Source: Candidatus Kaiserbacteria bacterium (lineage in GTDB: Bacteria > Patescibacteriota > Minisyncoccia > Phycocordibacterales > UBA918). From it: a DNA stretch of 64,000 nucleotides. Shown piece after piece: positions 1-64,000 of the stretch (position 1 is its first letter; each line of letters opens with the position of its first letter). The notes under the pieces were generated by a model that worked only from the letters and a program-made list of their open reading frames with translations, was not told the origin of the DNA and searched no databases. Position numbers and translations under genes: made by a program. The stretch lies in NCBI GenBank assembly GCA_031423775.1, contig JANPGF010000011.1, positions 31,502-95,501 on the forward strand, in the 5' to 3' direction.

Positions 1-454
1 GAGTACCGTATATACCCCGAACGCAAAAGACGACCTGTCTCGGATTCCCATGCGCGAGGCCTGGGATCCGGCGTACCTCGAATATATGTCCGAACTTGAA
101 GCTATGAAACCGGTGATCTATTGCGGTGACTTTAATGTGGCTCATACCGAGATTGATCTCGCCCGACCCAAAGAGAATGACGGCAAGAAGGGTTTTACTG
201 TCGAGGAACGAGCCGGATTCGACGCGATGGAAAAAGTCGGATTTGTCGATTCTCTCCGTCATCTGCATCCAACCGAAACGGGACTCTATACCTGGTGGTC
301 ACACTGGGGAGGAGCGCGTGAACGGAATGTTGGATGGCGGATTGACTACATCATGGTGTCTCCTGCCCTCCTACCACTCCTAAAAAATGCACGCATTCAC
401 CCCGATGTTTTCGGTTCAGATCATTGCCCGGTTTCAATTCAAATTTCACTGTAA
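1..454 (+). CDS. xth: Exodeoxyribonuclease III / AP endonuclease (Xth/ExoA family), C-terminal part; the 5' end lies outside the window
   Basis: Translation contains the EEP-family motifs typical of ExoIII C-termini (CGDFNVAHTEIDL, WRIDYIMVSP, SDHCPV). The ORF is open to the window edge. Confidence 0.8.
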   Translation, partial: STVYTPNAKDDLSRIPMREAWDPAYLEYMSELEAMKPVIYCGDFNVAHTEIDLARPKENDGKKGFTVEERAGFDAMEKVGFVDSLRHLHPTETGLYTWWSHWGGARERNVGWRIDYIMVSPALLPLLKNARIHPDVFGSDHCPVSIQISL

Positions 455-525
455 CAAGTAATGCCAGAACAGTCACAAAAGAACACGAAACATATGATTG
501 TCAAATATAAAATAAGCAGTACAAT

Positions 526-562
526 TCCATGGCTCAACAGAGCCATGGAATTTACTTTTTTA
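526..562 (+). terminator. Rho-independent terminator after xth
   Basis: Perfect hairpin ccatggctc-aaca-gagccatgg followed by a T-rich run. Confidence 0.5.
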
Positions 563-1150
563 AATCTAAAAGGAGCTGCGTCTTTTATAAAGGACATTTA
601 AAATGCAGTTGTACACAGTTATCCACCATGATGTCCTTTACGATATATCCTAAAGGACATACTATATTGATAGGCCCAGAGAGGGCGAGCAGGAGCCTTC
701 AGAGTTCGGATCACAAACTAGTTTGCGACCAGAACCCTGAAGGTTCCCCTTAAAGAGAACCTTCAAAATTAAGAGTATTACCTCCAAAAAACTCTAACAA
801 AGCACATAGAACAAACCCACCTAGAAGGACGGATGCAATCGAAATCTTCTTACAAGTTTGCACCAAGGTGATGAGATGAACGAGACCTTGCCGATATTTG
901 CAAGCAAAATTGATTTCGGTAATGAGCAATAAAACTTAGGTTAGTACCAATGTAGTACGCCACATAGAGGCCAAGCCTCTCCAAAAGTAACGCTCAGATT
1001 GAAGGTAGAACGAACGGGTGATAGGAAGCATAAAGGCCTGAGGACATTAGTAGCAAATCATCTAACGATTAGCTTCTGATACCCCCAGGCCTTTTTCTAT
1101 GTCTTTTTTATATATTTGGTGCATACTGTTGTTAGTATGTGGAGGGTGGC

Positions 1151-1384
1151 ATGGTGAAACCAGAAGAAACGTGTCCGGTATGTCTGGGGACAGGGGACGA
1201 CCCCGGTGGTTGTGGCTGTCGTTGTGTAACAGCTGAAGAGATTTCCGTCTGTACACTACCTGGTTGTGTATTCTGTGACTGTGTCGGCTGTGGTGGTTCT
1301 TGTTGTTATTGCGGTGGATCAGGCAAAGAGTCTGATTGGAAGCCCGGTGGTCCTTATGAGCGTCAACGAAAAGGCCGAGTGTGA
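1151..1384 (+). CDS. Small cysteine-rich protein (about 77 aa) with two DnaJ-type CxxCxGxG zinc-finger-like motifs
   Basis: ATG at 1151 is preceded by GGAGGG at -5. The protein has 17 Cys in 77 residues and contains CPVCLGTG and CYCGGSG, both fitting CxxCxGxG. A terminator hairpin follows at 1370-1400. Confidence 0.5.
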   Translation: MVKPEETCPVCLGTGDDPGGCGCRCVTAEEISVCTLPGCVFCDCVGCGGSCCYCGGSGKESDWKPGGPYERQRKGRV

Positions 1385-1400
1385 AACTTGGCCTTTTTCT
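1370..1400 (+). terminator. Rho-independent terminator
   Basis: Hairpin aaggccgagtgtgaaacttggcctt followed by ttttt. Confidence 0.5.
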
Positions 1401-1477
1401 GAACATATTTTGCATTAAAACTGGCCATTTTATGGTTATTTTGCTTTACTATGTATGAAGCAAAACAGGAGGCTCTT

Positions 1478-1954
1478 ATGACGCTGGAATACATTGTGGT
1501 ATTACCAATCAGTTCTTTGGAAATAGGAAATTATCTTGAAAACACCGGTCTGCATTGTACTCTGATGCACTGGTTCGCTTTGTCACCGAGTCTCAGTGAG
1601 ATAGACGTGATGGGCGCTATTGCGCAGCTGAGGCCCAGTGATGGTTCAGATGGAATTGATTTATATGCTGAACAGCATGGACTATTTGGTCCGAATGGTG
1701 ATGTGCCGGTGAGTATTTTGGCAGAAAATGCTGTTTTACACAGAATGCATAATGATTTGCGTCGGTTCCTTGGCGGTCATCAATGTAAACTGGCCAGAAA
1801 CGACTGGATCGGTGCAAATTACCGCCCTCACGTCACGACGATTCCGGGTAAAGAGTTTGCAGTCGGCGCCTTTCACCGAGCAACCCAGTTGGCTTTAATT
1901 AGACGAAATATTGGTAACAAGTATAAAGAAGTCATCCATCTCAGACGATTCTGA
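1478..1954 (+). CDS. 2H phosphoesterase superfamily protein (LigT / 2'-5' RNA ligase-like)
   Basis: Two H-x-T-x motifs (HCTL and HVTT) at the spacing typical of the 2H family. Strong RBS: AGGAGG 6 nt upstream of the ATG at 1478. Confidence 0.55.
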   Translation: MTLEYIVVLPISSLEIGNYLENTGLHCTLMHWFALSPSLSEIDVMGAIAQLRPSDGSDGIDLYAEQHGLFGPNGDVPVSILAENAVLHRMHNDLRRFLGGHQCKLARNDWIGANYRPHVTTIPGKEFAVGAFHRATQLALIRRNIGNKYKEVIHLRRF

Positions 1955-1998
1955 TTCAGAGAGAGGTACGCCAGCCACCTTTAAGTGCTGGTATTTTT

Positions 1999-3471
1999 TT
2001 AACCCACGTTATGTTCACGCGCAATTTCTTTGAGGGCGGCGGCTTCTTCGGCAGCTTGTTTTGCCTTGCCAGCTTCAGCTAAAATGGTGAGTGCAGCTTC
2101 TGTAAGTGTATTGAGTTCTAAAACCCTTGATTCCAGGTACTCGTTTGAGTTTTTCCCCGGGTCTATCAACACCTCTTCCATGAGTGCATTCAGTATATAT
2201 CCCAGCTTTTTCCCCGGCTTTTCCCCAGTTAACACCATAATACGGGAGCCATCAACTTTGAGCATTTTGACTGAAATTGGATCACGGAGGGCTTCATCCA
2301 CCATGGCTTTGTATTTGCGGAAGCGGAATGGCTGTTCTTTTGGTCTCCCGGTACCAATGCGGTCGCAAACCCGGAGATTCAAGAGGTTTTCAATATTGTT
2401 TTCACCAATACGGACAATAGTGCGGCGGACAGCAGCCAAGGTAATTTCATCCGGATCACTGAAGAACATATGCCAGCGCACCAATTGGACTACTTCATCA
2501 ATTGTTTCTCGCGGCATTTTTAAACGTTCGAGGATTTTCTTGGCCATTTTAGCGCCAACTACTTCGTGACCAAAGAAGGTGTAGTGTTTATTTTTACCAC
2601 CGGTCCTGCGAGTTGAAGGCTTCCCGATGTCGTGTAACAGGGCGGCGAGGCGCATATTGGTTGAAAAACCTTTGTCTGCTGCAGCCTGCAGGGTGCGAAG
2701 GAGATGTTCATAGACATCAAAGGCATGAATCCCACCCTGTTCACAACCCATTGCCTCACGGAGTTCTGGCAGGATGTAGTCTTGAAGGCCCATTTTTTCG
2801 AGTAGAACAATTCCCTGCATTGGTACGTCAGAATTAATGAGTTTCACAAATTCGCTACTCACCCGTTCAATCGCAATTTTCTGTAATAATGGCGCTGTCG
2901 CAGTAATCCCCGCCATAGTTTCAACCTCGATCATAAAATTGAGTTCAGCCGCGAGACGAATCGCTCGCATCAATCGAAGTGCGTCTTCACCAAACCGGTC
3001 GTGTGGGTTCCCGACGGTTTTGATCCGCTTCTTCCGAATATCATCAATCCCCTCATATAAATCTACCGTTTCATCGGTTTTGATCCGGTATGCAATTGCG
3101 TTAATGGTGAAATCACGTCGAGCAAGGTCTTCAGATAGTGAAACTCCAAAGGTGACATGATCTGGACGTCGTGCGTCACTATAGGTTCCTTCGCTTCGGT
3201 ACGGTGTTACTTCCACTACTTTTAAACGAGCATCTTCTGTTTCTTCGTTCTTTACCCCAACGGTGCCGTAGTCGTTGTTGCAGAAACTCTCGGGAAACAG
3301 TGCTTGAATCTTGTCCGGATGAGCGTTGGTAGTAATATCCCAATCCTTTGGCTCTTTGCCTACAACTAAATCCCGCACACACCCCCCAACCAAATACGCC
3401 TCAAACCCCGCGGTTTCAAGGATCTCTGAAATTCGTCGAACCTCAAGCGGGATTTTATGGGCGTCTATCAT
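1999..3471 (-). CDS. cca: CCA-adding tRNA nucleotidyltransferase / poly(A) polymerase family with an HD domain
   Basis: N-terminal GGCVRDLVVGKEPKDWDITT polymerase-beta motif and an HD-domain region (LLHDIGK). The start is most likely MIDAHK at 3471; an alternative upstream ATG near 3522 has a GGAG RBS. Confidence 0.85.
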   Translation of the reverse strand: MIDAHKIPLEVRRISEILETAGFEAYLVGGCVRDLVVGKEPKDWDITTNAHPDKIQALFPESFCNNDYGTVGVKNEETEDARLKVVEVTPYRSEGTYSDARRPDHVTFGVSLSEDLARRDFTINAIAYRIKTDETVDLYEGIDDIRKKRIKTVGNPHDRFGEDALRLMRAIRLAAELNFMIEVETMAGITATAPLLQKIAIERVSSEFVKLINSDVPMQGIVLLEKMGLQDYILPELREAMGCEQGGIHAFDVYEHLLRTLQAAADKGFSTNMRLAALLHDIGKPSTRRTGGKNKHYTFFGHEVVGAKMAKKILERLKMPRETIDEVVQLVRWHMFFSDPDEITLAAVRRTIVRIGENNIENLLNLRVCDRIGTGRPKEQPFRFRKYKAMVDEALRDPISVKMLKVDGSRIMVLTGEKPGKKLGYILNALMEEVLIDPGKNSNEYLESRVLELNTLTEAALTILAEAGKAKQAAEEAAALKEIAREHNVG

Positions 3472-3551
3472 ATATGAATTGTATGGGTAAAGTAGATGTT
3501 TGTACACAACTTCCATGTACATTCGAACTCCAATGCTATGATATATACATG

Positions 3552-4226
3552 AAAGCATTAGTTCAATACAAAGAACAAGCCATTGCGTTTCGTAAAAAAG
3601 GCTATAGCTACAAAGAGATTTTGGCAGAATTGCCAGTAGCAAAGAGTTCATTGTCTCTTTGGTTAAGGGATACCCCGCTTACTTTGACCGAAAAGGCAGT
3701 CTTAAGAAACCGAACCGACAGTAATATTTCACATGGTCGTATCAAAGCTGCTGCAGCAGCACGAAATAATCGCCTAGAACGTGAACGGGTACGCCTCCCT
3801 GAAATTATAAGATTGTTTGAAAAATATAAAAACGAATCACTATTTCAACTGGGTATTGGTTTGTATTGGGCTGAAGGAGCTAAAAGTAGTGGTAGTGTAC
3901 TATTTGTGAATTCGGATGCCTCGATGGTGAATATTGTTTTGAAGTGGATCGAAGCGTTTACAGAGTATTCCCGTGAAAATTTGCGATATCGTTTATATGT
4001 TCATAAACCTTACGCTCATGAGGAGTGTGATAAGTGGTGGGCTAAAGAGTTACAAGTCCCCCTCACGCAATTTACGGCAATTTCTTATAAACCGACAAGT
4101 AAAGGGGTTAAAATTCGCAAAAATTACAAAGGGTGTATGCGCGTTGAAGTGCCTAAAAGTACTATATTACTTCATTCTCTTAAGATTTGGACCAGTATGC
4201 TAGTTGAATATCATAACAAAAAGTAG
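3552..4226 (+). CDS. HTH domain plus LAGLIDADG-like homing-endonuclease-like protein (paralog of 12321-13004)
   Basis: N-terminal HTH-like segment (QAIAFRKKGYSYKEILAELPVAKSSLSLWL) and a single LAGLIDADG-like motif (LGIGLYWAEGAKSSGSVLFVNSD). It shares its whole architecture with the ORF at 12321-13004 and stops 50 nt before tRNA-Arg. The start is uncertain (ORF open from 3348; M at 3552 chosen). Confidence 0.5.
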   Translation, partial: KALVQYKEQAIAFRKKGYSYKEILAELPVAKSSLSLWLRDTPLTLTEKAVLRNRTDSNISHGRIKAAAAARNNRLERERVRLPEIIRLFEKYKNESLFQLGIGLYWAEGAKSSGSVLFVNSDASMVNIVLKWIEAFTEYSRENLRYRLYVHKPYAHEECDKWWAKELQVPLTQFTAISYKPTSKGVKIRKNYKGCMRVEVPKSTILLHSLKIWTSMLVEYHNKK

Positions 4227-4275
4227 TACACTGCAAGTCATTCAAATTAGTTATTTGTTTGAAACTAAAGAATTT

Positions 4276-4350
4276 GCACCTGTAGTGAAACGGATATCAT
4301 ACCGGTCTTCGGAACCGTTGTTCCAGGTTCGAGTCCTGGCAGGTGCACCA
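4276..4350 (+). tRNA. tRNA-Arg (anticodon TCG), CCA encoded
   Basis: Manual fold: 7-bp acceptor stem GCACCTG/CAGGTGC, D-stem GTGA/TCAT, anticodon loop CTTCGGA, T-arm CCAGG-TTCGAGT-CCTGG, 3' ACCA. Confidence 0.7.
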
Positions 4351-4557
4351 GAGTAAACAACAAAAATACCATTCGAAAGAATGGTATTTTTGTTGTTTAG
4401 TATCTGCCCTGCGGCAGATACGGGCTCTGGTGCAAACCGCAGGCATGTTTTGGCTATTCCTAATGCCAAAACAGCCGAGGTGGGGTCGACAGCACTTACT
4501 ACAATTGGAACGTAGTGACCAATTTTAGTTAGTGACTGGGTGACCACCTGTGCAATG

Positions 4558-4878
4558 TTACGAATAAATCCCCCAATCGCGAACAATATGCCAGTGTGGC
4601 ACCCAGTGCACAATGTTCGCCGGATCAAATTTCTTTTCAATTGTTTTTATCGAAATAATTTGTTCAGGTTTGAGTGGTACCGGGTGCTGCGGCTCACTGC
4701 TTGTGGAATAGAAGTGGTATCTTGGTTCCCCTGTACTGCTGCGACGCCAAGGTCCGTAATCAAGCGGGATGAGTGTTTGAGTCACTAATCCTTTTGTGAC
4801 AGCATTGTAAGTCACTTCAAGTACTTCGCAATTTTGAATTGCACTAGTAAAAACATCCTTTAAAATCAGGTCTTTCAT
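4558..4878 (-). CDS. Hypothetical protein (106 aa)
   Basis: Uninterrupted ORF with normal composition. No family recognised. Confidence 0.4.
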   Translation of the reverse strand: MKDLILKDVFTSAIQNCEVLEVTYNAVTKGLVTQTLIPLDYGPWRRSSTGEPRYHFYSTSSEPQHPVPLKPEQIISIKTIEKKFDPANIVHWVPHWHIVRDWGIYS

Positions 4879-5118
4879 TTGGTTATATGATTAGTGTGAA
4901 CACTTGTCAGCTTGACCAGTAATAATACAGGTCTATACTGAAAGTATTCACAATAGTGATTAATTTACAAAACGCGTTACTTTTTGCGAGGTGCGCATTT
5001 TGTTTATATATTATACCACGCGGTCATGCGTCACTTTTTTGCACTTTATTTTGTGGATTCTGTTCATAACTCTCATTTAATTAAGTGAAGTACTCCGACC
5101 GTTATATACTAATCAAAC

Positions 5119-5619
5119 ATGCCCACCCTACTTTCCTACCCAACCGACCAATTTGTCTATAAATACCTCGCGGGTCCCGTTGAAACAGCCGCAGAAATTG
5201 AAGCTGGGGTGGTTGAGGGTAACTGTCGCTATGCACTCCAGCTCTATTTTTACCGGTTACATGGAAAATTCTTTGAGCGGGATGAGATATATTTACCGGG
5301 CGGGTATAAAGTCATTGGCGAGTTTATCTTTAAAGAAGAACCAATAGATTTTACGGTGCTACAGTCAGGTGATGTCATATATGCGCAAAACCTGCGAAAT
5401 AAAGAAGGCTATGACGTTGATAAGAGTTTGGAACGTTATAAAGACAAAGACGAGTGGTTGTATTATCTCCATTCTGCCGTCTATGTGGGCGCGATTGAGG
5501 CCGGTAGTAATACTGACTATATCTGGCATGCAACCCATATTGGTGGCGGACCAGTGTTATGGACTCTAGAGCATTTTTTGTACTACTATAAACCGATATC
5601 TGCAAAACGTGTGCTGTAG
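5119..5619 (+). CDS. Hypothetical protein, possibly a papain-like (NlpC/P60-type Cys...His) hydrolase
   Basis: Cys (GNCRYALQLYF) followed by His-containing motifs (HSAVYVG, YIWHATHIGG) in NlpC/P60-like order. The assignment is tentative. Confidence 0.4.
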   Translation: MPTLLSYPTDQFVYKYLAGPVETAAEIEAGVVEGNCRYALQLYFYRLHGKFFERDEIYLPGGYKVIGEFIFKEEPIDFTVLQSGDVIYAQNLRNKEGYDVDKSLERYKDKDEWLYYLHSAVYVGAIEAGSNTDYIWHATHIGGGPVLWTLEHFLYYYKPISAKRVL

Positions 5620-5650
5620 TACAGATCTCTGTTTGCTATACTATTCTCAT

Positions 5651-5842
5651 ATGCAAATCATACATCGAATCTTGCGAGCCCTCGCTACTGTTGCTGTCAT
5701 CGTGCTCGGTATCCTTGGTATTTTAGCGATTTTAAATGTTATCACGCTTGATCAGGTAACGCAGTCAGCGCTGAAAGTGGGGATGGTGCTTGGAATTGTT
5801 GGTGTGATGGCAGTCGCTATCGCACTTTTGCAACGACAGTAG
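5651..5842 (+). CDS. Small two-helix membrane protein (UPF0391/DUF1328-like)
   Basis: 63 aa, two hydrophobic helices. The terminator at 5857-5888 follows directly. Confidence 0.45.
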   Translation: MQIIHRILRALATVAVIVLGILGILAILNVITLDQVTQSALKVGMVLGIVGVMAVAIALLQRQ

Positions 5843-5856
5843 GAACTGTAAAATTA

Positions 5857-5888
5857 AAAGCCACCCGAATCATCAGGTGGTTTTTTGT
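5857..5888 (+). terminator. Rho-independent terminator
   Basis: Hairpin ccacccgaatcatcaggtgg followed by ttttttg. Confidence 0.5.
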
Positions 5889-5935
5889 TGTTATGGCTAG
5901 TAAATAAAGCGTTTTTCAGTCATACTAAAGTCATT

Positions 5936-6575
5936 ATGAAACGTACCGTTATGTTGTTGGCCGGGAATGCTCTGGCCGCTTTTATGGACTTTGGGATTGG
6001 TACCGCGATAGCAGCTGGTGTTGCAACTTGGTATGGAACAAGCTTGCCTTGGTATTTAGTTTTTTTAGGTGGCGTACTTTCGCTTGTGCCGGACTTTGAT
6101 TTAGTGCCGTCCGTGATTCGTGGCATATCACCATCATTTGACCATAGACAAACCCCATTTCATCGACCACTGTTAATGCTGCCGTTGACCATTACTACCG
6201 CCTATCTCTCTCTTTGGTGGCGGCATGTGGGCACTGATTACCGGGTTATGTGTTTTTGGCCATTACATACATGACACTAATTTTGTTGGTACCAACTATG
6301 GTATTGCCTGGTTCTGGCCTTTTTCGCATCAATATTGGTCAGTGTCTGGTTCATTTACTCCCGAAGTACATGTTGGATCGCACCATGAATGGTTACTTCA
6401 AAACTGGCTTAAGCCCTCGGTTCTCTCGCTGCGAGAAATTAGCATTGGATTGCTGGGACTCGGTGTTGCACTCTGGTGTATGGCCGTCCCCGCGCAAATA
6501 ATTGCCCTAGTGGTACTGCTTGCAGTTGTGGCGGTAAATAGTTTTTGGTTTACTGTTCGTTTTCTTTCTGCTTAA
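5936..6575 (+). pseudogene. Membrane-bound metal-dependent hydrolase (DUF457/YdjM-like) split over two overlapping +1-shifted ORFs (5936-6274 and 6225-6575)
   Basis: Both halves are multi-TM and carry His/Asp motifs (FDHRQTPFHRP; GHYIHDTNF), and they overlap by 50 nt in different frames. This is consistent with a frameshift, a sequencing error, or two genuinely separate genes. Confidence 0.35.
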
Positions 6576-7329
6576 TGGGAAGGCCAATTTCCCAAACTGT
6601 GTCAAAGAAAGCCTTCATCATTTCGGTATGTTCGGTTGATTGCATAAGGACCGCATAACAGTCTTTTTTTGGAGATACATAGAGCGTTTTGTCGTCGTAG
6701 ATGAAAAACGTTGTGGCAAAACGGTTATGCATGGGAATCGGTAACTGTTTAATGTCTGAAGTGCTGTAGTATTCATCCATAATGCTCCGTTTCGGAATAT
6801 CTTCCCACAGGGCGATGGTGGTAATGGAGCGTTTTTGTTTCTCCTGAACGTAATTTTCAACAAATCCCCTCCCCATTTCGTGGAAAAAGTTCTCCGCCGG
6901 CACAATACTGCGGATGGTTTTGTCTTTGCTGTATAAACTATAGGAAATCGCACCCGTGATAGTTTCAATGGTATCAAAGTAGGTTACTAGGGTTTTTCCT
7001 TCAGATTTCTGAGTCGGATAAAAGCGTTCTAATTGTTTTGTTTGTAGGAGGAGACGTTCCTGCTGTCTAATCGTGTTCTCGACGAGGGCCGTGAGGTGTG
7101 AGAGTGATGCAACCTGGAATTTATTGCCATATTCTCTACCTGTTTTATGAACCAGTCCCCTTTTTTCCAGGGAGTTGAGCGAGTAGTAGATAGTTGGCCG
7201 CTTTTCAGCTGTTGTTTTTATTATCTCTTGGACGCTGCGTGCTCCGCCCAAGAGCGCTTGGTAAACAACCACTTCTGCCGGGGCGAGGCCGATCTGTTCG
7301 AGGAGTGTCTCTATATCGCGGGTATCCAT
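6550..7329 (-). CDS. TrmB-family transcriptional regulator
   Basis: N-terminal wHTH (LLEQIGLAPAEVVVYQALLGGARSVQEIIKTT...SLNSLEKRGLV) and a TrmB-like C-terminal domain. The start is taken at MDTRDIE. Confidence 0.6.
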   Translation of the reverse strand: MDTRDIETLLEQIGLAPAEVVVYQALLGGARSVQEIIKTTAEKRPTIYYSLNSLEKRGLVHKTGREYGNKFQVASLSHLTALVENTIRQQERLLLQTKQLERFYPTQKSEGKTLVTYFDTIETITGAISYSLYSKDKTIRSIVPAENFFHEMGRGFVENYVQEKQKRSITTIALWEDIPKRSIMDEYYSTSDIKQLPIPMHNRFATTFFIYDDKTLYVSPKKDCYAVLMQSTEHTEMMKAFFDTVWEIGLPIKQKENEQ

Positions 7330-7427
7330 ATCACTAGTTGTATAGTCATTATTATACAAGATTGAACACTGCCTGTGCAACCGGTATGCTTCCCTCAGAA
7401 CGTTCTTTATTGTGAAAAGGAAAAGAG

Positions 7428-7811
7428 ATGACTTGCTCAGTAGTCGTGCTCGTTATTGCACATCTGATTGGCGACTTTATGTTCCAGACTACCAACATGG
7501 CTGATCGGAAATATCTCGCTGGTTGGTTGGGGACTCTATGGTGTACGCTCCATGTGACTATCTATACTGCCGGGTTGGCGTTTGCGCTCCAGAGTATGTC
7601 CCCGTACCTTCTGCTTGGTATCTTTGTCCCGCACTGGTTGATTGACCGCTATTCACTCTCTTACCACTGGATGCAGTTGATTGGTCGAGCCGCCCTGTTG
7701 TCTCACAAGCATCCTACTAAAGCAGCATTTGGCGCCATTATCTATGTAGTGACTGATCAGACATTGCATCTAGTATCGCTCACTGTCCTCTTTACCTTCC
7801 TCAAACTCTGA
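7428..7811 (+). CDS. DUF3307-family membrane protein
   Basis: The AHLIGDFMFQT motif is typical of DUF3307. The protein has 3-4 TM helices. Confidence 0.5.
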   Translation: MTCSVVVLVIAHLIGDFMFQTTNMADRKYLAGWLGTLWCTLHVTIYTAGLAFALQSMSPYLLLGIFVPHWLIDRYSLSYHWMQLIGRAALLSHKHPTKAAFGAIIYVVTDQTLHLVSLTVLFTFLKL

Positions 7812-7823
7812 AAGGAAAATATC

Positions 7824-8231
7824 ATGGGAATAAGCATGTTTGGTTCACGTTGTTCGTGTGATCCTCCGAAACGTAACGAACGGATTGTCTATGTGGAGGT
7901 TCCGGTATCTATGCCGGCTCCGTCATGTGCCCCCAGACTTCCTCTCGGAAATCCTGATCCGGCACGGTTTACCTTGGGGCAACTGCAGGCAATTGGTCGG
8001 TTTACGATTGTGCGGGTTCAGTACCCCGATTGTCACAATTTTGAAGGTGAGAAGATTTTGGTCTTTGAGGGGGTGTCAGTCAAAGAAGTGAAAGAATTAC
8101 GTACCCTTGATCCCCATTTCTGTAATGGTGCCCATCCGTCACCAGTCGCGCGGTTTGTTCCAACAAAAAATGGTGGAAGTATACCGTTGCTTTTTGCTCG
8201 GCAGCGTCTAAGGTTACTTAGAAGTATATAA
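7824..8231 (+). CDS. Hypothetical protein (135 aa)
   Basis: ORF with an RBS-like AAAGGAAAATATC before the ATG. Its C-terminal ...SPVARFVPTKNGG resembles a fragment near tRNA-Gly(TCC) at 21590-21640. Confidence 0.4.
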   Translation: MGISMFGSRCSCDPPKRNERIVYVEVPVSMPAPSCAPRLPLGNPDPARFTLGQLQAIGRFTIVRVQYPDCHNFEGEKILVFEGVSVKEVKELRTLDPHFCNGAHPSPVARFVPTKNGGSIPLLFARQRLRLLRSI

Positions 8232-8266
8232 AAAGCCCGGCAATTTCTTGCCGGGCTTGGTTTGTT
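8231..8266. terminator. Bidirectional terminator
   Basis: Hairpin aagcccggcaatttcttgccgggctt flanked by A and T runs. Confidence 0.5.
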
Positions 8267-8276
8267 TACGAGGTTG

Positions 8277-9992
8277 TTATTCCCCGATCTTCTTCGCCGC
8301 TCCGCTTGTGAACGAAGGGCTGTGGACGAGCATGAACGCTTGCTGCTCGATCATATCGTTGATACACGTAAGCAAGGAAGGTTTCAGATTCTCTTCCGTA
8401 AAGAACCAGTTCACCGCCTGAACCGCCACCAGCTCTTGAAGCTGTTTGATCCGCCTATCAGACGTATCGCACTTTGCCCAAACCGGATGCCGGATGTTGA
8501 AGCGCAGCACCCCGAGGGTATCTTCAAAGATCCAGAGCCGTTCTTCCCCCGACAGATTCTCGTAGCTGAATTGGAGTCCAAATGAACCCCCTTCCACGAT
8601 ATGTCGCCGCGGCCCCTTTGGACCGGTTACCGTCAAAGGGTGATGGTCTTTGAGGGTTTGCGGAGGATCGGTTTGCGGCTTTGACGTACTTCCTCCGGTA
8701 GATGTCGCAGTAGTGCCGGTTTCTTTTTTAGTTCGCTGCGAAGGTACGTCTTGAACGCCCACAATGGCTTCGGCGTCACTGTGACCTTTTCCTATCGTTC
8801 CTTGCTTAAGGAGGTTAAGGAGTTCAGCTAAGTGTTTGAAACGCTCCGTGGTCAGCATAGCTTCGATGCTTTGCATCGATTCTAGTCCCAGTTTTTGGTA
8901 TCGTGCGCCCTGCTGGGATTCCTCGACGCTCTCTATATGGTGAGCACCAACTTCGAGGAACCACTGCTCGAGTGCTTGAGCGAAACGTACCAATCCGTCA
9001 TTCACATTGAATTGCTTACGGTTTTCATGCAGCGTAACGGCACCCGAATGGATCTCTCCTTCAAAGATCCCTGACTTGAGGGCATTCTTAACAGCTTCTG
9101 AGATATACTCGCCGCAGTTCTTGACGAGGAGGCCGAATTCAAAGCGGAACGGGTTGTGAGATTCACCTACCACAACCATCCCATTACTTTTCCCTTTGCG
9201 TCCTTCGGCCTTGGCCAGATAGAGACGAAAGGTCGTACGGATACCGTCACTATTGTGGATAAATTCAGGCAATCTCACTCCGGTATGTTCTGGAGCTTGC
9301 AAGCCATTTTGCGATTCGGTTTTACCAGCTTCGCTTGTGAATTCGATGTTCAGTAGAATCTTCTTGGTCCGCATGACAGACCCGTAACGGCTGAAGATCT
9401 CTTTGGCCAAGTCATCGATCGAACCGATCCGGCCAATCTCGCGATCGGTCGAATAGTTCCGCAGTGAGGTTTTTGTCCGCCACGTTACTTGGGAAACGAT
9501 TTTCGAATCGATGGTAAGGGTCTTGTTGGACTTTCCAAACCGAATGTTCGGTTGCGGAACGTGCGGGATACGTGGTTTTGGATTTGGTGCGATCTCTGCC
9601 GCACGGAAGGTCCACTGCATATAAGCGTCCACTTGGCCCTTGGGACACGAGGTGAAAGTCATCACCTCGCACTTATCAATGGGAGAAACCAGTCCATGCC
9701 CGAAGCGCCCCAACTTATCAGTCCCTTTGGACGATTGTCCGCGCCGCAGAAGGGCTTCGTTAAATTGTCCGGTTGACGTGCCCTCGCCATCATCAGAGAC
9801 ATCAAGACTACGCTTTTTCCGGTCAAGCTTCACCCAAATGTTTTTTGGGCTGCTATCGACCGCATTTTGAACTATCTCAAGGGTTGCAGCGATGAGAGTG
9901 GGATACAGTTTCGCAGACAGCATCAGGGAACTTCCCCCATGCATGCTGATCTCGCTGTCGCCTGCCGTCAGTGTAGTATTTTGCGCTATCAT
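8277..9992 (-). CDS. GHKL-superfamily (HATPase_c / MORC-like) ATPase, 571 aa
   Basis: N-box and G1-box motifs near the N-terminus (LEIVQNAVDSSPKN ... DVSDDGEGTS ... GRFGHGL). Its start overlaps the stop of the upstream ORF (ATGA), which indicates translational coupling. Confidence 0.6.
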   Translation of the reverse strand: MIAQNTTLTAGDSEISMHGGSSLMLSAKLYPTLIAATLEIVQNAVDSSPKNIWVKLDRKKRSLDVSDDGEGTSTGQFNEALLRRGQSSKGTDKLGRFGHGLVSPIDKCEVMTFTSCPKGQVDAYMQWTFRAAEIAPNPKPRIPHVPQPNIRFGKSNKTLTIDSKIVSQVTWRTKTSLRNYSTDREIGRIGSIDDLAKEIFSRYGSVMRTKKILLNIEFTSEAGKTESQNGLQAPEHTGVRLPEFIHNSDGIRTTFRLYLAKAEGRKGKSNGMVVVGESHNPFRFEFGLLVKNCGEYISEAVKNALKSGIFEGEIHSGAVTLHENRKQFNVNDGLVRFAQALEQWFLEVGAHHIESVEESQQGARYQKLGLESMQSIEAMLTTERFKHLAELLNLLKQGTIGKGHSDAEAIVGVQDVPSQRTKKETGTTATSTGGSTSKPQTDPPQTLKDHHPLTVTGPKGPRRHIVEGGSFGLQFSYENLSGEERLWIFEDTLGVLRFNIRHPVWAKCDTSDRRIKQLQELVAVQAVNWFFTEENLKPSLLTCINDMIEQQAFMLVHSPSFTSGAAKKIGE

Positions 9993-10801
9993 CGTTTAGT
10001 CTCCTGTTTGTTTGATTGGCTGCGCGCGCGTTCGCTGCACAGTTGATCAAATACATTACTGAGTTTAAAGATGTCGTCTCGGCCAGCCAGTTCACGTAAT
10101 ACTGCTCGTTCCTCGGCGGTGAAAGCATCGGAAACGATCAGTTCGAGCAGGGGCTTTAGTCCTTGCACGAGATGTGCGGCACTCTGCAGGATGGTATCGT
10201 GTGACAATTTTGGTTTTGTTTTCTCGGGGGCCTTTGGCAGCATTGGTTTGCTGGTCAAAGGGGCTACTACTTCTGTCGGCACCACGGTAAGGATGGGTGC
10301 TACAACTTCAATAGCAATTGGCAATTTAGCCGCACCATACTGTTCGTCGAACAGTTGCTTTGCGACTTCCAGGTCCTCGGCGTGCTGATTGATGAATTGT
10401 CGCAATGCCGGTTCCCTCTCTTCAAGAATTGACCGGTCGTATTCAAATGCCTGGTACATCTTGTCGGTAGGTGTGGCACCTTGAAACCCAAAGCCATCGA
10501 TTGCGAGCGTTCGCGCGTCCATGACTCCAAGGGCAAACAATTTGATCGCGCGCTGATAGAGGGGTCGGATATTCACAAATTGCGGTATGGTGTAGCCTAG
10601 TTGGGAGAAGAAGGCGATTGAGCGCCATTTATTCCCGCCAGTTGGGTTGTTTTTCCCATTTAACCACCGTGTGATGGTTGGGTTTTGGCTCGCCCCCGTG
10701 AATTCGCCTAGTAAAAGACGCCTAGGGTCGTTCTTAGGAAATCGCGTATTAAAGTCGCGAAAACATTCCTCCAGTGTGAGTGGGTGACTAGTTATCTGCA
10801 T
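9989..10801 (-). CDS. Hypothetical protein, translationally coupled partner of the GHKL ATPase
   Basis: ORF ending in ATGA overlap with the downstream ATPase. The ATG at 10801 has an AAGGAAA RBS; the TTG at 10828 is an alternative start. Confidence 0.5.
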   Translation of the reverse strand: MQITSHPLTLEECFRDFNTRFPKNDPRRLLLGEFTGASQNPTITRWLNGKNNPTGGNKWRSIAFFSQLGYTIPQFVNIRPLYQRAIKLFALGVMDARTLAIDGFGFQGATPTDKMYQAFEYDRSILEEREPALRQFINQHAEDLEVAKQLFDEQYGAAKLPIAIEVVAPILTVVPTEVVAPLTSKPMLPKAPEKTKPKLSHDTILQSAAHLVQGLKPLLELIVSDAFTAEERAVLRELAGRDDIFKLSNVFDQLCSERARSQSNKQETKR

Positions 10802-10996
10802 GTGTAGTTTCCTTGTGTCAAAGGACAATTTCCCTAATCGCCATCATAGAGTGTTAATTATGTTTGTCAAGAAGTATATGCAATTATATACTTATTTTTC
10901 AACCTATTTCAATAAAATTCACACAAAAACTCACCACCAATTTTAGAAATTTTATCTAAGACCAGACATTATTTAAATTATCGGTATACTACTGCT

Positions 10997-11275
10997 ATGG
11001 AATTCTCGGAACGCGGCATTCAAACACTAGAAAAAGAGGGTTTTTCTAGTGTTTCAGAATTAGTTGGTTCTCCTGATGTTGTGCAGTCTTTTCCAGAGGC
11101 TCTGTCCCCGGTTGCGCTACTCGTGACTGACGGGATGCTTACCGTGGTATACGGCAGTACCACACGTCATTTACAGGTTGGAGACAGATTAGATATTCCA
11201 AGCTCTGTCCCTTATGTTATTTCAGCTGGTCCGACTGGCTACCAGCTGATTTTTGGCGAAAATAAGGAAGTTTAA
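10997..11275 (+). CDS. Small cupin-like hypothetical protein
   Basis: 92-aa ORF with a Gly-rich beta-strand pattern reminiscent of small cupins. Weak support. Confidence 0.35.
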   Translation: MEFSERGIQTLEKEGFSSVSELVGSPDVVQSFPEALSPVALLVTDGMLTVVYGSTTRHLQVGDRLDIPSSVPYVISAGPTGYQLIFGENKEV

Positions 11276-11333
11276 TTGTAAAATCAAAGTATTTTAGTAT
11301 AGTTGCTGATAGAGGTACCTTACAGGAGGTGTC

Positions 11334-12065
11334 ATGGGAAATAAACGACTGATTTTGCTTGATCATGCGATACGAAGAATCAAACACGGGGACGAACACG
11401 GTCGTCGGACTCAGCTGAAAACCATGCAAGTGCTTGATATTATTGGGGATCCACGCCTCTATGTCCCCTATCGTGGAAAAGTCAGTGACGGACGAGTGTT
11501 TTTTAGTGTAGTAGACCAAAAATGCTTGGTGGCCTGGATCGAAGAGTGCGATACTCACTACAAAGTGCACACGGTTGAAAATCATCACAACCTAATCCCC
11601 TTGCCAGTACTCTTGCGTGCCGAACAAAAAGTGCTTGGTGATATGGGATTTATGCGGCGGTTCACAAAACCCCCTGCGGACCCATCCTCTGATGCTATTT
11701 GCCGAATTAGTTCGGGTGATCTAACCCTAACCTTGTCCGGGTATCTGCATCAAGGTATCAGTTGGTGGCGTTCTGCGACAAATGTTAGGCAACTCCTGGG
11801 TTTTATCCAGAAACACGATCTTGACGGTACGGAATCGTTGATTCTTAACGGTCATGTGTGGCATGGTCGCAAGGAACGCATAGTGGAATGGAGTGAGCGG
11901 TTCCCTCTCACCTTGCCCCGAACACTGTACCAGGCGGGCAATCAGCCTGGCACAACGCCAGATTTTGCGACAATCACTGCACAGGTACTGGAAAACAACG
12001 CAGAAAGGAGGAAATTATGTCTAGTAAAAGACAATTACGTTGGCGCTCGTGCGAAAAGAAAATAA
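11334..12065 (+). CDS. Hypothetical protein (243 aa)
   Basis: Long ORF with an RBS (ACAGGAGGTGTC) upstream of the ATG. No family recognised. Confidence 0.45.
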   Translation: MGNKRLILLDHAIRRIKHGDEHGRRTQLKTMQVLDIIGDPRLYVPYRGKVSDGRVFFSVVDQKCLVAWIEECDTHYKVHTVENHHNLIPLPVLLRAEQKVLGDMGFMRRFTKPPADPSSDAICRISSGDLTLTLSGYLHQGISWWRSATNVRQLLGFIQKHDLDGTESLILNGHVWHGRKERIVEWSERFPLTLPRTLYQAGNQPGTTPDFATITAQVLENNAERRKLCLVKDNYVGARAKRK

Positions 12066-12220
12066 AACACGAGTCCCAAGACCAGGCATATGTTCATAGG
12101 CGTCGTCTACCTGGTCGCTATTCCGTGTATAAGTGTACGTTTTGTGGCGGTTGGCATGTTGGACGTGCGACCAAAGAAGTAAAACAAGCAATGGCTGCTC
12201 GCCAAGAACGTAAACGGTAA
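12017..12220 (+). CDS. Small zinc-ribbon-like basic protein (67 aa), overlapping the end of the previous ORF
   Basis: CEKK...CTFCGGWHV gives a C-x-C ... CxxC pattern. RBS GGAGGAAATT before the ATG. Confidence 0.3.
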   Translation: MSSKRQLRWRSCEKKIKHESQDQAYVHRRRLPGRYSVYKCTFCGGWHVGRATKEVKQAMAARQERKR

Positions 12221-12320
12221 AACATACACCGGCAGATTCGTCTGCCGGTTTTTCATTGCCTGACTTGTTGATAGTCTATAAATGAACACTGCTAACAGTA
12301 TATAATATACATGCTTTGCT

Positions 12321-13004
12321 ATGACAAAAGTTGGTACCTACAAACCTGAAGCCTACGAACAAGCCGTTCAATTTCGGCGTCGCGGCTTCACATACTCTGA
12401 AATAGCCAAGATTTGCGCCGTTTCCCGTGGCACTATCAGTAATTGGCTTAAAAATGAAGACTTTTCGCAAGTCGTGGCCAAAGATAATCAAAAGAAAGCC
12501 GCTCTCGATAATACAAAACGATTATCTTTGATTAATAAAGCTCGCAATAGCGAACGTAAAAATCAGTACGATGCCATCGTAAAGGCTGCGGAAACAGAAT
12601 ATAAGCATTATCGTACCTCCCCGCTCTTTACGGCCGGCCTAGCGCTCTATATGAGTATTGGTGACCATGCTGACGCACGAGTGATTCGTGTAACGAGTAG
12701 TAATAGTAACTTGCACCGCATCTTTATCAGATTTGCTATGGAGTATCTCGGTGTTGAGAAAAAAAATCTTCATATTTGGCTCCTTCTCTATCCTGATCTG
12801 GACGAAGTGACCTGCATGAAACACTGGATCAAGAAAACTAGCCTGAATGCCAGCCATTTCTACAAAAATCAGATAGTAAACAGCCGTAGCAACAAAGCCA
12901 CGTTGCATTTTGGTGTTGGAAATACTATAATCGGCAGTACTTTGCTCAAGCGCAAGTTAGAAACCTGGCTACAGCTTGCAACAAAGGAGCTTACAATCAA
13001 GTAA
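12321..13004 (+). CDS. HTH domain plus LAGLIDADG-like homing-endonuclease-like protein (paralog of 3552-4226)
   Basis: HTH-like AVQFRRRGFTYSEIAKICAVSRGTISNWL plus LFTAGLALYMSIGDHADARVIRV. It is collinear with the 3552-4226 protein, and its stop codon lies 2 nt before tRNA-Gly(GCC). Confidence 0.5.
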   Translation: MTKVGTYKPEAYEQAVQFRRRGFTYSEIAKICAVSRGTISNWLKNEDFSQVVAKDNQKKAALDNTKRLSLINKARNSERKNQYDAIVKAAETEYKHYRTSPLFTAGLALYMSIGDHADARVIRVTSSNSNLHRIFIRFAMEYLGVEKKNLHIWLLLYPDLDEVTCMKHWIKKTSLNASHFYKNQIVNSRSNKATLHFGVGNTIIGSTLLKRKLETWLQLATKELTIK

Positions 13005-13006
13005 AT

Positions 13007-13078
13007 GCGGCCATGGTTAAGTGGTATAATGAGTCCTTGCCAAGGATTAGTCGGGGTTTCGATTACCCCTGGCCGCAC
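13007..13078 (+). tRNA. tRNA-Gly (anticodon GCC)
   Basis: Manual fold: acceptor GCGGCCA/TGGCCGC, D-stem GTTA/TAAT, anticodon stem AGTCC/GGATT with loop TTGCCAA, T-arm GGGGT-TTCGATT-ACCCC. CCA is not encoded. Confidence 0.75.
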
Positions 13079-13110
13079 TTATGAAAAAGACCCTCACACG
13101 GGGTCTTTTT

Positions 13111-13285
13111 CATATGTGCGGCCAGGAGAAAGGTGCCTGCGCACCTTTCGGGGTAATCGAAACCGCCTGAATGATGTAGCTTTGCTACGAATGAGGCGTG
13201 ACCCGCGGCACTTGCTAGATTTGGAGCCGTTAGGCGAACAAATATAGCTTAGTGACCGTCAGGTTTCGATTACCCCTGGCCGCAC
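13111..13285 (+). repeat. tRNA-Gly(GCC)-derived pseudo element: degenerate 5' acceptor half (GCGGCCAGG) plus an exact 24-nt copy of the tRNA 3' half (13261-13284), with about 150 nt of unrelated sequence between them
   Basis: The sequence ggtttcgattacccctggccgcac is an exact 24-nt direct repeat of 13055-13078. Each copy is followed by a terminator-like hairpin. Confidence 0.45.
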
Positions 13286-13467
13286 ATATTAAGAAGACAC
13301 CCTTCTCTAGAAGGGTGTCTTCTTAATTTTGCCCGGGTAATCGAAAGCCCGATTGAGCTATATTGGAAGCGTAGCGCACCAATCTAGCCAATTGGGGTAC
13401 TGCTCCTGTAAGGAGGCGATTACCCCCCCCATAGTCAGATTTACACTCTCCATCTATACTTCTACCA

Positions 13468-13932
13468 ATGAATCCTCCAGTGATAGTCTACTTCCACGGT
13501 ACAATTGCTGAACAAGTAGCAGCATTAGTCGCGGTCCCCCACATTGCATACGCAATTGAATCAAATCTAGGTTCAGTTGAAGAGATTGTGCATAAACTAC
13601 AGGTCCTTAAACCACCATTAATAATTGCACTCGGCTCATATTCTGGTCGAGATAGTGAAAACCTACGAATTGAGTGTCTGTGTAATACAAAATGGCGTAA
13701 TACAACACTGAGTCAATTCCCTATTACATATATTAGAACTGCTCTACATGAAACAAAAGTAAGTAAGTTTACATACAAACATGGCAATTCCTGGTGCAAT
13801 CTCCTATCGCTGCAAGCAATTAATACAGAGGAGATAAGTAATGTCTATAATTTCATCCATATACCGAAAACATTTCATGTGGAACTTGCGGCCCAAGAAA
13901 TTATCAATCAGTTGGAACTAATATCAAAATAA
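13468..13932 (+). CDS. Pyroglutamyl-peptidase I (peptidase C15)-like protein
   Basis: Matches around the catalytic triad of PCP: Glu segment ALGSYSGRDSENLRIE, Cys segment GNSWCNLL (compare LYLCNYV), His segment NFIHIPK (compare GFIHVPY). The N-terminus is divergent. Confidence 0.5.
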   Translation: MNPPVIVYFHGTIAEQVAALVAVPHIAYAIESNLGSVEEIVHKLQVLKPPLIIALGSYSGRDSENLRIECLCNTKWRNTTLSQFPITYIRTALHETKVSKFTYKHGNSWCNLLSLQAINTEEISNVYNFIHIPKTFHVELAAQEIINQLELISK

Positions 13933-14357
13933 CCCGATTCAAACTTATCCCCAGTTCCCTGCGACACCTGACCGATAAAGCGGTCACTCGTCTCTGACAC
14001 AGTGTCACGTGAAAGGGGGATAACTGAGTGAACATGTGTATAAAGGACAAAACATAAAAGACAAGTATCCTATACACATATAGCTTAAAATATAGATTGT
14101 CTCGATAAAACTGTGTATAAGTAGATGAAATAAATGTACCACGTGAAACAAACAAAGCATATTGCACGTAGAACAATGGATCAGTCCAAAAACTTCGTGT
14201 GCTGGTTAGAATGTGTTTACTTAAATCATCTATTGTTGCACGTAAAACGTAGAATTGAACCAGAAGTAATTAATTAACCCAAAATAACAACGTTGCATAT
14301 GAAACTAGTGTTTTAAACAGTTCACATGTACTAGTCCAGGTAGCAAATGATAAAATT

Positions 14358-14783
14358 GTGTTACACGTGCAACCTAAAGACAATAAAAAGCTTCAAAATA
14401 AGGTAATTGGCAATCAAGGTGAGTTAATCACTGCAAATTTTCTTACACAAAAAGGATTTACCTTTATTGAGATGAATTACCGTCGAAAATGGGGAGAGAT
14501 TGACGTTATTGTGCAAAAAGATCAGAAAATACACTTTGTTGAGGTAAAAACTGTTTCATATGGAACTAAAGCTGATTTGGAACGGGCTGTTACACATGGC
14601 ACGTGGCGTCCCGAGGAAAATGTCCATGCGTTTAAAATTAAAAAGTTGTCTCGGGCAATAGATAGCTGGATTGCCGATAATAAATGGAAAGGAGACTGGC
14701 AAATTGATGTAGCAGCAGTAAGAGTTGTACCACGTGAAACGTACGCAACAATTAAGATAATTGATAACGTTATTTTGGGATAG
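14358..14783 (+). CDS. YraN-family (UPF0102) endonuclease-like protein
   Basis: GELITANFLTQKGFTFIEMNYRRKWGEIDVIVQ...HFVEVK follows the YraN pattern (GE..A..YL...G......NyR...GEIDli....l.FVEVK). The track start at 14358 is a GTG. Confidence 0.65.
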   Translation: MLHVQPKDNKKLQNKVIGNQGELITANFLTQKGFTFIEMNYRRKWGEIDVIVQKDQKIHFVEVKTVSYGTKADLERAVTHGTWRPEENVHAFKIKKLSRAIDSWIADNKWKGDWQIDVAAVRVVPRETYATIKIIDNVILG

Positions 14784-15078
14784 GGAATTACAGTTTCATG
14801 TGGAAAGATACAGTTTGTGTCATGTGGAACTTCATCAGTCGCCTAAATCTCTATTTGATTCATTAATCTCACAATCAACCAGACAGTCATGGTTAATAAA
14901 CCACTTCATGAAAAATGTTGTAATTGTAATTGTCACAAAAATGAAGATTTTAAAAACAACTTGTTTTGATTCATTGCAAATATTTTACTAATTATTTTAG
15001 GTTTCAGTTGTTCTGTATTTATGATTAATAGGCAGTCTCTACCAAGTAATTATTCGATCTTGTATTAAGAATATACAA

Positions 15079-15115
15079 AAACACCAGTTTCATATGAAAC
15101 TGGTGTTTTTGTTGT
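15079..15115. terminator. Bidirectional terminator
   Basis: Hairpin aacaccagtttcatatgaaactggtgtt flanked by A and T runs. Confidence 0.5.
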
Positions 15116-15117
15116 TG

Positions 15118-15188
15118 TCGGGGAGCAGAGAATCGAACTCTGACCATCCGGTCCCAAACCGGATACACTACCACTATGCTACACCCCG
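15118..15188 (-). tRNA. tRNA-Pro (anticodon TGG)
   Basis: Reverse complement folds as acceptor CGGGGTG/CTCCCCG (one U-U mismatch), anticodon stem TCCGG/CCGGA with loop TTTGGGA, T-arm CAGAG-TTCGATT-CTCTG. Confidence 0.7.
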
Positions 15189-15372
15189 ATGTAGCCACTA
15201 ATTATTAGGTGCTTGCGTGTGCAAGTACTGAAATCAGTTGCATTGTTATATCATATTACGATTAAATCGTCTAATGCTTTTTGCGCTCCTCTGCGTGTAG
15301 AATACGGTGACAATTTGCACAAATAACAGCACATTTAGCAATTTCAGCCTCGAGTCTTTTAATTCCATATTG

Positions 15373-15648
15373 TTAGTAATAGTAATCAGCAATACTAAAT
15401 TCCTTTTTACTGGTATCAAGATGGTGAAATTCGAGCACTCTCGGATCGGTTATTCCGCAACGCATGCAGCCTTGGAGTTCCTTAGTAGTCTCAATTAATT
15501 CTCGACGCTTTGCTTTTAGTGCGTTTTTTGTTTTTCTGTAGCAAAAACGGCATTTTTGTCTTCGATAAATTTTTAAATCAGTTGTTTTTGCTACGCCGAA
15601 ATCTGTTTCTGGGTATGAATTTCCGCAATATCGACATAGCTTCATCAT
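15373..15648 (-). CDS. Small HNH-family endonuclease (about 91 aa)
   Basis: CxxC ... CRFCYRK ... CMRCG ... LEFHHLD matches a zinc-binding HNH motif. The start is taken at MMKLCRYCG. Confidence 0.55.
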   Translation of the reverse strand: MMKLCRYCGNSYPETDFGVAKTTDLKIYRRQKCRFCYRKTKNALKAKRRELIETTKELQGCMRCGITDPRVLEFHHLDTSKKEFSIADYYY

Positions 15649-15752
15649 AGTGTAAGTATATGCAACATGAGCAATGTATAACAGGTCCCAAAAATTAAGA
15701 CTGTGAATATCATTTCCCAAAGCATTAGTAATAAGGCACAATAGAGGCCTAT

Positions 15753-16676
15753 ATGATTACCTACTATTTCCGTACTATTAAAGACGATTCCTTGAAAACG
15801 CTTGATGAGGCGCGGACGGGGGTGTGGGTGCACGTGGTCGCCCCAACAGCTGATGAAATAACCAAGATTATCAAGGATTTCTCACTTGATGATGATATTA
15901 TCGAAGATGCGCAGGACTTTTTTGAAGTACCGCGACTCGAACGGTCGCAGGGGGCAGCGTATTTCTTTACGCGCTATCCGTTTGCAGATCAAAAAGAGGG
16001 GACTGACACCGCACCGCTCCTTATTGTAATGGGGGAATCGTTCGTATTAACGCTGGCTCTGCGTGAAGTGCCACCCTTTAAACGTTTGATTGAGGGTAAG
16101 GAAATGGTGGTCACCACGCAAAAAGCCAAGCTGTTTATTCAGATTATGGACGCACTGACTCATTCATTTGATACCGAATCAATGCGTTTACGTAAGGCTG
16201 TGCAAAAAGATCGGGCTCGACTCCATAAAATTGGTCCCCGCGATATCGAGCGATTGGTAGGCTACGAAACGCGTTTGAATACCATGGTTGATGCCCTGAC
16301 TCCTACCAATAGTTGGCTCCAACAGGTACCAAAAGGTAATTTTATGCAGCTTTTTGCTGAAGATATTGAAACAATGGAGGATTTGGTGATTGCGAATAAT
16401 CAGGTGGTGAACTCAGCTCGCTCAATTTTAAAGACAATTCAGAATATTCGAAGTTCAATTGAAGCTATTATGACGAGTCGTTTGAATAACTCGCTCCGCA
16501 TCCTGACTGTGGTGACTATTTTGCTGACTGTGCCAATGGTAGTAGCTTCACTCTATGGTATGAACGTTGAATTACCGTTTCAGCATAGTCGATACGCTTT
16601 TGTCGGGATTATCACTACTAGTATCACTGTGATGGGTATTGCGTTCACTATTTTCAAGAAAAACGACTGGTTTTAA
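15753..16676 (+). CDS. corA: CorA-family Mg2+/Co2+ transporter
   Basis: C-terminal YGMN signature between two TM helices (SLYGMNVELPF). Length 307 aa. Confidence 0.85.
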   Translation: MITYYFRTIKDDSLKTLDEARTGVWVHVVAPTADEITKIIKDFSLDDDIIEDAQDFFEVPRLERSQGAAYFFTRYPFADQKEGTDTAPLLIVMGESFVLTLALREVPPFKRLIEGKEMVVTTQKAKLFIQIMDALTHSFDTESMRLRKAVQKDRARLHKIGPRDIERLVGYETRLNTMVDALTPTNSWLQQVPKGNFMQLFAEDIETMEDLVIANNQVVNSARSILKTIQNIRSSIEAIMTSRLNNSLRILTVVTILLTVPMVVASLYGMNVELPFQHSRYAFVGIITTSITVMGIAFTIFKKNDWF

Positions 16677-16720
16677 CGAATTTTTCATACAAATGTCCCC
16701 TGTGGATAAGTTGGTAAGAA

Positions 16721-17341
16721 TTGGTCAGGTGCCCCGTCTACATATATAATGGTTCCCACATGAAGGGTCATCAAACGACAAATACTATGGGAACCCACGA
16801 AGCAAGTTTTTTGAAAGCTTTTGAGGATTATAGCGATGCGCTTTTCCGGCACGCTACGGTTCGTATCAGTGATCGGGAACGGGCGATTGATTTGGTGCAT
16901 GACACTTTTACAAAAGTATGGACCTATGTCCGAAATGGTCATGACATCGAGAGCTACCGGCCGTTTCTCTATAAGGTGCTCAACAACTTAATTATCGATG
17001 AGTACCGCAAGCAGAAAGAAGCATCTTTAGACGCATTGCTTGAGCGGGATGGAGTGGACGAGGGATCCTTCGAAGAGCTGCGGGAGAGTAATGTTGAAGC
17101 GCTTGCTGCTACCATTGATGGGAAACAGGCGCTAGATCTCATCGCTACGTTGCCGGATGTCTACCGCGAAGTACTGATTCTCCGCTTTGTAGATGGGCTT
17201 GGCCCTCGAGAAATCAGCGTGCTGATTGAAGAGACTGAAAATGTAGTGTCAGTTCGAATCCATCGAGGGCTGAAACAATTGAGGGATATTATCGAGGGGG
17301 CCACCAATGAACGTGAAGCAAACCGCCTTAGGGCACAATAA
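16721..17341 (+). CDS. RNA polymerase ECF-type sigma-70 factor
   Basis: Region 2 (DLVHDTFTKVW) and region 4 HTH (LPDVYREVLILRFVDGLGPREISVLIEETENVVSVRIHRGL). The true start is probably one of the internal Met codons. Confidence 0.8.
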   Translation: MVRCPVYIYNGSHMKGHQTTNTMGTHEASFLKAFEDYSDALFRHATVRISDRERAIDLVHDTFTKVWTYVRNGHDIESYRPFLYKVLNNLIIDEYRKQKEASLDALLERDGVDEGSFEELRESNVEALAATIDGKQALDLIATLPDVYREVLILRFVDGLGPREISVLIEETENVVSVRIHRGLKQLRDIIEGATNEREANRLRAQ

Positions 17342-17350
17342 ATTTTAATA

Positions 17351-18715
17351 ATGAAACGCTTTAGCGAACAACTTCATAAAAAATCTTTACTTATCCGCAT
17401 GAAAGCGGTCGAGAAAGATGAATTACGCGCACGTGTAGCGGCGTTTATGGAGTACCATCCGCTTGCTGCGACAAGTCAGACTGTGGTCCGTAAGGCCCCT
17501 GTTTTGCCGCCATTCCGAGTCATTCGAATTCCAGCGCTCTATATTCGAGCAGGGATTGGAGCTTTTATGATGCTGCTGATAGTCGGAGTGCCCGCGTTGG
17601 CTGAAAAATCTGTACCGGGTGATATTTTATATCCTATTAAAGTCCAGGTAACAGAAGAAATTCGTAGTTCGCTAAATCGTGACCCGTATCAAAAGGTGGC
17701 ATGGGAAACAACTCGATTAGAGCGACGTATCACCGAGGCTCGTCAATTAGCGAAAGCAGGTAAGCTTACGCCAGAGGTCCAAGCGAGTGTGCTCGAGGCC
17801 GTACAGGCGCAAAAGGAGGTTACGGTGAATCAAATTGATTCGCTCCGTACGACTGACGCTGAAGGTGCTAGTTTGGCTCAGCTTACCTACGCTACAATGC
17901 TGGATGTACAGTCGTCAGTATTAAAGGCTGATGATAGTGCCAGTACGACCGCCGGTAAATCAACCGTTGCTCTGGCTGATGCTATCGATGCCAGTTTGGT
18001 TGAAGTACAGAGTAAAGATGACTCCGCTGCTGTTTCAGTCGAGCGTTTGCAGGCACAGCTCGAACAAGAGACTACTCGGGCGTATGAACTATTGCAAAAT
18101 ATCGGGCAGATTGCTACTGAACAGGAACATAAAGACATTGAACGACGCTTGTCTGATGTTGATCATAAAATTGAAATGGCAACCAAAGACACTACAAATG
18201 ATCTCGAATCGCGTCAAACTGAACTCCGTAGTGCGTGGAGTGATATTCAAAAGTTGATTTCATTTATGACCGATATTGATGTTCGTGGGGCCCTCGCTAT
18301 TGAAACCTTGGTTCCTGTAGTGCCAACTGATTCTGAACGTTTGACCCTGATTGTGCAGCATACTGCAACTGCTTCAAATAATTTAGATCGAGTTGAGAAG
18401 GGGATTGATGTGGTAAAAAATCCAGCTATGCTTGCCAAAATTACCCTCTCGATTCCACATTCATATGAACTCCTAAAGCAAGCCAGTACGAGCATTGCAG
18501 CGAATGACATTGATTCTGCTGAGGCAGCGGCTACAGAGGTTCTTGATCTAACGACATCGATGTTGGCACTAGCAACATTCCCTGAAATTACCGTTACAAC
18601 TCCTATTGCGACAGGTACTGCTGCTACCACAACCGCGGTTACTGCTTCGACTACTGTCACTGGTACTTCTACCACCAGTACCGCTACTGCTACCGATACT
18701 ATCTCAGTAGAGTAA
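17351..18715 (+). CDS. Putative anti-sigma factor / DUF5667-like membrane-anchored protein with a Thr/Ala-rich C-terminal tail
   Basis: It lies immediately downstream of the ECF sigma gene. It has an N-terminal cytoplasmic segment, one TM helix, a long coiled-coil-like periplasmic part and a low-complexity T/A-rich C-terminus. Confidence 0.45.
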   Translation: MKRFSEQLHKKSLLIRMKAVEKDELRARVAAFMEYHPLAATSQTVVRKAPVLPPFRVIRIPALYIRAGIGAFMMLLIVGVPALAEKSVPGDILYPIKVQVTEEIRSSLNRDPYQKVAWETTRLERRITEARQLAKAGKLTPEVQASVLEAVQAQKEVTVNQIDSLRTTDAEGASLAQLTYATMLDVQSSVLKADDSASTTAGKSTVALADAIDASLVEVQSKDDSAAVSVERLQAQLEQETTRAYELLQNIGQIATEQEHKDIERRLSDVDHKIEMATKDTTNDLESRQTELRSAWSDIQKLISFMTDIDVRGALAIETLVPVVPTDSERLTLIVQHTATASNNLDRVEKGIDVVKNPAMLAKITLSIPHSYELLKQASTSIAANDIDSAEAAATEVLDLTTSMLALATFPEITVTTPIATGTAATTTAVTASTTVTGTSTTSTATATDTISVE

Positions 18716-18733
18716 AAAAGTGAAGACAGACAG

Positions 18734-18765
18734 AAAACCCACCTTGTACAGGTGGGTTTTCAATT
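18734..18765 (+). terminator. Rho-independent terminator
   Basis: Hairpin aaaacccaccttgtacaggtgggtttt. Confidence 0.5.
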
Positions 18766-18794
18766 TTTAGCGAGAAGAGGTACAATGCGAAAGT

Positions 18795-19547
18795 ATGCAG
18801 CCAAAAATTTTACTCATACAATTTAGACACAATCCTGTTCATAGTGAGCTTGAGACATCAAGTATCGTTCGTGAACTTGGGCCGGCCGTGGCAACATATC
18901 GTGTCTCAGCTCTCGACGATTCTATTGATTGGAATGATCCAAAATCGTTACTAGAGTCGTACGATGGGCTCATTTTAGGCGGATCGGGGGATTTTGATTT
19001 TGATGGAGGAAGAGATGTGTCTGATGTAGCAAAAGTTCAGTCGTATACCTTGTTGGAGCGACTGCGACCATTGTTTAATTATGTTTTTTCGGTTGATTTT
19101 CCTACCCTTGGCATCTGTTTTGGTCATCAGATGGTCGGTGCCTATTCTGGCGCTGTAGTGAGACATGATCCACTGCAAAAGAAAAGCCGATCACATAAGG
19201 TATTTGTGGTGGCGGCAGAAGTACCTGCGTTGCTGTCTGGGATGCCTGACACTTTTTATGCACACTATGGACACAAAGATAGTTTAGATCAGGTACCAGC
19301 CGGGGCCACACTTTTGGTGCAAGGTGGAGCTGAGTGTCGAGTATCGGCGCTACGTTATTTAGAAAATATTTACACCACGCAATTTCATCCAGAATTAACA
19401 GTAGATGATATGTATAAGCGTCTGGAATTACTGCCCGGATATTTGCCAGAAGGAGTTGATGTTTCAGCTGTATTTTCTGACGCCACTGAATCCAATCGAA
19501 TTCTACGAAACTTTTCTGAACTAGTTATGCGGTGTTCGGAGCGATAG
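18795..19547 (+). CDS. Class I glutamine amidotransferase-like protein
   Basis: GATase1 nucleophile elbow LGICFGHQM and a C-terminal His region (FHPE). Confidence 0.7.
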   Translation: MQPKILLIQFRHNPVHSELETSSIVRELGPAVATYRVSALDDSIDWNDPKSLLESYDGLILGGSGDFDFDGGRDVSDVAKVQSYTLLERLRPLFNYVFSVDFPTLGICFGHQMVGAYSGAVVRHDPLQKKSRSHKVFVVAAEVPALLSGMPDTFYAHYGHKDSLDQVPAGATLLVQGGAECRVSALRYLENIYTTQFHPELTVDDMYKRLELLPGYLPEGVDVSAVFSDATESNRILRNFSELVMRCSER

Positions 19548-19561
19548 CACTACAACTACAT

Positions 19562-19596
19562 AAAAACACCTCACGTTGTAACGTGAGGTGTTTTAT
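19562..19596. terminator. Bidirectional terminator between convergent genes
   Basis: Hairpin aacacctcacgttgtaacgtgaggtgtt. Confidence 0.5.
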
Positions 19597-19601
19597 TGTG
19601 A

Positions 19602-20702
19602 CTAGTGTGCTGGAGTGGAACTCGCGAGAGCACTGACGAGTCTGCTCGTAAGGAATGGTGCCATAGTTGAGGTAAAGATAGTAGCTCGCTTCGGGACATC
19701 GCTCGCGAGATTCGTTCGTAACGATACGCCCGTTTCTTCATTAATAGTGCTATTAATGTGGGTCATCGTGATAGCCCGTAGACTGCCCGCACCATCGGTG
19801 GTGTCATTACCTCGAGTGGTAATCATACCAATAACAGCACCATTTGAGTTCACAACCGGTCCACCCGAAGCGCCTTGTTCGCCCATTGTACTACCGCGGA
19901 GAGCAATTACATCCGCACGATTAGTAGTGAAAGTATACAGTTCTGAAATACTAGTAGTAGCTTCACGAGGTAAAAGGTCGGTGTCTGACCCTCCTCGAAG
20001 AAGAGCCCCGGCAGGGTATCCTGCTGCTACGACAGATTCATTGGTAATACGCTTGGTGAGAGGAGTGCTGTCGATAGCGAGGGCTGGAAAAGTAGCGGGT
20101 AATAAAGAATCGTCTACCGTACTCGTAACATACAACAGGGCGTAATCCCGTTCTCCTGTTCCGGTTGGTGCTTTTTCTCCGATGACTTTCGCATTTGCTT
20201 CAACCCACGCAGGTGGAATATAGAGTAGTTCTGCATTATATCGTGGGGCAGCTGGGTTACCCGTCCGAATAATACAACTAGTGTCTCCAAATGCCCCGGT
20301 TCGTTCAAGGAGGAGGAACTGTGCGACGTGGGCGTTTGTCATAATGACACCACTCGGGTGAACAAAAAACCCGCTTCCGGTAGTTGTTCGAATTTGTTTT
20401 GACGTGATTGAGGTACAGTAAATATTTACTATAGCATCCATAGGATTCGCGGTAGTCTTCCAGGTAATACTATCGCTGTTAGCCACTGCCGCCGCCTGGT
20501 ATTCACTGCTACGAAGGAGGATGTCAGGAATGTGGACTTGTGCAAAAAGTGAGGGAAGTGATGGTAGGCCACTATTACTTTGTTCCATCGTTGCGGAGAC
20601 TGGGTCGATATGAAAAGCATCGAGGATGTAATCTGCGAGTGTATTAGTAAGTGTAAGATACCCTATGAGTAGGGCTGACAGTGCGTGGGTAAGAAATTCC
20701 AT
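19602..20702 (-). CDS. Trypsin-like serine protease (S1 family, HtrA-like, no PDZ domain) with an N-terminal membrane anchor
   Basis: Catalytic His (MTNAHV), Asp and Ser (GEQGASGGPVV) motifs in the canonical order. Confidence 0.8.
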   Translation of the reverse strand: MEFLTHALSALLIGYLTLTNTLADYILDAFHIDPVSATMEQSNSGLPSLPSLFAQVHIPDILLRSSEYQAAAVANSDSITWKTTANPMDAIVNIYCTSITSKQIRTTTGSGFFVHPSGVIMTNAHVAQFLLLERTGAFGDTSCIIRTGNPAAPRYNAELLYIPPAWVEANAKVIGEKAPTGTGERDYALLYVTSTVDDSLLPATFPALAIDSTPLTKRITNESVVAAGYPAGALLRGGSDTDLLPREATTSISELYTFTTNRADVIALRGSTMGEQGASGGPVVNSNGAVIGMITTRGNDTTDGAGSLRAITMTHINSTINEETGVSLRTNLASDVPKRATIFTSTMAPFLTSRLVSALASSTPAH

Positions 20703-20792
20703 TGAGACAGTATATCATTATACGTACAGGAAAAAATTACATTTTCACGGGTGTCAGCTGGAGGTGTGTCACGTTATGTTACTATTGAAGAC

Positions 20793-21440
20793 ATGTTTTG
20801 GAAGCCTGCTCTCTCAGAAGAATATACCAGTGCTTTTAGTGAAGGACAGTATATTCGGTCATTGTTTCTGGCGTCAGTGTTTTTCTTTGCAAGTTTGGTT
20901 ACTAGTTCCCAAGCTGTTCTTTTTACGGCAAAAAATGCTGGGAACTATACGACTGATATTCTGCTCGATAATTTACCCGTGGTAAATACGGACATGATTT
21001 TTAGTCAGGGGGCATTACTATTAGTATTGTTTACCTTCATTCTTCTCTTTACGCGGCCGCGAACGGCAGCATTTACTTTAAAAACCATGGGACTGTTGAT
21101 TTTTACACGGTCACTCTTTGTGATCATGACTCATATTGCACCGTATCCTGACCATATCGTACCTGCAATGGATCAATACCGATTTATTACCTCCGGGGCC
21201 GATTTATTTTTCTCGGGCCATACGGCAATTCCGTATATGCTGGCGCTCATTTTCTGGCGGGCATCATACCTTCGGGCATTTTATATGGTGTGTTCAGTGA
21301 TTGCGGCGCTCGCGGTTCTCTTCGGCCATTTGCACTACACGATTGATGTTTTTGCGGCGTATTTTATAACACATGGAGTGTATCAGATTGCCCGGAGTTG
21401 GTTCTATAAGGATTTTAAGCGGTTTGAGAAGGCGTGGTAG
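20793..21440 (+). CDS. PAP2-superfamily-like integral membrane protein
   Basis: Multi-TM protein with SGHTA and HLHYTIDV motifs resembling the PAP2 PSGH / SRxxxxxHxxxD boxes. The start is uncertain (track ORF opens at a GTG at 20751). Confidence 0.45.
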   Translation: MFWKPALSEEYTSAFSEGQYIRSLFLASVFFFASLVTSSQAVLFTAKNAGNYTTDILLDNLPVVNTDMIFSQGALLLVLFTFILLFTRPRTAAFTLKTMGLLIFTRSLFVIMTHIAPYPDHIVPAMDQYRFITSGADLFFSGHTAIPYMLALIFWRASYLRAFYMVCSVIAALAVLFGHLHYTIDVFAAYFITHGVYQIARSWFYKDFKRFEKAW

Positions 21441-21448
21441 GGGGGTGG

Positions 21449-21466
21449 CGGGTGAGAGGAATCGGT
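21449..21466 (-). repeat. Direct duplicate of the 3' end of tRNA-Gly(TCC) (att-like)
   Basis: The 17-nt gcgggtgagaggaatcg is identical to the tRNA 3' end at 21663-21679 and lies 196 bp away in the same orientation. Confidence 0.5.
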
Positions 21467-21661
21467 CACGAATCACTAACTATATTTGTTCACTACGTTC
21501 CAAATCTAGTAAGTGTTCGCGACTCCGACTCGCGGTTCGCTACCGCTCACAGCGCTCCGTCTTTCGATTCCTCCCGCAACGTGCGCAGGCACGTTGCTTC
21601 ACCCGCACACTTTGTTCCAACAAAAAATCCCCTTATAGGGGATTTTTTGGGAACATATGTG

Positions 21662-21732
21662 TGCGGGTGAGAGGAATCGAACCCCCTACCGCTGCTTGGA
21701 AGGCAGCTATTTTACCAGTAAACTACACCCGC
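21662..21732 (-). tRNA. tRNA-Gly (anticodon TCC)
   Basis: Reverse complement folds as acceptor GCGGGTG/CACCCGC, anticodon stem GCTGC/GCAGC with loop CTTCCAA, T-arm GGGGG-TTCGATT-CCTCT region. Confidence 0.75.
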
Positions 21733-21828
21733 AATTGGTGTGGCACGATTCTACCATAGGTGGGCGATAATTCAACCTTACTATAGGCTATTTTAGGTAT
21801 GGTTGATTTGCTATACTGTTGTCATTAC

Positions 21829-22497
21829 ATGTCTCTGTCCTGCATTATTCCGGCGTATAACGAGGCAACGCGGATTGGCCGAGTGCTCGCAGTCGTTACT
21901 AGCTGCCCACTTATTAACGAAGTCGTGGTTATTGACGATTGTTCGCAAGATGAGACCAGTGAGGTGGTGGGACAGTTCAAAGGGGTAACGCTGCTCAGTC
22001 ATACGGTGAATAAGGGAAAAAGCGCATCAGTGTATGACGGCATTCAGAAATCTACTGGTGACATCCTGTTGTTTTTAGATGCCGACCTCGAAAACCTCAC
22101 TGCTGATAACTTGGAAAAAATAATCATGCCAGTGCTGACTGCCCAGGCTGATATCACGATAAGTCTACGTGGTAATGCCCCATTCCTTTGGAAAGTGCTG
22201 GGTATCGACTATATTTCTGGTGAACGTTGTTTTCGGAAAAGTTTTTTGTATGAGTCACTTGATGAGGTGAAACAATTACGCGGATTTGCACTCGAAGTAT
22301 TTTTAAATAACCGGATAGTTCAGCGTAAACTCCGGATTGCGATTGTAAAGTGGCCTAATGTGCACAGTCCTTTGAAGCGAAAACATTTTGGTGTCCATCT
22401 TGATTTCTTGATTATGGGGCTGACTGTCGTAAAAGAAATTTCGGTAGTTCGTATTGTGCAGCAAATCAGACAGATGAAACGGCTTATAATTAATTAA
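21829..22497 (+). CDS. Family 2 glycosyltransferase (DPM1-like)
   Basis: SCIIPAYNEATRI ... VVIDDCSQDET ... LDADLE, the GT-A DxD architecture. Confidence 0.8.
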   Translation: MSLSCIIPAYNEATRIGRVLAVVTSCPLINEVVVIDDCSQDETSEVVGQFKGVTLLSHTVNKGKSASVYDGIQKSTGDILLFLDADLENLTADNLEKIIMPVLTAQADITISLRGNAPFLWKVLGIDYISGERCFRKSFLYESLDEVKQLRGFALEVFLNNRIVQRKLRIAIVKWPNVHSPLKRKHFGVHLDFLIMGLTVVKEISVVRIVQQIRQMKRLIIN

Positions 22498-22508
22498 CTG
22501 CACACTGT

Positions 22509-23246
22509 ATGAAAATCAGTTTTGTTATTCCAGCTTATAACGAAGAAAAGATGATTGCCGCGTGTCTTGAATCAATTATGAAAGAAGCAGCTCGATATTC
22601 GTATGATACTGAAATTGTCGTAGTAAATAATAACTGTACCGATCGGACAAAAGAAGTTGCCCTTAGTTTTGCTGGAGTCCGGGTGGTAGACGAGCCCCGC
22701 AAAGGTATCGTATTCGCACGGCAGTGTGGAATGAATCATTCTGATGGGGAATTAATAGCCAACGTAGATTCAGACGTGCTTGTGCCAGAAGGATGGCTTA
22801 AAACAGTAATGGAGGCATTTGCTCACGATGCAGAACTGGTTGCGCTCAGTGGCCCGTATATCTATCACGATCTCTCGTTGTATCATCGCGCCCTGGTACG
22901 TGCATTTTACTATGGTGGGTATATCATGTATCTGCTTAATAATTATGTCTTTAACGTGAGCGGTATGCTCCAGGGTGGTAATTTTATCGTTCGACGTGAT
23001 GCCATGCAAAAGATTGGTGGGTATGACACCCGTATTTCGTTTTATGGAGAAGATACTGATATTGCCAAGCGCATCCGTGCGGTCGGGAAGGTGCGGTGGA
23101 CGTTCGCGCTCCCGATGTTCACCTCGGGTCGGAGATTACATGATGAAGGGATTTTTAAAACAGGTTTGACGTACGCGGTTAACTACATTTGGCCAATTAT
23201 ATTCTCAAAACCGTTCACGAATTCGTATCGAGATATCCGAGAATAG
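22509..23246 (+). CDS. Family 2 glycosyltransferase
   Basis: ISFVIPAYNEEKMI ... VVNNNCTDRT ... VDSDV. Confidence 0.8.
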   Translation: MKISFVIPAYNEEKMIAACLESIMKEAARYSYDTEIVVVNNNCTDRTKEVALSFAGVRVVDEPRKGIVFARQCGMNHSDGELIANVDSDVLVPEGWLKTVMEAFAHDAELVALSGPYIYHDLSLYHRALVRAFYYGGYIMYLLNNYVFNVSGMLQGGNFIVRRDAMQKIGGYDTRISFYGEDTDIAKRIRAVGKVRWTFALPMFTSGRRLHDEGIFKTGLTYAVNYIWPIIFSKPFTNSYRDIRE

Positions 23247-23295
23247 CCATAGTCGACATAATGAGTCATACAGAGCAAACTGATATACTACGCTC

Positions 23296-24072
23296 ATGAA
23301 TATACGTATTGTATCTTGGAATATTGCTGGCGGTCGCCCGACTGCCTCTTTGGATCAATTTGATTACGGGGCGGAAAATCTAGAGTATTTTATTACCGAG
23401 ATTCGGAAATACGATCCAGATATTATTTGTTTGCAGGAAGTCCACACGCCTTTGCAAGGTGGGGTATCTCAAGCAGAACTAATTGCAAAAGCCCTGCACT
23501 TGCCTTACATAATTAATTCTCCGATAAACGTATCTCATATAGATATTAACTACAACATTGGTATTGCCATTCTCTCAAAATTGCCTACTCAGGCAGAAAA
23601 AACACTCACCTTACCCAACCCACACCTTGAGTGTGTTTGGGCAGACGGCACTCTGGCATATACACACGAAAAAAATATACAGGTAGTTGCGTTTAATGAT
23701 TTTACTGTTGTAAATAATCATATGTTACCAATCACATTGTTTGGTTATTCGTACGATGATGCGTCACGCGGTGGGGAACTGGCTCGAAATATTAATGAAA
23801 TGATGAGTAAGAATGTTCCGTCTGGGTCACTCATTTGGTGTGGGGATTTTAACTATAATAATCCCCCGAACATCTATCCATGTATGCAGTCGTTGCAGCT
23901 TACTGATTCATTGCAGAATGAAGGAACGAGACCGGTAAAAGGTGGTGCTAAAAAGTGCCCCGATCATATCTACTGCACTCGCGAGTTTTTACTGCAGGAG
24001 TCTACTATCGAAAAAACAAACACTGACCACTACCTCTGTTTTGCAGAGTTTATCAAAGAGGAGGTGATATAA
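23296..24072 (+). CDS. Endonuclease/exonuclease/phosphatase (EEP) family protein
   Basis: IVSWNIAGG ... IICLQEV ... WCGDFN motifs. The terminator at 24073-24112 follows. Confidence 0.75.
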   Translation: MNIRIVSWNIAGGRPTASLDQFDYGAENLEYFITEIRKYDPDIICLQEVHTPLQGGVSQAELIAKALHLPYIINSPINVSHIDINYNIGIAILSKLPTQAEKTLTLPNPHLECVWADGTLAYTHEKNIQVVAFNDFTVVNNHMLPITLFGYSYDDASRGGELARNINEMMSKNVPSGSLIWCGDFNYNNPPNIYPCMQSLQLTDSLQNEGTRPVKGGAKKCPDHIYCTREFLLQESTIEKTNTDHYLCFAEFIKEEVI

Positions 24073-24283
24073 AAACAAAACACCCCGGCTGAGGGGTGCT
24101 TTGTTTTTGTGATGGGAAATAGCGAAGATTACTCTGTATTTCCACATAGCGTATTTACCTCCGCTACCCATTTATTTTAACATATCACTTTCAAATCACG
24201 GTGTGGAAAAACATCGGGATAAGACAAATGCTGCACTACATTTTTTACTAACCTAAGATATAGAGAAACTAGCTGTACAAAAA

Positions 24284-24431
24284 TTGATGCAGTCCTAGGC
24301 GCAGTGCGTCCAGCGATTTTCTCTGGGAGAGAAAATCGGGACCTAAATTCAGAATAGGTGAAGAGTGATTAAACCGCACTCTTCACGCGCTCGTTTCTTC
24401 ATTCAGCAACGAAGTAATGTGCTATTTTTAG
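24284..24431 (+). repeat. Dispersed intergenic repeat family R1, copy a (downstream of hupB)
   Basis: Shares gatgcagtYcNagg and caacgaagWaatgYgctattttt modules with 28524-28626 and 54476-54675. It also embeds an inverted copy of the R2 leader (cgctcgtttcttcatt). Confidence 0.55.
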
Positions 24432-24442
24432 AAATTTAACAA

Positions 24443-24484
24443 AAGAAATAACGGGCACCTAGTGGTGTCCGTTATTTCTTTTGT
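24443..24484 (-). terminator. Terminator of hupB
   Basis: Hairpin aagaaataacgggcacctagtggtgtccgttatttctt. Confidence 0.55.
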
Positions 24485-24493
24485 TGAAAAGGA

Positions 24494-24769
24494 TTATCCC
24501 TTTACTGAATCCTTGAGTCCCTTCGCAGCGCGGAACTTTGGAACGCGCATTGCAGCTACTGGTACAGTTTCACCAGTACGTGGGTTTCGAGCCTCGCGAG
24601 CAGCTCGCATCTTCGCTTCGAAAATACCAAAACCAGCGATTGATACAGCGTCGCCATCCTTCATTGCTGCTTCGATGTTACCAAACACTGCTTCAACCGC
24701 TCGTTCAGCGTCAGCCTTGGTCGTGCCAAGAACTTCGTGTACTTTCGCGATGATATCTGCTTTATTCAT
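24494..24769 (-). CDS. hup: DNA-binding protein HU
   Basis: Full-length HU signature (MNKADIIAKV ... GFGIFEAKMRAAREARNPRTGE ... KFRAAKGLKD). Confidence 0.9.
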   Translation of the reverse strand: MNKADIIAKVHEVLGTTKADAERAVEAVFGNIEAAMKDGDAVSIAGFGIFEAKMRAAREARNPRTGETVPVAAMRVPKFRAAKGLKDSVKG

Positions 24770-24938
24770 ATTCAGAATTTATATTCTAAGGGCGATTAAT
24801 TTTGTGCTGAGTAACGCTCAGCCGCGGTGCCTAATATTTATTGGCTTGACACCATTATATAGCAAGCTCGTTTGACCGCAATGCCTAACAGAGCGAAAAT
24901 TGTGTGTTGTAATAAATATAGAAAAAGCCACCCGAAGT

Positions 24939-25115
24939 TCAATCGGATGGCTTTGGATTGCTTTTGGTCCATTTCGCAACATGGCCTTTACACCGCGGGC
25001 AGGTGACAAAGTTGATGACTTTGGTCGCGGTCGGCCTGAGGACAAACCCCGTACCCAAACAGCGTCTGCAATAGGGATGCGGGCAATGAGGGGGTGTAGG
25101 TGCAACAAGCGGCAT
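24939..25115 (-). CDS. Unannotated small zinc-ribbon protein (58 aa)
   Basis: Hand translation gives MPLVAPTPPHCPHPYCRRCLGTGFVLRPTATKVINFVTCPRCKGHVAKWTKSNPKPSD with CxxC...CxxC. It lies in a locally GC-rich patch upstream of hupB. The RBS is weak and the ORF is below the 60-aa cutoff of the ORF track. Confidence 0.3.
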   Translation of the reverse strand: MPLVAPTPPHCPHPYCRRCLGTGFVLRPTATKVINFVTCPRCKGHVAKWTKSNPKPSD

Positions 25116-25253
25116 AAGGAACCTCGCGTGAAGAGTTTCAAGCTGGCGCTACAGTACCATAAAACACTTAAAAAACAAGGAAATTTAATCAGAATTGCTT
25201 TACATATTTACAATATGTGTTATTTTTCTCTTTAGAAAAGGGAGTAGGTTGAC

Positions 25254-25988
25254 ATGTCTGAACAAAAAACTGAAGGATATAACGTGGTTTTTCGCTTCAC
25301 CACGGCAGCGGGTCCGCTTGCAGGTTCGATGGAATGTATGTGGTTTGATAGTGTGACAGCTTTCCATTGGTGGTACGATCCGATTAAAACCGCATTGCTG
25401 AATGAAGTAGTTGCGGAAGGTATTACCGACGAAGAAGCTGAAAACCTTGTTGTCAGTAATATGCCGCCTGAACCAGTACTCCTGGTAGAGCGTATGAAGG
25501 TTGCGCGTCAGCAGAATATTACACGCGAGTTGACCGCAGATGAGTTCTCTCGTGACTACATTTGTCCTGGACATTGGAGTACTAAAGAGGGGTTGGCACC
25601 AATCGGTGTTGTCCCCTTGGCTTTACGGGGTTTGTATCTACTAGCTCTCGAGATTGAGGCAACAAATCGAAATGAACGTACTCGACGCGAAGTATCAGAG
25701 TTTGGGAAGCTCGTTTATGATAATGAACGAATGGAGTTTCAGATCGCAATTGAGACCGATGAGGACCCTTTATTTGCTGGCGCTGATCAGGTGATGGAGT
25801 GTTTTGCAAAGGAACTCGAGCTTTGTCTTCCAGCAATCGCGCCAAATATCAAGCGTGGACGAATGTTCCGTATCGAGAAAGATTGGATGTTGTATTCAGC
25901 GCCGGAGATACCGTTTCGCGACGAACAACAACGGCGAGAGGCGATAGAGGGAGCTGCGCGGCTGCGCGCATTATTAGGTGAGGAATGA
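25254..25988 (+). CDS. Hypothetical protein (244 aa)
   Basis: ORF with RBS AAGGGAG upstream. No family recognised. Confidence 0.5.
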   Translation: MSEQKTEGYNVVFRFTTAAGPLAGSMECMWFDSVTAFHWWYDPIKTALLNEVVAEGITDEEAENLVVSNMPPEPVLLVERMKVARQQNITRELTADEFSRDYICPGHWSTKEGLAPIGVVPLALRGLYLLALEIEATNRNERTRREVSEFGKLVYDNERMEFQIAIETDEDPLFAGADQVMECFAKELELCLPAIAPNIKRGRMFRIEKDWMLYSAPEIPFRDEQQRREAIEGAARLRALLGEE

Positions 25989-26060
25989 CCGCTGGAACGA
26001 TACGGGCGTAACGCAAACCGCCTCGGCCATAACTGGCCGGGGCGGATTTTTTGTATCTCG

Positions 26061-27590
26061 TTATCGAGCGTAGCTGACGACTCTTGTCTCACGGATTACG
26101 TGGACTTTGATTTCACCAGGATAGCGTAACTGCGTTTCAATCGTGGTGGCAATCGTGCGGGCGAGGGTGTGGGTAGCAAATTCAGTCAGGTTGGCTGGAT
26201 TTACAATCACGCGGATCTCGCGACCAGCTGCGATGGCAAACGCCTTTTCAACACCTTCCAAATTTGTGGCGATAGCTTCGAGGTCGGTCAAACGTTTGAT
26301 GTAATTCTCGATTGAATCACGGCGGGCACCTGGACGAGAGCCCGAGAGTGAGTCACAGACCTGTACGATGAGTGATTCCGGTGTTTCATACGGATACTCT
26401 TCGTGGTGGGCGCGCATGGCGAGGATGACTTTTTGGTCAACGCCATATTTCTCGAGAATACGGATACCAATTTCGACATGGGTACCAGCAACTTCATGAC
26501 TTACGGTTTTACCGATGTCGTGGAGGAGTGCACCGGCTCGCGCCACTGCAACATCTGCTCCAACTTCTTCGGCAATAATGGCAGCCATATGGGCCATTTC
26601 CACTGAGTGCCAGAGCACGTTTTGTCCATAACTGGTACGGAAGTGTAAACGACCGATAATCGATACGAGATCAGGGTGAAGGTTTGGTACGTTTGCATCG
26701 TAACACGCTTTCTCGCCCATTTTGCGGACACTCTGTGCTACTTCTTTTCGAGCGAGTTCAACCGCCTCTTCAATCTTTGCGGGCTGGATGCGTCCATCTT
26801 TCATGAGGGCCTCGAGCGCAACACGTGCAATTTCTCGGCGGATTGGGTCAAAGGATGAGAGGACGATGTAGCCGGGGGTTTCGTCGATAAGCACATCGAC
26901 CCCAGTGGCGCGTTCAAAGGCGCGGACGTTACGACCTTCTTTACCAATCACTTTGCCTTTGAGGTCGTCGCTTGGGATTTCAACGTTACTCGTCATAACA
27001 CTTGTTGGCATAACGTTTCCAATGCGATGAATGGCAGCCAGGAGAATATTGGTTGCTTTGGCTTCAATCAGTTCGTTTCCGAATAGTTCTATTTTTTGGA
27101 GTCGAGCATTTAAATCCTCTGATCGTTCACGTTCGATACGGTCGGTGATGCGGGCAAAGGCTTCTGCGGCAGTGAGTCCCGCCACAGCTTCTAATTTAAC
27201 ATCGAGCTCACCTTTACGTTCATCGAGTCGAGCTTTAAAGCCTTTGACTTCATCAATTTTATTTTGCAGTGATTCCTTCTGGGAATCAATATCAATTTGG
27301 CGAGTATCAAGCATTTCTTCACGTTTCTGGAGGTGGGATTCTTTTTGATTTAACTTTTCTTCGAGGGTTTTGCGTTCTTCTTTGGCTTCGGTCTGAATGG
27401 ACTCAGCTTTTTCTTCTGCCTTTTCGATTATCTTGATCGCGCGCGTTTCGGCATCGAGGAGTCGTTCTTTGAGTACAATTTCAATTGACGACTTTTTGGA
27501 ATGGGCGTGTAAGTAACGGAGGTAGTAGCCAGCTGCAATGCCAATTCCGAGGCCGGCAACAATAGTTACCAGGTCAAACAATGGGGGCAT
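26061..27590 (-). CDS. rny: Ribonuclease Y
   Basis: N-terminal TM helix, long coiled coil, KH domain (GKVIGKEGRNVRAFE) and HD domain (LLHDIGK), 509 aa. Confidence 0.9.
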   Translation of the reverse strand: MPPLFDLVTIVAGLGIGIAAGYYLRYLHAHSKKSSIEIVLKERLLDAETRAIKIIEKAEEKAESIQTEAKEERKTLEEKLNQKESHLQKREEMLDTRQIDIDSQKESLQNKIDEVKGFKARLDERKGELDVKLEAVAGLTAAEAFARITDRIERERSEDLNARLQKIELFGNELIEAKATNILLAAIHRIGNVMPTSVMTSNVEIPSDDLKGKVIGKEGRNVRAFERATGVDVLIDETPGYIVLSSFDPIRREIARVALEALMKDGRIQPAKIEEAVELARKEVAQSVRKMGEKACYDANVPNLHPDLVSIIGRLHFRTSYGQNVLWHSVEMAHMAAIIAEEVGADVAVARAGALLHDIGKTVSHEVAGTHVEIGIRILEKYGVDQKVILAMRAHHEEYPYETPESLIVQVCDSLSGSRPGARRDSIENYIKRLTDLEAIATNLEGVEKAFAIAAGREIRVIVNPANLTEFATHTLARTIATTIETQLRYPGEIKVHVIRETRVVSYAR

Positions 27591-27679
27591 GGACGGTTTA
27601 CTAAACTAATATAGGGTACAAAGTCGGACGGGACATAATAGGCAGGTCAGACATTCGAACTGTACCAGAAAATAAACCA

Positions 27680-28399
27680 TTAGTCCATTTTGACCTCAGG
27701 AGGGCAGTAGAGAGCAATGCCTCTCCCGGCAAAGTACTTTTGAAAATATTTGTAGTTAATTGTATGATTTTGCTGAGTACGTGTGCTCGTAAATCCAGAC
27801 GGATTTTGAATGGTAATTGAATGGTCTGTATCGTTATAACCAGTGATCAGAACTAAGTGACCACCTTTTTGATCAGTGGGAGCAGTACTGTAACCACGGA
27901 TATTTGGATTGACTGAGACGATTGCCAGACTGTTATGTGAAAGGAGGTGTTTAATGCCTGAGAGTGTCAGTCGTGAGTAACAGGTCGCACTCAGGTTGTA
28001 GTTTCGTATCCAAGAAACATACTCGCGGTACCGCATGTCGGACAAATGCTCCCCATACTTTTGGTAGACACTATGTAGCAAAGCATCTTTTGCTAGTGTA
28101 ATCGTTGGATAGTTGCTCTGATTAAAAAACTCTAAGGCCATAACAGTACAGGCCATACCACAAATAGTCGTCACCCATATTTCATATTCTTCTACTGATT
28201 CAGCTCCCGATCGCCTCCAGTCCGGGTCACTTGTTTTTAACTGACCGCCTTCAAGCACCTTCTCAGCCCACTCAGGATTCGCAAATTGAGAAATAAATCT
28301 GACATTATTTGAAACCTGCAGAGGTCGTGAACATACAGCCGAATCTACATAAAGTAAAAGATTATGCATTTCTTGGGCAACTTTAGTGATGAGTCGCAT
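27680..28399 (-). CDS. Papain-like cysteine peptidase (peptidase C39-like / BtrH-like)
   Basis: Catalytic Cys context ICGMACTVMAL and His context GGHLVLITGY. Confidence 0.55.
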   Translation of the reverse strand: MRLITKVAQEMHNLLLYVDSAVCSRPLQVSNNVRFISQFANPEWAEKVLEGGQLKTSDPDWRRSGAESVEEYEIWVTTICGMACTVMALEFFNQSNYPTITLAKDALLHSVYQKYGEHLSDMRYREYVSWIRNYNLSATCYSRLTLSGIKHLLSHNSLAIVSVNPNIRGYSTAPTDQKGGHLVLITGYNDTDHSITIQNPSGFTSTRTQQNHTINYKYFQKYFAGRGIALYCPPEVKMD

Positions 28400-28523
28400 T
28401 ATATAGTGAGTATATCAATTTTATCTAGTCCGAGTAAGTACTTTAACGATACACAAAAACGCTCAAGTTTAATCGAACCTAAGCGTTTTTGTACTTTGGT
28501 ATCTATGCTAAAAACTTTCTAAA

Positions 28524-28626
28524 ATAGATGCAGTTCGAGGCGGACAAGTAAAATTTGGTGAGCCGTACTTTTTGTACGGTGAAGCTAATTTTACGTAGAC
28601 CAACGAAGAAATGCGCTATTTTTGGA
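28524..28626 (+). repeat. Dispersed intergenic repeat family R1, copy b (directly after the clpP stop)
   Basis: gatgcagttcgagg ... tgagccgtactttttgtacggtgaagctaatttt ... caacgaagaaatgcgctattttt, the same modules as copies a and c. Confidence 0.55.
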
Positions 28627-28630
28627 AGTT

Positions 28631-29230
28631 TTACTTGTAGACTTGGTCGACAATTCCGTATGCTAGTGCCTCATCAGCATCCATAAAGAAGTCGCGGTCG
28701 ACATCTTGTTCAATTTTTGCGAGCTTCTGTCCGGTTGCTTTGGCGAGCATCTTGTTCAAGCGATCGCGGGTTTTGAGGATATGTCGTGCAGTGATGTCGA
28801 TATCCGACGCCATACCGTAGGCTCCGCCTGATGGCTGATGAATCATGATTTCAGAGTTCGGAAGTGAGAAGCGTTTGCCCTTGGCTCCTTGTGAAAGGAT
28901 AAGTGACCCCATTGAAGCGGCCATACCAACACACACAGTCGCAACGTCTGGTTTGATGTGGTGCATGGTGTCGATAATCGAGAGTCCGGCCGTTACACTA
29001 CCACCCGGTGAGTTTACGTAGAGGAAAATATCTTTCTTCGGGTCTTCGGATTCGAGGAAGAGGAGTTGCGCAACAATTAAGTTTGCCATGTAATCTTCCA
29101 CCTGACCGGTGACGAAAATAATACGTTCCTTAAGGAGTCGTGAATATATATCATATGCACGTTCACCACCTTGGGTCTTTTCAATCACCATTGGGACGAG
29201 CTGGGACATTTCTGGTTCTGTGTGTTTCAT
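28631..29230 (-). CDS. clpP: ATP-dependent Clp protease proteolytic subunit
   Basis: Ser-His-Asp triad context ([11 protein letters not shown] ... IMIHQPSGG). Confidence 0.9.
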
Positions 29231-29370
29231 AAAGAGTGTTGTAAATTAAGGTTTGTGGTGTCGTGACAGTAAAAGAGAGAAACGACGTATCAATCCTAGC
29301 AAATTAATGAGGAAAAAGAAAACAGAGGCGCGTAGGGTACGCGCCTCTGGGATTTGTCCTGAGCAAATGC

Positions 29371-29535
29371 TCAGGGGGTTTCGATCGGCCAGATGTGGCC
29401 GTGGCCTGCGGGGCTGCCGCCATAGCCTTCGATGTGGCCGCCGTTGCCATTCGGGTAAATGACGGCCGTGCCGCCATCACCTTCGATGCAGCCGGTACCA
29501 CCACCGGTATTGTTGCAGTTGGGTTTCGTGAACAT
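29371..29535 (-). CDS. Small Gly/His-rich peptide (54 aa from MFTKPN)
   Basis: GGGGAGA RBS 7 nt upstream of the ATG. It has its own downstream hairpin (aggcgcgtagggtacgcgcct). Sequence: MFTKPNCNNTGGGTGCIEGDGGTAVIYPNGNGGHIEGYGGSPAGHGHIWPIETP. Confidence 0.35.
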   Translation of the reverse strand: MFTKPNCNNTGGGTGCIEGDGGTAVIYPNGNGGHIEGYGGSPAGHGHIWPIETP

Positions 29536-29610
29536 TGGTAGTTCTCCCCTTGGGTCCATCCAGCTGTGGACTCTTTTATAGTAGCGAGCTTTTAGTTGTT
29601 CGTCAAACTA

Positions 29611-29648
29611 AAAAAAGCGATGCCCGGATCTGGGCATCGCTTTCTTTT
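29611..29648 (-). terminator. Terminator of tig
   Basis: Hairpin agcgatgcccggatctgggcatcgct followed by T-rich sequence. Confidence 0.55.
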
Positions 29649-29655
29649 GCAATTA

Positions 29656-30798
29656 TTAGAGACTCTCTAATAATTTCATGACGGCTTCGTTTGTCATAAC
29701 TGATGCAACATACACCGTTACTCGATGACGGTCAGCGTCTTTATATTGTTCGAGGAGTTGGTTAACTTGTTCGTTCAGTTGTGTCTCGTCTGGCTTTACT
29801 TCCTCACGTTTAGCGATTTCATTCAGGATAAGCTGGAGACGTGCACGCTTCTCGGCAGCTGGAGTCCAATCCTTCTTCATATCGTCGATGGTCTTGTTGA
29901 TGTGTTTGAGATAATCCTCCATCTTTAAGTTAGCTCGTTCAAGGTCTTCATTCATTTGAGCAAACATCTGGTTGAGTTCAGTATCGATCAGGAGTTGCGG
30001 TAGGTCGATAGTAGAAGCCGCTATAATCGTGTCGGTAATCACTGCGCGGTGCTTTGCAACGCCGTCACGCTTTTTCTCAACCTCGAGATGTTCTCGGATT
30101 TTAGCTTTGAAGTCAGCAATATCCGTAAATTGTCCGGGCTGGCCCAGAGTTTTAACCAGTTCGTCAGTGAGTTCTGGTAGTGGTAGTTTGGCAAAATCTT
30201 CTTCAGTTTCAATTGGTGTAACTTCTTCAGTCTCTGGGGCGTCAATGCCTTCCTCGATATTTTTGGCTGCAGCTTTGTTCTGGAGACGTTCGTATGCCAT
30301 TTTTTGACGGAGGATATCGGTAATTTGCTTTTCAACCTCTGCGTCTGTGACGTCGAGTGATTCTTTTGATTTGTTGGTAGTTGCAGCGAGAGCTTTGTAG
30401 TCAGGTAGGGTAATAGTTGGCACCACGGTCACGGTTGCAGTAAATCCAAGCGGGTTTCCTTCAGCAATTTTTGTAATCGAAATCTGTGGGTAGCCAATTG
30501 CATCGATGTTGTGCTCTTCAAGAATGTGTGGGTACATGTGAGCAATCGCACGCTCAGCCATTTCAGCCAAAATAGTCATTTCACCAACGGTTTTTACAAT
30601 CATCGCTTCCGGAACGTGGCCGGGACGGAAACCGTCAATTTTGAGGTTACGACCGAGGTGAGCAATCGCTCCAGCTCGTTCCGCGGCAAGCTCAGAAAAC
30701 GGGATTTCACCGGCAATTTTAACTTGTGAACCGGGTTCTGGCGTGACGGTAAAAGCGCTTTTAAAATCAATATCGTGATGATGATGTGAATGTGACAT
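29656..30798 (-). CDS. tig: Trigger factor
   Basis: N-terminal ribosome-binding domain (GFRPGHVP) and overall TF architecture. 380 aa with a His-rich N-terminus. Confidence 0.85.
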   Translation of the reverse strand: MSHSHHHHDIDFKSAFTVTPEPGSQVKIAGEIPFSELAAERAGAIAHLGRNLKIDGFRPGHVPEAMIVKTVGEMTILAEMAERAIAHMYPHILEEHNIDAIGYPQISITKIAEGNPLGFTATVTVVPTITLPDYKALAATTNKSKESLDVTDAEVEKQITDILRQKMAYERLQNKAAAKNIEEGIDAPETEEVTPIETEEDFAKLPLPELTDELVKTLGQPGQFTDIADFKAKIREHLEVEKKRDGVAKHRAVITDTIIAASTIDLPQLLIDTELNQMFAQMNEDLERANLKMEDYLKHINKTIDDMKKDWTPAAEKRARLQLILNEIAKREEVKPDETQLNEQVNQLLEQYKDADRHRVTVYVASVMTNEAVMKLLESL

Positions 30799-31298
30799 AG
30801 TACCGGCTAGTGTACTGATAAGTGGCTAAAATGCAAGGTGAAAGTGAGGAAGCAGTTCAGTTTAATAGTTGCATGGTTGCATAGTGTAACGTCTGTCTTT
30901 ACGAGGAATGGAGCGAAGCGGAGTGGTATGGCAATCTAGAGTCGTACCGAACAGTCCTTGGATTGCTTCATGTGTTGCAATGACGGTTATGTCAGCATTT
31001 CTATAGACAGTAGGTGTGCGGGCATTGGAGGGGGAAGGGAAAGTAAAAACCCGACACGCGTGCGTGTCGGGGGGATTTTTGGATTCTATGCCAGTAGATC
31101 TGTGTGGCGCTTGGGTGAGGGATGGCTATTGCCCCATCATTGGCGTAATAGACTCAGTGGCCGTGACCATGTCCGTGCATGTTTTTCTCCCTGAAGAACA
31201 ACGACACAACGTGTCGACCTCTATCAACTGGTTTCGGTCACCAGTAGAGATTTAATTAGGATAGGTGATTTAGAGGTGTTTTGCAAGCGGGTTGATGT

Positions 31299-31332
31299 CA
31301 AAACCACCAAATCGAACGACTGGTGGTTTCTG
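31299..31332 (-). terminator. Terminator of the 31338-31760 gene
   Basis: Hairpin aaaccaccaaatcgaacgactggtggttt. Confidence 0.5.
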
Positions 31333-31337
31333 GTAGT

Positions 31338-31760
31338 TTATGGTTTGGCTGGAATTGCGGCGTTTAGTTCGGACTCGATGGCGGGTATTTCAGAATCCAG
31401 TTCTTCGAGGTGAGTACTGTCTACGTCGGCTTTGATAGCCGGGAGTTCGTCCGAGGTGCTCACTACGTCCATAGTTTGAGTGCGCGCTTTGGCTGTTGCG
31501 CTCTCCGGTTCATGGTTTTCAGCGTCAGTCGGTCGTGTTGCAGGAACTTCGGTCAGAGCGGCTTCTTTGGCTACTAACGTGTACCAGAAGTAGAATCCTC
31601 CGAGGATTGCAGCGAGTATAAGAACGAGCAATATAATAATTGGAAGAGAGAGGATCGTGCCTGACGACTGTACCGCTGCTACGCGGTGCGTAGTTGTGGT
31701 TGGCAGTTTCATTTCTTCTCCATCAAAATTTGGCTCAATAACGGGTTGATTCTTTTCCAT
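31338..31760 (-). CDS. Hypothetical membrane-anchored protein
   Basis: ORF with one TM helix (ILSLPIIILLVLILAAILGGFYFWY). Confidence 0.5.
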   Translation of the reverse strand: MEKNQPVIEPNFDGEEMKLPTTTTHRVAAVQSSGTILSLPIIILLVLILAAILGGFYFWYTLVAKEAALTEVPATRPTDAENHEPESATAKARTQTMDVVSTSDELPAIKADVDSTHLEELDSEIPAIESELNAAIPAKP

Positions 31761-31771
31761 AGATAGTCACA

Positions 31772-32407
31772 TTATAACTTAGGGGAGGTACTTGCTGTGG
31801 TGCTGCTTGTGGTTGCAGGCGTGGCTTGTTGTGGGTTACTGGCGGCAGCAACAGTTGCAACTACTGCATCATAGGCGCTTCGAATAGCGGTGTTGATATC
31901 AGTATAGGTGACTTTGAGACTGGACCAGCTTTCACGTGGTGTGGCTGAGCCGATAAAGTTGATTACCGCCTTATCGATAGTACTGAGACTACTACTTGCT
32001 TTTGCAAGACTAATTTTGGCCTCATTTAAATGAATACGTGCTTCGTGTACGTCACTTCCGCCGGTTTCCATAATGTTTAATCGTGAGTCGAGTCGTTTAA
32101 TGACATTTTCAATTCGTCGAACAGCCGCATCTTGTTTGTTGCTAATTAACCCGGCGAGGTTATTGATACGGCTTTGGGCGTCTGCTGATAAGGCTGCTTC
32201 ACTCACTTTTGGCGCTGGCGCTGGTGTTGTTGGTGCCGTAGTAGTAGCTGGTGTGCTGCTAGCACTTTTGGTGGTTGTACTTGTTGCGGTTGTAGTACTG
32301 GCTGCAAACGCTAGTGTAGGCAGGAGTATAACAAGTGCAATGACAAATTGTACGGTGTAACGTATCGTAAACATATGTGCGTAGTATATCATCCCTCTCG
32401 CGCGCAC
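31772..32407 (-). CDS. Hypothetical secreted protein with a Thr/Ala/Pro-rich linker
   Basis: Signal-peptide-like N-terminus (VQFVIALVILLPTLAFA) and a low-complexity T/P-rich region. The true start is probably one of the internal Met codons. Confidence 0.5.
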   Translation of the reverse strand: MRARGMIYYAHMFTIRYTVQFVIALVILLPTLAFAASTTTATSTTTKSASSTPATTTAPTTPAPAPKVSEAALSADAQSRINNLAGLISNKQDAAVRRIENVIKRLDSRLNIMETGGSDVHEARIHLNEAKISLAKASSSLSTIDKAVINFIGSATPRESWSSLKVTYTDINTAIRSAYDAVVATVAAASNPQQATPATTSSTTASTSPKL

Positions 32408-32484
32408 GTGCGATTTTTGCCTGTGAGCAAAACAAAACCTTGTACAGAAATGTGTACAAGGTTTTGAAGAGTGCTGGTGTAACT

Positions 32485-33405
32485 CTATAGTTTAAGCGCC
32501 GGCAAGATTTGCTTTTTTCGTGAAAGAATACCGGGGAGTATTTCAGTGTCACTCGTCACGGTGACTCCAAACGAACTCTGGATAATCTGTTTTGCGAGAT
32601 CACTGTACGTGAGGACTGTGGCCTCTTCCCGGAAGATGTCGACAATGAAAAAGAGTACATCATCCACATCATTTTCGTTTGTAACGCATTCTTTAATTGC
32701 TGTAATGATACCGTCTTTACGAGCGAGAACGGTTTCTGGTGTAGTGGTTTCAAGTACTGATACCCGGAAATTCTTGCCACCTACTTCGTACTTTTTACTA
32801 TCGAGGGTAATCAGTCCTGTATCGCTGAACATGCTAACGTCAGATTTGGCCGCAAACATTTCATTAGCGTATGCCATAAGGTCGATTTCGAGCACGTTTG
32901 CTAATCTTTCAGCAACGTCCTTGTCGTGAGGGGTAGTGGTTGGTGAACGAAAAGCGAGCGTGTCTGAGAGAATGCAAGAGAGCATTATTCCAGCAATGTG
33001 GCGAGGCAGTGTTGCTGCATCAAGGTTCGTGAGGTCGTGCATTACTGTGGCGGTGCAAGCGAGGGGTCGAATAGTGATATTGGCTGGCAATTCAGTTGCG
33101 ATACCACCTACTAATTTGTGGTGATCAATCAGTTGGATGAGTGAAAGTTCACTCATAGTTGCCGGTAATTCCTGTGGATTGTTGGTGTCGACCACTATTA
33201 CTTCTGTACCAGTGGGCAAGGTTGGGAGCAGTTCCGGTGTCGGTACACTAAAATAGTTGAGGACAAACCGGGTTTCGGTATTTAGTTCCCCTAGAACATA
33301 CGGTGTGGCTTCTTGTCCGGTGTGTTCGTTTAAATACCACGCCCAAATAATGGCTGAGCCGGTTGCATCCGTGTCCGGTGAGAGGTGTCCAAATACGTAA
33401 ATCAT
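32485..33405 (-). CDS. ppaC: Manganese-dependent inorganic pyrophosphatase (family II, DHH)
   Basis: IYVFGHLSPDTDATGSAI (DHH motif I-II) ... DHHK; 306 aa. Confidence 0.75.
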   Translation of the reverse strand: MIYVFGHLSPDTDATGSAIIWAWYLNEHTGQEATPYVLGELNTETRFVLNYFSVPTPELLPTLPTGTEVIVVDTNNPQELPATMSELSLIQLIDHHKLVGGIATELPANITIRPLACTATVMHDLTNLDAATLPRHIAGIMLSCILSDTLAFRSPTTTPHDKDVAERLANVLEIDLMAYANEMFAAKSDVSMFSDTGLITLDSKKYEVGGKNFRVSVLETTTPETVLARKDGIITAIKECVTNENDVDDVLFFIVDIFREEATVLTYSDLAKQIIQSSFGVTVTSDTEILPGILSRKKQILPALKL

Positions 33406-33578
33406 AGAAATGTTAATTACCTAATTACTGTTCGTGTAGTGTAGAGTATGTGTCTCTAGGGTGCAAGTAGAATTTTAACTACACTCCCTACCCATGTCTA
33501 ATGGTTCAATCGATTGAACCATTAGACAGCAAAACGGTCTGCGCGTGGGCGCAGACCGTTTTGCTTTTGAGTGTATGT

Positions 33579-34982
33579 TTACGCTTTGACTTCAGTTCCT
33601 TCTTCGTCTGAACTTTCAGCTTCTTCGTTTACGAGGGCTTCCGCCTCTTCGGGGGTCTCTACATCTTCAAGTGCTTCGTCTTCAGTAGTGACGTCACGAT
33701 CACCGGTTGTCTCGTCCTCCACTTCTTCGGTTGCAGCGAGAGTGGCTGAATCTTCCTCTACTAGCTCATCGACAACTGTTTTGGCTGGCTTGGTTGTTAC
33801 TGTTTCTGCGTCCCCTTCGGCGAGAGCTTCACCAGTTTGTGCTGACACAATATCGATTTTCCAACCGGTCAGTTTTGCTGCGAGACGAACGTTCTGTCCG
33901 CCGCGTCCAATTGCGAGTGACTGCTGATCGGCAGCTACTTCAGCTATGGCGTGACCACGCTCTCCTGTCTCATCGTTTGGTTCACTAACGATTTTCACGT
34001 TCAGCACTTGGGCTGGCGAGAGAGCGTCTTCAATAAACTCAGCTGGAGTTGGTGACCATTCAATAATGTCAATTTTCTCACCACCAAGTTCACTCATCAC
34101 TGTTGAAACACGTACACCACGCTGTCCAACCATTGAACCAACGGGGTCAATGTGGGTATCATTAGCATAGACGGCAATCTTTGAGCGAGCGCCAGCTTCA
34201 CGGGCAACTGCCTTTACTTCAACTGCTCCAGTTTGTAGTTCCGGTGTTTCGATAGCAAAAAGTCCAGAAAGGAAATCAGCATGTGATCGAGACAGTTTGA
34301 GAAAAATTCCTCGCGGTGTCTCTTCTACTGCGAGCAGGATAGCGCGAATTCGTTCACCCGGTTTGTAGCGTTCACCAGGCATTTGTTCGTCATACGGCAT
34401 AATAGCGGTCATTCGACCGAGGTCAACGTAGAGGTTCCCGCGTTCGAAACGCTGTACCTGGCCAACAACAATATCACCAGCCTTCTGACTAAATTCTGCC
34501 AAGGCTGATTCTTTTTCAGCTTCACGAATCTTCTGTACGATCACTTGCTTGGCAGTTTGGGCGGCGATACGACCAAAATCTGCTTTTGATTCGAGGGGGA
34601 AGATGAGCTGTTCACCGAGCGTAGCGCCTTTTTTAATCATCTGCGCGGTTGAAAGCATGATGTGCTTCTCTTCATCAAAGCGTACTTTTTTGATACCTTC
34701 AGCATCCGGCATTACATCTTCTTCGTCGAGAATGTCTTCTTCACCTTCGGCTGGCTCGGGACGGAGCATGCTCTCGTCCACGACAATTTTCACTTGATTA
34801 AATATTACATCGCCCGTCGCAAGGTCAAAGTGGGCGGTGATAATTTGTCCGCGTTTACCAAATTCTTTTTTGTAGGCAGTCGCGAGAGACTGTTCGATAG
34901 CGTCAATCATCTTCTCTCGTTTAATGCCGCGTTCCTCTTCCATTTCGGTGAGAACCGCATGGATTACTTTTAGGTCAAACAT
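33579..34982 (-). CDS. nusA: Transcription termination/antitermination factor NusA with an acidic C-terminal extension
   Basis: NusA N-terminal domain, S1 and two KH domains. The C-terminal tail is D/E-rich. Confidence 0.9.
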   Translation of the reverse strand: MFDLKVIHAVLTEMEEERGIKREKMIDAIEQSLATAYKKEFGKRGQIITAHFDLATGDVIFNQVKIVVDESMLRPEPAEGEEDILDEEDVMPDAEGIKKVRFDEEKHIMLSTAQMIKKGATLGEQLIFPLESKADFGRIAAQTAKQVIVQKIREAEKESALAEFSQKAGDIVVGQVQRFERGNLYVDLGRMTAIMPYDEQMPGERYKPGERIRAILLAVEETPRGIFLKLSRSHADFLSGLFAIETPELQTGAVEVKAVAREAGARSKIAVYANDTHIDPVGSMVGQRGVRVSTVMSELGGEKIDIIEWSPTPAEFIEDALSPAQVLNVKIVSEPNDETGERGHAIAEVAADQQSLAIGRGGQNVRLAAKLTGWKIDIVSAQTGEALAEGDAETVTTKPAKTVVDELVEEDSATLAATEEVEDETTGDRDVTTEDEALEDVETPEEAEALVNEEAESSDEEGTEVKA

Positions 34983-35202
34983 ATATATGTAGGTTGGGTA
35001 TTCCCGTTAGTTGTAAATCTTTTTAAATAGTCCTTCTCACGCCTCGTTTTTTGGACAAAGAACGCGCGGGCAAGCGCCCGCGCGGAAGTCATAAGTACTA
35101 TAGCGAGGATCGGATGAGTTGTCAAAACCGAATTAACCCTGATGAGGAATTACCTGATAGAAGTAAAAAGACTATATTTTTGAGTCAGCTAGTCAAAATA
35201 TA

Positions 35203-35230
35203 TTGACATTCATGAAAAAAAGTGTATAAT
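35203..35230 (+). promoter_or_regulatory. Sigma70-like promoter (TTGACA-16-TATAAT)
   Basis: Near-consensus hexamers with a 16-nt spacer, about 40 nt upstream of ORF 35270. Confidence 0.5.
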
Positions 35231-35269
35231 AAAGCCAGTTAATTCTGTGTCAATAGGGGGCTAAAAAAG

Positions 35270-35512
35270 ATGCAGTCGTTCCAAGAGGGTGAAGGATATC
35301 GTGCTGAGGCTGCGGTCAAGTGTGCAGGTGGCCGAATCGTTGTATCGAGTTTTGTTGCTGGTTTGAAGGCGTCATCTGGTCGTCCACCGGTGCCACTTTC
35401 GAGTGATGCGGCACTCGACTGGGCGATTCGTTTCGCTGAGCATGGCTACAACCAGGCAGCGGAGGAGATTTTTGACAAGCTCTGCGCCGGTCTGACGGTA
35501 TACCGGTACTAA
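35270..35512 (+). CDS. Hypothetical small protein (80 aa)
   Basis: ORF directly downstream of a strong promoter, GC-rich. Confidence 0.4.
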   Translation: MQSFQEGEGYRAEAAVKCAGGRIVVSSFVAGLKASSGRPPVPLSSDAALDWAIRFAEHGYNQAAEEIFDKLCAGLTVYRY

Positions 35513-35588
35513 ATTCCGCGGTATAATGGGTTTCTGGCAGGTCCCACCAAAATCTGCCAGCCAACGTCTCAGTAGAAAGGAGACATAA

Positions 35589-35765
35589 TATGCGTCCCGT
35601 GCCGAAAAAAACTCATAAACCGAACCCGATCGCTAAAGCGGTCCGGACCCCGAAATTCCGCTCGCGGACGGAGGTCGATCGGACCAAATACGATCGTAAT
35701 GCTGCAAAGCGCCAACTCTCCAAAGAGTCTGGCGCTTTTTCTCTGCTCCGCACAGAAATACTATG
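35589..35765 (+). CDS. Small basic ORF (58 aa)
   Basis: Excellent RBS (AGAAAGGAGACATAATATG). The hand translation is Lys/Arg-rich. It is below the ORF-track size cutoff. Confidence 0.3.
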
Positions 35766-35979
35766 ATAAATATTGACTTTTTAATAAAATATGCTATTAT
35801 ATTCACGTATATTTCGTTCGTTTACAAGGCGAAAATATGAATTTTATTCAGTTCAGCAGATTCTGGTGGACTGAAGAAGTTCGTTGACAGACTAATAACA
35901 AAAGTAGTGGGTATACCCACTCGATTCATCGGCTGCCAGTTGTGAAACTTGGTGGCTTTATTCCAAACGTCCGTGCTTA

Positions 35980-38367
35980 TTGCAGGACAGAAAAAGGGAG
36001 CTGGGGTTAATCACCCCGGTGTCATCAATGTTTCAGAGACTCTTTGACACACTGTCAGCTCTGCCGGTTCACGGCATTGCTTCACAGGTAACGACTCGTG
36101 TCCTAGCGGGCACGGTGTCTGTGGTCGCTTCGGCGACGGGTAGTGGTAAAACACTGCTGTTGCCGGCGAGCTTGGCCATGCAGACCGGAAAGGTCGTGTA
36201 TGTCCTTGTTCCTCGTCGGTTCTTGGCGGTGAATGCTGCCGAAACGGTGGCAGAACTGTCAGGTTTGAAGGTGGGGCAGGAAGTGGGCTTTGCGATTGGT
36301 GCTCAGTCGGGCGAAGATTCGCAACGTTCCATGAATACCCGGGTGCTCTACTGCACCTACGGCTATGCGCTCGCAAGCGGTATCATCAACACTGCAGAAA
36401 ATTTCGTGTTTGATGAAATCCACGAAGCATCGCTCGACATGTCTATCTGTCGGGCCTTAGTCTATCGCCGAATTGCAAATGGCGAGCGGGTCAATGTGCT
36501 CGAGATGAGCGCAACGATTGATGCCGAGCGTCAGGCTGCCTATTGGCGGCCGGTGGCAAAAGTCAACGTGACGGAAATCGATGGCCGCACCTTCTCGTGT
36601 GAACGTCGGCATCGTCCGGCAGAGAGGCCAGAAGAGGCGGTGCTCGACTTGATCGCTGAAGGACGGACGGGTATTCTCGTTTTCCGTCCTGGTCGTGGTG
36701 AGGTTGAACATACAGCAGAGGCAATTCGGTCGCTCGTAGGAGAGGATGTTGAGGTCGCCGAAATCTATGGTGAACTCGACTATATCTCACGTAAAGCGGC
36801 CGTTGCTGCACCGAAAGGTGTGGTGAAGGTGCTCGTTGGTACCAACGTTGTTGAATCGGGTGCAAATATCACCTGGCTCGACGCGGGTGTGTCCTGCGGT
36901 AAAGCCAAAGAGCTGTCTGTGCGTCCGGAAACGGGCGCAACGTATCTCGCGCAGATTGATTTGCCACGGTGGCGGCTCGATCAGCAAGAGGGGCGCGTAA
37001 AGCGTTTCCGGAAAGGAATTTTTGTGCTCTGTTCGCCGCTGTCGTATGAAAAGCGGCCAGCCGAAACTACCCCGGAAATCAGGCGTCTGTCGCTCACCGA
37101 ACTCGTCATGCACTGCGCCTCGTTTGGCATTCGGGCTGAAGAGTTGGTCTTTGACTACTCGCCAGACCGTATGCGTATTCTAGAAGCAGAGACGAAATTA
37201 CAACGACTGGGTCTGGTTGACGCGGACTGCAGGCTAACAGAAGCTGGTAAGTTTGTGTCAGGCATACCCGTCGGGCCGGAAACGGGGGCAATGTTGTGGC
37301 ACGCCAAGCACATCGGTGTGCTGGATGCCGCCCTACCCTTGGCGGCAGTAATCGAGGTTGATGGGGTGCGGAAAGACTCTCGCGATTCCCATCATATAAA
37401 TGGTGTTTCGGATTGGCTCGATAGCTGCAAGGCTTTTGAGACGGTCTACAATGAACACAACAAATACGAACGAAAGGAGTTGATGAGACAATATAACGTC
37501 GGCTACAAACGATTTGAAGCCGCTAAAGACTTGTTGCATGACCTGATGCGTCGCTTTAGTGGCAGTGCTCAAATCATGCTCGAGGCGACGGACGATCATT
37601 TGAAGCAATGCCTGGTGGCAGGATTCATCACGAACCTGTTCCTAGGCACCCGTTTCCTCAGGCCCCTTTCGGGTGATCAGTATCTGGAATACAGTCCAGG
37701 TAATGGTTCGAGCGTACTGTTACATAGTGGATTTGCCCTCGGTCAGCTGCGCACTATTACGCCAAAGGATACACTCAAGCGTCCGTTTACGATTGTCGAA
37801 AAACTGACCGACGTGTCACTCTTCGACATTCTAGAGCTGGTCAAAGTTCGGCCGACTCTCGTTGAAACAACGGAACAGCGTGATGAAATCGGCCGATTCC
37901 GCTACGAAACCACTACCCGCCGGAAACTCTTCGGCGTGTATGAATTACCGGTCGAGCGGAGCGAAAGCCCGCTTACGCCCGAAGAAGCAGCCGAAAAGGA
38001 GGTGTATGAACGGACTAAAGATGAGTTTCGTCGTCGTCTGTACCTGTTGAATGACAAGCGTGAAGCACTGAGTATGTCCTCGGTTCGATTCGAGGATGAG
38101 TATTTCCGACTAGGATATATCGGCCGTGCCTACACCTATACGGAAACTGATGTGCTCCAGGCCGAACGTGACAGTGCGCAAGTAATCGAAGACGTGCGTG
38201 CCCGCCAAGCGTTGGATAAAAGACGGGAAGAACGTACTCTCAGCGATATTCTCGAGCGTGCGCTGCGAGAAAAACAACGGCCGGTAGTTTCTCCGGTACC
38301 ACCTCCTCCAGAGCCAATTGATCTCGCAGCAGGGATCGAGGCATTGAGGAAGCGATTTGGTCGCTAA
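35980..38367 (+). CDS. DEAH-box ATP-dependent helicase (HrpA/HrpB-like)
   Basis: Motif I GSGKT, motif II DEIHE, SAT, motif VI-like; 795 aa. Local GC is about 58% against about 45% in the flanks. Confidence 0.8.
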   Translation: MQDRKRELGLITPVSSMFQRLFDTLSALPVHGIASQVTTRVLAGTVSVVASATGSGKTLLLPASLAMQTGKVVYVLVPRRFLAVNAAETVAELSGLKVGQEVGFAIGAQSGEDSQRSMNTRVLYCTYGYALASGIINTAENFVFDEIHEASLDMSICRALVYRRIANGERVNVLEMSATIDAERQAAYWRPVAKVNVTEIDGRTFSCERRHRPAERPEEAVLDLIAEGRTGILVFRPGRGEVEHTAEAIRSLVGEDVEVAEIYGELDYISRKAAVAAPKGVVKVLVGTNVVESGANITWLDAGVSCGKAKELSVRPETGATYLAQIDLPRWRLDQQEGRVKRFRKGIFVLCSPLSYEKRPAETTPEIRRLSLTELVMHCASFGIRAEELVFDYSPDRMRILEAETKLQRLGLVDADCRLTEAGKFVSGIPVGPETGAMLWHAKHIGVLDAALPLAAVIEVDGVRKDSRDSHHINGVSDWLDSCKAFETVYNEHNKYERKELMRQYNVGYKRFEAAKDLLHDLMRRFSGSAQIMLEATDDHLKQCLVAGFITNLFLGTRFLRPLSGDQYLEYSPGNGSSVLLHSGFALGQLRTITPKDTLKRPFTIVEKLTDVSLFDILELVKVRPTLVETTEQRDEIGRFRYETTTRRKLFGVYELPVERSESPLTPEEAAEKEVYERTKDEFRRRLYLLNDKREALSMSSVRFEDEYFRLGYIGRAYTYTETDVLQAERDSAQVIEDVRARQALDKRREERTLSDILERALREKQRPVVSPVPPPPEPIDLAAGIEALRKRFGR

Positions 38368-38620
38368 GACAAAATACCTCGGGCAAAGTAACCATTTTTG
38401 CCCGAGCAAATCCTGCCTAGTGCAGGTATGGTGAAGATGGGTGACTACCATACTATAAAATGTCACCCTCACTTCAGAGGAGAGAGTTCTCGGATACATC
38501 CGCCGGGCACTGTCTCTTGTGAAGTGTTTTTATTTTTTATATTTGCAAACAGTTGTGTATAAAGTATGTGCTGAATGTTTGCTATACTGAGTGAGAGGTA
38601 GCTCTTAATGCTTTTTTACA

Positions 38621-40372
38621 ATGCGTATTGCTGATGATCAGTTGAAACGTTTTATTCTCGACTCCAACCTTATTACTAAGGCGGATATTGCTGCGGCCGA
38701 AAAAGTAGCCAAAGACGAGAGTAGGTCACTCAGTGAAGCGCTCGTGTCCGGTGGACATATGACCGAAGACGACATGCGTCGAGTTGAATCGTATGTTCTC
38801 GGCATCCCTTTTGTGTCTCTCAAAGACATGAAGATTGATTTTGAAATATTGTCGCTCATTCCAGAGCCGGTCGCACGTACCCATAATATTATTGCGTTTA
38901 AAAAGACTGACCAAACGCTCGAGGTGGCTATGTTAGATACGGCAGATTTGCCAGCCATTGATTTCGTGAAGAAAAAGGTCGGGTTAAAAATTCAGCCACG
39001 TCTCACTGATACTGATTCCATGCGCGGTGCCCTCCGTCAGTATCAGAAAACGCTTAAAGATGAGTTTGGCGATATCATCATGCGTGATGCGAATGCCCTC
39101 AAAGTGGTTATTGATGAAAATGGGGAAGAGACCTCCGAAGCGGATTTGAAAAAGTTGGCGGAAGATTTGCCGGTAGTACGTATCGTAGATACGTTACTTC
39201 GTCATGCCATCATTCAGGGAGCGTCTGATATTCATATTGAGCCAATGGAAGATGAGGTGCTCGTACGATACCGTATTGATGGCATTTTGAATGACGCGAT
39301 GAAACTACCTAAAATTGCCTCAGGCACTATTGTGGCTCGTTTAAAGGTGCTTTCAAATCTAAAACTCGATCAGAAACGGTTACCACAAGACGGACGTTTT
39401 AAAATGGAGATGGATGGACAAAAAGTAGCCTTTCGCGTTTCAATGTTGCCAGTCTATTACGGAGAAAAAGTGGTTATGCGACTTCTGCGCGAGAACCGTA
39501 CCGGGTTTTCACTCGAAGGCATTGGTTTTCATGGTTCAACGCTTGAACGTATCCATAAAGCAACACGTGCTACTACAGGTATTATTCTGGTGACAGGACC
39601 AACTGGATCAGGTAAATCAACCTCACTCTACACGGTGCTCGATTTGTTAAATACACCCGAAGTCAATATTTCAACCATTGAAGATCCAATTGAGTATCAG
39701 ATGGCGCGAGTAAATCAGACCCAAGTAAAACCTGAAATTGGTTTTACGTTTGCCGCAGGATTACGATCTCTGATGCGTCAGGATCCGGATATTATCATGG
39801 TGGGTGAAATTCGTGACCAGGAAACGGCGAGTTTGGCAATTAACGCTGCGCTCACAGGTCACCTCGTGTTGGCTACGGTCCACACGAATTCTTCGGCTGG
39901 TACGATTGCTCGCTTGATTGATATGGGCGTCGAATCGTTTTTACTCGTGTCGACACTCCGTGTTGCTATTGGGCAGCGACTCGTGCGTAAACTCACTGAC
40001 GATAAAATTTCATACACGTTATCAAAAGCCGAGCGCGATGAAATTGCTACTCATGCGAATCTCGATTTCGTGTTGGCAACTTTGAAAGAAGAAAAAATTG
40101 TACATCCAGACGCTACCTGGAATGATATCCCGTTTTATCATCCAAAAGAAAAAGGTTCATCTGAAGATGGGTATCATGGTCGAATGGGTATCCACGAAGT
40201 ATTTGAAATGTCGGCGACAATCAAGGATATGATTATGCGTCGGGAGACTGGTGACGCGCTTGAAATCCAGGCGCGCAAGGAGGGGATGCTTACCATGATG
40301 GAAGATGGTATTTACAAAGCCGCCAAAGGACTTACTAGTTTGGAAGAGGTGCTTCGCGTTATTTCAGAATAG
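38621..40372 (+). CDS. pilB: Type IV pilus assembly ATPase PilB (GspE family)
   Basis: N-terminal GSPII domain, Walker A GPTGSGKST, Asp/His boxes. Confidence 0.9.
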   Translation: MRIADDQLKRFILDSNLITKADIAAAEKVAKDESRSLSEALVSGGHMTEDDMRRVESYVLGIPFVSLKDMKIDFEILSLIPEPVARTHNIIAFKKTDQTLEVAMLDTADLPAIDFVKKKVGLKIQPRLTDTDSMRGALRQYQKTLKDEFGDIIMRDANALKVVIDENGEETSEADLKKLAEDLPVVRIVDTLLRHAIIQGASDIHIEPMEDEVLVRYRIDGILNDAMKLPKIASGTIVARLKVLSNLKLDQKRLPQDGRFKMEMDGQKVAFRVSMLPVYYGEKVVMRLLRENRTGFSLEGIGFHGSTLERIHKATRATTGIILVTGPTGSGKSTSLYTVLDLLNTPEVNISTIEDPIEYQMARVNQTQVKPEIGFTFAAGLRSLMRQDPDIIMVGEIRDQETASLAINAALTGHLVLATVHTNSSAGTIARLIDMGVESFLLVSTLRVAIGQRLVRKLTDDKISYTLSKAERDEIATHANLDFVLATLKEEKIVHPDATWNDIPFYHPKEKGSSEDGYHGRMGIHEVFEMSATIKDMIMRRETGDALEIQARKEGMLTMMEDGIYKAAKGLTSLEEVLRVISE

Positions 40373-40384
40373 CGTACATTCATT

Positions 40385-41614
40385 ATGGCAATATTTACCT
40401 ATCAGGGTGAAGACAATGAAGGTAAAAAAGTAACAGAAACGGTTACTGCCGAAGATCGGTATGCGGTGTATGACATTGCCCGGACAAACGGACATACCAT
40501 CTCAAGTATTGAAGAGCAAAGTGGTTTTTCGTTCAAAAACTTGATCAATATGGAGGCCATCAATTATAAGATGGCTCGAGTGAAACAAGATGAATTGGTT
40601 ATGGTGACTCGTAATCTTGGCTCGATGCTTGTAGCGGGACTGACAGTAATCCGAGCGCTCTCGGTTATTGAGCGACAATCGAGCAATGCAAAATTGAAAG
40701 GAGTGATAAAAAAAATAAGTGCACGTTTAAATAAGGGTGATCAATTTAATGAAGCCCTAAAGGAGTTTCCAGAAGTTTTTTCTGATTTGTATATTGCTAT
40801 GGTGCGAGCAGGGGAAGAGAGTGGAAATTTAGCGGAATCACTCCAAACCCTTGCCGTACAAATGGAGCGCGCGTCAACACTTAAAAAGAAAATTAAGGGC
40901 GCCATGATGTATCCGTCAATTGTACTTACGGTCATGCTTATTATCGGGGTTCTGATGATGATTTTTGTTATGCCGCAAATTACGGTTGTATTTAAAGGGA
41001 TGGGTAAAGATTTGCCGGCAATGACACGAGTGTTGATAAACACCAGTGATTTTATGGTGAACTACACGGTGTTCACGATTGGAGGATTATTGGGATTTTT
41101 TATTGGGATGGGATATTTATTGCGTTCGAAACCTGGCAAGATTGGAACTTCCTGGCTAGTTCCGAAACTTCCGGTGATTGGCACTCTCGCTAAAGAAATG
41201 AATTCGGCCCGGACAGCACGTACACTTTCTTCATTACTGAATTCGGGAGTTGATGTGATCCAGTCACTCGAAATTACCGAAGAAGTAGTCCAGAATGTGT
41301 TTTATAAAAAGATTCTCCGCGATGCAAGAGCACGGGTAGAAAAGGGTTCAGCACTATCTGATGCGTTTATTGAACGTTCAGATCTGTATCCAATTTTGGT
41401 GGGAGAAATGATTTTGGTAGGAGAGGAAACGGGGCAGATTGCGGGAATGTTGGGTGAGTTGGCTATCTTTTACGAAACAGAAGTTGAGCGTAAAACGAAA
41501 GATCTTTCAACAATTATTGAGCCGCTCCTGATGGTGGTTATCGGAGGTGGTGTAGGATTCTTCGCACTGGCTTTGATTTCACCGATTTATTCAATTGGCG
41601 ATGGTATTAAATAA
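40385..41614 (+). CDS. pilC: Type IV pilus inner-membrane platform protein PilC (GspF family)
   Basis: Duplicated GspF domains; 409 aa polytopic membrane protein. Confidence 0.9.
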   Translation: MAIFTYQGEDNEGKKVTETVTAEDRYAVYDIARTNGHTISSIEEQSGFSFKNLINMEAINYKMARVKQDELVMVTRNLGSMLVAGLTVIRALSVIERQSSNAKLKGVIKKISARLNKGDQFNEALKEFPEVFSDLYIAMVRAGEESGNLAESLQTLAVQMERASTLKKKIKGAMMYPSIVLTVMLIIGVLMMIFVMPQITVVFKGMGKDLPAMTRVLINTSDFMVNYTVFTIGGLLGFFIGMGYLLRSKPGKIGTSWLVPKLPVIGTLAKEMNSARTARTLSSLLNSGVDVIQSLEITEEVVQNVFYKKILRDARARVEKGSALSDAFIERSDLYPILVGEMILVGEETGQIAGMLGELAIFYETEVERKTKDLSTIIEPLLMVVIGGGVGFFALALISPIYSIGDGIK

Positions 41615-43334
41615 CAAAACAACTACTAGAGGATTTGCTCTGATTGAGCTTTTGATAACAGCGGCTGTTATGTTGATTATTTTTGGTGGTATTTTTATTG
41701 GTTTTCGATATAGTTTAGATTTGATTACGCAGAGTCGGGCAAAATTATCAGGACTTACTCTTGCTAATGAGCGAATGGAATATCTCCACTCCTTGTCCTA
41801 CGATGCGGTTGGTACATTATCCGGTATTCCTGCGGGCGCTATTCCACAAGTCAGTACCACTTCTTTAAACAACATTGTGTTCACCGAAACGGTCTTAGTT
41901 GAGTACATTGATGATGCTGCGGATGGCATCGGGTTGGCAGATACTAATAGTATTACTACCGATTACAAATTAGCAAAAGTAACCGAAAGTTGGCAGACTC
42001 ACGGAGTGACACATGAAGTTTTCTTGGTGAGTAATATTATTCCGCGCTCCATTGAAACAAATGTAGGTGGAGGCACCTTGCGTGTTAATGTGTTTGACTC
42101 AAATGTGCAACCTTTACCAGGAGCTGATGTCCGAGTCTGGAATACGACTGGTACTACCAGTATTGATGTGACACATACCACTGATGCTACGGGAGTCGCA
42201 CTGTTTGGTGGCGCTCCTGCTAATTCTGGATATCAAATCAGTGTCACGGCACCTGGCTACTCTACCGATCAGACTTATGTTGCAACGACTACATTGCCTA
42301 ATCCAACAACGCAACCAGTTGCAGTTCGGGTGGCTGATATTTCAACAATGAACTTCTTTATTGATCGATTAAGTAATTTGTCGATTACGACGCTTTTGAG
42401 CAAGACAGCCAGTACTAGCAACTTTTCGTTTACATCACTTGCACAAGTAGCGAGTTCGACTGGAGTAACAACGTCTGGTAGTGCGCTTACGCTTACGTCT
42501 GCTGTTGGCGTGTACGCCAGTAGCGGGTCTGCCTATCTCGCTCCCATTACACCTGCGACACTGGCAAGTTGGGATGTCGTTACTGTTACAGCCAGCACTA
42601 CTGTATCAACCTCGGTAAAGGTATCGTTCTATACTGGTACCAGTACCTTTATACTTATACCGGATAGTGATTTACCAGGTAACAGTGCAGGCTTTTCAGC
42701 TACCACCATTTCACTAGCTGCGTTAAATCCTGTTACCTATCCAAGTATTGGAGTGCTGGTGAAACTCGGTACAGCCTCGTCATCCCAAACGCCGCAACTG
42801 AGTGCTCTACAGGTTGGTGTTTTGACAGCAAAAACCGTAGCCCCAGCAATACCGCTTGTAATTCGCGGGGCTAAAGCGATTGGTACGCTTGTTGATACCA
42901 CGCCCGTATATAAATACGCCACTACAACCAGTACCAACGGTAGTGGAATGAGAACGCTTGCTGCTATCGAGTGGGACGCCTACACTGTTTCTCCGAGTGG
43001 GTATGATGTTGCAGAAGCTTGTCCAGCAAATCCCTATGCGCTCACGGCTGGGGCCAGTTCTTCCTTAGAATTACTTTTAGCTGCAAATACACCGAACAGT
43101 TTACGAGTGGTTGTCCAAAAAATTTCTGGTGGTACGCTCCCCGGAGCATCAATCACGCTGTCGCGGAGTGGCTATACAAGCACTGCTATTTCTTCAGCCT
43201 GTGGCCAAGTGTATTTCAGTGGAGTTACCAATGCCAGTGACTATGATTTGACGGTTTCGGCTGCGGGATATACCACCCAGTCTTTTTCTGGGGTAAGTAT
43301 ATCGGGGGATGTGGTACAGACGGTAACCTTCTAA
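41595..43334 (+). CDS. Large pilin-like protein with a type IV prepilin N-terminus
   Basis: Class III signal GFALIELLITAAVMLIIFGGIF followed by a Thr/Ser-rich beta-rich region. Confidence 0.6.
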   Translation: MAMVLNNKTTTRGFALIELLITAAVMLIIFGGIFIGFRYSLDLITQSRAKLSGLTLANERMEYLHSLSYDAVGTLSGIPAGAIPQVSTTSLNNIVFTETVLVEYIDDAADGIGLADTNSITTDYKLAKVTESWQTHGVTHEVFLVSNIIPRSIETNVGGGTLRVNVFDSNVQPLPGADVRVWNTTGTTSIDVTHTTDATGVALFGGAPANSGYQISVTAPGYSTDQTYVATTTLPNPTTQPVAVRVADISTMNFFIDRLSNLSITTLLSKTASTSNFSFTSLAQVASSTGVTTSGSALTLTSAVGVYASSGSAYLAPITPATLASWDVVTVTASTTVSTSVKVSFYTGTSTFILIPDSDLPGNSAGFSATTISLAALNPVTYPSIGVLVKLGTASSSQTPQLSALQVGVLTAKTVAPAIPLVIRGAKAIGTLVDTTPVYKYATTTSTNGSGMRTLAAIEWDAYTVSPSGYDVAEACPANPYALTAGASSSLELLLAANTPNSLRVVVQKISGGTLPGASITLSRSGYTSTAISSACGQVYFSGVTNASDYDLTVSAAGYTTQSFSGVSISGDVVQTVTF

Positions 43335-43336
43335 AC

Positions 43337-43969
43337 ATGGATATCTCAACGCTACAACACAGACAGGTTCGAACTCAATTAGGTTTTACGCTGCTTGAAA
43401 TGATTATGGTAATTGCAATCAATACCATACTACTGGCTGCAATCATGGGGTCAGTCACTCAAATATATAAAAACAATAGCTATACTTTTGAGCAGGCAAA
43501 TGAAATCGAAGCCGCACGTCGTAGTATTGGTATCTGGGTGCGTGACGCCCGTGAAATGACTCTCGGAGCTGATGGTTCGTATCCAGTCGCAGTGTTGCAG
43601 AATAATAAAATGGGATTTTATAGTGATATTGATCGCGATAGTAATGTTGAATACGTTGAGTACACTCTGAGTACTACCACCCTGACTAAAAAAACCTACA
43701 ATCCTGTGGGCACTCCGCCTGTGTATAGTACGACAACTCCAGATACAACTGACATACTTTCAATTTATGTACAAAATGGGTTACAAGGTGTGCCGGTCTT
43801 TACCTATTACAGTGCCACGGGTACGGTGCTGGCTTCACCATCAGCTATGTTGACTGACATGCGCTACGTCGTCATGAAAGTAATTGTAAATATTGACCCC
43901 ACCCGTTCCCCGGGAGAGTTTATGCTTCATGCGAGTGCGGCACCACGAAACCTCAAAGACAACCTATAG
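43337..43969 (+). CDS. Type IV pilin-like / prepilin-type N-terminal cleavage-methylation domain protein
   Basis: GFTLLEMIMVIAINTILLAAIMG prepilin motif. Confidence 0.6.
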   Translation: MDISTLQHRQVRTQLGFTLLEMIMVIAINTILLAAIMGSVTQIYKNNSYTFEQANEIEAARRSIGIWVRDAREMTLGADGSYPVAVLQNNKMGFYSDIDRDSNVEYVEYTLSTTTLTKKTYNPVGTPPVYSTTTPDTTDILSIYVQNGLQGVPVFTYYSATGTVLASPSAMLTDMRYVVMKVIVNIDPTRSPGEFMLHASAAPRNLKDNL

Positions 43970-43974
43970 TCGTC

Positions 43975-44190
43975 CATCCACTAAGCCCTTATCTACGTTG
44001 TTAAATGAAGAAACGAGCGTAGCGACTATTCTGAATTTATGCCAGTACTTTGCCCCTCCCTAGGGCAAAGTATCGGCGCAGGTGTAAACCTGATACCGAA
44101 GGTTGTTCAAGAACTTTTGCCTAGAAAGGGCGAAAGTTGGAACTAATCAAAAGCATACTCGCTTCCGCTCGTTGTTTTGCTTAATCTAAG
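43975..44190 (+). repeat. Dispersed intergenic repeat family R2, copy A
   Basis: Shares taaatgaagaaacgag, tttgcccctNcctagRgcaaa hairpin, gaacttttgcctag, aaagttggaact, aatcaaaagcatactcgc and cgctcgttgttttg modules with 55022-55346. Confidence 0.6.
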
Positions 44191-44269
44191 GGATTATTGA
44201 ATGAACTTACATCGCGCAAGACTTTACGCTAGTTCTCACAATTTATGCAGAGCATTTAATATGTTATAA

Positions 44270-45736
44270 GTGTGGGTCTTGTATACTGGTGGTATGTTTC
44301 GTTCTTCCGTTCGACCCCCTGCAGCCACTAGTGGTTTTCTTTTGGTATTGGTATTAGTATTTGGGGCAATCTTCTTTACTATTGCGAGTTCGTTTATTGT
44401 TTTTATTGTTATACAGAGTAAGCTTGTGGCGCAAAAAGTTGAGATCGAAAGCGCCGGGCAAATTGCTGAAGCTGGGCTAAATTATTATAAATGGTATTTG
44501 TCACACTACCCGAATGACACAACAAATGGTACTGGTTTGCCCGGCCCTTATATTGGAGTGTATAAAGATCCTGAAGGAGCTGCAATTGGCGAGTGGTCGC
44601 TTTCGGTTGCGAGTACCACCTATTGTGGCGATGTGGCATCGATTGACGTGACAGCGGTTGGACATACCTATGCCGCCCCGACTATCACTCGCAAATTGAC
44701 TGCCAAATATGCCCGACCTACCGTAGCGTCATTTGCGGTTATCTTAAATTCAAATGTTTGGGCAGGTTCTGATCGTATTATAAATGGACCATACCATTCA
44801 AATGGCGGAGTCCGCATGGATGGCACTAATAATTCTGTGGTGACGAGTGGTCAGTCAACCTGGTCGTGCGATCCAAGTTTTGGATGTACTCCAACCTCTA
44901 CAAAAAATGGGGTGTTCACGAGCACTGCTAATGCAGACGCTTCGCTATTTGATTTTCCTGCGGCCCCGATTAACTTCGCAGGCATCACGGTCGACCTCTC
45001 TTCAATGCAGACTCGGGCGCAGACGAGAGGAGGTTTATATATTCCTCCGTCAGGTGCGTATGGCTACCAGTTAAAATTTAACAGTAGTGGTACGGTATCA
45101 GTCTCTAAAGTGACGAATACAACTTTGTACTGGGGGTATACCACTGAAAATGGTTGGGTGCAGGAACGAAATGTGATTTCTGCCTCGACCTCAGTTGCAA
45201 CCTATACAATTCCCACGAGCTGCCCGCTTATCTTCGTCGAGGACAAAGTTTGGCTGAGTGGCACAGTGAAAGATCGGGTGGCACTAGCAGCAGCTGATCT
45301 CGATAGTCCTGGTGTCGACCCATCAATCATTTTGCAAGGAAATATCACCTATACCTCTGCAACTAGTTCTGGGTTCCTGGCAGTGAGTGAAGAGGATACT
45401 CTCATTGGTGTAAATGTTCCAACAGATATGTTGATAAATGGTGTCTACATTGCGCAAAACGGTCGGTATGGACGTAATCATTATGAAAATGGTGGAACAG
45501 GACATGCTCTCCCGGGAAGTCTCACTGTGTACATTCTCCGTAATTCTGAAACCATGAATGGCACTATTGTGAGTAACGGCAGAGTGGGTACTCAGTGGAC
45601 TTCGGGAGGTCTCATTGTGTCAGGATTTCAAACACGTACTAATACCTATGATAGAAATTTAATCGCAAATCCGCCGCCACTTATTCCGGTTACGTCTGAT
45701 GTGTATCAGTTTTCAGAGTGGCGTGATGGTAGTTGA
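44270..45736 (+). CDS. Hypothetical pilus-associated membrane/secreted protein (488 aa)
   Basis: Hydrophobic N-terminal helix followed by a large beta-rich domain. It is the last gene of the pilus cluster, and a terminator follows. Confidence 0.45.
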   Translation: MWVLYTGGMFRSSVRPPAATSGFLLVLVLVFGAIFFTIASSFIVFIVIQSKLVAQKVEIESAGQIAEAGLNYYKWYLSHYPNDTTNGTGLPGPYIGVYKDPEGAAIGEWSLSVASTTYCGDVASIDVTAVGHTYAAPTITRKLTAKYARPTVASFAVILNSNVWAGSDRIINGPYHSNGGVRMDGTNNSVVTSGQSTWSCDPSFGCTPTSTKNGVFTSTANADASLFDFPAAPINFAGITVDLSSMQTRAQTRGGLYIPPSGAYGYQLKFNSSGTVSVSKVTNTTLYWGYTTENGWVQERNVISASTSVATYTIPTSCPLIFVEDKVWLSGTVKDRVALAAADLDSPGVDPSIILQGNITYTSATSSGFLAVSEEDTLIGVNVPTDMLINGVYIAQNGRYGRNHYENGGTGHALPGSLTVYILRNSETMNGTIVSNGRVGTQWTSGGLIVSGFQTRTNTYDRNLIANPPPLIPVTSDVYQFSEWRDGS

Positions 45737-45751
45737 TGAATATGATAGGTA

Positions 45752-45797
45752 AAAAACTACCCACTGCGGACAATTGTCCGCAGTGGGTAGTTTTGTT
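45752..45797 (+). terminator. Rho-independent terminator
   Basis: Hairpin aactacccactgcggacaattgtccgcagtgggtagtt followed by ttgttg. Confidence 0.55.
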
Positions 45798-45818
45798 GTC
45801 GTGGTACAATTTCTGCAT

Positions 45819-46580
45819 ATGACAAAACATCATGCGCCACTTGTTATTGGTAATTGGAAAATGAATCCAGTTTCAATGGGAGAAGTTAAAACCATAATAA
45901 CCAGTCTTAAGACCGCCCTCAAAAAAAATACCGATGTTACCGTTGTTATAGCTCCACCCGCACTCTATCTTATGGAGGCAAAGAAATTGCTTGGTACGAG
46001 TCCAATTGGTCTAGGGGCTCAGGATGTGAATCCAGCTCCGATGGGGGCACAAACGGGTGAGCATTCCATTCCTATGTTGACTGGAATGGGAGTGACTACT
46101 GTGATTGTAGGACATAGCGAACGACGGGCACTTGGCGAGACTGATGAGATGGTGGGGGCAAAAGTGGCCGCTCTCATTAAATCAAAACTTACACCAGTAG
46201 TCTGTATCGGTGAACGAGAACGGGATGCTCAGGGTAATTTCTTTATGGTAATCGAAGCGCAGATTAAAACTGCTCTTGCTACTATCCCCAAAGCTCGGTT
46301 TAAAGATGTGGTTATTGCGTATGAGCCAATTTGGGCGATTGGTACCGGAAAGACGGCAACTGCTGAAGATGTAAATGAAATGCGATTATTTATTCAAAAA
46401 ATTCTGACCAAACATTTTGATCGGGCTTCAGCAGGAAAGATCTGCATTATTTATGGGGGTTCAGTCTCGGCTCAAAATGCAGCAGATTTATTTGTTGGTG
46501 GAGGGGTAGATGGATTTTTGGTGGGGGGCGCGAGCTTGCGTCCTCAAGAGTTTAGTCAAATTATAAGTAGTGTTCGATAG
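45819..46580 (+). CDS. tpiA: Triosephosphate isomerase
   Basis: AYEPIWAIGTGKTAT active-site motif. The start is chosen at MTKHH, downstream of the terminator. Confidence 0.9.
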   Translation: MTKHHAPLVIGNWKMNPVSMGEVKTIITSLKTALKKNTDVTVVIAPPALYLMEAKKLLGTSPIGLGAQDVNPAPMGAQTGEHSIPMLTGMGVTTVIVGHSERRALGETDEMVGAKVAALIKSKLTPVVCIGERERDAQGNFFMVIEAQIKTALATIPKARFKDVVIAYEPIWAIGTGKTATAEDVNEMRLFIQKILTKHFDRASAGKICIIYGGSVSAQNAADLFVGGGVDGFLVGGASLRPQEFSQIISSVR

Positions 46581-46589
46581 ATATACCGT

Positions 46590-47708
46590 ATGAAATCAAT
46601 TACAGAATGCCATGACTTGCGAGGGAAGTATGTACTCGTTCGTTCATCATGCAACGTACCTCTGGAGGATGGTGTGGTAAAAAATAATTATCGTCTCAAG
46701 CGGGCGCTTCCAACCTTGAAGTTTTTGCATGAACAAGGAGCTCGCGTGATTGTCATTGCGCATATCGGCCGAGATGAAAAGGATACGTTAAAACCAGTGC
46801 TGGCTGCTTTTCAAATGCTGCTACCTATGACATGGGGAGGTACAATAGGCAGTCCAGAATTTAGTACGGCCCGGGGTAACCTGCAGGACGGTGGCATACT
46901 GATGGTTGAAAATCTCCGCCAAGATGCTCGTGAGGCTGCGAATGATCCAGAATTTGCCGCCCTACTTGCATCGGTTGCCGACATCTATGTAGATGATGCC
47001 TTTGATAATATCCACCGCGACCACGCATCAATGGTGACGGTGCCTACTTTATTGCCCGCGTATGCAGGGATTACACTGATGGAAGAAGTGACGGAATTGC
47101 GTAAAGCGATGGAGCCTGCTACGCCTGCCCTGCTTATCCTCGGCGGCGCAAAGTTTGAAACCAAGATGCCTTTGATTGAAAAGTATCTTGATCTCTATGA
47201 CTACGTATTTGTTGGCGGTGCACTTTTGAATGACATTTTGAAAGCTGAAGGACATGTAGTTGGGCAGTCACTTGTGTCAGATGTTTCAATTGCTGGAGCA
47301 CCTTTTCTCGCGAGTGAAAAGTTGATAGGCGCGATTGATGTGGTGGTCACGAGTGATCGGGGGGTACGTACGGCTAGTATCAATGATGTTAAACCTGATG
47401 AAAAGATTACTGATATTGGTCCAATGACGGTAGCGGCTCTCGCGCCCTATATTGCCAAAGCGGCCACTATATTATGGAATGGACCAGTAGGAATGTACGA
47501 AGCCGGGTCACCAGGCAGCACCCATGCGGTGGCGAAACTGATTGCTGACGCGTCTGCATACAGTATTATTGGCGGAGGAGACACCGTTGCTGCTATCGAG
47601 GAGTTGGGACTGAATGAACAATTTGGCTTTGTGTCGATTGGTGGTGGAGCGATGCTCACTTTACTCGAGCTGGGTACGACACCCGCTCTCGAAGCGCTCG
47701 AGGAATAA
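46590..47708 (+). CDS. pgk: Phosphoglycerate kinase
   Basis: Pgk N- and C-domain motifs (RVDFNVP-like segment, GGGA, GGGD); 372 aa. Confidence 0.9.
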   Translation: MKSITECHDLRGKYVLVRSSCNVPLEDGVVKNNYRLKRALPTLKFLHEQGARVIVIAHIGRDEKDTLKPVLAAFQMLLPMTWGGTIGSPEFSTARGNLQDGGILMVENLRQDAREAANDPEFAALLASVADIYVDDAFDNIHRDHASMVTVPTLLPAYAGITLMEEVTELRKAMEPATPALLILGGAKFETKMPLIEKYLDLYDYVFVGGALLNDILKAEGHVVGQSLVSDVSIAGAPFLASEKLIGAIDVVVTSDRGVRTASINDVKPDEKITDIGPMTVAALAPYIAKAATILWNGPVGMYEAGSPGSTHAVAKLIADASAYSIIGGGDTVAAIEELGLNEQFGFVSIGGGAMLTLLELGTTPALEALEE

Positions 47709-47711
47709 GCA

Positions 47712-47746
47712 ACAAAAAACCTCTCGTTTTACCGAGAGGTTTTTTG
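47712..47746. terminator. Bidirectional terminator
   Basis: Hairpin aacctctcgttttaccgagaggtt flanked by A and T runs. Confidence 0.55.
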
Positions 47747-48160
47747 TTGCGTGAGTGCATCTGTTAGCTGTTGCGCTATCTGAGTCAATAGTTCGTCCGA
47801 AGCTTCGGTGCTTGAGGTGAGTGCCCGGCTCAGATTGTGGTCAGTTTTTGGCATTGGATAGATTTTAATGTGTACATGAGGTACTTCAAAACCTTCAACG
47901 ACAAGGCAGGTACGTTCCGTAGAAAATGCCCGATCTGATGCTTGCGCAATTTTCTTAGCAACAGTAAAAAGGTGTAAATAGGTTTCGTCGTCTAAATTAA
48001 AAGCGTAACTGACTTGTTGTTTTGGAATAACAACTGATTGGCCGTGTATTCCCGGAAATTTATCGAGTATACAAATGCAGTATTCATCCTCGTATATAAC
48101 ATGAGCGGGGATTTCACGGTTGATAATGCGTGTAAAAATAGATGGTGATTCGGTTGTCAT
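47729..48160 (-). CDS. HIT-family (histidine triad) protein
   Basis: Histidine triad HVHIKIYP near the C-terminus. Confidence 0.8.
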   Translation of the reverse strand: MTTESPSIFTRIINREIPAHVIYEDEYCICILDKFPGIHGQSVVIPKQQVSYAFNLDDETYLHLFTVAKKIAQASDRAFSTERTCLVVEGFEVPHVHIKIYPMPKTDHNLSRALTSSTEASDELLTQIAQQLTDALTQQKTSR

Positions 48161-48322
48161 AATAAAAATGATGAGAGCGTGATCAAAAGCGTCAGAGACA
48201 AGGCTTGCGAGAGAGGAAGCACGAGGCGTATGAATATACGATGAGTGTTTCCGAGCGAAGCATAACGCAGTATCTGGCGTTTTTGGACATGCTCTAAATA
48301 TGGTACCATAACGGCACTTAGT

Positions 48323-50014
48323 ATGTCTCTCTCCTTTGCTCCGGCGATTACGGTTGCCGCTAAAACGGAACTCTCGTCATTCGATCTTGATTTACAGCAA
48401 CTACTATTCAGTCGTGGTATTACAACTAAAGTAGCCGCGCAGGAATTTTTGAATCCTGACTACGAAACCCAGCTTCATAGTCCATTGCTCCTTAACGATA
48501 TCGTAAAAGCCACCACCCGCATTAAGGCGGCCATGCAGGCCGTGGAAAAAATTGTGATATTCAGTGATTACGATTGTGATGGTATCCCTGGAGCTGTGGT
48601 TGCGCATGATTTTTTCAAGGCTATAGGATATACGAACTTTGAAAACTATATTCCACACCGGCATTTTGAAGGGTTTGGTTTATCTATCGAAGCGGTTGAG
48701 AAGCTAGCAGCCGGGGGAGCGAAACTAATTATTACTATTGATTGCGGAACGGGAGATGTAGCGTCCGTAGCGAGGGCTAATGAACTCGGTGTTGACGTTA
48801 TTATTACCGATCATCATGAACCGCATGAGACCCTGCCAGCTGCTATTGCGGTCGTAAATCCAAAACTGGGCAATTATCCGTTTCCTCATCTATGCGGCGC
48901 AGCCGTTATGTACAAATTAGTACAAGCGTTGTTACAAACGAGTGACTTCAACGTAGCTCCGGGGCTCGAAAAGTGGTGGTTGGATATGGTGGGTGTTGCG
49001 ACTATTGCTGATATGGTGCCACTGGTAGGTGAAAATCGGGTATTTGCACATTATGGACTGAAGGTCCTCAGGAAATCGCGTCGCCCCGGACTACAGCAGC
49101 TGCTACGTAAAGCTAAAATGAATCAACTGTACCTCACTGAAGAAGATATTGGTTTTACAATTGGTCCTCGTATTAATGCCGCATCACGGATGGACGCGCC
49201 AGAGCATGCTTTTCAACTTTTGACCGCAACTGATGAAGGTGAAGCGGGTGCGTATGTTGAACGGCTCGAAAAATTAAATAACGAGCGTAAGAGTTCAGTG
49301 GCGCAAATGACCAAGGAATTGCATGTCCGCCTCGGGGAATTGACTGAAATGCCGCCCGTACTCGTGCTCGGTAACCCGCTCTGGCGCCCAGCGCTCGCGG
49401 GGCTGGCTGCGAATAAGTTAGCAGAAGAATACAATCGGCCGGTCTTTCTCTGGGGGCGTGATGGTAATGATTGTATTAAAGGCTCGTGCAGGTCTGGTGG
49501 TGGAGTGAGTGTCGTGCGCCTTATGAATGAAGTGGCGGAGGCATTTTCTGAACATGGCGGTCATCATATGTCAGGCGGCTTTGCGGTGCGTGATGAGCAC
49601 ATTTTTACCTTAAGTGACGCCCTGAATCAAGCGTATGTTACCCTCGGTGCAGAGGCTGTGGTACCAGTTGAACGTTTGATTGATGCAACGCTGTCTCTTG
49701 ATGAGGTGTTTGGTGAGCTGCGACGTACCTTGGCGGCACTAGCTCCATTTGGTGCAGGTAATCCAAAGCCACTGTTTGCTTTTGCCAATGTAATACCACA
49801 TACTGTCGCCCAATTTGGTAAAGTTAAAGAACATATAAAGTTGGAATTCAAAACAAAAAAGGGCCCACTTGAAGCCATTGCATTTTTTGCGACTGTTGCA
49901 GATTTTACGGTTACGCCTGAAGTAGACAAATCCTTCACCGTTCTTGCGCATGTGGAAGATTCATTTTTTATGGGTCGGAGACAGACGAGGTTGCGTATTG
50001 TTGACATTGTGTAA
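48323..50014 (+). CDS. recJ: Single-stranded-DNA-specific exonuclease RecJ
   Basis: DHH motifs (DYDCDGI, ITDHHEP) and DHHA1 region; 563 aa. Confidence 0.85.
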   Translation: MSLSFAPAITVAAKTELSSFDLDLQQLLFSRGITTKVAAQEFLNPDYETQLHSPLLLNDIVKATTRIKAAMQAVEKIVIFSDYDCDGIPGAVVAHDFFKAIGYTNFENYIPHRHFEGFGLSIEAVEKLAAGGAKLIITIDCGTGDVASVARANELGVDVIITDHHEPHETLPAAIAVVNPKLGNYPFPHLCGAAVMYKLVQALLQTSDFNVAPGLEKWWLDMVGVATIADMVPLVGENRVFAHYGLKVLRKSRRPGLQQLLRKAKMNQLYLTEEDIGFTIGPRINAASRMDAPEHAFQLLTATDEGEAGAYVERLEKLNNERKSSVAQMTKELHVRLGELTEMPPVLVLGNPLWRPALAGLAANKLAEEYNRPVFLWGRDGNDCIKGSCRSGGGVSVVRLMNEVAEAFSEHGGHHMSGGFAVRDEHIFTLSDALNQAYVTLGAEAVVPVERLIDATLSLDEVFGELRRTLAALAPFGAGNPKPLFAFANVIPHTVAQFGKVKEHIKLEFKTKKGPLEAIAFFATVADFTVTPEVDKSFTVLAHVEDSFFMGRRQTRLRIVDIV

Positions 50015-50058
50015 ATTCCCTCTATGCTGAGGGGTAGCGCAATTATGGAGAGAAATTC

Positions 50059-50259
50059 ATGCGTACGCCAGTCCCCGCCACTGCCAAGTTGGTGCCACGT
50101 GAACTGTTACGCCGGTGTCCAAAATGTGGTCGCTACGTAAAAGTTGGCGGTCCGTTCAGTGGCAAGTATGTGATTCAAGCGCATGCTTTTGAAACGAATG
50201 GAACCGTCATGTGTTCCGGATATAACATGCAAATCCCTGCAACCCCCGCGTCGTCCTAA
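50059..50259 (+). CDS. Small zinc-ribbon-like hypothetical protein
   Basis: RBS GGAGAG upstream. CPKCG ... C pattern. Confidence 0.4.
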   Translation: MRTPVPATAKLVPRELLRRCPKCGRYVKVGGPFSGKYVIQAHAFETNGTVMCSGYNMQIPATPASS

Positions 50260-50301
50260 ATCAGGGCGGCGCGTTACTATTTATGCTATAGTCAATTTAT
50301 T

Positions 50302-50724
50302 ATGAAAACCGTCATTTGTTATACCGGCGGCAAAGCTCAGAGTAATCCCGGGCCTGCGGCTGTTGGCGTCTATATTACTGATGACTCGGGCGCCATGATG
50401 AGTGAAATGGCAGAAACAATTGGAAATAGTACCGATACGTTTGCTCATTATCAAGCGGTCTACGTTGGTCTCCAGGCACTGAAGTCTCTTCTCGGCATAG
50501 AGGGGATGACTACTGCCATTGAAATGCGTCTTTCAAGTGAACTCGTAAAATCACAACTGAATGCAGAGTCTCCCATCAAAGAGCCGGGATTTGTGCCACT
50601 ATTTATTGAAATCCATAATATGCAGGTCGAGAGTTTTCCGCACCTCACATTTACCTTGGTGCCACACAAAGAAAATGGCGAAGTAGAACGGTTGTTGAAC
50701 GAAGCGCTCGGTACAATAGAATAA
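50302..50724 (+). CDS. RNase H-like domain protein (apparently degenerate RNase HI fold)
   Basis: N-terminal VICYTGGKAQSNPGPAAVGVYI resembles the RNase HI IFTDGSCLGNPGPGGYG segment, but the catalytic Asp position is Gly. Later conserved acidic positions also appear substituted. This is judged from memory of the RNase HI alignment. Confidence 0.45.
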   Translation: MKTVICYTGGKAQSNPGPAAVGVYITDDSGAMMSEMAETIGNSTDTFAHYQAVYVGLQALKSLLGIEGMTTAIEMRLSSELVKSQLNAESPIKEPGFVPLFIEIHNMQVESFPHLTFTLVPHKENGEVERLLNEALGTIE

Positions 50725-50836
50725 GTTAGGTATGAATCGGAGTCACCACTTGCAAGCTTGTGGGTTGTGTTTCTGGTTGAATAACTAGCCTTGACGATTT
50801 ACAGGGCTTTGTTATGCTCTATTTCACCTCAGTCAG

Positions 50837-51172
50837 ATGGCTGAGGAAACAGGGAGGCGTACACACGTGTGCATCAAGAACCACTTGGCTGAGCAGATAA
50901 GGCAACACGAAGCCTTGGACGCAAGTATCCGTCTGCTGCAGATGTGCCCAGGGCATGATTCGCTTGAAGTCGCAGTACTCAAAAAAAAGAAGCTGCTGCT
51001 GAAGGAGAACATTGGTCGCCTCATGAACCCGGCTCGGGCAACTGCACCGAAGGTGAAGAAAGCGACTACGAAGAAATCCAAAAAGAACAAAAAGGTTCAA
51101 GCGCCCGCTCCGGTCGCACACCTCGTTCCCGCACCCAACGCTCAATCTGATTTTGGCAAAAAAGCGGCGTAA
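50837..51172 (+). CDS. DUF465/YdcH-like protein with a Lys-rich C-terminal tail
   Basis: HLAEQIRQHEALDASI ... VLKKKKLLLKENI matches the DUF465 pattern. Confidence 0.5.
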   Translation: MAEETGRRTHVCIKNHLAEQIRQHEALDASIRLLQMCPGHDSLEVAVLKKKKLLLKENIGRLMNPARATAPKVKKATTKKSKKNKKVQAPAPVAHLVPAPNAQSDFGKKAA

Positions 51173-51178
51173 CGCAAA

Positions 51179-52906
51179 TTGATCTCAGGCAATCGCCTGC
51201 TGTCACCACTGCCCATCCACATGTTGGATGCGGCAGTTTTTTATTTTGGAGGGGTGAGAGTCTGGTACACTTATGGCATGTCTGGTGTATTTTTTTATAC
51301 GCTACTACTCAGTTTTACGAGCGGGATTTTTCTCCGCTCGTTTTTTGTACTCGACGGTATTGTAGTAATCTGGCTCCTCCTTATTACTGTGGGGCTGGCG
51401 TTGTGGTGGTATAAAAAGCGAACTCAATCAACATCGGTTTTTGTCGGAATCGTAGCGCTCGGTATCTTTGGCATAGCACTTGGTATTGGCCGCTATATAT
51501 TTGCCGTACAACACACCCCGGCAGCCTTGCTCTTATCTGATGTTGGGTCTGTACATACGTATACCGGGCAGATTGTCCAAGAACCCGAGAGTGCAGCGAA
51601 TAGTACCAATCAAGTGGTACAAATTGGACAGGAAAGAATAGTAGCAAAAGTTGACCGTCATACACTCGTGCATTATGGAGACACTGTTTCAGTTACTGGT
51701 TCACTTGCTGTACCTGAACCTTTCATGACAGATTTTGGTCGTACCTTCGATTATCCTGGGTACTTGAGAGCTAAAGGTGTTGGGTACACAATGTCGTTTG
51801 CACGTATTACGGTGATTGATACCACAACAGGGAATCCAGCGCTGCGTTTTCTGTTTCGTGTAAAAGCTCGTTTTATTGAGGCACTCGAAGATATTCTTCC
51901 GGAACCTTATGTTGGATTAGGTAAAGGCTTACTTTTGGGTGTGAATCATGCACTCGGAAGTGAGCTCGAAGATATTTTTAGACGAGCAGGCATCATACAT
52001 ATTGTGGTACTGTCTGGATATAACATTCTTTTGGTGGTCCAGTTTGTATTACTCATTCTTGCGCGTCTGTTACCGCTGCGAGCTCGTGCGATTGTTGGTA
52101 TTGCGGCTATCGTTTGTTTTGCCTTGATTGTCGGACTCGGTGCTTCAGTGGTACGAGCCAGCATCATGGCGGCTCTCAGTCTCGTCGCTTTACTATTTGG
52201 TCGGAAGTATGCGGTCATCCGAGCTCTTTTTTTAGCAGGCGCAGTAATGCTTATTGTGAATCCTTATATACTGACCAATGATATTGGTTTCCAGCTGTCG
52301 TTTATGGCAACGTTTGGACTGCTCTTTGTTGCACCACACCTCAAGTGGTTGGTGACTTGGATGCCAGAAAAGTTTGGTTTCCAGGAGTTTCTTTTAGCAA
52401 CTATTTCTACTCAAATTGCCGTGTTACCAATTCTCCTCTACAACATGGGGCAGTTCTCGATTATTTCACTGATGGTAAATGTGCTTGTGTTGCCAGTTGT
52501 ATCGTTCGCCATGCTGCTAACGTTTCTTACTGGTCTGATCGCGCTCATTTCGCACAGTCTCGCATTCCCACTGTCCTTTGGAGCATACATTGTATTGGCA
52601 TACATCATTACTATCGCTACTAGGTTTGCTGCTCTCCCCTTTGCGGTAGTGAATGTGCCATTTTTTCCTTGGTATGCTGTGTTTGTTTCATACCTACTTT
52701 TAGGGGCTTGGTTATATGTCCGTATTCACCGATCAGCTGCAGTGACTCCGCAAACTATCGACCTCTCATCTATCGCTAATTGGACTGTTATTGAAGAAAT
52801 TAATAATCCCAAACAAACAAAAACTGGACAAGCGAGTATCGCTAGTCCAGTTTCTGTTGATTCTCCTGCTGCCGCATCTGTAGATACTCCGATTTTTTTC
52901 CGCTGA
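51179..52906 (+). CDS. comEC: ComEC/Rec2 competence channel, N-terminal and Competence-domain part (no MBL domain)
   Basis: Polytopic membrane protein with DUF4131-like and Competence-domain regions; 575 aa. Confidence 0.75.
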   Translation: MISGNRLLSPLPIHMLDAAVFYFGGVRVWYTYGMSGVFFYTLLLSFTSGIFLRSFFVLDGIVVIWLLLITVGLALWWYKKRTQSTSVFVGIVALGIFGIALGIGRYIFAVQHTPAALLLSDVGSVHTYTGQIVQEPESAANSTNQVVQIGQERIVAKVDRHTLVHYGDTVSVTGSLAVPEPFMTDFGRTFDYPGYLRAKGVGYTMSFARITVIDTTTGNPALRFLFRVKARFIEALEDILPEPYVGLGKGLLLGVNHALGSELEDIFRRAGIIHIVVLSGYNILLVVQFVLLILARLLPLRARAIVGIAAIVCFALIVGLGASVVRASIMAALSLVALLFGRKYAVIRALFLAGAVMLIVNPYILTNDIGFQLSFMATFGLLFVAPHLKWLVTWMPEKFGFQEFLLATISTQIAVLPILLYNMGQFSIISLMVNVLVLPVVSFAMLLTFLTGLIALISHSLAFPLSFGAYIVLAYIITIATRFAALPFAVVNVPFFPWYAVFVSYLLLGAWLYVRIHRSAAVTPQTIDLSSIANWTVIEEINNPKQTKTGQASIASPVSVDSPAAASVDTPIFFR

Positions 52907-52907
52907 G

Positions 52908-53486
52908 CTAGACGAGGCGTCCTGATACTACCTCCCAGTTCAAGTTAGCAAAGAAAGCCTCGATGTACTTTTTCTTGTCTGCCGGGAGATAGTCACGCAT
53001 ATATGAGTGTTCCCACATATCAAGCGCAAGCACGATGTCGAGGTCAGCCAGTTGCCCGATATGTTGTTCGTCGACCCAGGTGAGTACGAGTTGGTCAGTG
53101 TGGGGATCGTGGTACATCATGGCCCAACCAATACCGCGTGTCATAGCAATGGCGGTAAAGCGCTGTTGCCAGATTTCAATACTACCCCAGGTTGCAACGA
53201 TTTTTTCATTGAGGGTGCCGGCCGGAAGGGGCTTTGCGCCACCTTCTAACTGTGCAAAGTAGTATTCGTGGTTTCGCATCCCGCCAAACTCAAAGCCTAG
53301 GCGGCGCTGCATTTCACTAATGGCGTAGCCGTTCGCCTCGAGGTCATGACTGTATGAAGCGATTTTATCGTTTATCAGATTGACGTGTTTGACGTATCCC
53401 GCATACAGACCGAGGTGCAGATCGATTGATTCGCGACTAATACCGGTGAGTTCTGGAATATCAAACGTTAATGGTTCGTAGTTCAT
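52908..53486 (-). CDS. sodA: Fe/Mn superoxide dismutase
   Basis: DMWEHSYMRDY signature near the C-terminus, Fe/Mn SOD length. The start is taken at MNYEPL. Confidence 0.75.
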   Translation of the reverse strand: MNYEPLTFDIPELTGISRESIDLHLGLYAGYVKHVNLINDKIASYSHDLEANGYAISEMQRRLGFEFGGMRNHEYYFAQLEGGAKPLPAGTLNEKIVATWGSIEIWQQRFTAIAMTRGIGWAMMYHDPHTDQLVLTWVDEQHIGQLADLDIVLALDMWEHSYMRDYLPADKKKYIEAFFANLNWEVVSGRLV

Positions 53487-53567
53487 GTGTATACAGGTTA
53501 CTGTGAATAATGGGTACTTTACTAGTATAGCAAATTTCAACGAAAGCTCCGTAGTATACTGTCACTA

Positions 53568-54434
53568 ATGTACTGTAGTTTTCGTTATCGGTTGGGTGTG
53601 CTACTCGTCGTTTGTGCGACCGGCGTCGTGGCGTGGCTTACACCACTTTGGTCAACTGGTTCAGCTACACAATCATATATTACGGTGACGTTCCTTAATA
53701 TTGGACAGGGTGATTCTATTTTGATTGAGACGCCGGATGGAGTCCAGGCCTTGATTGACGGTGGTCCTGATACTAAAGTGCTTGGTGAACTCGCCGCATC
53801 ACTCCCCTGGTTTGATCGGACGCTTGATCTCGTCATTGGTACTCATCCAGATAAAGACCATATAGGCGGATTGGTTGATGTACTCAAACAATACAAAGTG
53901 AGTACGATACTCACGACCGAAAATACTGGAGAGACAATGACCTCTGCTAATTTTCGTAAAGCTCTGACGCAAGAAGGGGCAAGTGTCATCATGGCAAGAG
54001 CTGGACAAGTGTATCAATTAGGAGCCAGCACAACGCTCACTATTTTTTCACCAGCCAGTGATCCTAGCATGCTCGAAAGCAATACCGCTTCAATCGTTGC
54101 ACAATTACAGTATGGCGATACACAGTTTATGTTAACCGGTGACGCCCCCTCGAGCGTCGAACGGTATTTAGCTGCAACTTATGGCAGCAAATTAGAATCA
54201 GAAGTGTTGAAGCTCGGTCATCACGGCTCTAAAAATTCTTCCTCAGATGAATTTCTAGCAGCAGTAAATCCAAAATATGCTGTCGTATCTGCCGGCAAAA
54301 ACAATACCTACGGACATCCTTCGCCCGAAACTGTTGCAAGAGTGAAAGATCACAATATCCCAATCGTGAGCACAATCGACGAGGGTCGCATTACTTTTGC
54401 AAGTGATGGGGTATCAGTCTGGCAAGTTAAATAG
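53568..54434 (+). CDS. Metallo-beta-lactamase-fold protein resembling the ComEC C-terminal domain (separate gene)
   Basis: N-terminal TM helix then MBL motifs (LNIGQGDSILIE ... IGTHPDKDHIGG ... LGHHGS). Confidence 0.7.
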   Translation: MYCSFRYRLGVLLVVCATGVVAWLTPLWSTGSATQSYITVTFLNIGQGDSILIETPDGVQALIDGGPDTKVLGELAASLPWFDRTLDLVIGTHPDKDHIGGLVDVLKQYKVSTILTTENTGETMTSANFRKALTQEGASVIMARAGQVYQLGASTTLTIFSPASDPSMLESNTASIVAQLQYGDTQFMLTGDAPSSVERYLAATYGSKLESEVLKLGHHGSKNSSSDEFLAAVNPKYAVVSAGKNNTYGHPSPETVARVKDHNIPIVSTIDEGRITFASDGVSVWQVK

Positions 54435-54475
54435 TTATTCAATAATAAGTTGTAAGAATCAGCGACAAGAGAAAT

Positions 54476-54675
54476 TGGATGCAGTTCCAGGTGAGAAGTG
54501 ACTGAATGTCACTTTGCAAGACTCATTGAGTTACTTTATGAGCGTAGCGAAATAAAGTATCCAATGAGTGGACAGTTCCTGTAAGGAAAGCAAACAAAAT
54601 TTGATGAGCCGTACTTTTGTACGGTGAATCTAATTTTGTGCAGGGCAACAACGAAATGCGCCAATTTCGCTTGTT
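54476..54675 (+). repeat. Dispersed intergenic repeat family R1, copy c (downstream of rpmB)
   Basis: ggatgcagttccagg ... tgagccgtacttttgtacggtgaatctaatttt ... caacaacgaaatgcgccaatttcgcttg. Confidence 0.55.
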
Positions 54676-54683
54676 GATCTAAA

Positions 54684-54712
54684 TAAAAACCGCCCATGTG
54701 GGCGGTTTTTAT
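54684..54712 (-). terminator. Terminator of rpmB
   Basis: Hairpin aaaaccgcccatgtgggcggtttt. Confidence 0.55.
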
Positions 54713-54955
54713 TTAAATGAGTTTCGCTAGTTTGAGAGTGGCGTACGCTCCATTTTTGGCAATAGTGCGGAGACCTTTAGTCGAAACCTTGATAGTTACC
54801 GTCTTATCAAGTTCTGGAACAAAGATTCGCTTCTTTTGGAGGTTCGGTGCCCGCTTGTAAATCCCTGATGGGTTGAATTGGGTGGCACGGACACGGTTAC
54901 TGTATTTACCGCCTGATTGGGTCTTCTTGCCCGTGATTTCGCAGATTTTTGACAT
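54713..54955 (-). CDS. rpmB: 50S ribosomal protein L28
   Basis: MSKICEITGKKTQSGGKYSNRVRATQ ... typical L28 N-terminus; 80 aa. Confidence 0.85.
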   Translation of the reverse strand: MSKICEITGKKTQSGGKYSNRVRATQFNPSGIYKRAPNLQKKRIFVPELDKTVTIKVSTKGLRTIAKNGAYATLKLAKLI

Positions 54956-55021
54956 ATAAAGGTTTTTAGTTCGGCCATACTAACAGTAACCCCTATATTT
55001 TGCAACCCCCAGAGAACCCAC

Positions 55022-55346
55022 TCACTAACCACTCATCTACTTTAAATGAAGAAACGAGTGCGTGAAGAGTGATATTAAATCACTCTTCACCTATTTTGAA
55101 CGTATGTTCCGATTTGCCCCTACCTAGAGCAAATCGCTGGACGGCTGTTTGGGAGTATCTGTTCCAGAACTTTTGCCTAGGAAGGTCGAGCTTTGCATGC
55201 AGAAAATATAGTCGCAAGCTCCTTATTTTCCAGCAAAGTTGGAACTGACCTAATTTTTAGGGAGATCTGTACTCGACCATAAAAATGGAAATGCCCTTGT
55301 GGTGAATCAAAAGCATACTCGCGGGCGCTCGTTGTTTTGTTTATCC
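55022..55346 (+). repeat. Dispersed intergenic repeat family R2, copy B (with an extra insert relative to copy A)
   Basis: Same modules as 43975-44190, including a gtgaagagtgat...atcactcttcac hairpin that is also present inverted at 24360-24400. Confidence 0.6.
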
Positions 55347-55576
55347 GTACGAAAAGTGCGGTTCGAGCTTTCGCTCCAGGTCGCCTTGTTCCTGGTGGAT
55401 TATTGAAAGGCCATCGATATGATGGATTTTCTTAAGTGTACTAAAAAGGTACTAGATACGAGGCGTCGATTTGTGAACGTTTGAGACGTACTGATTTGTA
55501 CGTTGAAAACGTGAACAATGAAGACACCGAAGTAGATGGTGCCTTTTTGGGACACTTTTGTGTATAATGGAAAACT

Positions 55577-56203
55577 ATGGACTACACCCCAATTGCAATG
55601 ATAGTGGCGCTGATTATATCGGTGGTTATTCATGAAATGGCGCATGGGTATATGGCTAACTATCTTGGTGACCCAACAGCTCGGTTACAAGGTCGGTTGT
55701 CGGCAAACCCGCTGGTACATATTGACCCAATGATGTCGGTGATTTTGCCGCTCTTGTTAATCATGACACACTCTCCTTTTATTTTCGGTGCAGCCAAGCC
55801 AGTCCCTTACAATCCCTATAATCTTCGAAATCAAAAATGGGGTGAGGCTCTGGTGGCAATAGCCGGTCCTCTCTCTAATATCGTAGTTGCCATAATTTTT
55901 GCTGTACTCTTTCGATATGTTGACTTCTCAATAACTTTTACAGATTTAGCGTTCAAAATTATTGGACTCAATATTTTTCTGGCTTTGTTTAACTTAGTTC
56001 CATTGCCACCGCTTGATGGTTCAAAAATTCTCCCGAGCCTTCTCCCGTTCCGGTTACGGATTAAATATGAACGCTTTCGATTTGCCATGGAGCAAAATGT
56101 TGCGCTGGCGTTTGGTGTCGTGATTGTTACCTTTATGTTTGTACTTGGAGCGCCACTCGCACATTTGACTGGGGTCATTACCATTCTGCTCGCAGGTCAG
56201 TAA
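55577..56203 (+). CDS. Peptidase M50 (site-2 protease-like) family membrane metalloprotease
   Basis: HEMAH zinc-binding motif in the first TM region. 208 aa multi-TM. Confidence 0.6.
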   Translation: MDYTPIAMIVALIISVVIHEMAHGYMANYLGDPTARLQGRLSANPLVHIDPMMSVILPLLLIMTHSPFIFGAAKPVPYNPYNLRNQKWGEALVAIAGPLSNIVVAIIFAVLFRYVDFSITFTDLAFKIIGLNIFLALFNLVPLPPLDGSKILPSLLPFRLRIKYERFRFAMEQNVALAFGVVIVTFMFVLGAPLAHLTGVITILLAGQ

Positions 56204-56330
56204 CTACCTACTGGTTGTACACAAGTCGCTACACCTTTTTACTGAAAAGGTCGTATACTACTAAGTAATTGGAGGCCGCCTGCAACAGGCGGTCGTTTTG
56301 TTGCGTTATTAAAATTAGTTCTTTCGTTTT

Positions 56331-57140
56331 ATGAAATCAGCCGTTACCAAATCCCGAACCAGAGTCCTGCGTCCAGTTCTAGCTTTTTCATGTGCTGTCG
56401 CGTGGCTTCTCGTTGGAGCTCTCTCTGCACACGCCGCAACCCCTGATCTGCTGGCGGCAATGCAGGCCCAGTTGTCGCTCGCGAGTGCTCAGTTGCAACA
56501 AATTAAAATAGTGCATCCGGCCGGCGAAGTTCTTGGGGCAGCTATTTCGCCCCTCCCGAGTCTGACCAATCTTAAAGCTCAATTAGCAGAGGTTGATGCC
56601 AAAATTTCCGCACTACAAACACAGCGTACGGGGATTGTGGCACAGATAGCCAAGGTACAGAATGCGCTTGCGAGCTCATCAGCACCGGCTATTGTTTCAG
56701 TAAACGCTGGCACCGTGCGCAATGCTGTTCTCACTACTGCAGTAAACTCCGGAACACACGATTTTGTGACGTATACGTTAAGTGTAGATATGACAGCCGT
56801 GAATCGTGATGTGTATGTTGCAAAAAATCCAGCCAAATCAGTTCTCTATGAGTTGCAAAATATAGCAGGGACCTCAGTTGGTAAGGATGCGACAACAGTA
56901 AAATCATTTACCTCAACCGCGAAGCTAAATGCTGGCGGTCTCTATTATGTGGTACCCAAGGGAAGCACTGCCACCTTTACTGTAGCCGTTAACTGGAATC
57001 CAAACGCCGCGTCACCGGCACGAGGACTGCAGTTGCTTGGGTTAAAGTATTCCGGAAGTGCTGCTGCCACATCATCAGCTACTTGGAATGCGAGTCCAGT
57101 CAGAAACTATCGTACCGACAGTGTGTCGACAAGCTATTAA
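56331..57140 (+). CDS. Secreted/cell-surface hypothetical protein (paralog A)
   Basis: Signal peptide. Conserved N-terminal (ATPDLLAAMQAQLSLASAQL) and C-terminal (ASPARGLQLLG ... YRTDSVSTSY) blocks shared with the next gene. A terminator follows. Confidence 0.5.
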   Translation: MKSAVTKSRTRVLRPVLAFSCAVAWLLVGALSAHAATPDLLAAMQAQLSLASAQLQQIKIVHPAGEVLGAAISPLPSLTNLKAQLAEVDAKISALQTQRTGIVAQIAKVQNALASSSAPAIVSVNAGTVRNAVLTTAVNSGTHDFVTYTLSVDMTAVNRDVYVAKNPAKSVLYELQNIAGTSVGKDATTVKSFTSTAKLNAGGLYYVVPKGSTATFTVAVNWNPNAASPARGLQLLGLKYSGSAAATSSATWNASPVRNYRTDSVSTSY

Positions 57141-57310
57141 AATAGAGCAGTTTACCAAAAAGCGCCCCTCACTAGGGCGATTTTTGTTTGTTATAGAGTA
57201 TCTGTCCACAGTCATCTGCCTGTAATGTATTGGTGCCAGCATATACTCATAAGTGATGGATGGCGCCCTGCACAATTGGGTGTAATTATTAGAGTAGTTA
57301 TTTTTCACGT

Positions 57311-58633
57311 ATGAAATCGTCAGTTCTTACTTCACGAACCTCTCACGTCATACCAGCAATTATCGTTGGTGTTGTATGTTTATTCTCGTCGTTTATATCG
57401 GCTCAGGCAGTCACTCCTGATCAGTTTGCTGCTATGCAAATGCAACTACTTCATGCAAGTGCTCAGTTGCGGATGCTGCAAAACCCCAGTCCGACTGGGG
57501 AAGTCCTTGGAGTGTCTACAACTACTGCTCCTGCCGGTACCGCTTCTGACGCGAATCAATTGTTATTGATCAAGGAACAAATTGTTGCGCTTGATGCAAA
57601 AATCGTTGAACTGCAAACCATGCGCGCGCAGTTAGCGCTCCAAGCGGCACAACTTCAAACAGCAACCGCTACGAGCACATCAGCGTTCGTCGTTAAAACC
57701 GATGCTGCTAATCCTCAAGCTACCACACTCGAACTGAGTGATAGGGTAACTTCTGGTTGGATGGATATCCTGACGTTTGACCTCGACACAACAGCCAGCA
57801 AGAATAGTTTATTCATTGATACTGCCCAAATCGGCGTAGTTGTTGGCAATACAAAAGGTGGATACACTTCATTAGTTGCTGGTGCTGAATTGGTGATGGA
57901 CGGTAAAACCTTTACGTCATATACGATGACGAATTCGACAACTACTGATGGCGTTGCCACACTCCTCTTTACCATCGGTGGAAATGAAATGATTAAAGCC
58001 GGTACTCGGATGCCTGCCACCCTGAAACTCCGTTTCAAGGCTCTCACGGCAGCTAATGAAGGCGCAACGATCAAGGCTCGAGTGCTGGCAGGGAATATCC
58101 ATGCCCACATCGCCACTCCAATGGGGGTAATGGGTGCACTCATAAAGAATACAAGTTCAGCGTACGGTGAATTGATGACGCTTCATGCCAAGGGAGCTAT
58201 TGTTACCAAAAACTCGCAGAGTGCGGTTTTAACCTCTGGTTCATGGGCAACACATGATTCAGTATTGTATACCTTGAAATTTGACGTGACCGCGTTTAAC
58301 GAGGATGTCTACCTGAATAAAGCGGCTGCCCGTGCGGTGTCATACACAATGGTTGATGCTGCAGGAGCCGATAAAGGAGTAGCAGCAACTTCAATTGCTG
58401 CCCTGACAACGACAGCTAATAGCGATACCTCTGGCCAATACTATGTGGTACCTGATGGATCAACTGCAACTTTCACTCTCGTTGTTAAATGGACTCCAGC
58501 TGGCGCGTCACCCGCTCGTGCTCTCCAGTTACAAACTATTGGATATAACACAATGTCTCCAACCGCTTCGATGGTTTGGGTACCTTCAAATGTACGAGAT
58601 TTCCGTACAGATGCAGTATCGACCAGCTTATAA
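57311..58633 (+). CDS. Secreted/cell-surface hypothetical protein (paralog B, longer)
   Basis: The same N- and C-terminal blocks as paralog A, with an expanded central region. A terminator follows at 58651-58678. Confidence 0.5.
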   Translation: MKSSVLTSRTSHVIPAIIVGVVCLFSSFISAQAVTPDQFAAMQMQLLHASAQLRMLQNPSPTGEVLGVSTTTAPAGTASDANQLLLIKEQIVALDAKIVELQTMRAQLALQAAQLQTATATSTSAFVVKTDAANPQATTLELSDRVTSGWMDILTFDLDTTASKNSLFIDTAQIGVVVGNTKGGYTSLVAGAELVMDGKTFTSYTMTNSTTTDGVATLLFTIGGNEMIKAGTRMPATLKLRFKALTAANEGATIKARVLAGNIHAHIATPMGVMGALIKNTSSAYGELMTLHAKGAIVTKNSQSAVLTSGSWATHDSVLYTLKFDVTAFNEDVYLNKAAARAVSYTMVDAAGADKGVAATSIAALTTTANSDTSGQYYVVPDGSTATFTLVVKWTPAGASPARALQLQTIGYNTMSPTASMVWVPSNVRDFRTDAVSTSL

Positions 58634-58780
58634 CAAGCAAAAGAGTAATCAAAAAACCTCCATTTTGGAGGTTTTTTGATTACTTGAGAGGCCTATTGAT
58701 CGAAAACGTCCCAAAAACACTTGGTAGAGTCCAGAAGTCCTTGCAAAATAATGGTTTTGATAGTATCTTAGGCAGGCTTT

Positions 58781-59194
58781 ATGGCAACAATAAATCAATT
58801 AACAAAGAAGAAGCGTGTCGACCCAGTTACCAAGCGAAAGACCGGAGCGTTGTTTGCAGGCTTTAACTCAATCGAGAACAAGCCAAACTACTACAACTCA
58901 CCGTTCAAGCGTGGTGTGTGTACTCGCGTAACAACCAAGACCCCACGTAAGCCGAACTCTGCGATTCGAAAGATTGCTCGTGTTCGTCTCTCAAACGGTA
59001 TGGAAATTACTGCGTACATCCCAGGTATCAAGCACACTCTCCAGGAGCACTCAGTAGTGCTCGTACGTGGAGGTCGTGTGAAGGACATCGGCGTTAACTA
59101 CACAATCGTTCGTGGAAAATACGACGCGACAGGAGTAGCAGAACGACGAATGGGACGTAGTCGATACGGAGCAAAGAAGCCGAAAGCAAAATAA
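58781..59194 (+). CDS. rpsL: 30S ribosomal protein S12
   Basis: [12 protein letters not shown] ... PNSAIRK ... VRGGRVKD, highly conserved S12. Confidence 0.95.
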
Positions 59195-59480
59195 ATCACT
59201 TCATCTGCGTTGTTGGGACTACATAAAATTTTGTTCACCTTACGTTAAAGTAAGACTCACCAAAATTTTATTTGCCCGCCTAGCAGCTAAAGCAATTTCT
59301 TTCGCTTTCAAAAACTGGGACATAATGTATTCCAGTAGAAGATTACCAATAGTCTATATTCGCTACAGATACCGGATGCAGCTCAACCGCAAGGTACGGA
59401 GCATAGGATATGCGAAGAATGAAACAAGAGGCTTTGCCATACTATTTCATTCTTAATTATTAAAATTAAGAACTCACAAA

Positions 59481-59951
59481 ATGCGTCGTCCAATTAAAAA
59501 GCGACCGGTTGTCAGTCCAGACATTATGTTCGGATCTGTCGACGTCGAGCGTCTCATTAACTACGTGATGCTCCGCGGTCAGAAGGAAACAGCTCGAAAG
59601 ATCGTCTACGGTGCTTTCGCTGAGATCAAGGAACGAAAGGATGGTGGCGACCCACAGGAAGTATTTAACACCGCAGTGCGTAACGCCGGACCACTCATGG
59701 AAGTTCGCTCACGCCGCGTTGGTGGAGCAAACTACCAGGTTCCTCGTGAAGTACGTCCAGAACGACGTCTCGCACTCGCCCTCCGTTGGATCATCACTGG
59801 TGCTCGTAACCAGAAAGGTGTCCCAATGCACAAGGCCCTAGCGCAGGAACTTATCCTCGCAGCCAAGGAAGAAGGAAATGCGGTAAAGAAGAAGGAGGAT
59901 ACGCATAAGATGGCTGAGGCTAACCGAGCCTTCGCCCACTTCGCCTGGTAA
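59481..59951 (+). CDS. rpsG: 30S ribosomal protein S7
   Basis: [10 protein letters not shown] ... conserved S7 throughout; 156 aa. Confidence 0.95.
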
Positions 59952-60075
59952 TTCCAAAATTAGAGACTGGCGTTGTCGTTACGGTAAAAATGTAGCTCAC
60001 TGGACTATTCGTCCCATTCGCTTCATTTTTACCTAGACTCCTAGCCATTCATCTAATTTTGAAATCACCAACAAG

Positions 60076-60103
60076 AAAAAAGACCCGTTATGGGTCTTTT
60101 TTC
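60076..60103 (+). terminator. Terminator after rpsG
   Basis: Hairpin aaagacccgttatgggtcttt followed by tttctt. Confidence 0.55.
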
Positions 60104-60199
60104 TTGCCCGCCTAGCGACTAATTCAAATTCGGACATTTTAGTTTTGAACGAACTACTGCGTTCCTTAATCTGCTCCCCAGTCTGTCAGCATTTTGTGA

Positions 60200-60925
60200 A
60201 TGAGTTGCTTTTTAATTGCAAAAGAGCATAATCACCATATGCATCAAACAACTATTATATACTCCATGGCAGCTACTCATGCCAGTGTGTGGAATCAACT
60301 TATGTTTACCCTCAGTCTGCTATTGAGTAATCTAGTTTCCTTCGTAGAGGTTTTTGGTACAGTGCTGTCTGTGTTAATTGCAGTTGTTTTATATATATTA
60401 AAAATAAGAAAAGACCATAGAGACGCTGCCATGATTCTTTTGATGGAAATAAGAAATGCAGAAAAAGAAATTGAGGAAATAAAAAAAGCGAGTGTCATCG
60501 TTGAAACAACCTCCGTAATGCCAATCAATAGTTGGAGAAAGTTCCAGCATTACTTTGTTTCAAAATTAGACAATGACGATTTAATTTTATTGAATAATTT
60601 TTATAATACCTGCTCTTTGATTGACGAAGAAGTTAATAGGCTAAAAAATCTTTGGCCGATTGCAAACGAAGAGAAGATAAAAATTTCCCAGCAGGTTTTT
60701 GGTGATCTAGCAGTAGAATTTTTTGAAAAGACAGATAATTTTACTGAAGGCAGTGAATATTTAATTAAGAGAGAAAAGATTCTCAAAATCTTGAACAATG
60801 AAACTAATGGATTTATACCTGATTTACCAACTAATAGAATAAAGCAGTATTTACCCAAGATATCTAACGTCACAACCACAACGTGTGGGGATAAAATAAA
60901 AAGAATCGCCGCACGTTGGTTCTGA
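60200..60925 (+). CDS. Hypothetical AT-rich (about 28% GC) membrane-anchored coiled-coil protein, probably horizontally acquired
   Basis: Long ORF with strongly deviant base composition. One TM helix then Lys/Glu-rich helical region. No family recognised. Confidence 0.5.
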   Translation: MSCFLIAKEHNHHMHQTTIIYSMAATHASVWNQLMFTLSLLLSNLVSFVEVFGTVLSVLIAVVLYILKIRKDHRDAAMILLMEIRNAEKEIEEIKKASVIVETTSVMPINSWRKFQHYFVSKLDNDDLILLNNFYNTCSLIDEEVNRLKNLWPIANEEKIKISQQVFGDLAVEFFEKTDNFTEGSEYLIKREKILKILNNETNGFIPDLPTNRIKQYLPKISNVTTTTCGDKIKRIAARWF

Positions 60926-61038
60926 GTCTTTGTGGTTAATGGGGGTTCATCCGTTATTTATTTAAAACTTATGGTCTAGTGCTGCAAACAAAACGTCCCA
61001 CAGTTGCCGGTGGGGCGTTTCTGTGGGGCGCGACTGAT

Positions 61039-61455
61039 TTAGAAGGGGAATTTGTCTTCTGGGTCAGTGTCATCATCAGGGTATGGATCGTCGTCTAGCA
61101 GGGCAGTATTTTCTGCTTTCACTTCTATGTAGGATTCTGCCGCATAGATTGTTTCGCCGTTCAATGCTACTTTCGCGACTAGTCTTGAAGAAACTACCAT
61201 TGTGACAGCAACCCCGATGCTGCTTTCTTGGCGAAGTTCTGCTTCCATTGCATCGAGTTCATCGTACGGACAGTCTCGTTCATTTACGTGTTCGACTTCT
61301 ACCATTAGTCTCCGTGCATGACGACTTTTACCAATTTGGTATACTCTCCGTTCGTAGCGTTCACCTGTGCCGATATAACAGCGGCACCGGCTACACAGAT
61401 ACGTACTGTGACTTTTCCCACGAAAGACGTGGGTACTAGTTTCTGGCATCCACAT
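61039..61455 (-). CDS. Hypothetical protein with an acidic C-terminus (cassette-like gene)
   Basis: Strong RBS (AGAGGAG 7 nt upstream of the ATG). A degenerate copy of the inter-cassette hairpin repeat lies downstream at about 60990-61030. Confidence 0.5.
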   Translation of the reverse strand: MWMPETSTHVFRGKSHSTYLCSRCRCYIGTGERYERRVYQIGKSRHARRLMVEVEHVNERDCPYDELDAMEAELRQESSIGVAVTMVVSSRLVAKVALNGETIYAAESYIEVKAENTALLDDDPYPDDDTDPEDKFPF

Positions 61456-61540
61456 GACCCACTCCTCTTTGGTTGCTGTGCTTTTCTTTGCAAAATATAT
61501 AGTTTATTAAGGTAAAGTCAACGTTGTATGAGATGTAACA

Positions 61541-61668
61541 GCAAAACCCTAAAACTACGTTGTGGGTTTGGGGGTTACGGTGCAGAAAACGTAGTACTGG
61601 GGTATAAAAACACTGTTTAATAAATAAAAACGCCACCTTCGAAGATTGGCCTGGGTGGCGTTTCTTCG
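61541..61668 (-). repeat. Inter-cassette repeat R3, copy 1
   Basis: Shares aaaccctaaaactgtggggtgggtttggggNttacggNNcNgaaaacgtagtNctNgggtataaaaacactg with copies at 62136-62235 and 62836-62936. It ends in a terminator-like hairpin. Confidence 0.6.
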
Positions 61669-61682
61669 TTTGGTGGCGGGTG

Positions 61683-62046
61683 TTCAGAATGGGATTTCTC
61701 CGGCATCGTAGCCGCTGAAGCCGGTTGCGGTAGTGAGCGGTTCAGGGGTGAGTGCCAACCTCGTCTCGGACTCGGTGGGTGCTTGTGTCGGGCCGGTTTT
61801 CTTCCCAAGTGCTTCATTGAGCGCGTACAGGTACTTGACCCGGATGGTGATGACTGTCTCTTAGCCGTTCTTATCGAATTGGGCAAGGAATTGGTCACCG
61901 ATTTTCTTGGTCCAAGCCGTTGTTTGCAGTACCGGGGCCGCATACTGAAGCAGGTCGTGCCCCGGTTTAAGTTGGTGTAATTCATTCGTGGCACTTTCTA
62001 TGAGTTCGAAAAGTGCATCGATATCGCTTGCCGGAATCACAGGCAT
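61683..62046 (-). pseudogene. Cassette gene interrupted by a single in-frame TAA (61 aa + 59 aa in the same frame)
   Basis: The ORF from the ATG at 62046 (RBS GGAAGGA) reads ...QFDKNG, then TAA at 61861-61863, then continues in frame (ETVITIRVKYLYALNEAL...GEIPF) to a stop near 61683. Confidence 0.4.
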
Positions 62047-62135
62047 TCTTTATATCCTTCCAATGATGGCGATAGGGCAACTTTATAGTAAAGCCGCATT
62101 CTGTCAATATTGTAGGATAAACTAATAAAATAATA

Positions 62136-62235
62136 ACCTTAAAAACTGTGGGGTGGGTTTGGGGGTTACGGGACGGAAAACGTAGCTCTGGGGTATAAAA
62201 ACACTGCCGTCCGTTTCTGGGGCGGCAGTGTTTTT
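62136..62235 (-). repeat. Inter-cassette repeat R3, copy 2
   Basis: See copy 1. It lies immediately after the toxin stop codon and contains the hairpin cactgccgtccgtttctggggcggcagtg plus a T-run. Confidence 0.6.
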
Positions 62236-62488
62236 AATAGAGTTCGCTGTGGGTGCCGATTCGGAGGAAGGAGATTGCATTTTTATTACGGAGGAATTGG
62301 GCTCGGTAGTCGCCGGTTATGTTGATAGTTTCGATTGGGTAGTCTGCACCAGTGAGGGTATGGAGGTGGAGGAGGGGATGGTTTGGTGTTTCGATAAATA
62401 GGTGGAGACGTTCATCAAATTTAGCCTGAATTTTTTGCGGGAGTTTTTTATACTGCTTTTTAAACTCCTTTCGAAATTCTATTTCCAT
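62234..62488 (-). CDS. Type II toxin, RelE/ParE family
   Basis: 84 aa with the RelE/ParE pattern (KKLPQKIQAKFDERLHLFIETP ... GDYRAQF ... IGTHSELY). Its start is 15 nt after the antitoxin stop. Confidence 0.8.
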   Translation of the reverse strand: MEIEFRKEFKKQYKKLPQKIQAKFDERLHLFIETPNHPLLHLHTLTGADYPIETINITGDYRAQFLRNKNAISFLRIGTHSELY

Positions 62489-62502
62489 ACCAGTATTCGG
62501 TA

Positions 62503-62775
62503 TTACTTATGTAGCCAGTCAATCGCGTCAATCGCAGTGGCAAAGCGAGGCGAAATGCTTTTTCCGGCGCGGACTTCTTTAATCGCTTGATTCAGTTCTT
62601 TAATAACTGATGGTCGAAGTTCTGGTTCACGCGTCACTTTAAATTCACCAGATTCAATAAATGACTTTAGCTGGGCGTTTACCACAGTAGAGAGAGGAAT
62701 ACCTAAATGCTTAGCCAGAGCCTGAGCTCGGTCTTTGATATCTTTGTCAGTTTTAACGTTCAAGACAGTTTTCAT
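62503..62775 (-). CDS. Type II antitoxin (RelB/DinJ or ParD-like) paired with the downstream toxin
   Basis: 90-aa ORF immediately upstream of the toxin. Its own TTGACA-16-TACAAT promoter lies upstream, on the minus strand around 62790-62820. Confidence 0.65.
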   Translation of the reverse strand: MKTVLNVKTDKDIKDRAQALAKHLGIPLSTVVNAQLKSFIESGEFKVTREPELRPSVIKELNQAIKEVRAGKSISPRFATAIDAIDWLHK

Positions 62776-62835
62776 AATATAACTATTGTATACACAACAG
62801 TTAATTTGTCAACAAATAAAAATGTGCACAGAAAC

Positions 62836-62936
62836 AAAACCCTAAAAACTGTGGGGTGGGTTTGGGGATTACGGGACAGAAACGTAGTGCTCCGGTATAA
62901 AAACACTGCCGTCCCGAGGTTCGGGACGGCAGTGCA
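62836..62936 (-). repeat. Inter-cassette repeat R3, copy 3
   Basis: See copy 1. Hairpin cactgccgtcccgaggttcgggacggcagtg. Confidence 0.6.
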
Positions 62937-62956
62937 TTTGGTGGAGTGCCACACAT

Positions 62957-63580
62957 TTAGTATTCTGACGGACAACTGGTCGTCGCTCCGATTGATTGTT
63001 TGCTTCGGATTGAGACGCCGGTTCCGTCAATACATTGGTAGAGTTTCCAGTTTGGCAGATACATTTCGACGGCGTAGCTGGTTTTTGAGTCGTGACAGTT
63101 TAAGACCGGAATATTTGGTGTGTCCTCGCGGTGAATGAATAATTTAAGAATTGGTCCAAAGCACTTATTTTTATCTTTCCACAACAGGTCATTGGCAGAC
63201 AGAGTGGTGTTCGCAAGCGCGCTCGAGTCACAGAACGATTCGTATGAATTACCAGTGCGCTGAAAGTAATCCTTGGCCACTGTTTGTAATTGCTGTACTT
63301 TTGCCGCTAAACTCCCGTCGAGCCCGATGTTACGAGCATCAGACAGTGAAGCCAGGAGTATGAAAAATATGAGTGGCGTGAGAAATAAGAGAAACCAAAC
63401 GAATCGAGAAAGAGTAGTGGTGAGTGTGACGGTTATGGAAAGGTAATACGAGATACCAATCGATACAATGAGGATGAGCGGCAAGAGTATTTCGGCGTGA
63501 CAAAGGTAAAAGAGTCGGGTAATTAAAATGACTATAACAGTGGTCGGTGGTAAGAAAAATAAGGTTCGAAGTAATCTCAT
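62957..63580 (-). CDS. Hypothetical polytopic membrane protein (cassette-like gene)
   Basis: ORF with 4 N-terminal TM helices and a Cys-containing C-terminal domain. Confidence 0.4.
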   Translation of the reverse strand: MRLLRTLFFLPPTTVIVILITRLFYLCHAEILLPLILIVSIGISYYLSITVTLTTTLSRFVWFLLFLTPLIFFILLASLSDARNIGLDGSLAAKVQQLQTVAKDYFQRTGNSYESFCDSSALANTTLSANDLLWKDKNKCFGPILKLFIHREDTPNIPVLNCHDSKTSYAVEMYLPNWKLYQCIDGTGVSIRSKQSIGATTSCPSEY

Positions 63581-63659
63581 TGATAAATTATAGCATCGGA
63601 GAAATTGAGACAGGAACTTTTTAATCTGAACAGGTCTTGCCTGTTCAAAAATATTATTA

Positions 63660-63712
63660 ATGGGGGATAAAAATACTGCCTCCCAGATGACTGGGTGGCA
63701 GTTTCGTGTGGT
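63660..63712 (-). repeat. Inter-cassette repeat R3, partial copy 4
   Basis: ggggataaaaatactgcctcccagatgactgggtggcagttt matches the 3' half of R3, including the hairpin. Confidence 0.45.
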
Positions 63713-63730
63713 GTGAAGTTAGAACAGTGG

Positions 63731-63919
63731 CTAGTTCATAATGCACAGTGTTGCGATCTGGATGACCGCTAGGGCGATGAAGATCCAGCCGATATTCTTG
63801 TCACGAGCGGTAGGGATATATTCTGCCGTAAGCGTGCTGTATGGCCAGTTACGTTTTCCGTCCAAAAGTGTACTTATGCCCAACAAAATACAGCCGAGCG
63901 CTCCTAATAGTAAAGCCAT
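63731..63919 (-). CDS. Small two-TM membrane protein (63 aa; cassette-like gene)
   Basis: Strong RBS (GGAGG 6 nt upstream of the ATG at 63919). Confidence 0.4.
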   Translation of the reverse strand: MALLLGALGCILLGISTLLDGKRNWPYSTLTAEYIPTARDKNIGWIFIALAVIQIATLCIMN

Positions 63920-64000
63920 GTCGTCCTCCTCTCTTATACTCAAGAACAAACGTTTTTGTATGGTTCGCATACTAACGTAATCAAAATAAGAAAGCAAATG

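Follow-up and report, generated by a model that had tools for sequence, protein, structure and literature searches.

A translationally coupled pair of genes, for a predicted GHL/MORC-type ATPase and a helix-turn-helix partner, recurs as a unit in CPR/Patescibacteria

Prokaryotic MORC and paraMORC ATPases are known as components of restriction-modification (R-M) and defence systems (PMC2292703; PMC12137116). The MORC family, with prokaryotic and eukaryotic members, is defined by the motif GhXhhpXXRhl in an S5-fold domain (PMC2292703), and paraMORC3 is the Shedu type I-D protein VcSduA (PMC12137116). GHKL proteins with a dedicated partner have also been described: the SpoIIAB-type kinase CapK has STAS domains, phosphorylates a STAS-wHTH repressor and adjoins the immune operon that is controlled (PMC13373217), and HEF_HK, which combines a DHp-like domain with a second HATPase_c domain and occurs in R-M contexts, shows 91.6% linkage to Response_reg_2 (PMC8011034). 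More generally, an XRE repressor with a co-transcribed downstream modifying enzyme is an established pattern (PMC13373217, for CapK/CapS; CapH/CapP is cited in the same paper).

Both ORFs that the preliminary description had placed on the minus strand of the window (the whole 64,000-nucleotide stretch of DNA analysed here), encoding proteins of 270 and 571 aa, were confirmed; the partner gene comes first and the ATPase gene second. The elements of the locus are:

10872..10893, no strand assigned: candidate operator, a perfect 8-bp inverted repeat (AAGTATAT-N6-ATATACTT) that abuts the -35 box
10843..10870, minus strand: sigma-70-type operon promoter, TTGACA-16-TATGAT, near-consensus (11/12)
10809..10824, minus strand: 5'-UTR element CCTTTGACACAAGGAA, including the Shine-Dalgarno sequence and a CCTT/AAGG mini-palindrome, invariant in the window and in the relatives L001-3, L005 and L006
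9989..10801, minus strand: partner gene, 270 aa, putative XRE-HTH adaptor/regulator; a homologue adjoins the ATPase gene in 75/78 loci
8277..9992, minus strand: GHKL ATPase gene, 571 aa, ATG start
8233..8258, no strand assigned: bidirectional intrinsic terminator, 11-bp stem with 7 GC pairs, common to a convergent 135-aa gene

The mechanical ORF call for the partner (9989..10828) had a TTG start and 279 aa; the start was set at the ATG at 10801 because the Shine-Dalgarno/5'-UTR element (CCTTTGACAnAAGGAA) is conserved in relatives. The two genes overlap by ATGA (...CGATGATAG...), the partner TGA occupying 9991-9989 and the ATPase ATG 9992-9990, and an AGGAG sits 8 nt 5' of the ATPase start, inside the partner gene; the translational coupling claimed earlier was thereby upheld. 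Promoter and strong terminator enclose exactly these two genes, which form a tightly linked, self-contained, translationally coupled operon. The -35 box (TTGACAAA) is invariant in the same five close relatives, and in L001 the candidate operator is kept just in part (7/8). Family-wide, inverted repeats 5' of the partner genes are modestly enriched relative to shuffles (mean z 1.15, p ~0.001), for which terminators of upstream genes could account. The partner might conceivably bind the candidate operator at its own promoter.

The domain organization of the ATPase is as follows:

9297..9965, minus strand: Bergerat-fold GHL ATPase domain (HATPase_c_3), residues ~10-232, motifs conserved
9000..9296, minus strand: transducer-like middle region, residues ~233-331, with SGxFEGEI (307-314) and a 100% invariant R325
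8814..8999, minus strand: long helix or predicted coiled coil, residues ~332-393, W344 invariant
8664..8813, minus strand: low-complexity disordered linker, residues ~394-443, pLDDT below 30
8280..8663, minus strand: conserved C-terminal domain, residues ~444-571, HxPxTVxGPxGxxRxxV...SxGLQF...GxLxFNxRHPxW

Judged from its motifs, the 571-aa protein is a GHKL ATPase of the GHL/MORC type and not of the kinase type, with all catalytic residues intact. The three GHKL motifs reported previously, i.e. Bergerat motifs I-III, are present (LEIVQNAVDSS, 38-48; DDGEGTS, 66-72; GRFGHGL, 95-101), and Pfam HATPase_c_3 (PF13589) matches with 42 bits at a cut-off of 25 (E = 1.2e-10); the same domain was found in 77/77 family members. 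The motifs read E39-x2-Q-N43-x2-D46, D67-x-G-x-G71, K89 and G95-x2-G-x-G100, and E39, N43, D46, D67, G69, G71, K89, G95, G98 and G100 are conserved in 95–100% of 199 members; the N-box ExxxNxxD is the GHL/MORC form, not that of kinases. Profile searches of the PDB returned MutL (4e-8), HtpG/Hsp90 and MORC2 (PDB 5of9, 1.5e-5), and Foldseek returned Hsp90, Grp94, HtpG and MutL. MutL, Hsp90/HtpG and MORC2 are all dimeric ATP-gated clamps.

The ~440 residues beyond the GHL core matched nothing known, in line with the unrecognised stretch noted before. The middle region had no match to solved structures or Pfam families in sub-profile and Pfam searches. Its R325 lies 286 residues after E39, in a low-confidence part of the AF2 model, a spacing that we take to be comparable with E29-K307 of MutL and E42-K337 of GyrB; from its position, R325 may be the phosphate-sensing finger. 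AF2 secondary structure, of low confidence, places helices at residues 332-380 and 383-393, and the linker that follows is weakly conserved and variable in length. Within the C-terminal domain, G472, N499, R463, G457 and G460 are conserved in 93–98% of members and H502 in 89%; this domain has no PDB or Pfam relative and matched no nuclease family in searches that included 52 C-terminal domains. Because the AF2 model is poor (pLDDT 51), a clamp architecture, an S5/transducer fold and a coiled coil can be regarded only as putative. Neither the ATPase nor the partner had a detectable effector domain, whether nuclease, helicase, methylase, toxin or other.

The ATPase resembles the paraMORCs in its N-terminal HATPase_c_3-type GHL domain with all four nucleotide-binding motifs (PMC2292703), a conserved basic residue in the next region, a family-specific conserved C-terminal extension, a length of ~550–600 aa and a patchy, context-shifting distribution. 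It differs in that its gene does not sit among SFII helicases, nucleases or methylases, and in that it carries no DUF4263/RE-fold, TIR or HxH C-terminal domain, and has an obligatory XRE-HTH partner, which is undescribed for paraMORCs; its named members are also restricted to CPR. A paraMORC R-M-type system was rejected, since the conserved SFII helicase, RE-fold/HNH nuclease or methylase neighbourhood is absent across 76 lineages, and Shedu type I-D/paraMORC3 likewise, since DUF4263 or a nuclease is absent in 77 full-length members and neither an SduA match in PADLOC nor a PDB match was obtained. With MORC1-4 and prokaryotic MORC the protein shares the GHL core, a predicted coiled coil and a plausible DNA-clamp logic with a DNA-binding recruiter, but CW, chromo and other MORC accessory domains are lacking. 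MORC proper was discarded because no segment fits GhXhhpXXRhl: the family consensus is SGxFEGEI-x6-L-x3-R-x2-F, and the G312-R325 spacing is 13 residues versus 8 in the MORC motif.

The best Foldseek matches of the ATPase model are to Hsp90-family proteins; they include alignments to full-length Hsp90 over ~410–430 columns, but with an rmsd of 16–18 Å and on a low-confidence model. By eye, FEGEI-x-S-x4-L-x3-R-x2-F presumably resembles the catalytic-Arg motif of the Hsp90 middle domain. Hsp90/HtpG was rejected on the grounds that PF00183 was found in 0/77 members, PDB matches reach the N-domain only, and the middle and C-terminal sub-profiles match nothing; moreover, Hsp90 systems have no HTH partner. 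The NCBIfam model for a sacsin N-terminal ATP-binding-like domain matched with E = 6e-8 and 33 bits, below its 50-bit cut-off, and Pfam SACS was found in 15/77 members. For MutL only residues 32-119 align, scores with the NCBIfam MutL models (14 bits) fall short of the cut-offs (180–840), and no similarity to the MutL transducer/endonuclease domains was found in the middle and C-terminal regions. Histidine kinases and SpoIIAB-type kinases, including CapK, were rejected from the ExxxNxxD N-box and the absence of HisKA, STAS and HEF_HK domains. By these domain tests the ATPase is neither a MutL/GyrB/HtpG housekeeping fragment nor a sensor kinase, possibilities raised in the preliminary description.

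CapK/CapS and HEF_HK/Response_reg_2 are similar in layout, each being a two-gene unit of a GHKL protein and a dedicated small partner at very high linkage, and CapK/CapS also involves DNA-binding HTH domains; the STAS, DHp-like and second HATPase_c domains of these systems are, however, all absent from the CPR pair. Systems in PADLOC-DB v2 (2023) align over only ~65 residues of the GHKL core (TmtA, a 1486-aa profile, MzaB and REase_II), and the partner family gave no consistent match to the same database.

Two elements stand out in the partner:

10598..10774, minus strand: predicted XRE/Cro-C1-type HTH, residues ~10-68, from family profile, Pfam and Foldseek
10016..10204, minus strand: conserved C-terminal helical module, residues ~200-262, SD..F...ER..LR...G....F.LSN.L..LCSE.AR

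The partner was initially described as lacking a recognisable domain, which holds for the window protein by itself (no match in Pfam, NCBIfam or PADLOC) but not for its family, with which it aligns along its whole length. At the family level, profile matches place an XRE-type HTH at the N-terminus. The partner profile (A7, 52 members) matches PDB 3op9 (E = 8e-4) and the P22 C2 repressor (E = 8e-3); Pfam HTH_3 is found in 7/52 members (best 8.6e-7), together with HTH_31, HTH_26 and HTH_19, and the top recurrent Pfam matches are all HTH families. Two residues, W46 and G55, hardly vary. AF2 places the HTH within a helical N-domain of ~160 residues (5-160, pLDDT 80–93), and XRE proteins give the best local Foldseek superpositions. 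A disordered proline-rich linker forms the middle of the protein. The C-terminal three-helix module, of low confidence in the model, is the most conserved part (R232, R236 and L254 nearly invariant), and in two paralogues of L007 it is near-identical while the HTH regions differ. We propose that this module may be the ATPase-docking element.

Full-length relatives of the ATPase make up at least 352 clusters (exhaustive HMM search, E ≤ 1e-30), or about 350–480 clusters at 50% identity. Every member with a source name belongs to CPR/Patescibacteria and is annotated just as "ATP-binding protein"; among named members, the pair is thus specific to this group. A scan of 185,579 GTDB species representatives, limited by its peptide pattern, gave 3 matches. 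Co-conservation of the two genes, which the preliminary description had left to be checked, is pronounced: of the 78 loci whose flanks could be read, 75 have the partner directly next to the ATPase and on the same strand, with the order inverted but the genes still abutting in three of these (L064, L065 and L067), and the partner is the sole conserved neighbour across 76 lineages (≤90% identity). Pairwise divergences of the two proteins correlate (r = 0.69, Mantel p ~0.001). The pair recurs as a unit in hundreds of CPR lineages and matches no named system.

Within the clade of the window the pair is stably syntenic and not visibly mobile; between lineages its position shifts. It diverges faster than syntenic housekeeping genes: identities between window and L001 are 91% for the CCA-adding enzyme, 78% for TrmB, 69% for the ATPase and 51% for the partner. 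Base composition is slightly raised, as noted earlier, with GC contents of 0.513 and 0.499 for the two genes versus 0.455 for the window, and GC3 of 0.563 and 0.521 versus an ORF mean of 0.429 (sd 0.06), so that both genes exceed the window mean, by 1.5 to 2.2 sd. The AT-rich flanks described before were found upstream (27% GC) and not in the 45-bp spacer 3' of the ATPase gene (51% GC), which is the terminator hairpin.

The designation as a defence or mobile-element system could not be maintained as it stood: there was no PADLOC match beyond the GHKL core, the flanks are of housekeeping type, two IMG/VR scans (limited by peptide patterns) gave no viral copy, and no att repeats enclose the pair. 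A Pfam census of 148 flanking proteins yielded mainly housekeeping families (ribosomal L10/L12, EF/BipA, UvrB, P-type ATPases) and no recurrent defence or mobile family; ResIII, Helicase_C and Methyltransf_25 accounted for 2 proteins each. The closest GHKL cores in PADLOC are those of Tiamat TmtA (59/77 members), MzaB and GHKL-type REases, and NCBIfam matches are to BbrUII and MzaB. Fast divergence, shifting position, the GC3 offset and the defence-like GHKL cores are indirect signs that would favour a conflict role.

Our preferred explanation, held tentatively, is that the ATPase is brought to DNA by the HTH partner docked on it and functions as a clamp, genome conflict being the probable setting. 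The C-terminal module of the partner would dock on the ATPase, the HTH would tether the complex to specific DNA, including the operator at its own promoter, and the ATPase would be a constitutive dimer whose N-terminal gate shuts on ATP binding, upon which bound DNA could be trapped or compacted, or the C-terminal domain switched on. Physical interaction, DNA targeting, clamp action and conflict role are what we infer for the pair; the role would most likely be phage or foreign-DNA restraint or that of an addiction-like module, rather than housekeeping.

A bolder version, possible but not to be expected, is a CPR immune or DNA-silencing system of a new type, in which a sequence-specific HTH adaptor places a MORC-like clamp, gated by ATP, on invading or selfish DNA, the C-terminal domain being a new effector fold. 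If so, it would be a prokaryotic counterpart of adaptor-recruited eukaryotic MORC silencing and among the first mechanisms of defence peculiar to the CPR, in which CRISPR is scarce. CPR/Patescibacteria account for much of bacterial diversity; they have tiny genomes and epibiotic life styles, for the most part lack CRISPR, and carry lineage-specific genes of which most have no annotation. A defence or silencing role would add a new partner logic to MORC-like biology, HTH-directed and without nuclease, helicase or methylase, and open a way to study how ultra-small bacteria deal with phages.

An unlikely alternative is a toxin-antitoxin or abortive-infection-type module, in which the HTH protein is a labile antitoxin that represses its own synthesis and neutralises the ATPase through its C-terminal module, and loss of the partner upon stress or phage infection frees the ATPase to arrest growth, e.g. 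by chromosome clamping or ATP exhaustion. The type II architecture (a DNA-binding protein encoded upstream, with a linker that is disordered and with C-terminal helices, of low model confidence, that could fold on binding), the 4-nt overlap, the occasional inverted order, the self-contained pair with no third gene, the fast-diverging partner and the promoter palindrome would all fit. R-M controller (C) proteins have palindromic C-boxes at their own promoter, and both these and type II antitoxins of the XRE/HigA/HipB class are encoded by a small XRE-HTH gene immediately 5' of, and overlapping, the effector gene. The CPR partner, however, is 2–3 times their size; it has a further helical domain, its linker is long and its C-terminal module is strongly conserved, and the gene 3' of it is neither a recognisable nuclease nor a recognisable toxin. 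Both proteins are far bigger than typical toxin-antitoxin components, a toxin fold was searched for and none detected, and we know of no GHL-type ATPase that serves as such a toxin. The frameshifts in L086 and L072, where sequencing error is possible, hit the ATPase and leave the partner intact, and are uninformative here.

We also doubt that the pair is a regulatory switch, in which the HTH protein represses genes elsewhere and the ATPase is a dedicated sensor or anti-repressor that drives ATP-dependent release on a cue, for example DNA damage or unfolded protein. By analogy with ImmR/ImmA, CapH/CapP and CapK/CapS, the HTH partner fits the pattern of an XRE repressor with a downstream enzyme, as do the tight coupling and co-divergence, the lack of an effector domain and the housekeeping setting. 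Regulators of the Cap and ImmR types adjoin their targets, though, and no conserved adjacent target operon was found in 76 lineages; the GHKL domain is of the ATPase type (ExxxNxxD) rather than the SpoIIAB kinase type, no STAS domain is present, and a 570-aa multi-domain ATPase with an extra conserved C-terminal domain would be elaborate for an anti-repressor.

Quite improbable is a lineage-specific housekeeping factor, a CPR substitute for Hsp90/HtpG with an HTH co-factor or for MutL-type repair: the top structural matches to the Hsp90 family and MutL, the sacsin-type matches, the chromosomal location among housekeeping genes with synteny within the clade, and the exclusively CPR named members are offset by middle and C-terminal regions unlike Hsp90 middle/C or MutL transducer/endonuclease domains, by a cluster count and GTDB hits (pattern-limited) that argue for a patchy, not universal, distribution, by the faster evolution of the pair relative to flanking housekeeping genes, and by an obligatory DNA-binding partner that is not an Hsp90-system feature. 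With a regulatory or housekeeping role, the pair would represent a use of a GHL ATPase that is specific to CPR.

What had been an "ATP-binding protein" and a "hypothetical protein" is now a defined unit, represented by more than 350 sequence clusters, that joins a putative DNA-binding adaptor to a MutL/Hsp90/MORC-type motor in which two conserved regions are uncharacterised. The pair is open to direct test, as it offers two soluble proteins, a candidate operator, catalytic residues and genetically tractable Saccharibacteria.

The surroundings of the pair in the window agree in part with the preliminary description. The endonuclease-like genes reported nearby were not recovered, the neighbours matching only HTH, DUF3307, TrmB and YdjM families; three small neighbours match phage protein families, which counts among the conflict-type signs. 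The flanking tRNA genes are present, though at some distance, with tRNA-Arg (4276-4350) 4 kb and tRNA-Gly (13007-13078) 2.2 kb from the pair.

The organisation of the pair was assessed from the ORF listing, the public gene call and the DNA upstream of the partner gene in close relatives. The features of the operon in the window are:

8233-8258: bidirectional terminator with an 11-bp stem, directly past the ATPase stop
8277..9992, minus strand: ATPase ORF, 571 aa
9989..10801, minus strand: partner gene, 270 aa
10870..10843, minus strand: sigma-70-type promoter, near-consensus TTGACA-16-TATGAT (11/12 match)
10872-10893: perfect 8-bp inverted repeat, AAGTATAT-N6-ATATACTT, abutting the -35 box

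The mechanical ORF call stretches the partner to a TTG at 10828, giving 279 aa. When the upstream DNA was aligned with that of close relatives, the -35 box TTGACAAA and a 16-nt element CCTTTGACAnAAGGAA were invariant; the latter contains the Shine-Dalgarno sequence, 8 nt upstream of the ATG at 10801, and the public gene call for the same partner sequence is 270 aa too. The start was thus placed at 10801, and the length of 270 aa reported in the preliminary description was borne out. At the junction (...ACT AAA CGA TGA TAG CGC...), ATGA is common to the partner stop (TGA, 9991-9989) and the ATPase start (ATG, 9992-9990), and an AGGAG lies 8 nt upstream of the ATPase start, within the last codons of the partner. 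With a promoter before and a terminator directly after them, the two genes make up a transcription unit of their own. Relative to dinucleotide-preserving shuffles, the inverted repeats (candidate operators) found upstream of partner genes show a modest excess in length (mean z 1.15, p ~0.001; z > 2 in 12/47 loci), to which the terminators of preceding genes could contribute. An Rfam scan of the window yielded four tRNAs and nothing else.

Co-conservation was determined in 90 related loci gathered from assemblies, GTDB genomes and JGI metagenomes, in which all ORFs were searched with iterated HMMs. A partner homologue was directly adjacent on the same strand in 75 of the 78 loci with a readable upstream side of the ATPase, typically with a 1–4 nt overlap or a gap of <40 nt. 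Three distant members (27–28% identity) have the inverted order, the partner lying immediately downstream and abutting or overlapping the ATPase stop codon. Among the exceptions, locus L082 is cut by a contig end, L086 has a frameshifted ATPase and, overlapping it by 4 nt, a divergent protein of 335 aa that resembles the partner, and L072 is the sole locus clearly without a partner, with a Cys-rich 142-aa protein upstream instead. L072 and L086 each have an ATPase frame broken up over two or three ORFs, either as frameshifted pseudogenes or through assembly errors. These loci are:

L064 4605-5276, L065 5453-6124 and L067 9692-10402: inverted-order partners
L072 7131-7559: Cys-rich protein at a disrupted locus
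L086 4692-6337: disrupted locus

The loci were collapsed to 76 lineages at ≤90% ATPase identity and six genes on either side were surveyed. The partner was the only gene family common to more than six loci, and no third conserved gene was found within this range. Pairwise identities of the ATPase and the partner were correlated (r = 0.69, Mantel p ~0.001), also for pairs below 45% identity (r = 0.51). From the adjacency, the sole shared family and the correlated divergence, we conclude that the two genes constitute a functional module with no third obligatory component; the joint conservation on which the preliminary description had made its proposal depend is thus observed. In 6 of the 76 lineages, the ORF next upstream of the partner, on the same strand, belongs to a ~95-aa family (ITFSLS.W.G..P..GQVV.L......GWRA) that has no counterpart in the window and may serve one subclade as an accessory third component. 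Its members are:

L013 4141-4440, L017 6950-7234, L022 211-507, L031 668-1006, L051 6949-7224 and L054 3072-3320: ~95-aa ORFs

The window partner alone gave no match in Pfam, NCBIfam or PADLOC. A profile of 52 partners from the related loci matched XRE/Cro-C1 helix-turn-helix structures (3op9, E = 8e-4; phage P22 C2 repressor, 8e-3), and the aligned segments span the helix-turn-helix itself. Scanned singly, 7/52 partners contained HTH_3 (best 8.6e-7), and HTH_31, HTH_26, HTH_19 and Xre-like-HTH were also detected; the seven most recurrent Pfam families among the 52 are all HTH. The AF2 model comprises a confident, all-helical N-domain (residues 5–160, pLDDT 80–93), a disordered linker (163–199) and three C-terminal helices (201–268, pLDDT 50–64). 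Foldseek searches of this model against PDB and BFVD returned nothing significant; the well-superposed matches were XRE proteins only (GraA, an HTH_3 regulator and a LexA-like repressor), with an rmsd of 3–4 Å over 56–73 columns, none of them statistically significant. The most conserved stretch is the C-terminal module SD..F...ER..LR...G....F.LSN.L..LCSE.AR. Overall, it is established that the partner is an XRE-HTH protein in which the conserved C-terminal module is separate. One Saccharibacteria MAG carries a second copy:

L007 4418-5185 (CAYGLL010000014): second partner paralogue, 4.8 kb upstream of the pair

The C-terminal ~50 residues of this paralogue are near-identical to those of the ATPase-adjacent copy and its HTH region is divergent, as would be expected if the ATPase were bound by a constant C-terminus and DNA specificity came from a variable HTH. 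A histidine-kinase gene lies 750 bp downstream of the paralogue.

Pfam HATPase_c_3 passes its gathering score over residues 35–128 of the ATPase (42 bits versus 25). A first genome scan with a single sequence as query found no relatives and a word-indexed protein search just seven (five in the partner search), a strong underestimate: an exhaustive profile search of 1.84 billion representative proteins gave 1154 matches at E ≤ 1e-3 and 352 at E ≤ 1e-30, the top 150 being nearly all full-length (~550–600 aa). The family is thus large, yet invisible to word-indexed searching. Aligning 199 full-length members showed 95–100% conservation of the Bergerat motifs (E39-x2-Q42-N43-x2-D46, D67-x-G69-x-G71, K89 and G95-x2-G98-x-G100). 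The ExxxNxxD form of motif I is that of MutL, GyrB, Hsp90 and MORC, not the histidine-kinase N-box. Solved structures were matched by the family profile through residues ~30–120 only (MutL, 4e-8; HtpG/Hsp90/Grp94, ~1e-7 to 1e-5; MORC2, 1.5e-5). Foldseek led to the Hsp90 family and MutL, starting from a poor AF2 model (pLDDT 51) made with 7 sequences, ahead of the discovery of the large family.

Past residue ~230, no Pfam family was matched among 77 members, and a sub-profile of residues 228–400 matched no solved structure. That of residues 444–571 had no significant PDB or Pfam match, its best hit being a TFIIA beta-barrel (E = 0.02) that was judged spurious. Despite having no known relatives, the post-GHKL regions are strongly conserved among the 199 members: the middle region contains SGxFEGEI (307–314), R325 and W344 (both 100%) and G398/H404, and the C-terminal block reads HxPxTVxGPxGxxRxxV...SxGLQF...GxLxFNxRHPxW (N499 98%, R463 96%). 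R325 sits 286 residues past the catalytic E39, a spacing that matches that of the phosphate-sensing Lys in MutL and GyrB; on this spacing, R325 is a likely candidate for the transducer "finger". The low-confidence AF2 model predicts a ~60-residue helix (332–393), followed by a disordered linker of variable length. By eye, the middle motif presumably resembles the catalytic-Arg motif of the Hsp90 middle domain; an Hsp90-like middle domain with a catalytic Arg was unsupported by the middle-region profile search, and the likeness is kept just as a lead. It is established that the ATPase motifs are catalytically intact and of the GHL type, and that the GHKL core is followed by a conserved arginine, a long predicted helix, then a flexible linker and, at the end, a conserved domain.

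Both identities weighed against the proposal in the preliminary description, a housekeeping MutL/GyrB/HtpG fragment and a sensor kinase, were rejected. The alignment is confined to the GHKL core of ~90 residues, every NCBIfam score falls well short of its cut-off, and transducer, C-terminal and DHp domains are all missing. The search for a named defence system was less favourable to that description, as none of the PADLOC v2 models (library dated 2023) fits the pair, and membership in a known system was rejected on this library. The nearest defence-library models to the GHKL core were Tiamat TmtA (59/77 members, best 2.9e-12), MzaB and GHKL-type type II restriction enzymes, in alignments that cover only about 65 residues. 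The paraMORC ATPases (PMC2292703) are the system most like the pair in working, but the pair falls outside every described family. The defining MORC motif GhXhhpXXRhl (PMC2292703) is absent from the ATPase and the R-M-type neighbourhood of paraMORC is absent around the pair. A Shedu/paraMORC3-like C-terminal nuclease (PMC12137116) was rejected, the sub-profile of residues 444–571 having no nuclease match, and so were CapK/CapS (PMC13373217) and HEF_HK/Response_reg_2 (PMC8011034), since the STAS domains of the former and the characteristic domains of the latter are absent from the pair. Literature searches on GHKL and Patescibacteria, on HATPase_c_3 with HTH and defence, and on paraMORC yielded no account of the pair. 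Because the features of known families are absent and the pair was not found in this literature, we classify it as a conflict-type module of the GHL ATPases in which the partner logic is new and two conserved regions are without a known fold.

Every source-named member is from the CPR: Saccharibacteria (2 MAGs), Peribacteria, Candidatus Paceibacterota (HYD93071.1, on a 742-kb contig), Parcubacteria (MBI2459538.1) and "Patescibacteria group" (MFC1656546.1, MBU1092407.1); all are annotated as "ATP-binding protein" or "hypothetical protein". Carrier contigs reach 0.74–1.0 Mb, the size of whole CPR chromosomes, and the gene content of the window (CCA-adding enzyme, RNase Y, CorA, DUF5667, type IV pilus ATPase) is consistent with a CPR-type genome. 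Pfam assignments for 148 proteins encoded no more than three genes away from the pair, in ~60 lineages, pointed to housekeeping genes (HAD hydrolases, P-type ATPases, NYN, EF/BipA, ribosomal L10/L12, UvrB and ABC transporters) and to no recurrent defence or mobile-element family; a defence or mobile-element system, as put forward in the preliminary description, was not supported by this census. Viral carriage was rejected after two IMG/VR scans, confined to their peptide patterns, found no viral copy. Small neighbours in the window are:

7824-8231, plus strand: 135-aa ORF, convergent with the ATPase and sharing its terminator; phrog_13501 (unknown function), E = 7.5e-26
12017-12220, plus strand: 67-aa Cys-rich ORF; phrog_14788, E = 8e-8
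12321-13004, plus strand: 227-aa protein with an HTH_23/terminase-small-subunit-like (TerS-like) HTH, ending 2 nt before tRNA-Gly(GCC)
13055-13091 and 13262-13298: att-like repeat of the tRNA-Gly 3' end plus 13 downstream bases, 92% identity

The three proteins match phage protein families and accompany the pair only in the closest relatives (L001-L003 and L091 for the 135-aa ORF). The repeat looks like an att-like scar left by integration or excision; its two copies span 207 bp on the side of tRNA-Gly facing away from the pair. A prophage or genomic-island location was rejected, as this sole att-like repeat leaves the pair unenclosed and the window is syntenic with the close relative L001 over ~12 kb. 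Across this synteny, identity is 91% for the CCA-adding enzyme, 78% for TrmB, 69% for the ATPase and 51% for the partner; the 227-aa HTH protein, 85% identical in the close relative L002, is far more conserved than the pair. The pair, and the partner above all, evolves faster than its surroundings, and its genomic position varies between lineages.

Co-transcription, translational coupling, co-inheritance and co-divergence of the two genes are established. MutL, GyrB/TopoVI-B, Hsp90 and MORC ATPases are constitutive dimers whose N-terminal domains dimerise upon ATP binding, giving a gate or clamp through which DNA or protein clients are acted on. By analogy with these enzymes, and given the established features of the pair, the C-terminal module of the partner would dock on the ATPase and its HTH would steer the complex to DNA, its own promoter included; ATP-driven closure could then entrap or compact the bound DNA, or actuate the ATPase's C-terminal domain. 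The rapid evolution of the partner, the changing location of the pair and the relationships of its GHKL core tentatively favour a role in genome conflict, which we regard as the most likely one. Within this frame, a toxin-antitoxin or abortive-infection function is a distinct but rather unlikely reading. Another plausible, though rather unlikely, reading is a switch made up of a repressor and its anti-repressor, as in ImmR/ImmA, CapH/CapP or CapK/CapS (PMC13373217); it is weakened by the lack of a conserved target operon beside the pair. A CPR-specific chaperone or repair function is the least supported reading and appears quite improbable.

Two further loci in the window were noted:

5885-6274 and 6225-6575, plus strand: overlapping ORFs, each matching half of the YdjM inner-membrane family (PF04307)
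35980-38367, plus strand: 795-aa DEAD/ResIII-type helicase gene, GC 0.538, GC3 0.553

The YdjM counterpart in the relatives L001 and L005 is a single gene (211–237 aa), and the split in the window suggests a frameshift, a pseudogene or a sequencing error. GC3 is 0.56 and 0.52 for the two genes of the pair versus 0.43 ± 0.06 for 43 window ORFs; outside the pair, only three of the 43 ORFs exceed a GC content of 0.49, the helicase gene among them, and it is one of two whose GC3 falls in the range of the pair.

Follow-up and report, generated by a model that had tools for sequence, protein, structure and literature searches.

A strain-variable island of accessory genes with repeats at its module boundaries lies 3' of rpsG in Candidatus Kaiserbacteria

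The last part of the 64,000-nt stretch of Candidatus Kaiserbacteria DNA analysed here (the window) is a strain-variable island located 3' of rpsG (60169..64000), which we interpret, with moderate confidence, as a hypervariable accessory-gene hotspot of insulated modules whose junction repeats combine a terminator function with that of portable homology or recombination sites. The array resembles an integron in layout, yet it is not one, and related genomes have different modules between the same two flanking genes.

Position and cargo of the island

The left edge of the island is at 60168, where synteny with relatives stops: L037, L050, L055 and L059 align to the window through 60129-60168, including rpsL-rpsG, and their next match occurs only at a conserved gene encoding a 115-aa membrane protein. 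The window-equivalent position of this gene is ~64061-64460 (on L001), it is followed by a NUDIX gene, and the right edge of the island lies ahead of it, ~60-100 nt past the window. A preliminary description of this DNA had assumed that the array runs on past the window and that a recombinase might be encoded just outside. Extension past 64000 using a Logan contig (~900 nt) bore out neither expectation, as the array ends near 64000, the gene strand turns to + ~100 nt beyond this position, the genes there are conserved flank genes and no recombinase was found in the sequence recovered. The lineage is known from metagenomes alone; its gene content suggests a small or reduced genome, and DNA-uptake machinery (ComEC, PilB and PilC) is encoded in the window.

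The cargo (Table 1) begins with a 241-aa gene that has no significant match in Pfam, PHROG or PADLOC and whose computed GC content is above the ~28% first given for it. The next gene, encoding the 138-aa protein, has homologs in the rpsG islands of L073 and L074; an AlphaFold model of this protein (pLDDT 36) was unusable. The gene with an in-frame TAA is present as described and is probably a decaying orphan gene: its terminator hairpin comes after the second stop and not after the TAA, and our homolog search found no homologs. The RelE/ParE toxin was confirmed by Pfam (ParE_toxin, 26.8 bits versus a cutoff of 23) and by PHROG (RelE-like, 5.5e-7), while the RelB-like antitoxin has RelB and DUF6364 matches that are both below the Pfam cutoffs. 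A small antitoxin gene, a RelE/ParE-fold toxin gene only 14 nt away and a promoter-like site of their own, as had been claimed for the pair, identify these two genes as a type II toxin-antitoxin (TA) operon of the RelBE/ParDE kind, and this operon is the only match to the island cargo in PADLOC and PHROG scans. The remaining two products, of 207 aa and 62 aa, are visibly hydrophobic, in agreement with their earlier designation as small membrane proteins.

Table 1. Genes, junction elements (c0-c4) and promoter-like sites of the island, in window coordinates
Feature	Position	Strand	Remarks
241-aa orphan gene	60200..60925	+	First module; GC 33.2%
Junction element c0, type B	60937-61033	+	Box TTAATGGGGGTTCATCCGTTATTTATTTAAAAC; hairpin ~60990-61021
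138-aa orphan gene	61039..61455	-	Family with conserved C-terminal tail DD(D/E)IPF, SSB-like
Promoter-like site, 138-aa gene	61494..61521	-	TTGACT-16-TATATT; 10/12 matches
Junction element c1, type A	61541-61680	+	G-rich box; core GGGGTATAAAAACACTG at 61599-61615
Interrupted reading frame	61684..62046	-	61 codons, TAA (61861-61863), 58 open codons; end ...GEIPF
Promoter-like site, interrupted gene	62080..62107	-	TTGACA-16-TAAAGT
Junction element c2, type A	62136-62235	+	Hairpin 62203-62229, 4 nt past relE stop
relB + relE/ParE, type II TA operon	62234..62775	-	relB 62775-62503; relE/ParE 62488-62234
Promoter-like site, relBE	62785..62812	-	TTGACA-16-TACAAT; 11/12 matches, best of the region
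Junction element c3, type A	62836-62940	+	Hairpin 62905-62933
207-aa orphan gene	62957..63580	-	N-terminal half hydrophobic; cluster of one member
Partial junction element c4	63657-63704	+	Core GGGGGATAAAAATACTG and hairpin; without G-rich box
62-aa hydrophobic orphan gene	63731..63919	-	Last module ahead of conserved flank

The junction repeat and its predicted functions

The junction element is ~100 nt long and consists of a box (either the G-rich type A or type B), the sequence TATAAAAACACTG, which hardly varies, and a GC hairpin. The window contains three full copies (c1-c3, with cores that are 86-90% identical), one partial copy (c4) and one divergent type-B copy (c0). The repeat family noted in the preliminary description is real and non-random, as the 17-mers GGGTTTGGGGGTTACGG and GGGGTATAAAAACACTG have three and four matches, respectively, all of them in 61.5-63.7 kb and none elsewhere in the 64 kb, versus a mean of 0.10-0.15 matches for 17-mers in shuffled sequence. 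The degenerate copy reported after the 138-aa gene is likewise genuine: it corresponds to c0, which aligns with the type-B copies of L037, L052, L055 and L059. Copy c1 has a different hairpin (ACGCCACC...GGTGGCGT, ~61626-61665), and this part of it matches L055 2561-2627 and also L073 and L074, while c3 accompanies relBE in 3/3 genomic contexts. Several other dispersed intergenic repeat families are also present in the window.

An element is found at each of the five gene boundaries inside the island, and the boundaries without one are L050 4720 and both island edges. All ~19 copies have the same orientation relative to rpsG, whatever the orientation of the genes, some of them sitting between divergent genes and others between two + strand genes. 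When read on the minus strand, each copy opens with the GC hairpin and a T-run (TTTTTAT or TTTTG), located 4-28 nt past the stop codons of the 62-aa, 207-aa, relE, interrupted and 138-aa genes, which agrees with the earlier placement of the copies immediately 3' of minus-strand ORFs. These GC-rich stem-loops, which directly follow the genes, are trailed by a T-run and have z-scores of -2.8 to -4.7, are predicted to be intrinsic (Rho-independent) terminators. Among them is the c0 hairpin, whose terminator-like site at 61014-60997 makes it the predicted terminator of the 138-aa gene. Strong sigma70-like promoter candidates, the three best in the region, are found 20-29 nt beyond c1-c3. Judging from these promoters and terminators, which are consensus predictions, the modules appear self-sufficient for expression, with a promoter, one or two genes and a terminator.

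The box shows a regular placement of its own, in that 7/8 type-A copies precede the -35 of a minus-strand gene by 20-29 nt, and orthologous A-boxes are 83-86% identical compared to 64-78% at third codon positions, a conservation exceeding that of synonymous sites. Both features would fit a cis-regulatory role in which the type-A box is a shared upstream operator co-regulating the promoters of minus-strand modules. We consider such a role very unlikely, however, as the spacing to the -35 is not constant, the copy at L059rc 496-586 lacks such a gene, type-B copies are mostly 3' of + strand genes, and neither a regulator nor an Rfam match (at gathering and permissive thresholds) was found; a conserved small ORF across the repeat is excluded by one-nucleotide indels between copies that shift the frame. 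Other candidate functions were also discarded: a + strand small RNA (it would lack an upstream promoter-like site, and the hairpin is the only conserved fold), a G-quadruplex as a conserved feature (canonical motif in c2 and c3 and not in c1, and by eye absent from several of the relatives' copies) and an anti-terminator pairing of the A-box (CGGGACGG) with the 5' hairpin arm (by eye a partial match, with no covariation).

Another reading is that the element belongs to a generic REP/BOX-like repeat or duplicated terminator family that has no role in module exchange, the island being variable for unrelated reasons. The hairpin with its T-run does have the form of an ordinary intrinsic terminator, a related hairpin follows the membrane-protein gene in L037, and dispersed intergenic families of other sequence exist in the window. 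The sequence of the stem is conserved and covaries little (88% of cells paired, double changes in only two pairs, hence uninformative), and recent shared ancestry, as opposed to selection, could account for its conservation. Yet in the ~100 kb examined the copies are restricted to the island, with none in the remaining 60 kb of the window, none in the flanks of L037, L050, L052 and L055 (~35 kb) and none in the more distant relatives L063-L072, so that as far as this sequence shows the element is not the generic genome-wide repeat that the preliminary description had named as the outcome refuting its view. Exact-core scans of GTDB representative genomes, JGI metagenomes and IMG/VR returned no match reaching beyond the exact-match pattern, and the element therefore does not seem to be a widespread family, as judged from scans with a 19-mer that missed a true copy in the JGI contig L055 because of mismatches. 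Also at odds with a simple terminator family are the single orientation irrespective of gene orientation, the copies between divergent promoters, a setting that requires no terminator, the 55-65 nt box that has no terminator function and yet is conserved above synonymous sites, and the coincidence of the elements with homology breakpoints (see below). We thus regard this reading as rather unlikely. With respect to the two fallback readings of the preliminary description, a different repeat-mediated cassette system is the best fit, whereas a REP-like terminator family applies to the hairpin part only.

Proposed module exchange among relatives

The gene-repeat-gene-repeat architecture noted earlier was confirmed, and the comparison of related genomes, suggested earlier as a check, revealed presence/absence polymorphism of individual cassettes. 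rpsG and the 115-aa membrane-protein gene enclose different cargo in the window, L037, L050, L055 and L059, and the content also differs in L052, which covers the membrane-gene side only. The relBE module is also present in L055 and L059-L062 (87-88% DNA identity) and occurs with the same flanking junction elements in three different neighbourhoods; the ParE/Phd, relB2/yafQ and 138-aa modules are also common to differing arrangements. Of eight positions at which homology between genomes breaks off, six coincide with an edge of the core or hairpin, and insertions are found at several positions among relatives rather than at a single site. Two insertions in relatives are bounded by 65-80 nt duplications of other sequences, perfect or near-perfect direct repeats that contain palindromes, so that a single mechanism does not account for all the changes. 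As neither a recombination event nor an intermediate was observed, we infer the mobility of the modules only from the comparison of their arrangements.

Under the favoured hotspot interpretation, the junction elements would insulate the modules transcriptionally and would also provide the crossover sites for their gain, loss and reshuffling. Crossovers could arise when DNA that has been taken up undergoes RecA-type recombination within the 20-100 nt held in common, or by the action of a recombinase encoded elsewhere. The second route can be cast as a new site- or structure-specific system: the junction element (TATAAAAACACTG, hairpin and type-specific box) would be the site of an undescribed, non-integron cassette capture at the rpsG hotspot, with TATAAAAACACTG plus the hairpin being recognised by a recombinase (tyrosine/Xer-like, serine or HUH) that is encoded in trans, elsewhere in these small genomes, and would excise and integrate the promoter-bearing modules as circles. 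The 13-nt core that adjoins the hairpin, invariant in 8/8 type-A copies, the strictly direct, uniform orientation of the copies, the concentration of breakpoints at the core or hairpin and the palindrome-containing direct repeats around the relatives' insertions (one of which matches the E. coli dif core at 16/16 nt) are all consistent with such a system. Against it, the sequences examined yielded no candidate enzyme, neither circular nor deletion junctions were seen and the same breakpoints are explained by homologous recombination. Moreover, the dif-like palindrome was found only in the relB2 promoter of relatives, overlapping a TA promoter, a place in which an operator palindrome would be expected in any case, and no dif-like 11-6-11 site exists in the island, the sole match in the window being a chance match with three mismatches at 48158. 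We consider both the specific system and the proposed capture site unlikely.

To our knowledge, repeat-bounded cassette arrays are known almost only as integrons. Here, a reduced-genome lineage would keep a dedicated hotspot in which insulated accessory modules, many of them TA pairs, are stacked and exchanged, with no integrase found. If the junction element is indeed a recombination site, it would represent a new gene-capture route in organisms thought to be poor in mobile DNA; should it serve only as portable homology and as a terminator, the island would still be a clean natural case of modular, insulated gene stacking. Such a hotspot would also account for assemblies of these genomes breaking directly 3' of rpsG.

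Comparison with known systems

The preliminary description had likened the block to a sedentary integron array. Like integron arrays and CALIN (attC clusters that lack an integrase; Cury et al. 2016, PMC4889954), the island is a gene-repeat-gene-repeat series of orphan genes and TA pairs that are small and for the most part co-oriented, its repeats of ~100 nt are homogeneous within the array and have one orientation, and its content varies among close relatives. In contrast, it has no intI, no attI, no R''/R' cores and no imperfect attC hairpin. No recombinase or transposase Pfam domain, including that of intI, is present in the 52 ORFs of the 64 kb, nor did precomputed Pfam annotation reveal one in the relatives' islands and their 5-10 kb flanks; RYYYAAC...GTTRRRY pairs 45-150 nt apart are absent from both strands of 60101-64000; and the element folds only as a perfect terminal hairpin with an unstructured box, not as the R/L-box imperfect hairpin of attC sites. 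The array has been followed to its two ends, and the genes there are housekeeping or conserved ones. Promoters are rare within integron cassettes, which are mostly promoterless, depend on Pc for expression and enter at a single attI, whereas three units of the island have promoter-like sites of their own, the modules carry apparent terminators, genes can face either way and there are several insertion points. Integrons are also absent from very small genomes (PMC4889954), and the host genome is judged to be small. The block is not an integron, and the reading as a sedentary chromosomal integron or CALIN, with the repeats as attC sites recombined by an integron integrase, is already largely ruled out and in our estimation extremely improbable.

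Pneumococcal BOX, Neisseria Correia and enterobacterial REP/BIME repeats are scattered across whole genomes, with tens to hundreds of copies that point either way. The junction element shares with them the modular build of box and hairpin, the intergenic location and a possible terminator or insulator activity, but differs in that, within the ~100 kb examined, it occurs at one hotspot only, always in the same orientation and at module boundaries. Acinetobacter pdif modules and IMEX elements are mobilised by XerC/XerD. They too consist of small modules, TA pairs in many cases, with short recombination sites at their ends and a recombinase encoded elsewhere, and in relatives one module lies between direct copies of a dif-like palindrome; by comparison, the window has no dif-like 11-6-11 site, and the island element is ~100 nt long, has a perfect hairpin and is not alternately inverted.

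In the 'minimal mobile elements' of Neisseria, cassettes are swapped between conserved flanking genes via transformation and homologous recombination. The rpsG island is a conserved-flank hotspot of this kind, with the same flanks enclosing different cargo, alternative cassettes at a fixed site, no element-encoded recombinase and a host endowed with DNA-uptake machinery. It differs from minimal mobile elements in that several modules are stacked, with a dedicated, uniformly oriented junction repeat between them.

Layout and limits of the variable island

Downstream of rpsG, the preliminary description had observed alternating genes and repeats, and we confirmed this arrangement with minor corrections: five minus-strand units occupy the block at 60.9-64.0 kb, after one plus-strand gene whose GC content computes to 33.2% and not to the approximately 28% first given (see table). 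The toxin-antitoxin pair was the sole match in domain and cargo searches (Pfam, PHROG, PADLOC), the remaining products being orphans. Its toxin scores above the Pfam cutoff for ParE_toxin, and its antitoxin has RelB and DUF6364 matches that are both below the cutoffs. We also observed that all five homologs of the 138-aa protein end in an acidic DD(D/E)IPF tail (PEDKFPF in the window version) and that the neighbouring interrupted gene (61684-61860, minus strand) terminates in ...DAGEIPF. Bacterial SSB carries this motif at its C-terminal tip, and judging from these sequences the two products may be small SSB-tail mimics.

Contigs with identical RpsG share rpsL-rpsG and the downstream terminator region up to 60129-60168; past that point nothing in them is related to the window sequence. 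On the far side, the membrane-protein gene and the NUDIX gene start are conserved again among relatives. Since synteny is lost at the former point and regained at the membrane-protein gene, the block is an island between two conserved flanks. The array had been thought to continue past the window edge; instead, a Logan contig (SRR20217181) that matches 62061-64000 exactly and runs ~900 nt farther carries plus-strand genes for a 115-aa membrane protein and a 58-aa product as the first genes past 64000, and the array thus stops at about 64000.

Coordinates of island genes, junction elements and neighbouring repeats (window positions unless a relative's contig, L0xx, is named)
Feature	Coordinates	Strand	Remark
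241-aa gene	60200-60925	+	orphan
138-aa gene	61455-61039	-	orphan
Interrupted frame	62046-61684	-	61 codons, TAA, 58 codons; orphan
relB-relE	62775-62234	-	toxin-antitoxin unit
207-aa gene	63580-62957	-	orphan
62-aa gene	63919-63731	-	orphan
relBE module	62161/62192-62933		
Junction element c0	60937-61033		type B
Junction element c1	61541-61680		
Junction element c2	62136-62235		
Junction element c3	62836-62940		
Junction element c4	63657-63704		partial
Promoter-like sites	62812; 62107; 61521		
rpsL-rpsG spacer	59195-59480		286 nt
CTTGCCCGCCTAGCRRCTAA motif	59266-59299; 60098-60131		
CTTGCCCGCCTAGCRRCTAA motif region	L059 3077-3147		reverse complement
CTGGACTATTCGTCCCA hairpin	59983-60033		
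CTGGACTATTCGTCCCA hairpin, relatives	L037 2360-2410, 2548-2596; L063 9503-9553; L067 3124-3170, 3238-3286		
80-nt direct repeat	L050 2276-2355, 3452-3531		perfect
ATACCATAATGTATATTATGGTAT palindrome	L050 5318-5345; L055 3631-3658		
65-nt direct copies	L059 1296-1360, 2292-2355		reverse complement
Segment common to 269-aa and 440-aa genes	56943-57034; 58439-58530		92 nt, 72% identical
tRNA-Gly(GCC)	13007-13078		
Repeats of its 3' part	13262-13298; 13101-13131		92%; inverted (region 12321-13300)
Dispersed repeat pairs	24333-24403 / 55045-55115; 4476-4535 / 21473-21532; 28570-28622 / 54615-54667; 13345-13414 / 54518-54587; 44104-44183 / 55160-55343		

Using homologs of the 115-aa membrane protein to locate the islands of relatives, all in partial genomes, we found different modules between the same flanks, establishing that cassette content differs among related genomes. 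The island holds genes of 130, 375 and 139 aa in L037 and L052; a 310-aa gene, a 157-aa gene, ParE/Phd, NUDIX and RelB/YafQ in L050; a 219-aa gene, a small ORF, relBE, RelB/YafQ and a 140-aa gene in L055-L058; and an HD-domain gene, relBE, ParE/Phd, RelB/YafQ, a 210-aa gene and UPF0114 in L059-L062. Versions of the window relBE module that are 87-88% identical to it occur next to other neighbours in L055 and L059-L062, ParE/Phd and RelB/YafQ modules are likewise common to differing arrangements, and L073 and L074 have homologs of the 138-aa gene in this island.

Anatomy of the junction element

The direct-repeat family (three copies detected in the block) is confined to it, two of its 17-mers having 3 and 4 matches there and none elsewhere in the 64 kb (0.10-0.15 expected). 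Eight full type-A copies were aligned, of which the window supplied three and relatives five; on the plus strand they show a G-rich box (CCCTAAAAACYGTGGGGTGGGTTTGGGGGTTACGGGACGGAAAACGTAG..GGGG) followed by an invariant core (TATAAAAACACTG) and a hairpin (ACTGCCG...CGGCAGT). Other copies carry a type-B box (AAAATGGGGAYAGG...TTTAAAANCGTGTTGTAAYTT) with the same core and hairpin downstream, among them c0, 3' of the 138-aa gene, which had been described as degenerate and is a real element. Only core and hairpin are present in c4, and c1 has a different hairpin (ACGCCACC...GGTGGCGT) that stands alone in L055, L073 and L074. A conserved ORF across the element was ruled out by one-nucleotide indels between copies, Rfam searches of the element returned no match, and no fold was supported in it beyond the terminal hairpin. 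In the hairpin alignment 88% of cells are paired and double changes occur in just two pairs, so that conservation appears to be mainly at the sequence level.

On the gene strand, a stop codon is followed by 4-28 nt, a GC hairpin with T-run, a ~65-nt conserved C-rich box, a 20-29 nt AT-rich spacer, a promoter-like site and the next gene. The three sigma70-like sites, each fronting one unit, are the top three in the whole 5.5-kb region, and the hairpins fold much more stably than shuffled sequence (z-scores -2.8 to -4.7). Promoters and terminators are predictions throughout; we infer that the junction elements would insulate modules from each other and from the rps operon.

Profile searches of the window and the relatives' loci recovered ~19 copies, all within islands and all in one orientation relative to rpsG, some between divergent genes and others between two plus-strand genes. 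A type-A element lies on the promoter side of the relBE module in every context found, and 6 of 8 homology breakpoints fall at the core or hairpin edge. Identity of the orthologous A-box (83-86%, versus 64-78% at relBE third codon positions) suggests some constraint or concerted evolution. A variable island is also present in the more remote relatives L063-L072, where it contains different TA pairs and lacks the junction element.

Other repeats in and around the rps neighbourhood

Directly 3' of rpsG lies a long hairpin with a conserved loop region (CTGGACTATTCGTCCCA) and no Rfam entry. Even the more remote relatives retain it, some of them in duplicate, and it could represent either a structured 3' element belonging to the rps operon or a further repeat family. 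The first 140 nt of the rpsL-rpsG spacer cannot be aligned with relatives whose rpsL and rpsG show 94% identity, and in L044 an IS (DDE_Tnp_1) immediately precedes rpsL; the whole rps neighbourhood is plastic. Also upstream of rpsL, the 269-aa and 440-aa genes share a C-terminal segment and are replaced in relatives by paralogs of different sizes; their products are probably variable surface proteins. Elsewhere, repeats of the 3' part of tRNA-Gly(GCC), with a 227-aa HTH_23/HTH_28 protein immediately upstream, have the appearance of a scar left by an element that integrated at this tRNA. Further intergenic families (50-70 nt, 70-90% identity) have copies in both orientations that lie tens of kb from each other. 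MITE/REP-like repeats are a general feature of the genome, distributed quite unlike the island element. Judging by its gene content, the host may be Patescibacteria-like.

Proposed module exchange and comparison with integrons

The proposal of a different repeat-mediated cassette system is supported as architecture and population pattern. The junction elements may supply the sequence where modules are exchanged. With ComEC and type IV pilus genes encoded in the window, one economical mechanism would be DNA uptake from related strains and then homologous recombination, either through the flanks or through the 20-100 nt of junction sequence that modules share. A less probable alternative is a dedicated recombinase acting in trans, to which the invariant core adjoining a hairpin, the strict direct orientation of the elements and a pair of insertions in relatives, bordered by palindrome-containing direct duplications of 65-80 nt, would point. 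The sequences examined yielded no enzyme candidate.

At one such insertion, in L050, the duplication lies on both sides of the 310-aa gene and takes in the terminator of rpsG together with the beginning of motif CTTGCCCGCCTAGCRRCTAA; being perfect and from metagenomic contigs, it could be an assembly effect. The motif occurs 3' of both the rpsL and rpsG terminators, and its region lies mid-island in L059, modules having therefore been inserted between rpsG and the motif. In L059 the direct copies flanking the ParE/Phd module contain palindrome ATACCATAATGTATATTATGGTAT, which relatives hold in the relB2/yafQ promoter and which is absent from the window; its central 16 nt equal the E. coli dif core.

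The block had also been likened to a sedentary chromosomal integron. No recombinase or transposase domain was found among 52 window ORFs or in precomputed Pfam annotation of the relatives' islands and flanks, and the upstream neighbours are housekeeping genes (TIM, PGK, RecJ, ComEC, SOD, M50 protease, rpsL, rpsG). Neither an RYYYAAC...GTTRRRY core pair in the island region nor an R/L-box fold in the element folds was detected. Integrons are absent from very small genomes (PMC4889954). On the domain, core-pair and fold results, together with the promoter-like sites of the units, we reject the integron interpretation. Integron cassettes rarely carry their own promoter, whereas three island units each have their own promoter-like site.
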